DNA from: a virus | Taxonomy: Duplodnaviria > Caudoviricetes | DNA length: 33,908 nt | Virus record (IMG/VR): IMGVR_UViG_3300035670_000784 | Coordinates: 1-33,908 of that record | Direction: 5' to 3' (one strand) | Shown: in pieces, positions 1 to 33,908 of the stretch | Layout: the number at the start of each line of letters is the position of its first letter | Position numbering within the stretch: position 1 is the first letter of the stretch | Made by a program: the position numbers and the translations under genes | Notes under the pieces: generated by a model | What the model was told of the DNA's origin: nothing | The model's database searches: none | What the model saw: only the letters and a program-made list of their open reading frames with translations

Positions 1-99
1 TATTATGTCAGCCTCAATGCATGGGATATCCGCATCGCAACGACAGCAGCACCATCAAAACCAATCACAGATGAAATCGATGACGATTTACCTTTCTGA
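1..99 (+). CDS. C-terminal fragment of an SSB-like protein (DUF3127-like)
   Basis: Frame 1 reads YYVSLNAWDIRIATTAAPSKPITDEIDDDLPF*; the acidic DDDLPF tail is typical of SSBs. Not in the ORF track. Confidence 0.7.
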   Translation, partial: YYVSLNAWDIRIATTAAPSKPITDEIDDDLPF

Positions 100-280
100 T
101 GGCGAGAACATTCGGGACTTCATCCATAAAGAGTTGAGGTCCCGACTCTCAAGTCGATACAAGATGACTCACTTGGCTGAAGATATGAATCTCAACTACT
201 ACACTGTCAATCGATTTATGCGAGGCAATGGGGTGGGAGATGAGTTCTACATTCAAGCATTCAACTTCCTAATGAAATGA
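71..280 (+). CDS. Putative HTH DNA-binding protein
   Basis: MTHLAEDMNLNYYTVNRFMRG is XRE-like. The start is probably ATG 71 or 80, because the track's N-terminus overlaps the SSB-like gene. Confidence 0.5.
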   Translation: MKSMTIYLSDGENIRDFIHKELRSRLSSRYKMTHLAEDMNLNYYTVNRFMRGNGVGDEFYIQAFNFLMK

Positions 281-465
281 AGTACTTCATCGCATACATA
301 GGCACCAAAAATGACAACCTCGATAGCTTGGTTGCAAGGGTGCACGACTTATTCAACATGATGCCAGGTGTCAACACTTGCATCGTGCTTACCTTCTCTG
401 ATGAAGTACACATCTCGGAAGTAACACCAGAAGAATTCTATGAACAATGGTCAAGCCTTAATTGA
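277..465 (+). CDS. Hypothetical protein
   Basis: ATGA overlap with the upstream gene, 62 aa. Confidence 0.55.
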   Translation: MKYFIAYIGTKNDNLDSLVARVHDLFNMMPGVNTCIVLTFSDEVHISEVTPEEFYEQWSSLN

Positions 466-466
466 T

Positions 467-724
467 ATGAACCTAAAACTATTAGTAGAAGACCCAATCG
501 TACTCAAAGTGATGACCAAGTTTTATGACCGCTCACAACGAGGAATAGAGAAGTACGGCACTATGCTCACAAGAACTGATTTAGACTTCATTGACTGGGT
601 TACGCACTTACAGGAGGAGATGTTAGATGCAGCGTTGTACTGCGAGCGACTAAAAGACGAATACAAAGCGAAGCAAAAAGCCGCGTTAATTCAGTTGAGC
701 AATATGGACAAGGATAAGGGGTAA
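467..724 (+). CDS. Conserved small phage protein (RG..KYG...W..H..EE..D..LY), copy 1
   Basis: Homologous to 32892..33110; that alignment places the start at ATG 467. Confidence 0.7.
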   Translation: MNLKLLVEDPIVLKVMTKFYDRSQRGIEKYGTMLTRTDLDFIDWVTHLQEEMLDAALYCERLKDEYKAKQKAALIQLSNMDKDKG

Positions 725-756
725 AAATTGCCACATATCTAAACACGAAATGTAAA
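708..756 (+). repeat. 49-nt array leader, copy 1 (identical to 33101-33149)
   Basis: ACAAGGATAAGGGGTAAAAATTGCCACATATCTAAACACGAAATGTAAA at both sites. Confidence 0.9.
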
Positions 757-776
757 ACCATTAAACAACAAGAACA

Positions 777-1007
777 ATGAAAACAGCAGTAGAATGGTTA
801 GCTAATGAGTTAACATACAAAACAAATGATGGCAGATATATAGTAGATAATACTGATGATGTTACTGATATAGTAAATCAAGCTATTTTGATTTATGAAG
901 AGCAAATTAAAGATGCTTATAAAGCAGGTTATAATAATGGAAATATAGATACTTGCCTAACATCAGAACAATACTACAATGAAACCTTTAAACAACAAGA
1001 ACAATGA
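777..1007 (+). CDS. Cassette gene, MKTAVEW family
   Basis: Starts and ends in junction repeats; paralog of 33577..33810. Confidence 0.75.
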   Translation: MKTAVEWLANELTYKTNDGRYIVDNTDDVTDIVNQAILIYEEQIKDAYKAGYNNGNIDTCLTSEQYYNETFKQQEQ

Positions 1008-1105
1008 AACAAAAACACACTTGGATTGATTCGTGTTTAGGTAATTATGATTGGTATAGACAAATAAGAGGTGGAGTTTGGTATCAGCACGTTTATACTG
1101 ATGAT
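979..1105 (+). repeat. 127-nt exact match to the window end (33782-33908)
   Basis: Base-by-base identity at offset 32803; the first mismatch is at 978/33781. Confidence 0.9.
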
Positions 1106-1222
1106 GCTATTGAATTAAAATTAAATACCCACCCATTTTTTTGGGCAAGATATTTTCAAGATGATAAAAATCTTACAATTGTATTATTTACAGAAACATA
1201 TACTAAACAACAAGAACAATGA
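1004..1222 (+). CDS. Cassette gene, hypothetical (MKQKHTW)
   Basis: Bounded by junction repeats. Confidence 0.7.
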   Translation: MKQKHTWIDSCLGNYDWYRQIRGGVWYQHVYTDDAIELKLNTHPFFWARYFQDDKNLTIVLFTETYTKQQEQ

Positions 1223-1425
1223 AAACAAAATTTTTACAAAGTGTAGATAGATACACAAATGAACAACAAGGAAAAACAGGTTACAAGGCTATTTATAGCA
1301 ATGGAATTGATTTTCAAACATTATTCTTCCCAATTAGAAATGGAGTAGATGTTATTAACATTCCATCAATTATTAACTCAGTTAAAACAATAGATGATTT
1401 AGAAGCTATTGGAGCAGAACTTTAA
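1219..1425 (+). CDS. Cassette gene, hypothetical (MKTKFLQ), copy 1
   Basis: 64/68 aa identical to 33166..33372. Confidence 0.75.
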   Translation: MKTKFLQSVDRYTNEQQGKTGYKAIYSNGIDFQTLFFPIRNGVDVINIPSIINSVKTIDDLEAIGAEL

Positions 1426-1436
1426 AATAAAATAAA

Positions 1437-1664
1437 ATGAAAGAAGAAATAGTAAGAGAATCAGAAGTTGACTCATATGTAGTTGACTTTGGAAAGAATG
1501 GCCAAGGAATCACTAATGAGTTAGTCCTTATTGGCAAAAGGATACAAGATTTGAGTGAATATTATAATGTCTATATGAGCAGCGATAGCTTTATTGATGC
1601 AGCAGATGATGTTTACACTTTGAAATTTATCTTATCTCCTAAAGATGAAAAGCAAGACAATTAA
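1437..1664 (+). CDS. Hypothetical protein
   Basis: A-rich start context, 75 aa. Confidence 0.6.
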   Translation: MKEEIVRESEVDSYVVDFGKNGQGITNELVLIGKRIQDLSEYYNVYMSSDSFIDAADDVYTLKFILSPKDEKQDN

Positions 1665-1986
1665 TGTTCCTATTTATGAATGTGGCCTCACAATTATTCT
1701 TACTGATGACCTTAATGAAGTTGTAAAAAAATACAAGCTGGAAGGCGATTGGGATAATTTTGGGGCTTTAACATTCAGGGATAAGTCAAAGCATAGACAC
1801 TATGTAGTAGCTTTTACTGATGCCAGTCATTTAAGCAATATAGCACACGAGATTGTACATATTAAGAACTATATATTCTTAGGTATAAATGCTAAAATTG
1901 ACCTATATAATGACGAGCCTGAAGCGTACTTAACAGGATGGTTATTTGACCAAATAAATAATTTTTTAAAACAACAAGAACAATGA
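1645..1986 (+). CDS. Zincin-like protein (HExxH ... E)
   Basis: IAHEIVH followed by DEPEAYL; ends in KQQEQ. Confidence 0.6.
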   Translation: MKSKTINVPIYECGLTIILTDDLNEVVKKYKLEGDWDNFGALTFRDKSKHRHYVVAFTDASHLSNIAHEIVHIKNYIFLGINAKIDLYNDEPEAYLTGWLFDQINNFLKQQEQ

Positions 1987-2297
1987 AAACAGCAGTAGAT
2001 TTTTTAGAGAGTGTTGAGGTTGATAAGTTTGCTAAAGATTGTATTAAACATAGATACAATAGTTATGGTGAAAACATAACTTCAGAAACTCAAAAATTAG
2101 ATACAATTTATGGATTTAAACAAGGATTCCAAAAGGCAATTGAACTACTTAAACAAAAAACAATGAAAGAGAAAGACTTAGATTACTTCAAGCAAAATGC
2201 TGAAGAAGATTATATGACAACACCAATTAGTGTGTTAAGGTATATCACAGAATTAGAGCAAAAAATAGAAGAACTAACTAAACAACAAGAACAATGA
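1983..2297 (+). CDS. Cassette gene; apparent fusion of an MKTAV cassette with a second cassette starting at ATG 2163
   Basis: Degenerate junction repeat at 2151-2168, in frame. Confidence 0.65.
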   Translation: MKTAVDFLESVEVDKFAKDCIKHRYNSYGENITSETQKLDTIYGFKQGFQKAIELLKQKTMKEKDLDYFKQNAEEDYMTTPISVLRYITELEQKIEELTKQQEQ

Positions 2298-2521
2298 AAG
2301 CAACGCTACACTTTGACCACGACGAGAGGGATGAGCTGCAAGACGCGATAAATGCGTGGAAATGGAAGCAAATTTGTCACGAGCTTGACCAAGAAATGCG
2401 CTCGGTATTGAAACACGGATACATTAAAAACCGAGAGGCTACAGATGACGAAATGGAAGTAACCGACTATTGGAGAGATAAACTCCGCGAATTAATAAAC
2501 GAAGATAACCTAAACCTATGA
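2294..2521 (+). CDS. Hypothetical protein
   Basis: Starts in the last junction repeat. Confidence 0.65.
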   Translation: MKATLHFDHDERDELQDAINAWKWKQICHELDQEMRSVLKHGYIKNREATDDEMEVTDYWRDKLRELINEDNLNL

Positions 2522-2616
2522 GCCCCGACAAAGAATACCTCGCAGCAATCTGCACAATGCTACTTGTAACGGCAGTAGCAATTATTTTAGTAATCCATCT
2601 AATATTAAATATATAA
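2518..2616 (+). CDS. Small membrane peptide (32 aa)
   Basis: MSPDKEYLAAICTMLLVTAVAIILVIHLILNI*; overlaps both neighbours (ATGA, TAATG). Not in the track. Confidence 0.55.
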   Translation: MSPDKEYLAAICTMLLVTAVAIILVIHLILNI

Positions 2617-3086
2617 TGGAAGTTTATAAAAGTATACCAAATTACGAAGGAAAATATATAGTTAGCAACTATGGAAACGTTAAAAGTTTATTGCGAGGAA
2701 GAGAAAAACTATTAAAACCAAGCATTATAAATACTGGATATTTATTAGTTAATTTGCATAGTAATGGCATTGCAAAATCAAAATTAATACATCAATTAGT
2801 AGCTGAAGCATTTTTAAATCATAAGTCAGATGGTCATAAAATAGTTGTAGACCATATTGATGATAATAAATTAAACAATAATGTTGAAAATCTACAATTA
2901 GTAACTCAAAGATATAATGTATGCAAAACGCAAAGCAGATATAAATCTAAATATAAAGGTGTGCATCGCAATGGTTTAAAATGGAGAGCTGCAATACGTA
3001 TCGACAAAAAATTATTTTATTTGGGTACCTTTAACTGCGAACTTAAAGCTCATTTAGCTTATACAAGCAAACTTAAAACAATATAA
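2616..3086 (+). CDS. NUMOD4-HNH homing endonuclease with AP2-like C-terminus
   Basis: YEGKYIVSNYGNVKS (NUMOD4); HQLVAEAF...VDHIDDNKLNNNVENL (HNH); SKYKGV...KWRAAI...YLGTF (AP2-like). Confidence 0.88.
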   Translation: MEVYKSIPNYEGKYIVSNYGNVKSLLRGREKLLKPSIINTGYLLVNLHSNGIAKSKLIHQLVAEAFLNHKSDGHKIVVDHIDDNKLNNNVENLQLVTQRYNVCKTQSRYKSKYKGVHRNGLKWRAAIRIDKKLFYLGTFNCELKAHLAYTSKLKTI

Positions 3087-3110
3087 ATAGTAACGATTAA
3101 ATTAAATATA

Positions 3111-3344
3111 ATGGAAAACAAAACAAACACGGGAGCAATCTTTAAGAACGACAAAAAGACGAATGAAAAACAACCTGACTACAAAGGAAAGGTAAACGTA
3201 AACGGAAAAGAAATGGAAGTGGCTCTTTGGGTAAAGCAAGGTAAAAACGGAAGTTTCTTCTCTGCTTCATTCAGCGAGCCTTACGTTGCTCCAGTTGAAC
3301 GCGCACCAATCGGAGATAGTATTGATGATTCACTGCCTTTTTAA
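3111..3344 (+). CDS. Putative small single-stranded DNA-binding protein
   Basis: GAIFKN...PDYKG...VALW core with an acidic DDSLPF tail. Confidence 0.6.
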   Translation: MENKTNTGAIFKNDKKTNEKQPDYKGKVNVNGKEMEVALWVKQGKNGSFFSASFSEPYVAPVERAPIGDSIDDSLPF

Positions 3345-3345
3345 T

Positions 3346-3555
3346 ATGAACAGAGAACTAGAAATAATTGGGAGTAGCGCGGATATTGTTCGCGCTGCCC
3401 TTATTAAGCACTTAGAACTATCCGGGCGTAGTTTAACGTCTTTCTGCGTAGAAAACAAGCTTTATCAATCGAATATATATTTGTTTGTCCGCGGTAAAAA
3501 CCTATCAACGCCAACCCTGCAGCGATTAGCAAATATTTTGAAAAGATTAGTATAA
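3346..3555 (+). CDS. XRE-like HTH protein
   Basis: SLTSFCVENKLYQSNIYLFVRGK..STPTLQRLA; start reassigned to ATG 3346. Confidence 0.55.
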   Translation: MNRELEIIGSSADIVRAALIKHLELSGRSLTSFCVENKLYQSNIYLFVRGKNLSTPTLQRLANILKRLV

Positions 3556-3568
3556 TAAAAATTATTAT

Positions 3569-3576
3569 TATATTTG
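3569..3576 (+). promoter_or_regulatory. Bacteroidota sigma-A -7 element (TAnnTTTG)
   Basis: TATATTTG in AT-rich intergenic DNA upstream of ATG 3601. Confidence 0.6.
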
Positions 3577-3600
3577 TTCAAACAATTAAAACACGAAACA

Positions 3601-4014
3601 ATGATTGCAATTAGTTATTTAAAATGCGAAATGTGTAACGGCGAAGGCTGCTACATGGAAGAAATTACAGGGAATTACGAGCCTTACTTTCAAGATTGGA
3701 GAGACTGCGCCTGCGACAAATGCCACGCTAAAGGCCGTTTTATTGATCTCGAAGATATGTTTGTAAAGATTGACTATAAGTACGGGGTACATTTTACAGA
3801 GCTGCACCAGATTATTAATGCAACAGATATGTATTTAAACGGTTTTAATCAAAGAAAGGAAGTAATTTTGTATTCAATCAATGCTTTAAAAATGATGGGC
3901 CTAACAGATGAGCTATACAAAAGATACGCAAACCGCTTGGATTCCGTTAACCGAGCAATTGAAAGAGTAAAGAATTACAAAGAAATATTGGAAACGCATG
4001 AAACTACCTACTAA
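3601..4014 (+). CDS. Protein with a DnaJ-type zinc finger
   Basis: CEMCNGEG...CDKCHAKG; start reassigned to ATG 3601. Confidence 0.6.
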   Translation: MIAISYLKCEMCNGEGCYMEEITGNYEPYFQDWRDCACDKCHAKGRFIDLEDMFVKIDYKYGVHFTELHQIINATDMYLNGFNQRKEVILYSINALKMMGLTDELYKRYANRLDSVNRAIERVKNYKEILETHETTY

Positions 4015-4126
4015 ACTAAAGGCTAAGGTTCACATAGACGAAAACTTTGGCTTTGGATTTTTGATCAGCACCGGAGGCGTTGGTTTAATGATTTTAAACG
4101 TTATTTTTGAACTAGATTGGAAATAA
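3998..4126 (+). CDS. Small hypothetical protein (42 aa)
   Basis: MKLPTKLKAKVHIDENFGFGFLISTGGVGLMILNVIFELDWK*, fills the gap between genes. Not in the track. Confidence 0.45.
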   Translation: MKLPTKLKAKVHIDENFGFGFLISTGGVGLMILNVIFELDWK

Positions 4127-4656
4127 CAAAACATAATTGGATTCAGGTAATGGCCGCTCATCATAACGAATGGGTGGCCATTGTGCGTTCTTTCGGTACC
4201 GATTACCCGGACGACATAGTACAGGAGTGCTACATTAAATTAATGAAGATAGGCGATCCGCAAAAGTATTTTGAAAACGGACAAATAAACCGCGCTTTGA
4301 TGTGGGTAACGCTTCGCAATATGTTTTACGATATAACGAAAAAAGAAGCTAGCGATACAATTCCATACGATAGCATACAAAACACCGTTAGAACGCAGGA
4401 AAACACGGAAAAATGGGAAGCATTAGAACGCTTTGAAGATAAGATACGCGAAGAAATGAAAAGCTGGGAGTATTACGATAGGCAAATTTTTATGCTTTAC
4501 CGCGATACAGGTTACTCCTTCCGAAAGTTAAGCAAAGAAGTTGGTATAGGAACGCGCAGTATATTTTATACTATAAAGAAATGCAAGGAAAAGCTCCATG
4601 AGGCGCTAGGCGAAGATTGGCAAGATTATAACAATAATGATTTTGAACTGATATGA
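4117..4656 (+). CDS. ECF-like sigma-70 family RNA polymerase sigma factor
   Basis: Region 2-like DDIVQECYIKL...MWVTLRNMFYD and region 4 HTH YSFRKLSKEVGIGTRSIFYTIKK. Confidence 0.75.
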   Translation: MEITKHNWIQVMAAHHNEWVAIVRSFGTDYPDDIVQECYIKLMKIGDPQKYFENGQINRALMWVTLRNMFYDITKKEASDTIPYDSIQNTVRTQENTEKWEALERFEDKIREEMKSWEYYDRQIFMLYRDTGYSFRKLSKEVGIGTRSIFYTIKKCKEKLHEALGEDWQDYNNNDFELI

Positions 4657-4823
4657 AACACATTTTAGAAGTATTAAACGCTTACATCGAACAGAAAGTA
4701 AATGAATTAGAATGTAAGCAAGAAAGAATTGACGAGCAATGGTTAGAAATACGCAAATTGAACGAAGAAAACCAAGCGCTCAGAAATGATTTAGCGGAAT
4801 TAAGTAAAGAATTTAAAAAGTAA
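4653..4823 (+). CDS. Small coiled-coil protein (56 aa)
   Basis: MKHILEVLNAY...ELSKEFKK*, ATGA overlap. Not in the track. Confidence 0.55.
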   Translation: MKHILEVLNAYIEQKVNELECKQERIDEQWLEIRKLNEENQALRNDLAELSKEFKK

Positions 4824-4828
4824 ACAAA

Positions 4829-5185
4829 ATGGCAAGACCAAGAAAAGCAAAAGGATTAGGCGATACGGTTGAAAATGTACTAGAGGCAACCGGTATTGCT
4901 GCGGTAGTTAAATTTATTGCAGGAGATGACTGCGGATGCGAGGAGCGTAAGCAAAAGTTAAACCAGCGCTTCCCGTATTTTAACTGCCTAACGGAAGACG
5001 AATACAATTACCTAACGGAAAAGGATATCAATAAAAAGTATAGCCTTACGCCAACAGAGCAGAAAGAAATACTAGCAATTTATCAGCGCGTATTCAATAA
5101 AAGAAGATCGCCTACAACTTGCGCGAGCTGCTGGGTAGGAATTATAAACGATATAAGGGAGGTATACAACTCCTACGAAGGATGA
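4829..5185 (+). CDS. Cys-containing phage protein (GLGDTV...CGC...CASC)
   Basis: 118 aa ORF with probable Zn ligands. Confidence 0.65.
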   Translation: MARPRKAKGLGDTVENVLEATGIAAVVKFIAGDDCGCEERKQKLNQRFPYFNCLTEDEYNYLTEKDINKKYSLTPTEQKEILAIYQRVFNKRRSPTTCASCWVGIINDIREVYNSYEG

Positions 5186-6057
5186 AGCTAGTAAAACACG
5201 GCCGAAATGTCCACGAATTACATTTTGATTCTAAGGACGTTAAAATAGCAATGCTAAGCGATATACATTGGGACAACCCTAAATGCGATCAGGAGCTCTT
5301 AAAACAGCATCTAGACTACTGCTTAAAGCACGACATTAAAGTATTTTTAAACGGAGATACATTTTGTTTAATGCAGGGACGCGGAGATAATCGCCGCAAT
5401 AAGTCGGACATTAGACCAGAGCATAACAATGCGCGCTATTTAGATTCAGTTGTAGAAACTGCCGTTGAATGGTTTGCGCCTTACGCTAGCATCTTGACGG
5501 TAATCGGATACGGAAACCACGAGACAGGAATAATTAAATGGCAGGAAACAGATGTACTTCGCCGGTTTGTTGATCTTCTCAATTATAAATGCAAGTCGAA
5601 TATAATGACTGGCGGCTACGGCGGTTGGTTAATTATTAGAAACTCATCCGGAAACACGAACCTAACAACCAAAGTAAAATACTACCACGGATCAGGAGGC
5701 GGAGGAGTAGTTACAAAAGGCGCTTTGAACTTAACGCGAGCTATTGAAATGTATGAGGATTTTGACGTATTTACGATGGGCCATATACACGAAAACGCAG
5801 CGCGTAATGACGTTAGGGAAATGGTTAAGCATAGTACCAAAAGCGGATATTCAAGCGCTCAAAGACCTTTGCACATGATGCTGACCGGAACGTACAAAGA
5901 AGAATACGGAGACGGAGATCACGGATGGCACGTTGAACGTGGAGCGCCTGCAAAACCTTTAGGCGGAAGGATTCTAACCATTAAGATGATACGCCGACAA
6001 AAAGACGGAGTAACAAGTTATCATAACAAAGTAGATTCACATCAATTCAATATCTAA
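5182..6057 (+). CDS. Calcineurin-like metallophosphoesterase
   Basis: SDIHWD, NGDTF, GNHE, YHG and GHIH motifs; start reassigned to ATG 5182. Confidence 0.85.
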   Translation: MKLVKHGRNVHELHFDSKDVKIAMLSDIHWDNPKCDQELLKQHLDYCLKHDIKVFLNGDTFCLMQGRGDNRRNKSDIRPEHNNARYLDSVVETAVEWFAPYASILTVIGYGNHETGIIKWQETDVLRRFVDLLNYKCKSNIMTGGYGGWLIIRNSSGNTNLTTKVKYYHGSGGGGVVTKGALNLTRAIEMYEDFDVFTMGHIHENAARNDVREMVKHSTKSGYSSAQRPLHMMLTGTYKEEYGDGDHGWHVERGAPAKPLGGRILTIKMIRRQKDGVTSYHNKVDSHQFNI

Positions 6058-6233
6058 TGCCAATACCAAAGTTATTACCAAAAGAACAGGAAGGAGAATT
6101 TGTGCAGCGTTGCATAATGGATCCTGTAATGGTACGCGAATACCCAAACATAGATCAAAGGATAGCAGTTTGTAGAAACCAAATAACAGAAAATGCAAGT
6201 CAACAAAGTAAAAATTACAGAAGTAAAAAATAA
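6057..6233 (+). CDS. Small phage protein (58 aa)
   Basis: MPIPKLLPKEQEGEFVQRCIMDPVMVREYPNIDQRIAVC...; TAATG overlap. Not in the track. Confidence 0.6.
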   Translation: MPIPKLLPKEQEGEFVQRCIMDPVMVREYPNIDQRIAVCRNQITENASQQSKNYRSKK

Positions 6234-6714
6234 CCCTAAGAACCCACGACTAATCAAAGACGATAAGTTTAAAAAGTTAGTCAAATCAATACAGGAGTTT
6301 CCGCAGATGCTAGAGCTACGTCCAATAGTTGTAGACGAAAACAATATTGTACTTGGCGGAAATATGCGTTTAAAAGCGTGTAAGGAAGCCGGATTGAAAG
6401 AAGTGTTTATTGTAAAGGCTGATAACCTAACCGAGCTACAGAAAGACGAATTTATTGTAAAAGATAACGTAGGCTTTGGAGAATGGGATTGGGATATGTT
6501 AGCTAACGAATGGGACACAGAAAAGTTAGACGAATGGGGTTTAGACCTTCCTGTTATGTTAGATACTGATGAAGATTTAGAACTGAAGGATTTAAGCAGC
6601 ACTATTGATAATCTTTACCGTATTGAAGTTATTTGTAAGGATGAAGAGCACCAAGAAAACACGTATAATAAATTAATTGAACAAGGATACGAATGCCGAC
6701 TTTTGACATTATAA
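6193..6714 (+). CDS. ParB/Srx N-terminal domain protein
   Basis: NPKNPR...KLVKSI..F...RPIVVD....LGGNMRLKA...KDN. Confidence 0.85.
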   Translation: MQVNKVKITEVKNNPKNPRLIKDDKFKKLVKSIQEFPQMLELRPIVVDENNIVLGGNMRLKACKEAGLKEVFIVKADNLTELQKDEFIVKDNVGFGEWDWDMLANEWDTEKLDEWGLDLPVMLDTDEDLELKDLSSTIDNLYRIEVICKDEEHQENTYNKLIEQGYECRLLTL

Positions 6715-7757
6715 AAGAAGTAAAGCCGACTAAAACGTTTAGGGTGGCTTCTGTTATTGGTAAGTTTGATTTACAATCTGAAAACGTAGTTGAACACTTT
6801 AAAGGGGATATCGCTATACCTGATCAGTGGCAAGTAGGTCTAATCGTAGGAAAAAGCGGAACAGGAAAAACTACAATAGCTAAACAATTATTTGAAGATG
6901 CTTATGTAACATCCTATGAATACACGAAAGAAACTGTATTAGATGATATGCCAAAAGAATGTAGTGTAGAAGAAATTACATCAGCATTCAATTCAGTAGG
7001 CTTTTCAAGTCCACCGAGTTGGTTAAAACCTTATTCTGTACTAAGTAATGGACAAAAGATGCGAGTAGATTTAGCTCGTGCCATTTTAGAAAAAAACAAA
7101 CTATTTGTATTTGATGAGTTTACAAGCGTAGTAGATAGAAACGTAGCTCAGATTGGTTCATTTGCTATGCAGAAAGCAATCAGAAAGACGGATAAAAAAT
7201 TTATAGCAGTTACTTGTCACTTTGACGTACAAGATTGGCTGCTTCCAGATTGGGTATTTAATACCGATACAATGACCTTTCAAAGTTTTGAAGGGCAAAA
7301 AAAAAATAGACCAGATATCAAATTTGAAATATTCAATTACGGAGATAAAAGCATCTGGAAAATGTTTGCTAAGCACCATTATTTAAGTCATTCGCATAAC
7401 AACGCTGCTAATGTGTTTGTAGCTACGGTTAATGATGAAGTAGCAGGGTTTATCAGTGTACTTCATTTCCCGCATCCAAAAGTAAAGAATATGAAGAAAG
7501 TACATAGATTGGTTATATTGCCGGATTATCAAGGTGCTGGCATTGGATTGAGATTACTAAATGAAATAGGCAAGATATATAAACACGAACAACAAAGATT
7601 CAATATAATGACTTCTGCACCAAGTTTAATATTTGCATTAAAAAAATCAAAGCAATGGGATTGCGTTAGATATGGAAGAGTATCAGAAGCAAAAAAAGGA
7701 GTTTTAGAAGGGACTACTTCAAAGAACAGAATAACCGCATCATTTGAATTAAAATAA
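6693..7757 (+). CDS. ABC-type ATPase fused to a GNAT acetyltransferase
   Basis: GKSGTGKT, LSNGQ, VFDEF and CH motifs; RLVILPDYQGAGIG acetyl-CoA motif. Confidence 0.85.
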   Translation: MPTFDIIKEVKPTKTFRVASVIGKFDLQSENVVEHFKGDIAIPDQWQVGLIVGKSGTGKTTIAKQLFEDAYVTSYEYTKETVLDDMPKECSVEEITSAFNSVGFSSPPSWLKPYSVLSNGQKMRVDLARAILEKNKLFVFDEFTSVVDRNVAQIGSFAMQKAIRKTDKKFIAVTCHFDVQDWLLPDWVFNTDTMTFQSFEGQKKNRPDIKFEIFNYGDKSIWKMFAKHHYLSHSHNNAANVFVATVNDEVAGFISVLHFPHPKVKNMKKVHRLVILPDYQGAGIGLRLLNEIGKIYKHEQQRFNIMTSAPSLIFALKKSKQWDCVRYGRVSEAKKGVLEGTTSKNRITASFELK

Positions 7758-7776
7758 TTAGAAACAATTTAGACAA

Positions 7777-8103
7777 ATGGCAAACGAAGAAAACTTAATA
7801 CCTGCACAAAAAGGTGAAGTAAGAAACCCTAACGGTAGACCAAAAGGCAGTAAGAACCGCAGCACTATTGCGCGCAGGTGGTTAGAAGTTAATCAATCGC
7901 TAAAGAACCCATTGACAGGGGAAAGCGAAACAATGAGCCAAGAGGACTTAATGACGTTAGCGCTGATTAAAAAGGCACGTGAAGGAGATGTTGCAGCTTA
8001 CAAAGCTTTGATGGATTCCGGATACGGAGCACCGCTTCAGCAGATAGAACAAACAAACATAGAACAACCTTTATTCCCAGATGTTGATAACCAAAATATT
8101 TAA
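7777..8103 (+). CDS. terS: Terminase small subunit (putative)
   Basis: KGEVRNPNGRPKG...KAREGDVAAYK motif, directly upstream of terL. Confidence 0.7.
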   Translation: MANEENLIPAQKGEVRNPNGRPKGSKNRSTIARRWLEVNQSLKNPLTGESETMSQEDLMTLALIKKAREGDVAAYKALMDSGYGAPLQQIEQTNIEQPLFPDVDNQNI

Positions 8104-8106
8104 TTA

Positions 8107-9309
8107 ATGTTTAAAAGAACCACAGCGATAAACAGAATTCTTGCTCTGAAAAAACGAATTAAAATCGTTCAGGGCGGGACTTCTGCTTGTTTGCCCCCTG
8201 TGAATTAAGTAGCAGGGGGAGATAATGCAGGAAAAACATTTGGCATTTTGCCGATATTGATTGACAGAGCAATTAAACAACCTAACGTAGAGATAAGCGT
8301 AGTTGCTGAAAGTATACCGCATTTGCGTCGCGGTGCCCTTAAAGATTTCTTGAAAATTATGCGCTGGACTAACCGGTACGTAGATGCGCAGTTCAACAAA
8401 TCGCTATTAACCTACACGTTTAAAAACGGATCCTATATTGAGTTTTTCTCGGCTGATGATTCTAGCAAGCTGAGAGGAGCAAGGCGCGACGTTTTGTACA
8501 TAAACGAGTGCAACAATATTACGTTTGAGGCATACAATGAGCTTTCGATCCGTACCAAGCGCGAGATATATTTAGACTTTAACCCTGCTAATGAGTTTTG
8601 GGTACACAAGGAATTAAAAGACGAACCGGATGCAGATTTTATTATCCTTACATACAAAGACAACGAAGCACTTGATCAGAGTATTGTCACACAAATTGAA
8701 AAGAACCGTGACAAGGCTACGACGTCCAACTATTGGGCTAATTGGTGGCGCGTTTATGGTTTAGGCGAGGTCGGTATGCTAGAGGGCGTAATCTTTGAAA
8801 ATTGGAAAGAGATTGACAAGGTGCCGCAAGATGCAAGGCTGGTAGGCATAGGTCTTGACTTTGGATATACTAACGACCCGACGGCTATTATTGAAGTATA
8901 CAATTGGAACGGCAAGCGAATTGTAAACGAATTAGTTTACCGCACAGGGATGTTAAATTCAGACATAGCAAAGGCGCTACCTTCCGGCGTTATTATTTAC
9001 GCGGATAGCTCAGAACCGAAATCAATTGATGAGATTAAGCGCTACGGAAAGACGATCAAAGGAGTAACTAAAGGCAAAGACTCTATTAATTACGGAATAG
9101 ATGTAATGCAGCAGCAGGAGTATCTAGTAACCAAGCAAAGCACCAACCTAATCAAAGAACTTCGCGCGTACTGCTGGGATGTTGATCGAGCAGGCAACAG
9201 AGGCCGTAACCCTGCTGGAGGATTGGATCACGGTATTGATGCGCTGAGATACCACGAGATGGAAACGCTAGGCCTAAAGAAAAACTACGGCAACTATAAC
9301 ATACGCTAA
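8107..9309 (+). CDS. terL: Terminase large subunit (PBSX-like), interrupted by a 42-nt in-frame insert with TAA at 8206-8208
   Basis: ATG 8107 is in frame with track ORF 8248: IVQGGTSA[insert]GKT Walker A, LYINE Walker B, DFNP, GLDFGYTNDP, YADS, DHGIDALRY. Confidence 0.9.
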
Positions 9310-9476
9310 TGGCAGAAGATTATACCAAAGCGATGTGTTTTATTGTAGAGCAGTATATCTGGCAGCGTACCGGAAAACGGATAAGAATTGTATTTAATGA
9401 TCAGGCAAAAATGCGCGTACATTTAACGATGTTACGGGAGGCTTACAACTACGTGCAACAACTAACAAAAAAATAA
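9309..9476 (+). CDS. Small hypothetical protein (55 aa)
   Basis: MAEDYTKAMCFIVEQYIWQRTGKRIRI...; TAATG overlap. Not in the track. Confidence 0.55.
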   Translation: MAEDYTKAMCFIVEQYIWQRTGKRIRIVFNDQAKMRVHLTMLREAYNYVQQLTKK

Positions 9477-9479
9477 GTT
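9455..9479 (+). promoter_or_regulatory. Putative late promoter GCAAC-N15-AAGTT, copy 1
   Basis: Same motif and spacing at 16464, 17589 and 19871. Confidence 0.7.
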
Positions 9480-9487
9480 ATACAGAT

Positions 9488-10251
9488 ATGGAATTGCAAA
9501 TAAACGTACCTACTTCGCTTAACGAAATACCGTTGAAACATTACGTAGATTTCCTAAAAGTACAGGAGGGTTCAAACGATGAGGAATTTGTAGCCCAAAA
9601 GATGATCGAAATATTTTGCGGTATCCGGTTAATTGACGTAGCTAAAATAAAGCTCACGTCATTAAATGAAATGGTTGCGCACTTTACGCAGCTATTCGAA
9701 CAGAAGCCTAAATTTCAGCAGACCTTTAAAATTGGAGATATTGAGTTTGGTTTTATTCCTAATTTAGAGGAGATTACTTTTGGCGAGTACGTAGATTTAG
9801 AAAACCATTTGCAGAGCTGGGATAGTTTCAACAAGGCAATGGCAGTTATGTACAGGCCTATCAAAAGACGAATTAAAGATAAGTACGAGATACAGGAATA
9901 CTCCGGTACAAAAGAATATCAGGATTTGATGCAGTATGCTCCGCTGGATGTTTGTATAGCAGCATCGGTTTTTTTTTACAATTTAAGCAACGAATTACTA
10001 GCGGCTACCCTGAACTATTTGGAGAAGGAAATAAAGAAGGATCCGACCATAGCAACGACTTTAGCGAAACAGCTCAATTTGCCAAGCAATGGGGATGGTA
10101 TCAGTCAATATATGGACTCGCTAAGGGAGACGTTACTAAATTCGATGAAGTTACCAAGCTCGGACTACTTAAATGTCTCACGTATCTCACGTTCGAACAC
10201 CAAAAAAACGAAATTGAAAAAAGAATCTTTGAACGCCAATTAAGACGATGA
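9488..10251 (+). CDS. Putative tail assembly chaperone with a -1 frameshift (0 frame ends 10243, -1 frame ends 10251)
   Basis: T9 run at 9969-9977; the -1 frame is open for ~92 codons and overlaps the next ATG. Confidence 0.55.
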
Positions 10252-10700
10252 ACTACTACCAAACATTAGAAACCTTACGACTGCATTTTAGCGGCGATCC
10301 GATAGTAAACCAAATTTCTCAGGGAGATATATTCGGTATTGATCTAGACAAGAAAACAATATTTCCGTTAGTTCATATAATGGTAAACAGTTCAACTGCT
10401 GAGGAGTTCGTAGTGCGCTACAATATTACTATCATGGCTATGGATATAGTCGATGCAACAAAGGAAAACGATACAGATCTATTCTACGGCATGGATAACG
10501 AAACCGATGCGTTAAACGCAATGCACGCAGTTTTAGTTAGGGCCTATAAGCTGATGAAATCCGGAAGCATTTGGGATCAGAAAGTACAAATAGAAGATAC
10601 CGCAACTTTAGAGCCGTTTGCTGAGCGCTTTGAGAATAACCTTGCAGGCTGGGCAATGACTTTTGATTTGGTGGTACCTAATGAAATGACTATCTGCTAA
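10248..10700 (+). CDS. Putative tail terminator/completion protein
   Basis: Size, FPLVHI motif and position. Confidence 0.5.
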   Translation: MNYYQTLETLRLHFSGDPIVNQISQGDIFGIDLDKKTIFPLVHIMVNSSTAEEFVVRYNITIMAMDIVDATKENDTDLFYGMDNETDALNAMHAVLVRAYKLMKSGSIWDQKVQIEDTATLEPFAERFENNLAGWAMTFDLVVPNEMTIC

Positions 10701-11239
10701 TGGAAAAGCAGGAGGTACAAAAGGCTTTAGAGCGTTTCCGTAATCACGTTGTAAGCGTTTCTAAGCGCAATTTAACGAACGGCAATAAGAACGTATCCAA
10801 GAAGCTCTATAACTCCATTAGAGGCGACGTAAAGGCTATGCCTAATAGTTTCTCGCTGCAGTTTTACATGGAAGATTACGGCGCATTTCAAGACCTAGGC
10901 GTCAAAGGTAAATCTAGTTCTGCGAAAGCTCCTAACTCACCGTTTAAATTCGGATCAGGTACCGGACGAAAAGGCGGATTAACTGAAGGCATTAAAGAAT
11001 GGGTACGAAAGCGCCGGTTTCAATTTAATGATAAAAAGACCGGTAAATTCTTGAGCTACGAATCAACTGCGTTTCTGATCACTCGCGGAATTTACAATAA
11101 AGGAATCAGGCCCAGCATGTTTTTTACTAAACCTTTTGAAGCTGCTTATAAAAACCTTCCGGATGAGCTAGTGGAATCTTTTGCTCTGGATACTCAAAAA
11201 TTATTTGATCAACAAATTGACAATATACTTAAGAAATAA
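10700..11239 (+). CDS. Putative tail completion/neck protein (HK97 gp10-like)
   Basis: KLYNSI...YGAFQDLG...GIRPSMFF; basic protein. Confidence 0.5.
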   Translation: MEKQEVQKALERFRNHVVSVSKRNLTNGNKNVSKKLYNSIRGDVKAMPNSFSLQFYMEDYGAFQDLGVKGKSSSAKAPNSPFKFGSGTGRKGGLTEGIKEWVRKRRFQFNDKKTGKFLSYESTAFLITRGIYNKGIRPSMFFTKPFEAAYKNLPDELVESFALDTQKLFDQQIDNILKK

Positions 11240-12288
11240 TGGCAACAATTAACGCGCGGAATCCGTACATAGTTACGATAAACGAAACCTCACAGATAGA
11301 AACCAAGTTAGAAATCTATCTTTGGAATGGCACAGGCTCAATGCCTGCTTCTCCTGCTTACACATTAAGCAAGAAGATACCTTCGTCGAATAATCCTGCG
11401 ACTTACTACGACGTTTCGCCATATATCCGAGAGTACATAGACCACGATACGCTGCAAACGATTACAAACGTATTTACGGCTACTCCTTCAACACAATGGT
11501 GCAACGTAGGCTTAAAGCTATTTAAGAAAATTAGTACGTCTTTTGTTCAGGTGGGAAGCACTCAAACGCATTTTGGTGTTGACGGCTACGGCTATTATGA
11601 GGAAGGCTATAACCCTGCTCTCGGTAACTATCTGCTCTCATCAGGTACATATACCTACAACTATGATTTGAGCGGTGAATACGGATGGCTAACGCTATAC
11701 ACAGGCAGCGGAAACTCTGTCAAATACACGAACCTTGCAACAGGAGCTACAACAACGACAGGACTTACAAACAACGTATGGAGAGACATTCCAAGAGTGC
11801 TTCCAACCTATGCAGCGGATGGCAATAAGTTAGAAATCATTGACGGCAGCGCAGCGGTATTATTTACGGCTACGTTTCAACCGAAAGAGGAATGTAAATA
11901 CACGCCAGTTCAAGTTGACTTTGTGAATAAGTTTGGAGCTTGGCAACGTGAGTGGTTCTTTAAGGCGAGCAACGATAGTTTGGCAGTTGAAAACACGGAG
12001 TATAATTTGATGCCGAGTAGTTACCCTGCCTACAATCAAAAAGAAGGGCAGCGACAGGTGTTTAATGCAAACGGAAAGAAATCCATTCGAGTAAATACTG
12101 ACTGGGTTAGCGAAAGTTTTAAAGAGGTTATAACGCAGTTGATGCTATCGGAAAGAATCCTTATCAACAAGAAGCCTGCTAAACTAAACACCAAAAACAC
12201 GGAGTTATTCAAGAGCATAAATACCCATATGATTAACTACCAACTTGAGTTTGAATTTGCTTATGACGTTATCAATTCAGTAGTGTAA
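11239..12288 (+). CDS. Tail/baseplate structural protein
   Basis: 349 aa, beta-rich, in the tail module. Confidence 0.55.
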   Translation: MATINARNPYIVTINETSQIETKLEIYLWNGTGSMPASPAYTLSKKIPSSNNPATYYDVSPYIREYIDHDTLQTITNVFTATPSTQWCNVGLKLFKKISTSFVQVGSTQTHFGVDGYGYYEEGYNPALGNYLLSSGTYTYNYDLSGEYGWLTLYTGSGNSVKYTNLATGATTTTGLTNNVWRDIPRVLPTYAADGNKLEIIDGSAAVLFTATFQPKEECKYTPVQVDFVNKFGAWQREWFFKASNDSLAVENTEYNLMPSSYPAYNQKEGQRQVFNANGKKSIRVNTDWVSESFKEVITQLMLSERILINKKPAKLNTKNTELFKSINTHMINYQLEFEFAYDVINSVV

Positions 12289-14555
12289 TGAGAAAAGTAC
12301 AACTCTACATAGAAGGCAACCGCATTGAGTTATTCAATGACGAACAGATACAGGTAACAAGCTCTATTCAAAACGTTCAAGATATTTCTAAAACGTTTAC
12401 GGATTTCTCGCAAGGATTTACCGTGCCTGCGTCGGATGTTAACAACGCATTTTTTGAGCATTGGTATAATTCAGATATTGATTTCACAACGGATAACAAC
12501 CTACGAAAAGACGCATACATAGAAATAAACCTAAGCACCTTTCGTAAGGGCAAAGTACAATTAGACGGAGCAACGCTAACTAACGGCAAACCGAGTTCTT
12601 ACAAACTAACTTTCTACGGAGAAGGGGTAACGCTTAAAGATACCTTTGGTGAGGACTTGCTTTCAGATTTGGACTATACGGCATATGCTCACGATTTTAC
12701 TTCTGCTGAGGTTTTAGCGCGCATTGAGGATGCCACTAACACTTACGATGTAAAGTATCCGCTAATCACGTCAAATCGCATTTGGCAATACCAGGCAGTA
12801 CCACCAAACGCACCACTTCCAAATTGGTTAGTGTCTACCCTAACGCAAAACGATATTCACACGACTTCAGGAGCGATTTACAAAGAGGAGTTGTTTCCTG
12901 CGCTGCGAGTTGCAAGAATATTTGACGAAATACAAAACAAGTACGGAATCACTTTTCAAGGCGCTTTCTTACAAGATGAGCGTTTCACGGATTTGTTTTT
13001 ATGGTATAAAGGCAAGGAGACATTGGTTCAGTATTCAATTGCGTATGATTTAACTTCTACTTCGGTTACACCGACGTTTACAACATATGACCTCACCAAT
13101 ACCTATACGGCAGCGACAAACACAATACAAGTACAAGAAATTGCAGGCGTCTTTTTGCATAATTTAAAATACAACGTAACATCTGCAAGCACTGCTGAAA
13201 ATTACTACATTGACATTTACCAAAACGGAAACCTTTATAACACAATTCAAGGTTTAGGAACGGGTAATTATGTGATAGATACAATCACTCAAACGGTAGG
13301 TTTAAATGTAGAGTATACAATTCAAATACGAACTGAAGGTACAAATACCATTGCATCAAATTGGCGCTATGAAGTGAGCTACGTTAGTTCTTCTGCGGTG
13401 CTGATTGATTACCTTACCATAGGTTACTCATCGTTAGCGATGTCCTCAATTATTAATCTTGCAGCAAACGCACCTGTTATGAAGGTAGCGGATTTCTTCG
13501 CAGGGATTTTGAAGGTGTTTAATATGACGGTCTACTCAATTACGGATGGTGAGTATTGGGTTGAACCTTTGGATGACTGGTATTCGAAAGGCGCAGTTGT
13601 AGACGTTTCCGAGTACGTTGACGTAAATACGATTGAACAAACAAGAATGCCGCTCTATAAAAAGATTTCTTTTAAGTACCAAGATTCCGAGTGCTTCCTA
13701 AACAAGAACTTTTCGCAGACATTTAGCAGAAGCTACGGAGACGCGACATATCAGTATAATTATGACGGCGGTGAGTTTACGGTTGAAGTGCCTTTCGAGA
13801 ATTTACTACAACAGAAATTTAACGGCACGCAGGTACTGCAAGTTGGCTATTCTTTGAACTCAGAATATACTCCTTACATACCTAAGCCTGTTTTATTATA
13901 TCAGTACCGCAACCAAACGTGCGATTTCAAATGGGTTAACGATGGTGGAGGTCATAGCACGGTTGTAGACTACACGCCATTCGGGCAGGATTTGCTCTAC
14001 AATAACACGGACTATACTCTAAACTTTGCACCCGAAACAAGCACGATACTTGACTACCCTGTACAAAACACGCTATTTGCTAATTACTATTTCAGTTACC
14101 TGTACAATCTTTACAATTTAAAGCAGCGTTTGGTTAGTGTCAAGGCAAAACTACCTGTGAGCTTATTAACGGGATTGCAGTTAAACGACAGGCTTGTAAT
14201 CAGAGATAGAAGGTATATTATAAACGAGATGAAAACGAACCTAACTACAGGCGACGCAGACCTTCAACTCATCTTGGATTTTAGACCGATTGTAAACTCT
14301 ACAAACCCAAACCCGAAAGTATCTACTGAAGGAGGAACGGTCAAGTATGTAATCAACCTACCAAATAACGCATTGGAAGCGGAGTTTTCTTGCAGCAATA
14401 CGGACGTAACATTTTCACCAAATCCGATGACGGCAAGCGGTATTTTGACAATAGGTTTACCAAGCGGGGCAGCAGGTACGGTTTACACTATTGACATAGT
14501 TTACCAAAACACGGACGGAAGCGCATCAACTGAATCTTTTTACATAATACAATGA
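12288..14555 (+). CDS. Large tail tip/baseplate protein
   Basis: 755 aa; N-terminal QDISK..TDFSQGFTVPAS..NN..F motif typical of tail proteins. Confidence 0.6.
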   Translation: MRKVQLYIEGNRIELFNDEQIQVTSSIQNVQDISKTFTDFSQGFTVPASDVNNAFFEHWYNSDIDFTTDNNLRKDAYIEINLSTFRKGKVQLDGATLTNGKPSSYKLTFYGEGVTLKDTFGEDLLSDLDYTAYAHDFTSAEVLARIEDATNTYDVKYPLITSNRIWQYQAVPPNAPLPNWLVSTLTQNDIHTTSGAIYKEELFPALRVARIFDEIQNKYGITFQGAFLQDERFTDLFLWYKGKETLVQYSIAYDLTSTSVTPTFTTYDLTNTYTAATNTIQVQEIAGVFLHNLKYNVTSASTAENYYIDIYQNGNLYNTIQGLGTGNYVIDTITQTVGLNVEYTIQIRTEGTNTIASNWRYEVSYVSSSAVLIDYLTIGYSSLAMSSIINLAANAPVMKVADFFAGILKVFNMTVYSITDGEYWVEPLDDWYSKGAVVDVSEYVDVNTIEQTRMPLYKKISFKYQDSECFLNKNFSQTFSRSYGDATYQYNYDGGEFTVEVPFENLLQQKFNGTQVLQVGYSLNSEYTPYIPKPVLLYQYRNQTCDFKWVNDGGGHSTVVDYTPFGQDLLYNNTDYTLNFAPETSTILDYPVQNTLFANYYFSYLYNLYNLKQRLVSVKAKLPVSLLTGLQLNDRLVIRDRRYIINEMKTNLTTGDADLQLILDFRPIVNSTNPNPKVSTEGGTVKYVINLPNNALEAEFSCSNTDVTFSPNPMTASGILTIGLPSGAAGTVYTIDIVYQNTDGSASTESFYIIQ

Positions 14556-14713
14556 TAAAGCAAATAATTTCAATGCTGCAACTTAGCGACTTTTACGGAG
14601 AATCCGAGTTGATAGACATAGCCAAAGGAAAACACGAATTAACCACGTCTATGAAAAAAATGTGGAAACAAGGAAAACGACAACTAACAATTCAAAAAAA
14701 TGGCAGAGGTTAA
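14552..14713 (+). CDS. Small hypothetical protein (53 aa)
   Basis: MIKQIISMLQLSDFYGESELIDIAKGK...; ATGA overlap. Not in the track. Confidence 0.55.
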   Translation: MIKQIISMLQLSDFYGESELIDIAKGKHELTTSMKKMWKQGKRQLTIQKNGRG

Positions 14714-16475
14714 AACTATAAAAATAGACGTCGATACTAAACAGGCAGTTGATGCAATGGAGAACCTCTCCAAAGCTACTAACGATGTTAACAAGAGCTT
14801 TGAGGAAGTATACGGAGACTTACAACCGCTTACCACTCGTATGGGTGAGGCAGAAGATAGGTTATATGAATTAGCCAACGCAGGGCAAACTGCTACTCAA
14901 GAATACAAGGACTTATTAACAACAGTAGGAAACTATCGAAAAGTCCAAATCCAAACGGATATGGCAGTTGATGCTGCTGCAAGTACAATGTCTCAAAAAC
15001 TTGGTGGTGCTTTGGGAGGTGCAACTGCAGGTTTTCAACTTGTACAAGGCGCTATGGGCGCTTTTGGTGCTGAATCAGCTGAAGTAGAGGAGGCATTGCT
15101 TAAAGTTCAGTCGGCAATGGCTATTGCTGATGGTGTTAGAGGATTCCGTGAGGCTATACCATCAATCAAGGCTTTTGGTTCGGCTATGAAAGCGGCTATC
15201 GGTTCAACTGGTATAGGTTTACTTGTTGTAGCGTTAGGTACTCTTGCGGCAACTTGGGATAATATCAAAGCGGCGGTTAGTGGTGTAAGCGATGAGCAAT
15301 CTAAACTCAACGCAAAGACGGATGCAAACGTACTTGCTCAACAAAAGAAATACGATACAATATCAGGTCAGGATAATATCTTAAAACTACAAGGTAAATC
15401 CGAGCGCGATATTTTAAGAATTAAGCAAACGCAAATTCAAGCCGTAATTAAGGCAACGGAGGCGCAGTTAGTTAATCAGGAAGCAACTAAAAAGGCGCAA
15501 GTTGATGCTGCAAAACGAAACCAAGAAATTCTAACAGGTATACTTACTTTCTTAACTGCTCCGCTTCAGTTGTTACTTGGAACGGTTGATATGGTTGGTA
15601 AGGCATTAGGCAAAGATTTTAACTTGCGCGAAGGTCTAAACAAAAGCATCACAGGTTTAATATTTAATCCTAAAGAAACTGCTGACGAAGCTGATAAAGT
15701 AATCGAAGAAACTAAAACCAAGTTAGCCCAACTAAAAAACGAAGCCGCAGGATTTACGATTGCGCTAAAGGAAATGGATAAACCTGCCGAAAAGGTAGTT
15801 ACCAAATCTGCTGATAAAGTTGTTGAAGAGGCAGAGAAAGAGGTTTCTATTCTCCAAGATATGGAGGTTAAAAAACTTGACATTCGTAAAGCTACTTTAG
15901 ACAAAACGTTAGAGTTTCAAAAGTTAGAAAACGAAGGACTAAAAGACGGATTGCAATTAAAATTAGACATAGCTAAAGCAGAGAAGGAAATTCAAAAGCA
16001 AAAGATTGCTGATATGAATGAAGCCCTGCAAGCCACGTCTGATACTCTTGGTCAAGTTGCAGACCTATTCGGTAGAGAAAGTGCAGCAGGTAAAGCCGCA
16101 GCAATTGCTCAAGCCACTATAGACACATATCTATCAGCTCAAAAGGCATATACGGCAACTATTGGAGTTCCAATTGTAGGTCCTGTACTTGCGCCTATAA
16201 ACGCAGGTTTGGCTATTGCAGCAGGTATCAAAAACATTAAGGCAATTACGGCAGTAAAAGTTCCGAATGCTGGAGGCGGCGGCGGTGGTGGAAACCTCAG
16301 TAATTCTTTTGGAGGTTCAGCAGCTCAAGCACCAAACTTTAATGTCGTAGGTAATTCAGGAATGAATCAGCTTGCGCAAATCCAACAACAACCAATCCAA
16401 GCTTATGTTGTCAGCGGTGAGGTAACTTCTGCTCAGGCACTTGACCGCAATAGAATTAAAAACGCAACGTTATAA
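14700..16475 (+). CDS. Tape measure protein
   Basis: Ala/Lys-rich helical protein with hydrophobic segments (GSTGIGLLVVALG). Confidence 0.7.
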   Translation: MAEVKTIKIDVDTKQAVDAMENLSKATNDVNKSFEEVYGDLQPLTTRMGEAEDRLYELANAGQTATQEYKDLLTTVGNYRKVQIQTDMAVDAAASTMSQKLGGALGGATAGFQLVQGAMGAFGAESAEVEEALLKVQSAMAIADGVRGFREAIPSIKAFGSAMKAAIGSTGIGLLVVALGTLAATWDNIKAAVSGVSDEQSKLNAKTDANVLAQQKKYDTISGQDNILKLQGKSERDILRIKQTQIQAVIKATEAQLVNQEATKKAQVDAAKRNQEILTGILTFLTAPLQLLLGTVDMVGKALGKDFNLREGLNKSITGLIFNPKETADEADKVIEETKTKLAQLKNEAAGFTIALKEMDKPAEKVVTKSADKVVEEAEKEVSILQDMEVKKLDIRKATLDKTLEFQKLENEGLKDGLQLKLDIAKAEKEIQKQKIADMNEALQATSDTLGQVADLFGRESAAGKAAAIAQATIDTYLSAQKAYTATIGVPIVGPVLAPINAGLAIAAGIKNIKAITAVKVPNAGGGGGGGNLSNSFGGSAAQAPNFNVVGNSGMNQLAQIQQQPIQAYVVSGEVTSAQALDRNRIKNATL

Positions 16476-16488
16476 AAAAAAACAAGTT
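16464..16488 (+). promoter_or_regulatory. Putative late promoter, copy 2
   Basis: GCAAC-N15-AAGTT, ATG 8 nt downstream. Confidence 0.7.
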
Positions 16489-16496
16489 TATAGGCT

Positions 16497-17384
16497 ATGG
16501 AACTAATAGAACTAATAATAGACGAACGCGATCCTATGCACGGCATTGAGGCGGTTTCCGTTGTAGAATATCCGGCGATTGAGGAGAACTTTATCGCCTT
16601 AGCTAAACACGAAGTGCAGCTAAAGGAGATTGATCAGGAAAAGCGTATTTTGATGGGCCCAGCTTTAACGCCTAACAAAAAGATTTACCGAAAAAACGAA
16701 AAGACAAAACGCGAGTGGGAAATATACTTTTCTGAGGACACGGTGCGCAAGGCTTCGCATTTATTCCAAATGAAGTCAAACCAAAATAATGCAACTTTAG
16801 AACACGCTACGGATCTTGACGATATGTCCGTAGTTGAAACGTGGATCATTGACGATCCTAAAATGGACAAGGCTAATTTGTACGGCTTTGATTTACCTAA
16901 GGGAACTTGGATGATTTTAATGAAAGTAAACAACGATGAAGTTTGGAAAAAAGTAAAAGCCGGAGAAGTTAAAGGCTTTTCAATTGAAGGTTACTTTGCG
17001 GATAAATACGAAATGAGCATCCAAAACAAAGAAAAAGAAGAACTGATTGCTTACCTAAAAGAAATCTTAGACGTTAAATTAGAATCTTATTCAGACTATC
17101 CAAAAGCTGCAAGCGAAAACGCTAAAATCGCTTTACGCTGGGCAGATGAAAATGGATGGGGTTCTTGCGGTACTTCCGTAGGTAAAGCCAGAGCCAACCA
17201 ACTAGCAAAAGGCGAACCGATCAGCAGAGATACAATTGCCCGAATGGCAGCGTTTGAACGCCATCGCCAAAACTCACAAAAAGAACTAGGCGACGGATGC
17301 GGCCGTTTAATGTGGTTAGCATGGGGAGGAGATGCCGGCGTAGAATGGGCGCAACGTAAATTAGAACAACTTAAAAACCAATAA
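16497..17384 (+). CDS. XkdF-like prohead serine protease with an extra C-terminal domain
   Basis: GPALTP...TLEH...VVETW...GTW...KGFSIEG. Confidence 0.75.
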   Translation: MELIELIIDERDPMHGIEAVSVVEYPAIEENFIALAKHEVQLKEIDQEKRILMGPALTPNKKIYRKNEKTKREWEIYFSEDTVRKASHLFQMKSNQNNATLEHATDLDDMSVVETWIIDDPKMDKANLYGFDLPKGTWMILMKVNNDEVWKKVKAGEVKGFSIEGYFADKYEMSIQNKEKEELIAYLKEILDVKLESYSDYPKAASENAKIALRWADENGWGSCGTSVGKARANQLAKGEPISRDTIARMAAFERHRQNSQKELGDGCGRLMWLAWGGDAGVEWAQRKLEQLKNQ

Positions 17385-17386
17385 GA

Positions 17387-17584
17387 ATGGCAAAACAAAA
17401 AACACCAAGTTACTCAAGCCCAAAAGGAGGCAAGCGCGGTTGCCTGTGCGATAACGGAACTTACTCATCTAAATGCTGCAATGGCGATTTGCAAAACCAA
17501 GGAATTGGAAGCCTAGTAAATAGCAGCACGCAAACGGTCATAAACACGAATGAACCTAGAACTATTACCAACGTAAGCAGTTAA
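17387..17584 (+). CDS. Small Cys-rich protein
   Basis: RGCLCDNGTYSSKCC. Confidence 0.6.
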   Translation: MAKQKTPSYSSPKGGKRGCLCDNGTYSSKCCNGDLQNQGIGSLVNSSTQTVINTNEPRTITNVSS

Positions 17585-17588
17585 AAGT

Positions 17589-17613
17589 GCAACACAATTA
17601 TATTAATTAAGTT
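17589..17613 (+). promoter_or_regulatory. Putative late promoter, copy 3
   Basis: GCAAC-N15-AAGTT upstream of scaffold/capsid. Confidence 0.7.
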
Positions 17614-17635
17614 AAGGAGATATAAAAGCTAAAAA

Positions 17636-18250
17636 ATGACAGAAAGCAAGATTTTAAACAAAGTTCGCACGCTTCTCGGAATGGAAGTAAAGTTAGAACA
17701 AATGAAGCTAACGGATGGCGTTTCTATTTTAGAGGCGGATGCGTTTGAAGCAGGTAACGAAGTGTTTATTGTTACAGAAGATGATCAGCGTATTGCAGTT
17801 CCTGTAGGCGAGTACGATTTAGAAAACGGAATGGTTTTGGTCGTAGCTGAGGAAGGCCTTATTGCCGAAGTAAAAGAAAAAGAAGCCGAAGAGCCAGAAG
17901 CAGAAGTGGAAGTTGAAGTAGAAGGCGGCGGTAAAATCGAAGAAGAAATGGCTGCAGAAGCCGCTCCCAAAAAGACGGTTGAAAGCATTATTAAAGAAAC
18001 GTTCTTTAGCACAATGGAAAAATTGCAAGCTGAAAACGACGCATTGAAAGCAGAATTGGCAAAATTCACAGCGCAAACACCCGAAGTAGTTGCAGAAGAA
18101 GCGGCACCGGTTGAATTGTCAGCAGAGGAAGTAGAGCCTAAACCTATACAACACAATCCGGAAAATGCGCAGCCGGTCGAGTTGTTCAAATTAACACCAA
18201 GAAAAACGCGCTCAACAGTTGATTCTATTTTTGAAAAATTAAACAAATAA
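17636..18250 (+). CDS. Putative capsid scaffold protein
   Basis: Acidic, coiled-coil, directly upstream of the capsid gene. Confidence 0.6.
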   Translation: MTESKILNKVRTLLGMEVKLEQMKLTDGVSILEADAFEAGNEVFIVTEDDQRIAVPVGEYDLENGMVLVVAEEGLIAEVKEKEAEEPEAEVEVEVEGGGKIEEEMAAEAAPKKTVESIIKETFFSTMEKLQAENDALKAELAKFTAQTPEVVAEEAAPVELSAEEVEPKPIQHNPENAQPVELFKLTPRKTRSTVDSIFEKLNK

Positions 18251-18253
18251 CAA

Positions 18254-19204
18254 ATGGCCACTACAACTAGTGTAACTACAACTTATGCCGGCGAGTTTGC
18301 CGGTAAGTACATTGCAGCAGCTTTATTGTCTGCTCCAACCCTTGAAAAAGGCGGATTCACGATCCACCCTAACGTGAAATTTAAGGAGGTAATTCAGAAA
18401 TATTCTAATGATGCCATCATCAAGAACGCAACCTGCGATTTTGATCCTACATCTACGATTACTTTAACTGAGAAAATCCTTCAACCGGAAGAGTTCCAAG
18501 TAAACCTTGAGTTCTGTAAAAAAACATTCCGTTCTACTTGGCAAGCTGCTGAGATGGGTTTCTCTACGTTTGACGTATTGCCAAAATCTTTCTCTGATTT
18601 CGTAATCGGTCAAATGTCTGCTCAAGTTTCTTCTGCTATGGAAGTTGCTATCTGGACAGGCGCTAACGCTACTGCTGGCCAGTTTGATGGTATTTCTGTA
18701 CAGATTGCTGCTGATGCTGCTTTGCCAGCTGCGCAAGAAGTAGCCGGAACTACGGTAACTGCGGCTAATTGTATTACAGAGCTTGGTAAGTTGGTCGATG
18801 CAATTCCTGCTCGCCTTTACGGACACCCAGACCTTAAACTTTACGTATCTCAAAACATCTACAAAGCGTATGTACGCGCATTGGGTGGTTTTGCTGCTTC
18901 TGGTGTAGGCGCTAATGGTTACGATAACAAAGGTACAAACCAAGTTCTTGGCGATGTATTCTTTGACGGCGTTCCTGTATTCATGGCTAACGGTATGGCT
19001 GCTAACACGGCTATTGCTACTCCATCTAGCAACCTTCACTTCGCAACTGGTTTATTGAACGACTTGAACGAAGTACGCGTTTTAGACATGTCAGAATTGG
19101 ACGGATCTCAGAACGCTAGATTTATTATGCGTTTCACCGCAGATGCAAAATACGGCTTTGCTGAGGATATGGTTACTTACGGAATCACAAACTCCGCTAA
19201 CTAA
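18254..19204 (+). CDS. Major capsid protein
   Basis: 316 aa, biased codon usage, follows protease/scaffold and is followed by a terminator. Confidence 0.75.
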   Translation: MATTTSVTTTYAGEFAGKYIAAALLSAPTLEKGGFTIHPNVKFKEVIQKYSNDAIIKNATCDFDPTSTITLTEKILQPEEFQVNLEFCKKTFRSTWQAAEMGFSTFDVLPKSFSDFVIGQMSAQVSSAMEVAIWTGANATAGQFDGISVQIAADAALPAAQEVAGTTVTAANCITELGKLVDAIPARLYGHPDLKLYVSQNIYKAYVRALGGFAASGVGANGYDNKGTNQVLGDVFFDGVPVFMANGMAANTAIATPSSNLHFATGLLNDLNEVRVLDMSELDGSQNARFIMRFTADAKYGFAEDMVTYGITNSAN

Positions 19205-19226
19205 TCTTAATTGATTTTAACCAACG

Positions 19227-19255
19227 AGGGAGGGGTTGACGCTCCTCCCTTTTTT
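19227..19255 (+). terminator. Intrinsic terminator
   Basis: AGGGAGGGG/CTCCTCCCT stem plus T tract. Confidence 0.8.
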
Positions 19256-19277
19256 ATAACTTAAAAAATTTATACAG

Positions 19278-19817
19278 ATGAGCTGCGATTTAGCTAACGG
19301 TAGACTTGAGGTATGTAAAACGGCAGTAGGGGGCATTGATGCAATCTATTTCGTTAACTTCGGGGATATCACAGGAATTACCTACGTATCTGGAGAAGAT
19401 ACGATTGATGCCGTTGCAGGTGTCACTAACCTTTACAAATTTGAATTAAAAGGTACAAACTCTTTTGACCAGGTTATCAATTCAAGCCGTGAGAACGGAA
19501 CTACATTTGCAGAGCAAACTTTGACGTTTACTTTGAAAAACCAAGACATTGCTACGCATAAAATCGCGAAGCTTTTGGCTTATGGTCGTCCGCATGTAAT
19601 TGTCAAGTCTCGCAACGGAAATTTCTTCCTTGCAGGTTTGGAGCACGGCCTGGAAGTGACTACTTCAAACGTGTCGAATGGTACTGCCATGGGTGACCTA
19701 AACGGTTACACTTTTACAATGGTTGGTCAAGAAAAACTGCTCGCCAATTTCATTGATGCAGCTACAGAGCCAGCTTTGGCTACTGCATTTGGATCAGCAA
19801 CTATTGTTTCTGCATAA
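19278..19817 (+). CDS. Major tail tube protein (putative)
   Basis: 179 aa, beta-rich; C...GGI...ENGT...Q.LT...NGYT pattern; own terminator. Confidence 0.6.
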   Translation: MSCDLANGRLEVCKTAVGGIDAIYFVNFGDITGITYVSGEDTIDAVAGVTNLYKFELKGTNSFDQVINSSRENGTTFAEQTLTFTLKNQDIATHKIAKLLAYGRPHVIVKSRNGNFFLAGLEHGLEVTTSNVSNGTAMGDLNGYTFTMVGQEKLLANFIDAATEPALATAFGSATIVSA

Positions 19818-19837
19818 TCAGTAAACTACTACTAATT

Positions 19838-19866
19838 AAAGCCATCTCTAGCGGGGTGGCTTTTTT
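19838..19866 (+). terminator. Intrinsic terminator
   Basis: AAAGCCATCTC/GGGGTGGCTTT stem plus T tract. Confidence 0.8.
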
Positions 19867-19870
19867 ATTT

Positions 19871-19895
19871 GCAACAAAATTTGGTGTTTTAAGTT
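19871..19895 (+). promoter_or_regulatory. Putative late promoter, copy 4
   Basis: GCAAC-N15-AAGTT right after a terminator, ATG 8 nt downstream. Confidence 0.7.
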
Positions 19896-19903
19896 ATTGA
19901 AGT

Positions 19904-20233
19904 ATGATTGTACTAAGCACGTCAACAAGCAACCAAACCTTTAATTTTGTACCGCGCAAATCGCAGTATAATACTATGCTGATAACGGATGAAATTGAAA
20001 ACGAAACTATCACCGTTCCGATTGTTAGCTCAGCGGTTTCCGGCTATACAAATACTATAACGGCAGCGTTTACCTTGAAGGAATCTCGTACCTATATGCT
20101 AACCCTAAAACAAGGCAGCGAAATTATCTATAGAGACAAGATATATTGTACTGATCAGGCAGTAACAAACTACACTATCAACGAAGGGCAGTACGTATCG
20201 CATACGTCTAATAACGAATTTATCGTAATATGA
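19904..20233 (+). CDS. Virion structural protein (hypothetical)
   Basis: 109 aa, beta-rich. Confidence 0.55.
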   Translation: MIVLSTSTSNQTFNFVPRKSQYNTMLITDEIENETITVPIVSSAVSGYTNTITAAFTLKESRTYMLTLKQGSEIIYRDKIYCTDQAVTNYTINEGQYVSHTSNNEFIVI

Positions 20234-22026
20234 GCAGCAACATACAATTTGTAAATTTAAGTCAATACGAACCGCCGGTAATTACGGAAAGTAAGCGCGA
20301 TAATTGGGTAGAATTTGGAGGCGAAAATAACTTTTTCGGATTCCTTATTGATCGCTACAATAATAGCACCACCAACGCAGCGATTATAAACAACGTTTCC
20401 CGTCTGATCTACGGACGAGGGTTAAGCGTTTTAAATGCAAACAGAAAACCAAATGAATACGCGCAAGTCAAAACCTTGTTTCACGACGATTGCGTCCGTA
20501 AAATCGTTATGGATCGCAAGCTATTGGGACAGTTCTCAATCCAAGTACACTATAACGCAAATAAAACCAAAATAGTCAAGGCGTACCACATGCCGGTAAA
20601 CCTTCTTAGAGCTGAGAAATGCAACAAAGAAGGCGACATTGAAGGCTATTACTATTCTGATAACTGGGAAGATATTAAAAAGTTTGCGCCAGAACGTTAC
20701 CCTGCATTTGGCTACGGAGGAAAAAACGAATTAGTCGAGATTCTTTATTCTAAGCCTTATAACGTCGGAATGAAGTATTACGCTTATCCTGACTACCAAG
20801 GCGCGCTTCCCTATGCCCTGCTCGAAGAAGAAATAGCGCAGTACCTGATTAACGACGTTCAGAACGGCTTTTCGCCTACGATGATCGTAAACTTTAACAA
20901 CGGTACGCCTTCTGAGGAAAAGATGGAGCAGATTGATTCTAAAATCAAATCTCAGTTAACAGGCGCCAGAGGTAAAAAGATCGTAACGTCATTTAATGAC
21001 AACGCGGAGCAAAGAACTACGGTTGAACCTATTGCTTTGAACGATGCGCCGGAGCATTACCAATACCTATCTGAGGAATGTATGCGTAAGATTATGTTAG
21101 GCCATAACGTTACATCTCCTTTGCTTTTTGGCGTGGCTTCTACAAATGGGTTTGGCTCCAATGCTGATGAGCTTAAAAACTCGGCTATCTTGTTTGACAA
21201 TATGGTTATCCGTCCTATACAGGATGAGATTATTTCGGCTTTTGATCAGATCCTTCACTTTAACGGAATCGCGGTTAAACTATTCTTCAAGACATTACAA
21301 CCATTAGAATTTACAGACCTAGAAAACGCAATTACGGAAGAGCAAGTACAGGAAGAAACCGGTACCGAGTTAAGCAGCCATAACGCAGAACTTGAAGCTA
21401 TCCTTTCAGAAGTTGACGCGGCTAACCTTTCGGATGAATGGGTTGAGGTTGATTCTCGCGAGGCTACAGACGACGATGAGGCGTTAGATGAGGTATTATA
21501 TCAGAAAGACGCAGAAATGCAGCCAGAGAGCCTTTTAAGCAAGGTTTATAAATTTGTTTCTGCAGGTTCAGCCAACGCAACCGCTCGCTCTTCGCAGGAC
21601 AAAGAAGTTAGCCGCGTAGATTCTTTGAAGTTTTTTAAAGTTCGCTACAGATATACAGGAAACTCGGCGCCTGATCGCGCTTTCTGTAAAGCTATGATGG
21701 CCAAGCAAGATCGCTTATTTCGCAAAGAAGATATAGATGCAATGAGCCAGCGCGCGGTCAATCCGGGCTTTGGTGAAGGCGGAGCAAATACATACGACAT
21801 CTTCAAATACAAAGGAGGCCCTAGATGCCATCACAAATGGGAACGCGTAACGTTTATGCGTAACTTAAAAGGAAGCGACAGAAAATTTCAGCAAATCGGA
21901 ACTAGAGCTGCTGAGATCAAAGGCTACAAAGTTACAAACCCTTACGAGGTTTCCATTTATCCGAATAACCTTCCGTTGAAAGGCTTTTCTCCAAATAATC
22001 CAAACCTACCTAAAGACGCGAAATAA
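20230..22026 (+). CDS. Portal protein with a C-terminal extension
   Basis: YYAYPDY...NGFSP...IMLGHNVTSPLLFG...IRPIQ portal-like motifs; C-terminal R.FC...KGGPRCHHKW domain. Confidence 0.7.
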   Translation: MSSNIQFVNLSQYEPPVITESKRDNWVEFGGENNFFGFLIDRYNNSTTNAAIINNVSRLIYGRGLSVLNANRKPNEYAQVKTLFHDDCVRKIVMDRKLLGQFSIQVHYNANKTKIVKAYHMPVNLLRAEKCNKEGDIEGYYYSDNWEDIKKFAPERYPAFGYGGKNELVEILYSKPYNVGMKYYAYPDYQGALPYALLEEEIAQYLINDVQNGFSPTMIVNFNNGTPSEEKMEQIDSKIKSQLTGARGKKIVTSFNDNAEQRTTVEPIALNDAPEHYQYLSEECMRKIMLGHNVTSPLLFGVASTNGFGSNADELKNSAILFDNMVIRPIQDEIISAFDQILHFNGIAVKLFFKTLQPLEFTDLENAITEEQVQEETGTELSSHNAELEAILSEVDAANLSDEWVEVDSREATDDDEALDEVLYQKDAEMQPESLLSKVYKFVSAGSANATARSSQDKEVSRVDSLKFFKVRYRYTGNSAPDRAFCKAMMAKQDRLFRKEDIDAMSQRAVNPGFGEGGANTYDIFKYKGGPRCHHKWERVTFMRNLKGSDRKFQQIGTRAAEIKGYKVTNPYEVSIYPNNLPLKGFSPNNPNLPKDAK

Positions 22027-22526
22027 TGGCGCAGGCACTACTCATAACAGATACAGATCTCAAGAAGTTTACGGCTACCAATGGTAACGTTGACGTAGAT
22101 AAATTCGTGCAGTTTATCAAAATCGCGCAGGATATCCATATACAAAACTACTTGGGTACTAAGCTGCTTGAAAAGATAGAAGCGGATATTATTGCCGGAA
22201 CGCTAGCAGGTAATTATCTAAGTTTGGTAAATACCTACGTTAAGCCGATGTTGATCCATTGGGCAATGGTTGAATACCTGCCATTTGCTGCCTATACAAT
22301 CGCTAATAAAGGCGTCTATAAGCATTCGTCTGAAAACGCGCAGAACGTAGAAAAAAACGAAGTAGATTTCTTAACCGAAAAGGAGCGCTCAATTGCGCAG
22401 CATTACACCGAGCGTTTTATTAATTACATGGCGTTTAATAGCAACTTATTCCCGGAATACAATAATAACTCCAACGACGACATGTTTCCGGATCGAATGA
22501 ACAATTACACTAGCTGGTACATATGA
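22026..22526 (+). CDS. Head-tail adaptor (putative)
   Basis: AQDIHIQNYLGTKL helical motif; follows the portal. Confidence 0.5.
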   Translation: MAQALLITDTDLKKFTATNGNVDVDKFVQFIKIAQDIHIQNYLGTKLLEKIEADIIAGTLAGNYLSLVNTYVKPMLIHWAMVEYLPFAAYTIANKGVYKHSSENAQNVEKNEVDFLTEKERSIAQHYTERFINYMAFNSNLFPEYNNNSNDDMFPDRMNNYTSWYI

Positions 22527-22618
22527 AAAAACGAACTAAGGTAGGAAGCTACAAACCCCGAAAGGAAAACGTAGAAAAGTTGATTACATACTTAAAGAAA
22601 CAAGAAAATGGCAAATAG
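22523..22618 (+). CDS. Small basic peptide (31 aa)
   Basis: MKKRTKVGSYKPRKENVEKLITYLKKQENGK*. Not in the track. Confidence 0.45.
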   Translation: MKKRTKVGSYKPRKENVEKLITYLKKQENGK

Positions 22619-22859
22619 CAACGGATGGGGAGACGGCGCAAGTAACAACTCAATAGGTTGGGGACAAGGCGCAGTCAACAACTTGATATCTTGGGGGTAT
22701 TCTCACTTTGTATCTTGGGCAGGATTGACTGACATCGTTGGTTCTCCTGTACCTTCATTAATTTCAAACTTCGAAACGAGAGTAGCAAATGATGGGGGTG
22801 CTTTTGAGGCATCTTCGTGTTTAACTACGATTCTTGACAATCTTAAAAATATCGCATGA
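22608..22859 (+). CDS. Small structural protein with (G/S)WG repeats
   Basis: NGWGDG, IGWGQG, ISWGYS. Confidence 0.55.
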   Translation: MANSNGWGDGASNNSIGWGQGAVNNLISWGYSHFVSWAGLTDIVGSPVPSLISNFETRVANDGGAFEASSCLTTILDNLKNIA

Positions 22860-24103
22860 GCCTACTTGACGACGCATCATTACTAGTAACACCCAACGCA
22901 AAAAAAGCGGGTAAGTTGTATTCGATTATTCCTACCAACGGAAACGGCGATTTCTCCGTAACTCGTGCGACTACAAAAACACGAACGGACTCAAGCGGTC
23001 TTGTTGTAAACGTGCCTATCAATAAGCCGTCACTTGACTACTCACTTGGAAGCTGCCCTAACATATTGCTTGAGCCGCAGAGGACTAACGTTGTGTTGAG
23101 AAGCGAGGAGTTTGATAATGCGTCTTGGATTAAATCATTTACAAGCGTTACCGCAAATAGTACAACGTCGCCAAGCGGATTGACAAACGCTGATACTTTG
23201 ACAGCAGATGGATTGCTAAACGTGCATCAAGTAATCTCAAACAACATATCTTTTACAAGTGGTTCGACATACACATTAACTACATACGCTAAAAAAAACA
23301 CGAACAACTTTTTGCAACTTTATGTCGCTGCATCTATTGGCGGTATGTTTGCGAATTTTGATTTAAATAATGGTGTTGTAGGTACTTTAGGAACACTAAC
23401 GGGTAGCAACCCAACTTCGTCTATTACAAGCGTAGGGAATGGGTGGTATCGTTGCGCAATGACATTTACTGCTAACGCTACGGCATCTGCTGCATTTGCT
23501 TTATTAATTTCTACAAGTGCATCGGCTGCACGTCTTGAAACAAACACCTTATCAACCTCCGTCTTTCTATGGGGCGCACAACTCGAAGCTGGCGCTTACG
23601 CAACAAGTTACATCCCGACAAGCTCGGCTTCAGTTACAAGGAATGCTGACGTAATCAGTAGAGGCAACATCTTCACCAATGGGCTGATAACTGCAAGTGG
23701 TGGGACTTGGTTTGTGGATTTGAGGGGGAATTTAAGTCTTACTCGCGACATAACAGGTGGTGGAATATTTTTAAACACAGGTTTAACTTCAACGGCAAAC
23801 GATGGTTTTACAATTCGTAGCGCAAACAGTGTTAGCCGCATGTCTGTAAACAAGGTAGTTGGTGGTGTACCAACAAACCTTTTTATACCGACTGTAGACA
23901 ACTTAAAAATAGCAATTAAATGGAACGGCACAACTGCTGACGTATTTGTGGATGGGGTTAAGGTAGTTGATGCTACTGCGTTTACCGCTACAGCAATGGA
24001 AAACTTACGAGGCGAAGGGCAAAACCGAGCCATACAATTCAACTCAATGATACTTTACCCAACACCGCTTACTGACGCTCAATGCATCGCCTTAACAACG
24101 TAA
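22856..24103 (+). CDS. Fibre/receptor-binding protein with carbohydrate-binding-like domains
   Basis: LLEPQRTN, GNGWYRC and WGAQLEAGAYATSYIPT motifs; Thr/Ser-rich. Confidence 0.65.
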   Translation: MSLLDDASLLVTPNAKKAGKLYSIIPTNGNGDFSVTRATTKTRTDSSGLVVNVPINKPSLDYSLGSCPNILLEPQRTNVVLRSEEFDNASWIKSFTSVTANSTTSPSGLTNADTLTADGLLNVHQVISNNISFTSGSTYTLTTYAKKNTNNFLQLYVAASIGGMFANFDLNNGVVGTLGTLTGSNPTSSITSVGNGWYRCAMTFTANATASAAFALLISTSASAARLETNTLSTSVFLWGAQLEAGAYATSYIPTSSASVTRNADVISRGNIFTNGLITASGGTWFVDLRGNLSLTRDITGGGIFLNTGLTSTANDGFTIRSANSVSRMSVNKVVGGVPTNLFIPTVDNLKIAIKWNGTTADVFVDGVKVVDATAFTATAMENLRGEGQNRAIQFNSMILYPTPLTDAQCIALTT

Positions 24104-24105
24104 CA

Positions 24106-24399
24106 ATGAATATCTACAAATTATCATTCAAAGACAAGGAAGCCGCAATAGCTGACCTCCAAAACAAAGGAATACTAACCGCTGAAGGCTACGGAAACGG
24201 AGTGCAAGCGGTTGTTGAAATCGGTCTTATAGTTTTGGACGTAGTAGACGAACAACCCGTATACGCAGAGGGCTACCACTACGATGTGATGTCAACGGAA
24301 ACCTACGACTTTGGAGCAAACCTCGTCGTACCTAAGAACCCTAAACACGCCTTTGCTGGCTATCCTATAACTGAAGAAGTAATTGCTAATGAAAACTAA
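24106..24399 (+). CDS. Fibre-associated small protein
   Basis: Follows the fibre gene; GYHYD...PKNPKHAFAG; start reassigned to ATG 24106. Confidence 0.55.
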   Translation: MNIYKLSFKDKEAAIADLQNKGILTAEGYGNGVQAVVEIGLIVLDVVDEQPVYAEGYHYDVMSTETYDFGANLVVPKNPKHAFAGYPITEEVIANEN

Positions 24400-24814
24400 C
24401 TCAGCTCTATTCGTGTTTTCCTTGTTTGCCGTACTCGCACCTGTCAAGCCTATGGTACTAATGGCAGTTGCTACTATCATTTTGGATATGTGCTTCGGAA
24501 TATGGAGAAGCGTAAAGAAAAACGGATGGGCATCAATACGCTCTCGCAGGCTATCTAACACGATTTCTAAAAGCCTTTTGTATAGTGGAGCGATAGTATT
24601 TATCTTCCTGCTTGAAAAGTTTGTCCTAAGCGATTTATTGGGCTACTTTATCCGTGTTGACCTACTACTTACAAAAGCATTTACTGCCTTCTGTGTATTC
24701 ACGGAAGTAAAGAGTATTAACGAAAACTACTTCTCGGTAACTGGCATCAATGTTTGGGAAAAATTCATGCAGTTCGTCAAACGCTCAAAGGAGCAAGTAG
24801 AAGAATTAAAGTAA
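24389..24814 (+). CDS. Holin
   Basis: About three hydrophobic segments; D...G and E.KSI.EN motifs of phage holin family 4; upstream of the endolysin. Confidence 0.75.
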   Translation: MKTNSALFVFSLFAVLAPVKPMVLMAVATIILDMCFGIWRSVKKNGWASIRSRRLSNTISKSLLYSGAIVFIFLLEKFVLSDLLGYFIRVDLLLTKAFTAFCVFTEVKSINENYFSVTGINVWEKFMQFVKRSKEQVEELK

Positions 24815-24849
24815 CTACACTCGACTGCTCTCCATATGTGAACACCGAG

Positions 24850-24879
24850 AACCCCCCTGTGATACTGTTGCAGGGGTTT
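24850..24879 (+). terminator. GC-rich hairpin after the holin, possible weak terminator
   Basis: CCCCTG/CAGGGG stem followed by TTTATT. Confidence 0.4.
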
Positions 24880-24915
24880 ATTAATGTCCACTTTTTAGAA
24901 CAAAAAACTTGACAA

Positions 24916-25404
24916 ATGAAAAGGATCATAATTTTGTCGCTAATATCTACTATACTTGCGACAGGCTGCACGCTGAATTACCACCTGAATAAGGCGATTA
25001 AGAAAGGATATAAGCCAGCGGTATACGATACGATCAGAATTAATACGATAGATTCATTTCCGGTTATTATCCGAGATTCGATAGTATGGGAAAAGTATAT
25101 TACTAAAAAAGATACGCTGATCCAAATCCAAACAGAATACATACCCAAACCGCGATATATTGAAAGATTCGATTTAAAGCGTTTTAACGATAGTTTAAAG
25201 CACATCCGAACTATCTATGCGGATTCGCTACAAAACGCGCTTAGAACGCATAAAACCAAGCAAAAAACGGATTTAAAGCAGCAACGAGTAGCTAAGGATA
25301 AAACATTTGCGGATTCTATGAAGTTTCTGGCCGTTAGTTTATTCCTGTTATTAATGATTCTGATCTTTTTTAAAGTAAGCAAATACCTAAATATCCAAGA
25401 ATGA
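24916..25404 (+). CDS. Putative unimolecular spanin
   Basis: Lipoprotein signal ending LATG-C plus a C-terminal TM helix; lies between holin and endolysin. Confidence 0.6.
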
Positions 25405-25865
25405 TAACAACTGCGCAGGCAATAGCAAAATACGGACAACCAAACGAAGCCGGTACCTACTTAAAAACTATCAATCTACCGTACCCAATGCGGATTGCTT
25501 GGGACTTAGATACCAAATTAACGCGGATGCGCTGCCACAAATTGGTCGCAGATGCATTTTTATCCGTGTTTAACGAGCTTTTGGCCGTGTATGGATATGA
25601 TCGTATAGTTGAACTAGGAATTGATTTGTACGGCGGTTGTTTTAATTATAGGAAGATGCGCGGAGGCTCGTCTTGGTCTACTCACGCTTGGGGTATTGCT
25701 ATTGATTTGGATCCTGCAAGAAATAAGCTAAAGGAAACTTCAAAGACTGCGCGCTTTGCCCGTCCGGAATACGCGCCAATGATCGAAATATTCTACAAAC
25801 ACGGATTTATTTCTTTAGGCAAAGAAAAGAACTACGATTGGATGCACTTTCAAATTGCAAAATAA
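25401..25865 (+). CDS. Endolysin, M15 family peptidase
   Basis: R...[11 protein letters not shown]...DWMHFQ. Confidence 0.85.
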
Positions 25866-25866
25866 A

Positions 25867-25897
25867 TTTGGAGGATAGAAAAAAACGACTACATTTG
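25867..25897 (+). promoter_or_regulatory. Bacteroidota sigma-A promoter
   Basis: TTTG-N19-TACATTTG, full consensus. Confidence 0.7.
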
Positions 25898-25922
25898 TAG
25901 TGCATAATTGTTTTAGTGTTAG

Positions 25923-25959
25923 AAAAAGGGTTGCCAGATGAACGCGGTAACCCTTTTTT
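25923..25959. terminator. Bidirectional intrinsic terminator
   Basis: AAAAAGGGTTGCC/GGTAACCCTTTTTT. Confidence 0.85.
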
Positions 25960-26140
25960 GTTTAATATAATATACCTAATCGGGTATAAACCGGCTAAAT
26001 GCATAATATATTGCACCTTTTCGGGTATAGAATCAGGCTAAAACCTTACAAAAAAATCAAAATCTTAAGGTTATAGCAGTATAAAACCTTACTGATCAGA
26101 AAAAAAAGTTAAAAAAATTAAAATATTTTGTTGAGAAGTA

Positions 26141-26170
26141 TTGTTTATTGAAAAAGTTATATTATATTTG
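26141..26170 (+). promoter_or_regulatory. Early promoter (Bacteroidota sigma-A)
   Basis: TTG-N19-TATATTTG with upstream A tracts. Confidence 0.75.
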
Positions 26171-26201
26171 TCCTATAATTAACAACGCAAAACACAAAAC
26201 A

Positions 26202-26450
26202 ATGAAAACTTACACAAATTTAAACCAAAACGAAATCTCAGTATTAAAAGCAATTGCATTATCTTCTGAAGGCAACGGCGGCGACTTTACGTACTTTGAA
26301 GATGTTATTGAAGAGCTTGAGATATCTTTAACTAAAGAACAAGTTAAAGGTTATTTTTCTCAATTAGAAAAGAAAAAATATATCGGAATCTGCGAAGGTC
26401 AAATCTGCGCAGCAGGCGATGCAGATTATTTAACTGATTACGAATTTTAA
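26202..26450 (+). CDS. Early protein, possible winged HTH
   Basis: Start reassigned to ATG 26202; QVKGYFSQLEKKKYI. Confidence 0.55.
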   Translation: MKTYTNLNQNEISVLKAIALSSEGNGGDFTYFEDVIEELEISLTKEQVKGYFSQLEKKKYIGICEGQICAAGDADYLTDYEF

Positions 26451-26498
26451 TAAAACGAGGGGCGCGGCTCGGTAACGCGCATTTTAAAACAAAACAAG

Positions 26499-26666
26499 AT
26501 GCAAACATTTAGATTAACAATTTTAGATCACAACCGCCAAATGCTTTTCTTTATGAATATCACAGCAGACGGTTATTTAGAAGCCAGCAAGAAAGCTCGC
26601 AGAACTTTAGAAACAACTAGCGACAACCGCGCGTTTACTTTTGAATTAGAACAATTAACATTTTAA
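26499..26666 (+). CDS. Small early protein (55 aa)
   Basis: MQTFRLTILDHNRQMLFF...; A-rich start context. Not in the track. Confidence 0.55.
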   Translation: MQTFRLTILDHNRQMLFFMNITADGYLEASKKARRTLETTSDNRAFTFELEQLTF

Positions 26667-26668
26667 TT

Positions 26669-26929
26669 ATGAAAACAATTAAGCGCTACGTAATTTGGTT
26701 TAAAGGATTGAACCAAGACGAACGTCAAATTTTAGGAGGAGCTGCCGTTATGGTTTTGGGCTTTGCATTTCTTGTTTGGCTGCAGAGTACAAATAGATAT
26801 CCCGTACTAGATGCAAAAACACGAGACAATCAAACGTACCAGAAGCAAAGCTATCAGCTTAAACCGTCTTTTGATAAATACATGAACCACGTTTATAACG
26901 ACAAATTCGGATCAGATGAGCAACGTTAA
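26669..26929 (+). CDS. Single-TM hypothetical protein
   Basis: ILGGAAVMVLGFAFLVWL. Confidence 0.6.
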   Translation: MKTIKRYVIWFKGLNQDERQILGGAAVMVLGFAFLVWLQSTNRYPVLDAKTRDNQTYQKQSYQLKPSFDKYMNHVYNDKFGSDEQR

Positions 26930-27317
26930 TTTAGACATAGTTATTCAATTCATTAAAGAAAAAGGATTGGATAAAAAAAGCCGGAAGCGCGAAAAGGCCT
27001 ACGTAAGGCAATACTTAGTTTATAAGTTAAGAAATACGAATCTTTACGCTTGGTCTGAGCTGGGCCAATTGTTTAACAGGGATCACTCTACAATGATTTA
27101 TGCTTATAGGCAACACGAGGCATTGAAAAGCGATAGGTTTTATTTGCGATCAATTCAAGAAGCTGCAAATATGTTTGACGATGCCACGCTGCAATACGTT
27201 CCAAAGCCTAGGGATATTTATGAAGATTTACAAAAAGCAAATAACTTAGACGGCCTGCGCAGAATTAAGCGCTGGATCAAAGAAGGATTGTATGAACTTA
27301 AAACAGAAGAACAATGA
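26916..27317 (+). CDS. Protein with a DnaA C-terminal-like HTH
   Basis: SELGQLFNRDHSTMIYA. Confidence 0.7.
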   Translation: MSNVNLDIVIQFIKEKGLDKKSRKREKAYVRQYLVYKLRNTNLYAWSELGQLFNRDHSTMIYAYRQHEALKSDRFYLRSIQEAANMFDDATLQYVPKPRDIYEDLQKANNLDGLRRIKRWIKEGLYELKTEEQ

Positions 27318-27496
27318 CAAAAGAATTAGCAAGAACTTTATTAAGAAACTTCTGTAAAGAAAAGATTGAAGATGGCCAAGAACTGCCAATATATGATGAG
27401 GTTGTAACCAGAACATATAGTAATGGAACTTTAAACACATGGACATTTAGAGGTTTGTTGCAATTTATTTACGAATTAGAAGATAAAAAACAATGA
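27314..27496 (+). CDS. Hypothetical protein
   Basis: ATGA overlaps; preceded by a degenerate junction repeat (KTEEQ*). Confidence 0.55.
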   Translation: MTKELARTLLRNFCKEKIEDGQELPIYDEVVTRTYSNGTLNTWTFRGLLQFIYELEDKKQ

Positions 27497-27696
27497 CACC
27501 AAAAGAAAAAGCGAAAGAATTAGTAGATAAAATGCAATACCCTGTGGGCGGCGTTTATGTAATCAGTCATGTTGCTAACGAACTTGCATTGATTTTAGTT
27601 GATGAGATACTTCAAGCTTTAGATGAGCACCATTGGCAAAATAGAAATGTTACAGAATATTATAGAGAAGTAAAACACGAAATAAATAACTTATGA
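27493..27696 (+). CDS. Hypothetical protein (MTPKEKAKEL)
   Basis: ATGA overlaps. Confidence 0.6.
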   Translation: MTPKEKAKELVDKMQYPVGGVYVISHVANELALILVDEILQALDEHHWQNRNVTEYYREVKHEINNL

Positions 27697-27986
27697 ACCA
27701 AGAACAATACTCAGAAGCGGTAAAACGCAATTTAGAAAAGCTAATCGTATTAACTGCCATACTTCCGGTATTAGGCGATTACATCGAAGATTTAAACGAT
27801 GCTAACGTATTTAAGCATAACATCAAACGCAAGGCCTCAATGTTTCTGGAGGAGATCCAAAAGACGGACAGGCTGATAATTAACTATTCTGATCCGAAAG
27901 CAATGGAGCAGCAGGTAGATATCCAGCGCGCGTTTCGTGTTTGGGTAAAAGAAAACTTTAGCTTTGACAAATTATTAGAAGAATAA
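27693..27986 (+). CDS. Hypothetical protein
   Basis: 97 aa, ATGA overlap. Confidence 0.6.
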   Translation: MNQEQYSEAVKRNLEKLIVLTAILPVLGDYIEDLNDANVFKHNIKRKASMFLEEIQKTDRLIINYSDPKAMEQQVDIQRAFRVWVKENFSFDKLLEE

Positions 27987-27990
27987 TTAT

Positions 27991-28093
27991 TATATTTGCG
28001 CCTGAGTTGGTCCGACACCATAAACTCTAAAGGAATTATTTAACCCTTGTATTGAAGCGAAAGTCGGACCTCGCGGATATACAGGGGTTTTTT
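27991..28093 (+). promoter_or_regulatory. Promoter -7 element plus a structured leader ending in a terminator-like hairpin
   Basis: TATATTTG 27991-27998; hairpins at 28004-28027 and 28042-28089; T tract. Confidence 0.65.
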
Positions 28094-28112
28094 ATTACTT
28101 AAAAATTACAAA

Positions 28113-28286
28113 ATGAACGAAATTTATTTCAAATGTCAATTTAATGACAAGGATCAAATGATAGTTTCCAAAGGAGATTATATATGCTTTGAAATTATAG
28201 AAGGTGAAGAATCAAAAACGGTTTGTATTGACATTAAACAAGCGTACACCTTAATCAAAACTTTAGAAAATTTTAGCAATGAGTAA
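28113..28286 (+). CDS. Small hypothetical protein (57 aa)
   Basis: MNEIYFKCQFNDKDQMIVSKGDYICFEI.... Not in the track. Confidence 0.5.
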   Translation: MNEIYFKCQFNDKDQMIVSKGDYICFEIIEGEESKTVCIDIKQAYTLIKTLENFSNE

Positions 28287-28896
28287 GGAGCTTCCATTTT
28301 TTAAGTTTAACGCTACCGAATGGATAACTGGTAATATCAGTTACGAATCATTCGAGCTACAAGGAGCATTCATTAGTGTGTGCGCAGAGTATTGGAATAG
28401 GAATAATAATCTAACAATTGACGAAGCAAAGCTACGCTTAAGGAACGCTACAATAGTTGATTTATTGATTGAAAAAAATTATTTAAAGACGAAAAAAAAT
28501 AAAATTGTAATTACCTTTTTAGATAAGGAACGTGAAGAGATTGAATCTAAACGATTGAAACTCAGTGAATCAGGTCGCAAGGGTGGCTTAAGCAGGGCTA
28601 AAGCATCGCTAAAGCAAGGCTCAAGCATTAAAGAAGTAGATAAAGATAAAGAATATAATATAGCTGAACGCAAACAAAAGTTTGCTTCTAATTTAGCTTC
28701 TTTTGTAGATATCTACGGCAAACAAATGATTAGAGATTTTTATGATTATTGGACTGAACACGGAGAAAGAGATAAAAAAATGCGTTACGAAAAGGAAACA
28801 AGTTTTAACTTAGATGCCCGTTTAAATCGTTGGAATAAAAACGTACAAGAACGTAATAAACCTAAATTCAATGCACCTACAACAATTATCGACTAA
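28279..28896 (+). CDS. Putative replication initiator (YdaU/DUF1376-like N-terminus)
   Basis: LPFFKF...W..G.I...QGAFI...YW; SESGRKGG; FYDYW; upstream of the helicase. Confidence 0.65.
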   Translation: MSKELPFFKFNATEWITGNISYESFELQGAFISVCAEYWNRNNNLTIDEAKLRLRNATIVDLLIEKNYLKTKKNKIVITFLDKEREEIESKRLKLSESGRKGGLSRAKASLKQGSSIKEVDKDKEYNIAERKQKFASNLASFVDIYGKQMIRDFYDYWTEHGERDKKMRYEKETSFNLDARLNRWNKNVQERNKPKFNAPTTIID

Positions 28897-29930
28897 TGTA
28901 CAAAAGACTTAAAGACCTAAACGCCGAAATGTTTGCAGTACGTCAACAGGCAGATGTCAAAGGCAAGTCAATCGGTTGGGATTGGGATATGCTTCCGTTT
29001 ACGATTAAAGAAGGAGCTACAACTTACATAGGCGCCGCGCCTGCATCTGGAAAGACGGAGCTATGGTTTGAATTTCTTATAAACCTTTCTTGTTTGCACG
29101 GTTGGAATCACGTAGTATTTTCACCTGAAACCGGAAGCAGCGCAGAGATATTTGCAGAACTTTGCTATAAGTACATAGGTAAGCCATACGTACAAGGTAA
29201 AAACTCAATGACCAACGGCGAGCAAATAAGCGCTGAGATGTTTGTAAACGAACACTTCATTGTTATTGATCCGATTGATGAGGATTTGACTATTACTAAA
29301 TTCTACCAACTTGTAGATGAGATAGAAAAGCAGGAAGGGATCAAAATACATACAACCACTATCGACCCTTGGAACGAATTAACAGAAGAATTTTTACCTT
29401 CTGATCTGGGCCGCGAAGATAAGTACCTGAGCAGGATTTTAGGATTGGTTCGTAAGAACGCGCGTAAAACAAGCCGACACAATTGCGTTATTAATCACGT
29501 TAGGGATCAGCCAATGGTAAGCGCTAAAACAATAGCAGGAACCGATATAAGCTATTTTCCAATGCCAAGCGCTAGAGACTTTGCAGGAGGGCAGGTATGG
29601 TTTAGAAAAGGTCTTAGCGTATTAATACCTTGGCGCCCACCTTATGGCCTTCCAGATGCAGACGGTACCGGAGCTGAAAAGAATGAAGTACATTTGAAGG
29701 TAGCCAAAAGTAAACCGAAAGGCGTATCAAAAAACGGAGTTTATAAAATGTTCTTGGATATAGAACGTTACCAATATTATATGCTGGATTTTAAAGGTAA
29801 TCGGGTTTATGCTGATCGCGGCCAAACCTATAAACCGGAATCGCAAAAAAAAATACAAATACCAAGAGACGGACAAATAGAAACCACTTCGGAAAAGCTC
29901 CGTAGATTAGCTAAACAAAACCCTTTTTAA
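28896..29930 (+). CDS. DnaB/SF4-like replicative helicase
   Basis: GAAPASGKT, FSPE, IDPWNEL, VINH, KVAKSK. Confidence 0.75.
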   Translation: MYKRLKDLNAEMFAVRQQADVKGKSIGWDWDMLPFTIKEGATTYIGAAPASGKTELWFEFLINLSCLHGWNHVVFSPETGSSAEIFAELCYKYIGKPYVQGKNSMTNGEQISAEMFVNEHFIVIDPIDEDLTITKFYQLVDEIEKQEGIKIHTTTIDPWNELTEEFLPSDLGREDKYLSRILGLVRKNARKTSRHNCVINHVRDQPMVSAKTIAGTDISYFPMPSARDFAGGQVWFRKGLSVLIPWRPPYGLPDADGTGAEKNEVHLKVAKSKPKGVSKNGVYKMFLDIERYQYYMLDFKGNRVYADRGQTYKPESQKKIQIPRDGQIETTSEKLRRLAKQNPF

Positions 29931-29931
29931 A

Positions 29932-30228
29932 ATGGATTTATCACTAAAGTTATTATGGGCCAAAACAACTGTTTGGACGGTAGCCCAAAGAATCAAAAAC
30001 GTCAGAGAAAAACTAGAACAAGAAAAGCCTAACGCAAAAGATTACATACAAGGCGGTAAGGAAAGCGAGCAGTATTTACTTGAAACGCTAAACGTAATCA
30101 ATCTGCTAGAGGATGAGATTACAAGCTTAAACCGCGAATTAAACCAACTAGCGAGAAGAAACGCGCAGCTCCGCGTAGCATACGACGAACTAAAAAACGA
30201 ACTAAAATTTAAAAACGTAGAATTATGA
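29932..30228 (+). CDS. Coiled-coil hypothetical protein
   Basis: 98 aa. Confidence 0.6.
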   Translation: MDLSLKLLWAKTTVWTVAQRIKNVREKLEQEKPNAKDYIQGGKESEQYLLETLNVINLLEDEITSLNRELNQLARRNAQLRVAYDELKNELKFKNVEL

Positions 30229-30458
30229 AACCAACAGCAGTAGAATTTTATAGAGAAGAATATAAAGCTTTAGTTATCCTTAGAAAATCCAAGTTTAAAA
30301 CGGAACAAGAAATCTTTGAAAAAGCCAAAGAAATGGAAAAAATCGAAAAACTAAAACGCCAGCTTTTTATCGGAAAAGTACAAGAGATTATAGGCTTTGA
30401 AAAAACGATTGAACTACTTAAAGAATGTAACGAAACATTTAAAGATGCCGCGTTGTAA
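30225..30458 (+). CDS. Hypothetical protein, MKTAVE-like N-terminus
   Basis: MKPTAVEF...EKAKEMEK resembles 33577..33810. Confidence 0.6.
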   Translation: MKPTAVEFYREEYKALVILRKSKFKTEQEIFEKAKEMEKIEKLKRQLFIGKVQEIIGFEKTIELLKECNETFKDAAL

Positions 30459-30963
30459 AAACTGCAAAGAGAAGTTTGAGCCGGTCCGCTTCAATCAAAA
30501 GTTTTGTTTTGATCCGGAATGCGTTAAAGTTTGGGTATCTGAGGCTAAAGATCAGAGTTGGAAAAAGACGAAAAAGAAAATGCAGTCAGAAATTGAAACC
30601 GTACAGGAACTGATGAAGGCAGCGCAAATAGTTTTCAATAAGTATATCCGGATCAGAGATAAAGACAAACCTTGCGTTAGTTGCGGTTCTAAGCTAGGAG
30701 ATAAATTCGACGCCGGCCACTATTTTAGTTCTGGAGGACATAAAGCGGTTACATTCGATGAAGATAACGTCCACGGCCAATGCGTAGCCTGCAACCAATG
30801 GAAACACGGAAACCTGATCAACTACCAACTAGGAATACAGGAGCGCATCGGAGCAGATAGATTACTGCAACTTCACGAAAAAGCTAACGAAACGCGTAAG
30901 TACACCAGAGAAGAACTACGCAACCTGATCGCAGTTTACAAGGAAAAGATAAAAAAAATGTGA
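30445..30963 (+). CDS. ninG: NinG/Rap-like recombination endonuclease
   Basis: FNKYIRIRD...CVSCG...DAGHY...FDEDNVHGQCVACN; start reassigned to ATG 30445. Confidence 0.85.
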   Translation: MPRCKNCKEKFEPVRFNQKFCFDPECVKVWVSEAKDQSWKKTKKKMQSEIETVQELMKAAQIVFNKYIRIRDKDKPCVSCGSKLGDKFDAGHYFSSGGHKAVTFDEDNVHGQCVACNQWKHGNLINYQLGIQERIGADRLLQLHEKANETRKYTREELRNLIAVYKEKIKKM

Positions 30964-30979
30964 AATATTTTATTCGGAC

Positions 30980-31011
30980 TTGTTTTATATTAAAAAAATA
31001 TATTATATTTG
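30980..31011 (+). promoter_or_regulatory. Bacteroidota sigma-A promoter
   Basis: TTG-N21-TATATTTG. Confidence 0.65.
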
Positions 31012-31034
31012 TTGAAACATTTAAACAAAACAAT

Positions 31035-31286
31035 ATGCAACCACAAGAAAACATCATCAAATTTGAAGCAGGGAACGTTTACGAAATGTCATTTATCACT
31101 GACAGCGATTTACGCCCTAAATTTATTTGCGTAAAAACAACTAGCAAAACAGCAACGTTTGAGCGTTTTGGCAACCCTTCTGATAAGTTCACTAAAAAAC
31201 TTAAAGTTTGGGATAATGTAGAATACGTTTTGGATGGCAGCTATTCAATGGCGCCAAGAATCAAAGCGGATAAAATAGTAATGTAA
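31035..31286 (+). CDS. Hypothetical protein
   Basis: Start reassigned to ATG 31035, downstream of the promoter. Confidence 0.6.
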   Translation: MQPQENIIKFEAGNVYEMSFITDSDLRPKFICVKTTSKTATFERFGNPSDKFTKKLKVWDNVEYVLDGSYSMAPRIKADKIVM

Positions 31287-31312
31287 TTAATAACCCTAAA
31301 AACAAAAATGCA

Positions 31313-31840
31313 ATGAAAAATCTATTTAAACATTTAGCAGCCTTCCAACAAGAAGTACCTGTAATTCACAAAGCTACTCAGGGCTTCGGCTATTCTTACG
31401 CTGATCTTCCGGCTATCTTTGAAAAAATCAATCCGTTGTTAGCTAAACACGGACTAGGATTCACGCAGTTGATCGAAACTATTGAAGGCGCTAACTACAT
31501 TAAAACAATCGTCTTTCACGTTGAAACAGGCGAGAATTTATCAAGTTGCGTTTTGATTCCTTACGTACAACTCAAGGGTATGAATGACTACCAAGGCTTT
31601 GGCTCTGGGGTAACTTACTACCGCCGCTACGCATTGAGCGCTGCACTTGGTTTGGTTACAGACAAAGATACAGACGGATCAGGAGAGCAAGTAAAAAGCG
31701 AAAAGAAACTACCTGCTATTGATGCTAAGCGCTTTCAAGAAGCCGTTAAGGCAATCGGTACCGGAACGTTCAACAGAGCGAACCTAGAAAAGCATTTTAG
31801 CTTAACTGCTGAGCAAACTGAAATACTAAACGCGCTATGA
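31313..31840 (+). CDS. erf: ERF-family single-strand annealing protein
   Basis: YADL...GSGVTYYRRYALSAALGL...DTDG. Confidence 0.88.
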   Translation: MKNLFKHLAAFQQEVPVIHKATQGFGYSYADLPAIFEKINPLLAKHGLGFTQLIETIEGANYIKTIVFHVETGENLSSCVLIPYVQLKGMNDYQGFGSGVTYYRRYALSAALGLVTDKDTDGSGEQVKSEKKLPAIDAKRFQEAVKAIGTGTFNRANLEKHFSLTAEQTEILNAL

Positions 31841-32505
31841 AAGTAAGAGCAAGCGCACTAGCGAAAATGATGGCTACTCCCCGATCAAAAGGGGAGCTGC
31901 TTTCTCAAACTGCAAAAAGCTACATTAAAGAAGTTGTATTGCAGGATAAGTACGGAATTTACAAAGAGTTCAATTCCAGATACACGGACAAAGGTAACCA
32001 AACGGAAGATGAGGCTATACAGTTGGTTTCTGAAGTTATGGATTTAGGATTCGTACTAAAAAACGAAGAAAAGTTTGAAAACGAATTTATAAAAGGAACT
32101 CCGGACGTAATTACAGAAAACCTAATCATAGATACAAAGGTTAGTTGGTCCGCTGCTACGTTTCCTTTCTTTGAAGATGAGCTACCAAATTCTGACTACT
32201 ATTGGCAAATGCAGGCTTACATGTGGATGACAGGAAAGCGCCAAGCCGTTGTAGCTTACTGCCTAATTAATACGCCTTATTTGATTCTGGAAGATGAGAT
32301 ACGCCGCGAGCATTGGAAGCAGAACGTAATTGGAGAAAGCGACGAGATACGCGCATACGTAGAAGCTCAGCACAATTTTGATCATATACCAAAACACGAA
32401 CGCGTTAAGTTGTTTTATGTAGATTACAATGAGCAAGATATTGAACGCGCTAAAGAAAAAATACAAATAGGATGTGTACTATACAATCAACTAATGAACC
32501 AATGA
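31837..32505 (+). CDS. YqaJ/lambda-type PD-(D/E)XK exonuclease
   Basis: RAS...GN..E..A...GTPD...DTK...YYWQMQAYM. Confidence 0.8.
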   Translation: MKVRASALAKMMATPRSKGELLSQTAKSYIKEVVLQDKYGIYKEFNSRYTDKGNQTEDEAIQLVSEVMDLGFVLKNEEKFENEFIKGTPDVITENLIIDTKVSWSAATFPFFEDELPNSDYYWQMQAYMWMTGKRQAVVAYCLINTPYLILEDEIRREHWKQNVIGESDEIRAYVEAQHNFDHIPKHERVKLFYVDYNEQDIERAKEKIQIGCVLYNQLMNQ

Positions 32506-32702
32506 GAAAGAAAGTAAACCGGTATTTTGTAGCTATAATAAATATTCACGATGAAAATTTTGAGTTATTAGAAGAACGCATCAAAGACCTGCTGCAGGAA
32601 ATGCGAGTACACTACATAATCAATTATAGCAATCAGGATCCGGTTTTGATTCAAGAGGTAACAGAGCTGGCATTTAAAGACGAACTATCACAATTTAACT
32701 AA
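32502..32702 (+). CDS. Hypothetical protein
   Basis: Start reassigned to ATG 32502 (ATGA overlap). Confidence 0.55.
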   Translation: MRKKVNRYFVAIINIHDENFELLEERIKDLLQEMRVHYIINYSNQDPVLIQEVTELAFKDELSQFN

Positions 32703-32703
32703 T

Positions 32704-32895
32704 ATGAAAGAGCTTATTATAAAAGAAATTCTAGATAGATACGAAAAAGCTATTAATGAATTATCATACTACAAAAGAAGAGTAGAAAATCACGAGCAAC
32801 AAATAAGAGCTGCTAACCGGGAAAATCAGCAGTTAAAATCTGATAGGCATTTTCTTGAAGCGCAATTAGACGAACTTAAAAAAACAAAACAATGA
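32704..32895 (+). CDS. Coiled-coil hypothetical protein
   Basis: 63 aa. Confidence 0.55.
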   Translation: MKELIIKEILDRYEKAINELSYYKRRVENHEQQIRAANRENQQLKSDRHFLEAQLDELKKTKQ

Positions 32896-33110
32896 ACTTA
32901 AAGCTACAAGTAGAAGACCCGATTGTCCTCAAAGTAATGAGCAAGTTTTATGACCGATCACAACGAGGAATAGAGAAGTACGGTACAATGTTAACACGAA
33001 CTGATTTAAGTGCGTTAGAATGGCTTAATCACGCTCAGGACGAAGCTATGGACTTTTGTTTGTACTTGGAGCGTTTGAAAGACGAAGTGAAACAATTTAA
33101 ACAAGGATAA
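32892..33110 (+). CDS. Conserved small phage protein, copy 2
   Basis: Homolog of 467..724 with a divergent C-terminus. Confidence 0.7.
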   Translation: MNLKLQVEDPIVLKVMSKFYDRSQRGIEKYGTMLTRTDLSALEWLNHAQDEAMDFCLYLERLKDEVKQFKQG

Positions 33111-33149
33111 GGGGTAAAAATTGCCACATATCTAAACACGAAATGTAAA
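33101..33149 (+). repeat. 49-nt array leader, copy 2
   Basis: Identical to 708-756. Confidence 0.9.
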
Positions 33150-33165
33150 CTAAACAACAAGAACA

Positions 33166-33372
33166 ATGAAAACAAAATTTTTACAAAGTGTAGAGAGATA
33201 CACAAACAAACAACAAGGAAAAACAGGATACAAGGCTATTTATAGCAATGGAATTGATTTTCAAACATTATTCTTCCCAATTAGAAATGGAGTAGATGTT
33301 ATTAACATTCCTTCAATTATTAACTCAGCTCAAACAATAGATGATTTAGAAGCTATTGGGGCAGAACTTTAA
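33166..33372 (+). CDS. Cassette gene MKTKFLQ, copy 2
   Basis: 4 aa differences from 1219..1425. Confidence 0.75.
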   Translation: MKTKFLQSVERYTNKQQGKTGYKAIYSNGIDFQTLFFPIRNGVDVINIPSIINSAQTIDDLEAIGAEL

Positions 33373-33384
33373 ACAACAAGAACA

Positions 33385-33564
33385 ATGAAAGTAGTATATG
33401 AACAAGATTTAGGTATGGAAACCTATGCAGAAGTAAGGCTAACACCTAACAAAAAGTATGTAGTATTTGTAACTCCTATGTTTGGAGGTGATTTCTTTCA
33501 GTACACACAAGATGAATTTGATACTTTGGAAGAGGCAAAAAAATTTGTTAACTCAATTACTTAA
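33385..33564 (+). CDS. Cassette gene (59 aa)
   Basis: MKVVYEQDLGMETYAEVRL...FDTLEEAKKFVNSIT*, bounded by repeats. Not in the track. Confidence 0.7.
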   Translation: MKVVYEQDLGMETYAEVRLTPNKKYVVFVTPMFGGDFFQYTQDEFDTLEEAKKFVNSIT

Positions 33565-33576
33565 ACAACAAGAACA

Positions 33577-33810
33577 ATGAAAACAGCAGTAGAATGGCTT
33601 GAAAAAGAAGTAAACCAATATGGAATTTTAACAAAAGGCTTAGTACTTAATCTTCTAAGTCAAGCTAAAGAAATGGATAAACAAGCCCACAAAGAAACTT
33701 GGGATGTAGCACATCAAGCGGGTAGATTTGAAGGCAAAGGTATTGCAGAAGAAAATTGGCAAACATTTGAAGAGTATTGGGATGAAACCTTTAAACAACA
33801 AGAACAATGA
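33577..33810 (+). CDS. Cassette gene, MKTAVEW family
   Basis: Bounded by repeats; ends ETFKQQEQ like 777..1007. Confidence 0.75.
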   Translation: MKTAVEWLEKEVNQYGILTKGLVLNLLSQAKEMDKQAHKETWDVAHQAGRFEGKGIAEENWQTFEEYWDETFKQQEQ

Positions 33811-33908
33811 AACAAAAACACACTTGGATTGATTCGTGTTTAGGTAATTATGATTGGTATAGACAAATAAGAGGTGGAGTTTGGTATCAGCACGTTTATA
33901 CTGATGAT
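33807..33908 (+). CDS. Truncated copy of the MKQKHTW cassette (= 1004..1105)
   Basis: Part of the 127-nt overlap. Confidence 0.75.
   Translation, partial: MKQKHTWIDSCLGNYDWYRQIRGGVWYQHVYTDD

What the first reader, a model, noticed from the sequence alone, without database searches (positions are those of the whole stretch)
763..2299. Integron-like array of small-gene cassettes joined by an exact 20-nt stop/start repeat
Seen: AAACAACAAGAACAATGAAA occurs exactly at 763, 990, 1205, 1969, 2280, 33152, 33371, 33563 and 33793 (990 and 33793 are probably one locus). It always contains the next ATG and often forces the previous, unrelated protein to end KQQEQ* through an ATGA overlap; otherwise a TAA overlaps its 5' edge. 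Established: Bacteroidota initiate translation on A-rich, SD-less sequence, and ERF plus exonuclease systems (encoded at 31313-32505, just upstream) promote single-strand-annealing recombination. Inference: the repeat is both a translational-coupling unit and a recombination joint, giving an integrase-free plug-in platform for accessory (possibly anti-defence) genes.
Basis: partly seen in the sequence, partly recalled or inferred. Interest (0 to 1): 0.85.

Follow-up and report, generated by a model that had tools for sequence, protein, structure and literature searches.

The report
Shared stop-start joint swaps phage mini-genes
A 19-base sequence that starts one tiny gene and often ends the previous one is kept letter for letter in hundreds of uncultured phage contigs and marks where related and unrelated phages differ by whole small genes, likely because ordinary phage recombination swaps genes there.

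Summary
The repeat is real: nine exact copies against 0.02 expected, plus a missed decayed copy at 2151 that fuses two cassettes. About 510 IMG/VR stretches hold it, while none of 58 hits in prokaryote genomes has a second near-exact copy nearby. It marks exchange points. Within the same contig pairs, the neighbouring gene differed at 169 of 191 repeat junctions against 93 of 410 ordinary small-gene junctions. About 350 cassette families occur. One cassette is 92-95% identical in 66- and 174-kb phages with no detectable match to this phage's capsid or terminase. A second joint inside the commonest cassette family swaps half-genes, and a single-copy dyad site heads many arrays. It is not an integron: no integrase in 49 records, no hairpin site, no polar insertion. 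ERF is not required, and no anti-defence function was found. The contig probably joins two phages. It works like T4 PeSLs, but the linker is a translation start instead of a promoter. This scan has reported such stop-start joints on other DNA before (54 notes matched a word search).

The parts
712..740 (+). Head-of-array dyad element (two arms around a 9-nt spacer), copy of the minor branch
   Evidence: (D10)
763..782 (+). Joint repeat, first of the array (minor branch)
777..1007 (+). Cassette A, 76 aa, TAVE-type start, ends KQQEQ; no family
990..1009 (+). Joint repeat (same downstream cassette as 33793)
1004..1222 (+). Cassette B, 72 aa; family of 5 with 5 different upstream and 5 different downstream neighbours
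1205..1224 (+). Joint repeat
1219..1425 (+). Cassette C, 68 aa; family of 11 with 7 upstream and 7 downstream neighbours
1437..1664 (+). Cassette D, 75 aa; no repeat here, repeat-headed in 3 of 5 other segments
1645..1986 (+). Gene E, 113 aa, phrog_1365 (unknown); travels with D in 2 other segments, ends KQQEQ
1969..1988 (+). Joint repeat
1983..2297 (+). 104-aa fusion of two cassettes
   Evidence: left half followed by an intact repeat in 9 other segments, right half preceded by one in 4; same fusion in L253 and L289
2151..2165 (+). Decayed joint, 2 nt short, reads through in frame
2280..2299 (+). Joint repeat, last of the array; bridged by a contig of run X1 (1970-3137)
2294..2521 (+). Terminal gene, 75 aa; exact repeat in front in 22 of 41 relatives found by protein; 12 upstream but 3 downstream neighbours
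467..724 (+). Anchor gene upstream of the head element (unknown function, phrog_17558/23240), minor-branch copy
30321..30337 (+). Inner (AKEM) joint variant in a TAVE-type gene outside the array
31313..31840 (+). ERF single-strand annealing protein
   Evidence: PF04404 E 1.3e-29
31837..32505 (+). Exonuclease
   Evidence: phrog_5715 E 1e-57; YqaJ below cut-off
32892..33110 (+). Anchor gene, main-genome copy
33105..33133 (+). Head-of-array dyad element, main-genome copy
33152..33171 (+). Joint repeat, first of the main array
33166..33372 (+). Cassette C', 94% identical to C; 97, 95 and 92-94% matches in 30-, 174- and 66-kb phages
33371..33390 (+). Joint repeat; bridged by a contig of run X1, same junction in L274
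33385..33564 (+). Cassette X, 59 aa
33563..33582 (+). Joint repeat
33577..33810 (+). Cassette A', 77 aa, TAVE..AKEM family, predicted three helices
33661..33677 (+). Inner 17-nt joint at which half-genes are swapped
33793..33812 (+). Joint repeat in front of cassette B (cut by the contig end)

Best explanation
The repeat is a shared 19-base joint that holds the start codon of a small phage gene, often ends the gene before it, and marks where phages differ by whole small genes, likely because general phage recombination crosses over inside it with no dedicated integrase. Shown: discreteness, spread over unrelated phages, breakpoints at the repeat, empty versus filled sites, order changes, duplications, a second joint that swaps half-genes, fusion by decay. 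From known biology: it carries all four adenines that raise initiation in Flavobacterium, so an incoming gene would arrive with a good start. Inferred: the host is a Bacteroidota; crossover is done by whichever annealase or recombinase the phage or host offers (ERF here); the sequence stays exact because copies that match the community standard can keep trading genes.
For: Swap rate: with the downstream gene at least 90% identical, the upstream DNA was unrelated in 412 of 446 pairs at repeat junctions against 460 of 1109 at nearby ordinary small-gene junctions; with the upstream gene as anchor, 285 of 321 against 96 of 551. Same contig pairs only: 169 of 191 against 93 of 410; in 44 disjoint pairs the repeat was higher in 30 and lower in 3, sign test p 1.4e-6. 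Identity drops from 0.92 at -15 to 0.51 at -16 and 0.3 by -30, and from 0.99 at +3 to 0.37-0.47 at +6/+7. 32 between-contig empty/filled sites with a repeat on both sides, 3 true order reversals, 2 repeat-bounded tandem duplications. Discrete element: 47 exact of 1144 starts in 93 segments fetched without the repeat, only 6, 5 and 8 at 1-3 mismatches, 0.001 expected. Equally exact where it is coding (234 of 275) and non-coding (226 of 271), so not kept by the KQQEQ peptide. Cassette C' is 95% identical in 174-kb G001 and 92-94% in 66-kb G029, neither of which matches the window's capsid or terminase. No PF00589 integrase in 49 of 49 records. A at -3, -6, -12, -13 (sequence; PMC6847099 section read). 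Half-gene swaps in 43 of 46 pairs at the inner joint.
Against: Unrelated junctions share a median of only 20 exact bases, below the 23-27 bp minimum cited for Red-beta and 31-34 for RecA (PMC3945230 passage), so plain annealing may be inefficient. In five near-complete 57-67-kb carriers (G005, G012, G020, G029, G047) none of ERF, Rad52, AAA_24 or RecA was found (RecT not searched). Ordinary junctions also swap (23-41% in the comparisons above), their downstream-anchored breakpoints also sit at the start codon, and 183 empty/filled events had no repeat (automatic gene calls add noise). Identity across the repeat itself is by construction. Only 77 of 668 junction types were seen in two segments. 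All data are metagenome assemblies; no recombination event was observed in reads.
Confidence: 0.72

Rival explanations
1. Dedicated system: an unrecognised sequence-specific enzyme of phage or host acts on the joint, perhaps with the dyad head element as its landing site, making a true integron analogue.
For: The shared run (median 20 nt) is below cited annealing minima. The C and G positions are 95-100% conserved though not known initiation determinants. The dyad element is single-copy (15 of 33 records) and sits upstream of the array: repeat within 600 nt downstream in 96 and upstream in 3 of 122; for the flipped-spacer form, found without using the repeat, 31 of 34 downstream and 0 upstream.
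Against: No tyrosine integrase in 49 records. The joint is not palindromic and is unpaired in all five folds. Only 29 of 75 arrays have the dyad, and in G005 and G012 it lies 6-8 kb from the repeats. No head-proximal excess of new cassettes: singletons 0.32 first, 0.33 middle, 0.44 second-last, 0.24 last in 25 arrays. At least two more joints of different sequence behave alike.
Confidence: 0.12
2. Translation motif only: an optimal SD-less start and coupling signal that is selected at each junction; genes move by illegitimate recombination and viable products happen to break at gene borders.
For: All four favourable adenines present; junctions 1205 and 2280 are unstructured; breakpoints at ordinary junctions also fall at gene starts.
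Against: Not used by hosts: 58 single hits in 596 Gb, 0 of 58 with a second copy at up to 1 mismatch within 3 kb. Bimodal mismatch spectrum. Swap rate about four times higher within the same contig pairs. The inner joint swaps half-genes in mid-gene.
Confidence: 0.09
3. Assembly artefact: assemblers cross between co-occurring phages at the repeat and create false neighbours.
For: This contig itself looks chimeric: positions 1-546 have depth about 5.4 against 12.6-16 for the rest, with second copies of the anchor gene and of an otherwise single-copy dyad. Most junction types were seen once. The duplication in L001 lies at a contig end.
Against: Only 3.6% of unrelated junction pairs share 31 or more exact bases and 0.05% share 55 or more, too short to mislead long-k assembly (my knowledge of assemblers). 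Two window junctions are bridged by contigs of run X1; one recurs in L274; 9 cassette types have two or more different upstream partners each seen in two or more segments. The fused cassette recurs in three contigs.
Confidence: 0.07

Closest known systems
PeSLs (promoter-early stem-loops) of T4-type phages (Arbiol et al. 2010, PMC2839356, abstract and two sections read; Comeau et al. 2014, PMC4122927, abstract read), the modern form of Botstein-Campbell linker sequences
   Same: A repeated expression signal in front of ORFans in variable regions serves as the homology at which genes are gained, lost and replaced; no integrase; the authors compare it with integrons.
   Different: PeSLs are promoter plus terminator hairpin, so each cassette is its own transcription unit. 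Here the linker is a 19-nt unstructured start/stop signal inside an operon, is identical across phages with unrelated virion genes (30-174 kb), and is nested with a second joint that shuffles half-genes. PeSL mini-circles were shown; circles here are untested.
Start-associated sequences (SAS/ESAS) of Cluster K mycobacteriophages (Pope et al. 2011, PMC3203893, passages read)
   Same: Short asymmetric repeat at start codons of non-structural genes, one orientation, nearly absent from host genomes; some are accompanied by an inverted repeat.
   Different: SAS is a 13-bp SD-containing motif that stays with conserved gene families and was proposed to act in initiation; the passages read show no role as a swap point. 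This joint has no SD, includes the ATG and the upstream stop, and has a measured excess of breakpoints.
Integrons (IntI, attI, attC; recalled, plus discussion in PMC2839356)
   Same: Row of same-strand, promoterless, mostly single-gene cassettes of unknown function with variable order.
   Different: No integrase, no hairpin attC, no preferential insertion at the head.

Membership tests
Integron | Tyrosine integrase IntI at or near the array | tested here: not met
   PF00589 in 0 of 49 records, control rings in 14 of 14; none among 55 window ORFs in PHROGs
Integron | Imperfect-palindrome attC sites between cassettes | tested here: not met
   repeat is non-palindromic and unpaired in 5 of 5 RNA folds
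Integron | Insertion preferentially at a head site (attI) | tested here: not met
   singleton share 0.32 first, 0.33 middle, 0.44 second-last in 25 arrays; small sample
Integron | Same-strand promoterless single-gene cassettes in variable order | tested here: met
   714 same-strand against 2 opposite copies
Integron | Excised circular cassettes | not testable with these tools
   only contigs were available
PeSL | Contains an early promoter | tested here: not met
   no TAnnTTTG motif (recalled Bacteroidota -7 box) at any window repeat; activity not tested
PeSL | Contains a terminator stem-loop | tested here: not met
PeSL | Upstream of ORFans in variable regions, with indels and replacements ending at the element | tested here: met
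PeSL | Mini-circles from recombination between copies | not testable with these tools
   needs reads or inverse PCR
SAS/ESAS | Asymmetric repeat at start codons, one orientation, rare in hosts | tested here: met
SAS/ESAS | SD core 3-7 nt before the start codon | tested here: not met
   the sequence has no AGGAG and includes the ATG

The most novel reading that the evidence does not exclude
A community-wide phage gene-trading standard run by an unknown sequence-specific mechanism: a single-copy dyad head site plus nested 17-19-nt joints let unrelated Bacteroidota phages capture whole genes and assemble new proteins from half-genes, a combinatorial library of host-directed mini-proteins without any known integrase.
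Probability: 0.15. Interest if true: 0.9.

Novelty: new variant of a known kind. Interest (0 to 1): 0.62.

Why it matters
Whether phage mosaics arise at conserved linker sequences (Botstein-Campbell) or by illegitimate recombination followed by selection is an old question, with PeSLs as one of few worked cases (PMC2839356 discussion). This joint gives a measurable case: one exact sequence, about 350 sampled cassette families (Chao1 about 720), shared by phages with unrelated virion genes. It makes the linker model directly testable with a 19-base substrate. It also works as a search handle for hundreds of mobile mini-genes under apparent turnover, and it shows two routes to new proteins (half-gene swaps, fusion by a 2-nt loss). 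It also warns that contigs of these phages can be chimeric at shared cassettes.

Tried and rejected
No whole genome is held for the window. Blastn of the array against 50,697 annotated phages gave only 23-78-nt hits, none informative; no cultured relative was found that way. No Rfam family or tRNA in the window. Window array proteins have no Pfam match. Of 150 cassette representatives (of 324 of 40 aa or more), 7 passed a Pfam cut-off: DUF3127 twice, DUF7695, thioredoxin, DnaA C-terminal HTH, MT-A70, tail tube; Lar was below cut-off. PHROGs on 150 named only SSB twice and a methyltransferase. The model of cassette A' (pLDDT 77.6, three helices) had no match at E<=0.001 in viral or PDB libraries; Atlas look-alikes were unnamed viral clusters. 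KQQEQ as a selected peptide tag: rejected. Head element as an RNA hairpin: disfavoured, because 8 of 29 variants have the spacer reversed, turning a T-G pair into C-A, and no compensatory changes were seen. CRISPR- or integron-like polar insertion: not seen. Joints listed have short sides and were not counted. A likeness of the TAVE-type N-terminus to the capsid-targeting sequence of T4 internal proteins is recalled only; PMC3012670 passages describe those proteins but no comparison was run. I first noted 990 and 33793 as different loci and corrected this.

Full report
Observation. The 20-mer occurs exactly at the nine stated places, all on the + strand, against a mean of 0.02 in 100 shuffles. 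Each copy holds the ATG of a 59-104-aa gene; five end the upstream protein KQQEQ*, two supply its TAA, and two follow an intergenic stretch. Two junctions inside the array have no repeat. A tenth copy at 2151-2165 is two bases short and joins two cassettes in frame: the left half is followed by an intact repeat in 9 other segments, the right half is preceded by one in 4, and the same fusion occurs in L253 and L289.

The window. It is a roughly 33-kb tailed phage genome with terminase, portal, capsid-region, lysis, helicase, NinG, ERF and exonuclease genes. A Bacteroidota host is inferred from SD-less A-rich starts and TATATTTG motifs (motif recalled). Cassette B is identical after 990 and after 33793 (116 of 116) but has different upstream genes. 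In run X1 the first 546 bases have depth about 5.4 and the rest 12.6-16, B 33. The head dyad is single-copy in the 15 of 33 records that have it but occurs twice here. So the contig probably closes at B, and its first kilobase comes from a second phage. Only the junctions at 2280 and 33371 are bridged by listed contigs; the tables were cut.

Spread. IMG/VR holds an estimated 510 stretches with the 20-mer. An 18-nt form gave 58 single hits in 596 Gb of prokaryote genomes; 0 of 58 had a second copy at one mismatch and 2 of 58 at two. I merged 506 viral loci into 339 segments and added two window pieces; they hold 714 copies on one strand and 2 on the other. In 93 segments fetched by protein or by the head element, 47 of 1144 gene starts match the 14-nt core exactly, 6, 5 and 8 at one to three mismatches, and the background peaks at eight. 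Carriers run from 30 to 174 kb, with 1-21 copies in clusters (47 of 49 records searched; 2 had been chosen by the head element).

Breakpoints. Genes were called with my own simple routine (4316 genes, 647 at a repeat, median 67 aa), so control classes carry some noise. When two contigs share a gene at 90% or more, the DNA across the junction is unrelated in 412 of 446 and 285 of 321 pairs at repeats, against 460 of 1109 and 96 of 551 at nearby ordinary small-gene junctions. To control for relatedness I kept the 160 contig pairs that share both kinds: 169 of 191 against 93 of 410; among 44 disjoint pairs, 30 higher and 3 lower, p 1.4e-6. Identity ends sharply at -15 and a few bases after the ATG; identity inside the repeat is by construction, and ordinary swaps also end at start codons. 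There are 36 empty-versus-filled sites with a repeat on both sides (4 from duplications within one contig), 37 with an empty-site repeat but one or none in the filled form, and 184 with no repeat at the empty site; 8 of 75 co-occurring family pairs appear in both orders, 3 of them between contigs. The 616 repeat-started genes of 28 aa or more fall into 352 families.

Across phage families. Cassette C' is 95% identical in G001 (174 kb) and 92-94% in G029 (66 kb); of five records tested only 30-kb G033 matched the window's capsid and terminase, at 25 and 32%.

Second tier. 144 of 530 distinct cassettes start with a TAVE-type motif; 77 have a conserved 17-nt inner joint, and in 43 of 46 pairs with one half at least 90% identical the other half was under 60%. 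The protein is predicted as three helices with no significant structural match.

Mechanism. The repeat has A at -3, -6, -12 and -13, the positions that raise initiation in F. johnsoniae (PMC6847099, abstract and one results section read), so an incoming gene would be translated. That does not explain the fixed C and G, nor its absence from hosts, and the peptide does not either. No integrase was found in 49 records. ERF is in 20 of 31 near-complete records, all 29-37 kb; of 17 records without ERF, 1 has Rad52, 4 AAA_24 over cut-off and 1 a RecA-like match, and several have none. I therefore favour general homology-directed exchange (0.72). The weak point is length: unrelated junctions share a median of 20 exact bases, while 23-27 bp is cited for Red-beta (PMC3945230, passages). 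This, and the dyad that heads 29 of 75 arrays and has a repeat downstream in 96 but upstream in 3 of 122 cases, keep a dedicated system open (0.12), although new cassettes are not concentrated at the head.

Comparison. It works like PeSLs of T4-type phages (PMC2839356, abstract and sections 13 and 21; PMC4122927, abstract) but is not one, having no promoter or hairpin. It resembles mycobacteriophage SAS in position (PMC3203893, passages; paper suggested by note e1-6164308) but lacks an SD. It fails the integrase, attC and polarity tests for integrons. Five word searches showed no paper on this motif in their listings; they cannot search by sequence, miss most subscription journals, and I opened no supplements. 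The scan's own notes list 54 findings with such stop-start joints, one of them an 18-base joint sharing words with this array; these are unchecked and were not counted as support.

Verdict. Real, well supported as a gene-exchange joint, a new variant of the linker-mediated shuffling known from PeSLs. The enzyme and the cassette functions are not shown; anti-defence is a guess. Interest 0.62.

Noticed in passing
window 712-740 and 33105-33133; L622-L655: Single-copy dyad element at the head of arrays whose 9-nt spacer occurs in both orientations; the flipped form has a repeat downstream in 31 of 34 loci, mostly 45 or 69 nt on, and never upstream. Operator, origin or processing site unknown.
   Followed up: partly
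window 1-about 980: Probably DNA of a second phage: depth about 5.4 against 12.6-16, second copies of the anchor gene and dyad, and the end of another SSB-like gene. The main genome would close at cassette B, about 32.8 kb.
   Followed up: partly
window 33577-33810, 30225-30458; 144 of 530 distinct cassettes: Very large unnamed TAVE..AKEM mini-protein family (430 database hits to one member) with a conserved 17-nt inner DNA joint at which halves are swapped.
   Followed up: partly
26 merged segments, none in the window: A second joint type ending proteins in TFKSE: 33 copies, 29 within 1 kb of the KQQEQ joint, so arrays mix joint types.
   Followed up: partly
L001:3417-4510 and L283 (contig of L248): Repeat-bounded tandem duplications of three cassettes (contig end, possibly a loop or circle) and of diverged cassettes (mid-contig).
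   Followed up: no
window 3569, 26163, 27991, 31004: Four intergenic copies of TATATTTG within a longer shared A/T-rich motif, likely early promoters of Bacteroidota type (motif recalled).
   Followed up: no
window 6693-7757: ABC-type ATPase fused to a GNAT acetyltransferase, between a ParB-like gene and the terminase region.
   Followed up: no
window 2616-3086: NUMOD4-HNH homing endonuclease just downstream of the array; not seen in relatives' loci at 75% identity.
   Followed up: no
L053:1310-2443 (-), L288:4441-4686, L335:3559-4005 (-): An MT-A70 methyltransferase, a thioredoxin and a tail-tube-like gene start at the joint, so larger genes of known families can also sit behind it.
   Followed up: no

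Follow-up and report, generated by a model that had tools for sequence, protein, structure and literature searches.

The natural cases of translational bypassing named in the portions of the literature examined are gene 60 of phage T4 and its homologues, the yeast mitochondrial byps, and a candidate in Streptomyces phage Hau3. According to the consulted text of one preprint, the MobA cassettes of gene 60 shift their take-off between Gly and Asp codons with matched landing codons, and they protect against nicking (bioRxiv 10.1101/2022.08.31.505936); the same text summarises the Magnusiomyces mitochondrial byps as mobile, 27–55 nt long, tolerant of wobble at the landing site and AU-rich in their 3′ part. 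For the Hau3 terminase, the sections consulted describe UUA gaps of 7–10 nt, present in 3 of 100 ter genes and proposed to be regulatory (Antonov et al. 2023, PMC10732093). Stop-hopping has been described in synthetic E. coli constructs, and no natural in-frame stop-hop was known according to the consulted part of that account (Atkins et al. 2016, PMC5009743).

The window (the whole stretch of 33,908 nt that was analysed) is a contig of phage origin, on which PHROGs identify genes for head, tail, lysis, and recombination functions. From the ATG at 8107, the frame of its large terminase gene, terL, reads MFKRTTAINRILALKKRIKIVQGGTSA-CLPPVN*VAGGDN-AGKTFGIL, and a 42-nt insert with a TAA stop at 8206–8208 splits the TerL P-loop as GGTSA|GKT. 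The initial annotation had stated that removal of this stop-containing insert restores GGTSAGKT, and reading of the frame bore this out: by arithmetic, the joined gene would encode a TerL of 386 aa, which is the length of 118 of 120 listed intact homologs. The closest intact proteins (120 listed) all have QGGTSA followed by GKTF (116) or SKTY (4). Judged by sequence comparison, the 42-nt insert is probably a translational bypass cassette, which ribosomes would skip. The genes at this place are the following:

7777..8103, + strand: probable small terminase gene, 108 aa, DUF5681 (Pfam; the terS role is suggested by position)
8107..8187, + strand: terL exon 1, 27 codons, MFKRTT...IVQGGTSA, cassette type (by exon-1 identity to loci that bear an HNH nuclease gene)
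8230..9309, + strand: terL exon 2, encoding GKT, the rest of the ATPase, and the nuclease domain (Pfam Terminase_3 and Terminase_3C; PHROGs)

In 126 of 184 loci, the gene immediately before terL belongs to the DUF5681 family. The product of exon 2 matches solved terminases and gave the sole terL match in the window (a single tblastn hit); compared with the related locus L001, exon 2 has a dN of 0.02 and a dS of 0.81. As had been claimed, there is no in-frame start codon between the stop and GKT, and the next one is a TTG at 8248, past GKT. The insert occurs with 0 differences in public contigs X1 and X2, which come from two samples of one study, and contig X4 from another study carries a variant with seven differences and no gap. 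Neither an assembly error nor a lesion accounts for it, because at least 63 distinct inserts are present in related phages, whose terL evolves under purifying selection. In such phages, gene callers predict a truncated TerL.

The insert and its immediate surroundings can be divided into these parts:

8173..8187, + strand: predicted small 5′ hairpin that arises from synonymous codon choice and holds the take-off codon in its 3′ arm (−4.7 kcal/mol)
8185..8187, + strand: predicted take-off codon GCT, Ala27 (sequence, insert comparison)
8188..8193, + strand: 6-nt spacer TGT TTG (5–7 nt in the family)
8194..8219, + strand: core hairpin CCCCCTGT / GCAGGGGG with a 10-nt loop and the in-frame TAA at 8206–8208 (folding)
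8220..8226, + strand: AU-rich tail with no earlier cognate landing triplet (dinucleotide count)
8227..8229, + strand: predicted landing codon GCA; the next codon to be decoded would be GGA 8230 (sequence, insert comparison)

In the core stem, CCCCCTGT (8194–8201) pairs with GCAGGGGG (8212–8219). For the 81-nt region, the predicted folding energy is −28.3 kcal/mol (z −2.9), a value reached by 2 of 200 shuffles. An in-frame GCA lies inside the stem at 8212, so a ribosome would have to pass the hairpin folded or unscanned. One long stem that unites the two Ala codons had been proposed; its core stands, but the outer pairing is specific to the window, and in 51 of the 63 listed inserts the predicted stem begins 5–6 nt past the take-off codon. 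The supposed P-loop mimicry of VAGGDNAGKT did not hold up, as it simply reflects one reading frame of the stem's G-run and disappears in relatives with 43–44-nt inserts. The G-run together with an out-of-frame ATG in the insert tail of the window was considered as a restart signal and rejected because it is not conserved. An Rfam search gave no match below E 2.2. Features of group I and group II introns (a catalytic core, a terminal G, or GUGYG...AY ends) are absent from the inserts, which are 32–45 nt long with variable ends.

Wider scans provided 732 sequences, of which 338 match TerL; 336 of these were parsed, and 154 have an insert. Many of the 154 are repeats of one contig, and they reduce to at least 63 distinct inserts of 32–45 nt, all in the TerL P-loop of related phages, in 89 contexts and about 21 sequence clusters, so counts over the 63 inserts are not independent. 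Insert counts are lower bounds and not a prevalence. Some scans required GCN at one or both ends, and others fix GGN before AAR, in which case the Gly landing codon is set by the search pattern. Among the best 80 closest loci, 3 carry an insert (one sequence), 75 are intact, and 2 are truncated; a scan based on the loop placed 18 of 18 matches in the same terL P-loop. Many 42-nt candidates from the GCN scans were false, as intact TerL has A[ASC]KT 14 codons past GGTSA, and they were removed by taking the first KT motif. No insert-bearing terL was present among the matches listed from a GTDB genome scan with a loose pattern, the cultured phage FpV9 has an intact terL without the insert, and a heuristic scan of the window plus 2.2 Mb of loci, with matches judged by eye, revealed no evident insert of this kind in other genes. 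The hosts are probably Bacteroidota; the nearest cultured TerL is from Flavobacterium phages (54%).

Homologs with structured inserts in the same motif, which the initial annotation had named as a check, do exist. All 63 listed inserts fold better than base-shuffled controls, with a median z of −5.4. Covariation was assessed on an alignment of 37 inserts out of the 45 at the Ala position: 89% of cells were paired and 38 cells changed on both sides, and 0 of 500 shuffles reached either value; the fraction of covarying pairs with two-sided change (5/8) was not above shuffles (249/500). Where enough sequence was available, exon 2 is open in 61 of 63 insert-bearing loci, and over 94 non-independent pairs the median dN/dS is 0.04 and the maximum 0.097; by these two measures, insert-bearing terL genes appear to be in use, and the notion of a one-off lesion can be set aside. 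The reading frame of exon 2 is lost at loci L106 and L122 (145 and 79 codons in, respectively), through assembly errors or in dead alleles.

The codon before the insert recurs as the last codon before resumption, and its identity tracks the insertion position. In the 63 listed inserts, the site is after the Ser codon in 6, at the Ala position in 45, and after Gly in 12, and the matched pairs are TCN/TCN (6), GCN/GCN (34), TCG/TCT at the Ala position (1), and GGN/GGN (12). Take-off and landing codons share bases 1 and 2 in 53 of the 63 and all three bases in only 12. Their third bases are different in 51, and 51 of the landing codons end in A. The remaining 10 are not fully matched: nine are GCN/GTN, and one, in L367, is unmatched. 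The 43 inserts from scans that placed no constraint on these codons divide into 33 matches, nine GCN/GTN, and one unmatched, with eight Gly landings set by the pattern. Val was found at the Ala position in 0 of the 120 close intact proteins listed, so the 3′ copy looks re-paired; we infer that, in the GCN/GTN inserts, tRNA-Ala re-pairs with the 3′ codon by U.G wobble and the codon is not decoded. Two further loci, found without selecting for an insert, also follow the rule: in these GGTSSSKT hosts the Gly position has a Ser/Ser pair, and the 6-nt spacer is unchanged (L736, TCG/TCA; L808, TCT/TCT).

A C-run begins 5–7 nt past the take-off codon in 63 of 63 listed inserts, whichever the codon, and the fourth base past it is U in 97%. 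The 5′ hairpin has a median of −3.8 kcal/mol in the 63 listed inserts versus −1.3 in 133 intact contexts, and the Ser codon is TCY in 55 of 63 versus 24 of 133, both comparisons being uncorrected for shared ancestry. The G-run lies 1–12 nt from the landing codon over the listed inserts (7 nt in the window), a range that argues against a fixed mini-Shine-Dalgarno. After the stem, dinucleotides matching the take-off codon number 0 in 63 of 63 listed inserts, although few are expected because the tails are short and AU-rich. No insert-specific residues stand out in the nascent peptide, and exon-1 peptides resemble intact ones.

Insert lengths in multiples of three had been anticipated, but only 36 of the 63 listed have them; lengths modulo 3 are distributed as 36/14/13, and 27 inserts shift the frame. 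A stop is present in the take-off frame of all 36 frame-preserving inserts, compared with 26/36 and 15/36 in the other frames, and the four stop-free inserts all shift the frame. Between stops and frameshifts, every listed insert ends ribosomes that read on. The A-site codon itself is a stop in only 9 of the 63 hairpin inserts, and the stop comes one codon later in 25; in the window it comes seven codons later, after sense TGT.

A reduced form of the interruption was found in 5 of the 15 loci of one scan (L813 [= L742], L818, L819, L822, and L824), where only 5 nt are inserted at the terL P-loop. The sequences are ACG TA ACT, ACG TG ACT, ACG TG ACG, ACC TG ACC, and ACT TA GCT: a stop directly follows Thr, and its last base is overlapped by a Thr codon in four cases and by near-cognate GCT in one. 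The frame is open for 353–361 codons beyond the insert. L813 and L819 lie behind an HNH gene resembling the terL-adjacent type, in L819 by sequence resemblance only. Five bases without a hairpin are hardly an intron, and a tRNA hop fits them. The other 10 loci of that scan were dropped, as L816 and L826 have an intact terL in another frame and eight are other genes.

As a pattern in sequence, a codon pair that tracks position, combined with frame-shifting lengths and the 5-nt form, is the signature of peptidyl-tRNA hopping. On this model, the ribosome would slow at the main hairpin, which lies 6 nt ahead of the P-site codon, and peptidyl-tRNA-Ala would leave GCU at 8185–87 while the small 5′ hairpin closes behind the ribosome. 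The main hairpin would be passed without scanning, hiding the GCA at 8212, and the tRNA would re-pair with the first Ala codon past the hairpin, GCA at 8227–29, to give full-length TerL of 386 aa; without a hop, translation would end at UAA 8206 with a product of 33 residues. The trigger is the weak point of this reading. Most of what is known to trigger the gene 60 hop is lacking here, with the take-off codon outside the main stem, and frameshift hairpins dock in the A site at a spacing of 11–12 nt (PMC8861025, in the part consulted), so the shorter 6-nt spacer counts against a hop. Hop efficiency may be low.

Set beside the consulted account of gene 60 and MobA, the locus shares a short non-coding gap in an essential phage gene, matched ends that follow the codon of insertion, a hairpin, an AU-rich 3′ part, and a free-standing homing endonuclease with a replacement piece of the host gene, in an arrangement that survives loss of the nuclease. 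The target there is the topoisomerase large subunit, whereas here it is the terL P-loop, and there the gene is split into two proteins with added termini, unlike in the terL family. In the same account, the gene 60 take-off codon sits in the main stem-loop, which has a UUCG-type loop, and is directly followed by a stop or rare codon; in terL it is outside the stem, a UUCG-type loop is absent, the window loop is 10 nt, and a stop directly follows in 9 of 63 listed hairpin inserts and in five of five 5-nt inserts. Gene 60 further has a mini-SD 5–7 nt before the landing codon (7 nt from the G-run in the window, 1–12 nt in the family) and a nascent-peptide signal; no such peptide signal is visible in the terL family. 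The probable Bacteroidota hosts and the inclusion of a 5-nt form also set the terL family apart from what is described there.

The initial annotation had listed several ways in which the insert might be skipped, and the comparative data favor the ribosome hop and speak against readthrough. In the window alone, where the insert is in frame with one stop, stop-codon readthrough, internal re-initiation, a dead gene, or an assembly error might each seem sufficient, but the chance that any of them is correct is negligible. The 27 of 63 listed inserts that shift the frame exclude readthrough, which would also add 14 residues to the P-loop; re-initiation would find its next in-frame start past GKT; and a dead gene or an assembly error is contradicted by the strong selection on exon 2 and by the insert in independent assemblies. 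A micro-intron, excised from the mRNA by a host or phage nuclease and ligase that recognise the hairpin, is unlikely. The conserved and covarying stem, the tolerance of any length, and the lack of a consistent slow codon past the take-off site would suit it, as would a U.A pair and a purine mismatch at the stem base (U at +4 pairs in 49 of 63 listed) and the 2-nt, RNase III-like overhang that cuts after GC on both arms would leave in the window. Excision does not, however, predict codon-phased duplicated codons that change with position, have a free third base, and are both conserved, and it cannot cover the hairpin-free 5-nt form, which is also found beside an HNH gene. The specific idea of RNase III plus a ligase arose from the GC/GC ends and was dropped once TC/TC and GG/GG ends appeared, as these are not self-complementary. 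Nor do the inserts share an invariant terminal G or AY end, and Rfam gave no match. The RNA-library contig X20 spans the insert uncut and the joined form was unseen, which is weak evidence, being from contigs only, with X20 no proof of transcription.

Hairpins flanked by short repeats are deletion-prone, and the closest relatives of the window are intact. Skipping could accordingly be placed at a copying step, with RNA polymerase realigning or with some replicating genomes deleting the hairpin precisely and supplying TerL. This is very unlikely: the repeat is only 2 nt and codon-phased, with third bases that differ in 51 of 63 listed inserts, there was no 42-nt joint in the sequence runs examined, and the intact relatives differ throughout exon 1 and are therefore not precise-deletion products of the window allele. 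Micro-intron removal and polymerase skipping, both raised initially, leave the codon-phased matched ends and the 5-nt form unexplained. A different possibility is that ribosomes do hop, but at low efficiency and without programming. Since few TerL copies are required, background hopping between matched codons might suffice, with the hairpin selected mainly at the DNA level against a nuclease. Low-level stop-hopping without signals has precedent in the part consulted of bioRxiv 2024.12.09.627546, and the 5-nt form has no hairpin. We give this version a similarly slim chance, as a fixed 5–7-nt spacer across positions, a near-invariant U (97%), and a synonymous 5′ hairpin point to signals keyed to the ribosome.

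Programmed bypassing is also favored by the genes that accompany the inserts. Of 66 insert-bearing loci, 18 have a NUMOD4-HNH gene directly upstream that ends at the terL start, compared with 1 of 118 intact loci (Fisher p 2e-8, uncorrected for kinship). When the search began from the nuclease, with 12 aligned HNHs of insert-bearing loci as the query, the 10 closest matches among those listed (48–67% identity, seven new contigs) all precede an interrupted terL; the exception is a more distant HNH beside an intact terL in L168. A remnant of an old terL start precedes the nuclease in 5 of 28 nuclease loci, and in L140, L141, and L160, it reaches KRIKII, just short of the GGT motif. These surviving starts suggest an element made up of the nuclease, a new exon 1, and the insert. 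The cassette would have arrived as this mobile element, with the NUMOD4-HNH gene, a replacement terL 5′ end, and the insert, which would break the nuclease target in conserved P-loop codons and leave the protein unchanged. Nuclease immunity gives a simpler purpose than the limiting or timing of packaging that had been suggested. The best reading of the sequence evidence is that the insert is a homing-endonuclease immunity cassette that would be skipped by ribosomal bypassing.

The window itself is mosaic at this point. Its exon 1, compared over the 66 nt that precede the Ser codon, shares 89% identity with that of the HNH-bearing L106 and L134, whose downstream gene is only 56–68% identical to that of the window; in the true nearest relatives, L001–L013, exon 1 is 65–71% and the downstream gene 82–88% identical. 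No nuclease gene is present at the terS/terL junction of the window, where the following feature was found:

8081..8107, + strand: probable scar, consisting of an ATG, eight codons, and a TAA overlapping the present ATG (junction comparison with L002, L014, L106, L134, and L136)

The ATG at 8081 is at the place where terL starts in intact relatives, overlapping the end of terS, and where HNH-bearing relatives carry the nuclease gene. We infer that the window received the cassette and then lost the nuclease, leaving a short scar. On an exon-2 tree, the insert trait changes 21 times over 177 tips (shuffled mean 50.5); the trait is clustered but patchy, and the change count cannot tell gain from loss.

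Other genes are found at the same junction. A second nuclease-like family upstream of terL, which we take to be GIY-YIG-like from its motif and which has no Pfam hit, is not enriched (4 of 66 insert-bearing versus 5 of 118 intact loci). It lies directly upstream of an intact terL with an AGT Ser codon in L038, L047, L050, L057, and L062, and beside an insert-bearing terL in L308, L394, L399, and L440; this nuclease may use the terL site. In L140, L142, L255, L260, and others, extra genes (a DNA methylase in L142) lie between terS and an insert-bearing terL, which marks the junction as a hotspot for incoming genes. The window has a NUMOD4-HNH gene with a weak AP2-like tail at 2616–3086, 5 kb from terL, but by position and by the start of its sequence, it does not look like the terL-adjacent type.

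The mechanism had been put forward as undescribed, which is not wholly the case, as T4 gene 60/MobA is a close functional precedent. General hallmarks of bypassing are found at the level of sequence, namely matched or wobble ends (53/63 plus nine GCN/GTN) and a gap that blocks decoding at any length. The Hau3 candidate, in the parts of its description consulted, is likewise a possible bypass in a terL gene at conserved junctions, but it has a rare UUA codon as trigger, another terminase family, and another host, and no homing endonuclease link is mentioned there for its gaps, whereas the terL inserts have one. When UUA was sought at the 5′ end of the gap, the first gap codon varied and was TTA in 4 of 63 listed inserts. 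The byps, as summarised in the consulted text, resemble the inserts in size range, mobility, wobble at landing, and AU-rich 3′ part; they differ in having an untranslatable codon past the take-off site and 81 sites, whereas the inserts occupy one motif of one gene in bacterial viruses. The synthetic stop-hops, as far as described in the part consulted, share with the 5-nt class the order of take-off codon, stop, and matched codon; in the 5-nt class, the final base of the stop belongs to the landing codon as well, and hopping would shift the frame. A term search of the available Manning and Atkins text (bioRxiv 10.1101/2022.08.31.505936) did not find the word "terminase", and a literature search, with subscription journals and bioRxiv supplements outside its scope, returned no paper on terL P-loop inserts.

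On balance, we lean towards the view that these inserts form a family of programmed ribosome jumps that arose independently and that homing endonucleases have carried into the terminase P-loop across aquatic phages. The signal would be portable between Ser, Ala, and Gly codons and would need no A-site stop, relying on a hairpin two codons ahead of the P site and on a synonymous 5′ hairpin; together with the 5-nt Thr stop-hops, it would make up a natural series, with the simplest hop at one end and a jump of 45 nt at the other, and would illustrate how bypassing can originate as nuclease self-immunity. If so, this would be a second homing-linked bypass family with dozens of variants in take-off codon, gap length, and stop position, in which the minimal requirement for a ribosome jump would be directly testable and which would suggest a trigger unlike that of gene 60. 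Bypassing would then stand beside introns and inteins as a recurring route for homing endonucleases into conserved motifs, and the terL insert would be a compact candidate recoding part.

In the remainder of the window, a search for tRNA genes found none, and a search for sigma-70 promoters and terminators showed no excess, the sigma-70 model being unsuited to Bacteroidota promoters. A 17-nt leader that ends in ATG occurs in nine exact copies before small ORFs (at 763, 990, 1205, 1969, 2280, 33152, 33371, 33563, and 33793), suggesting a shuffled array of small-gene cassettes. The window ends share blocks of 87–94% identity in a different order (467–583, 947–1105, and 1193–1435 versus 32892–33008, 33750–33908, and 33140–33382), which is not a clean terminal repeat; these are duplicated cassettes or a strain mosaic. 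The ORFs at 16497–17384 and 17636–18250 match the two halves of phrog_24921, with protease-like and structural hits, and a 65-aa Cys-containing ORF (17387–17584) lies between them.
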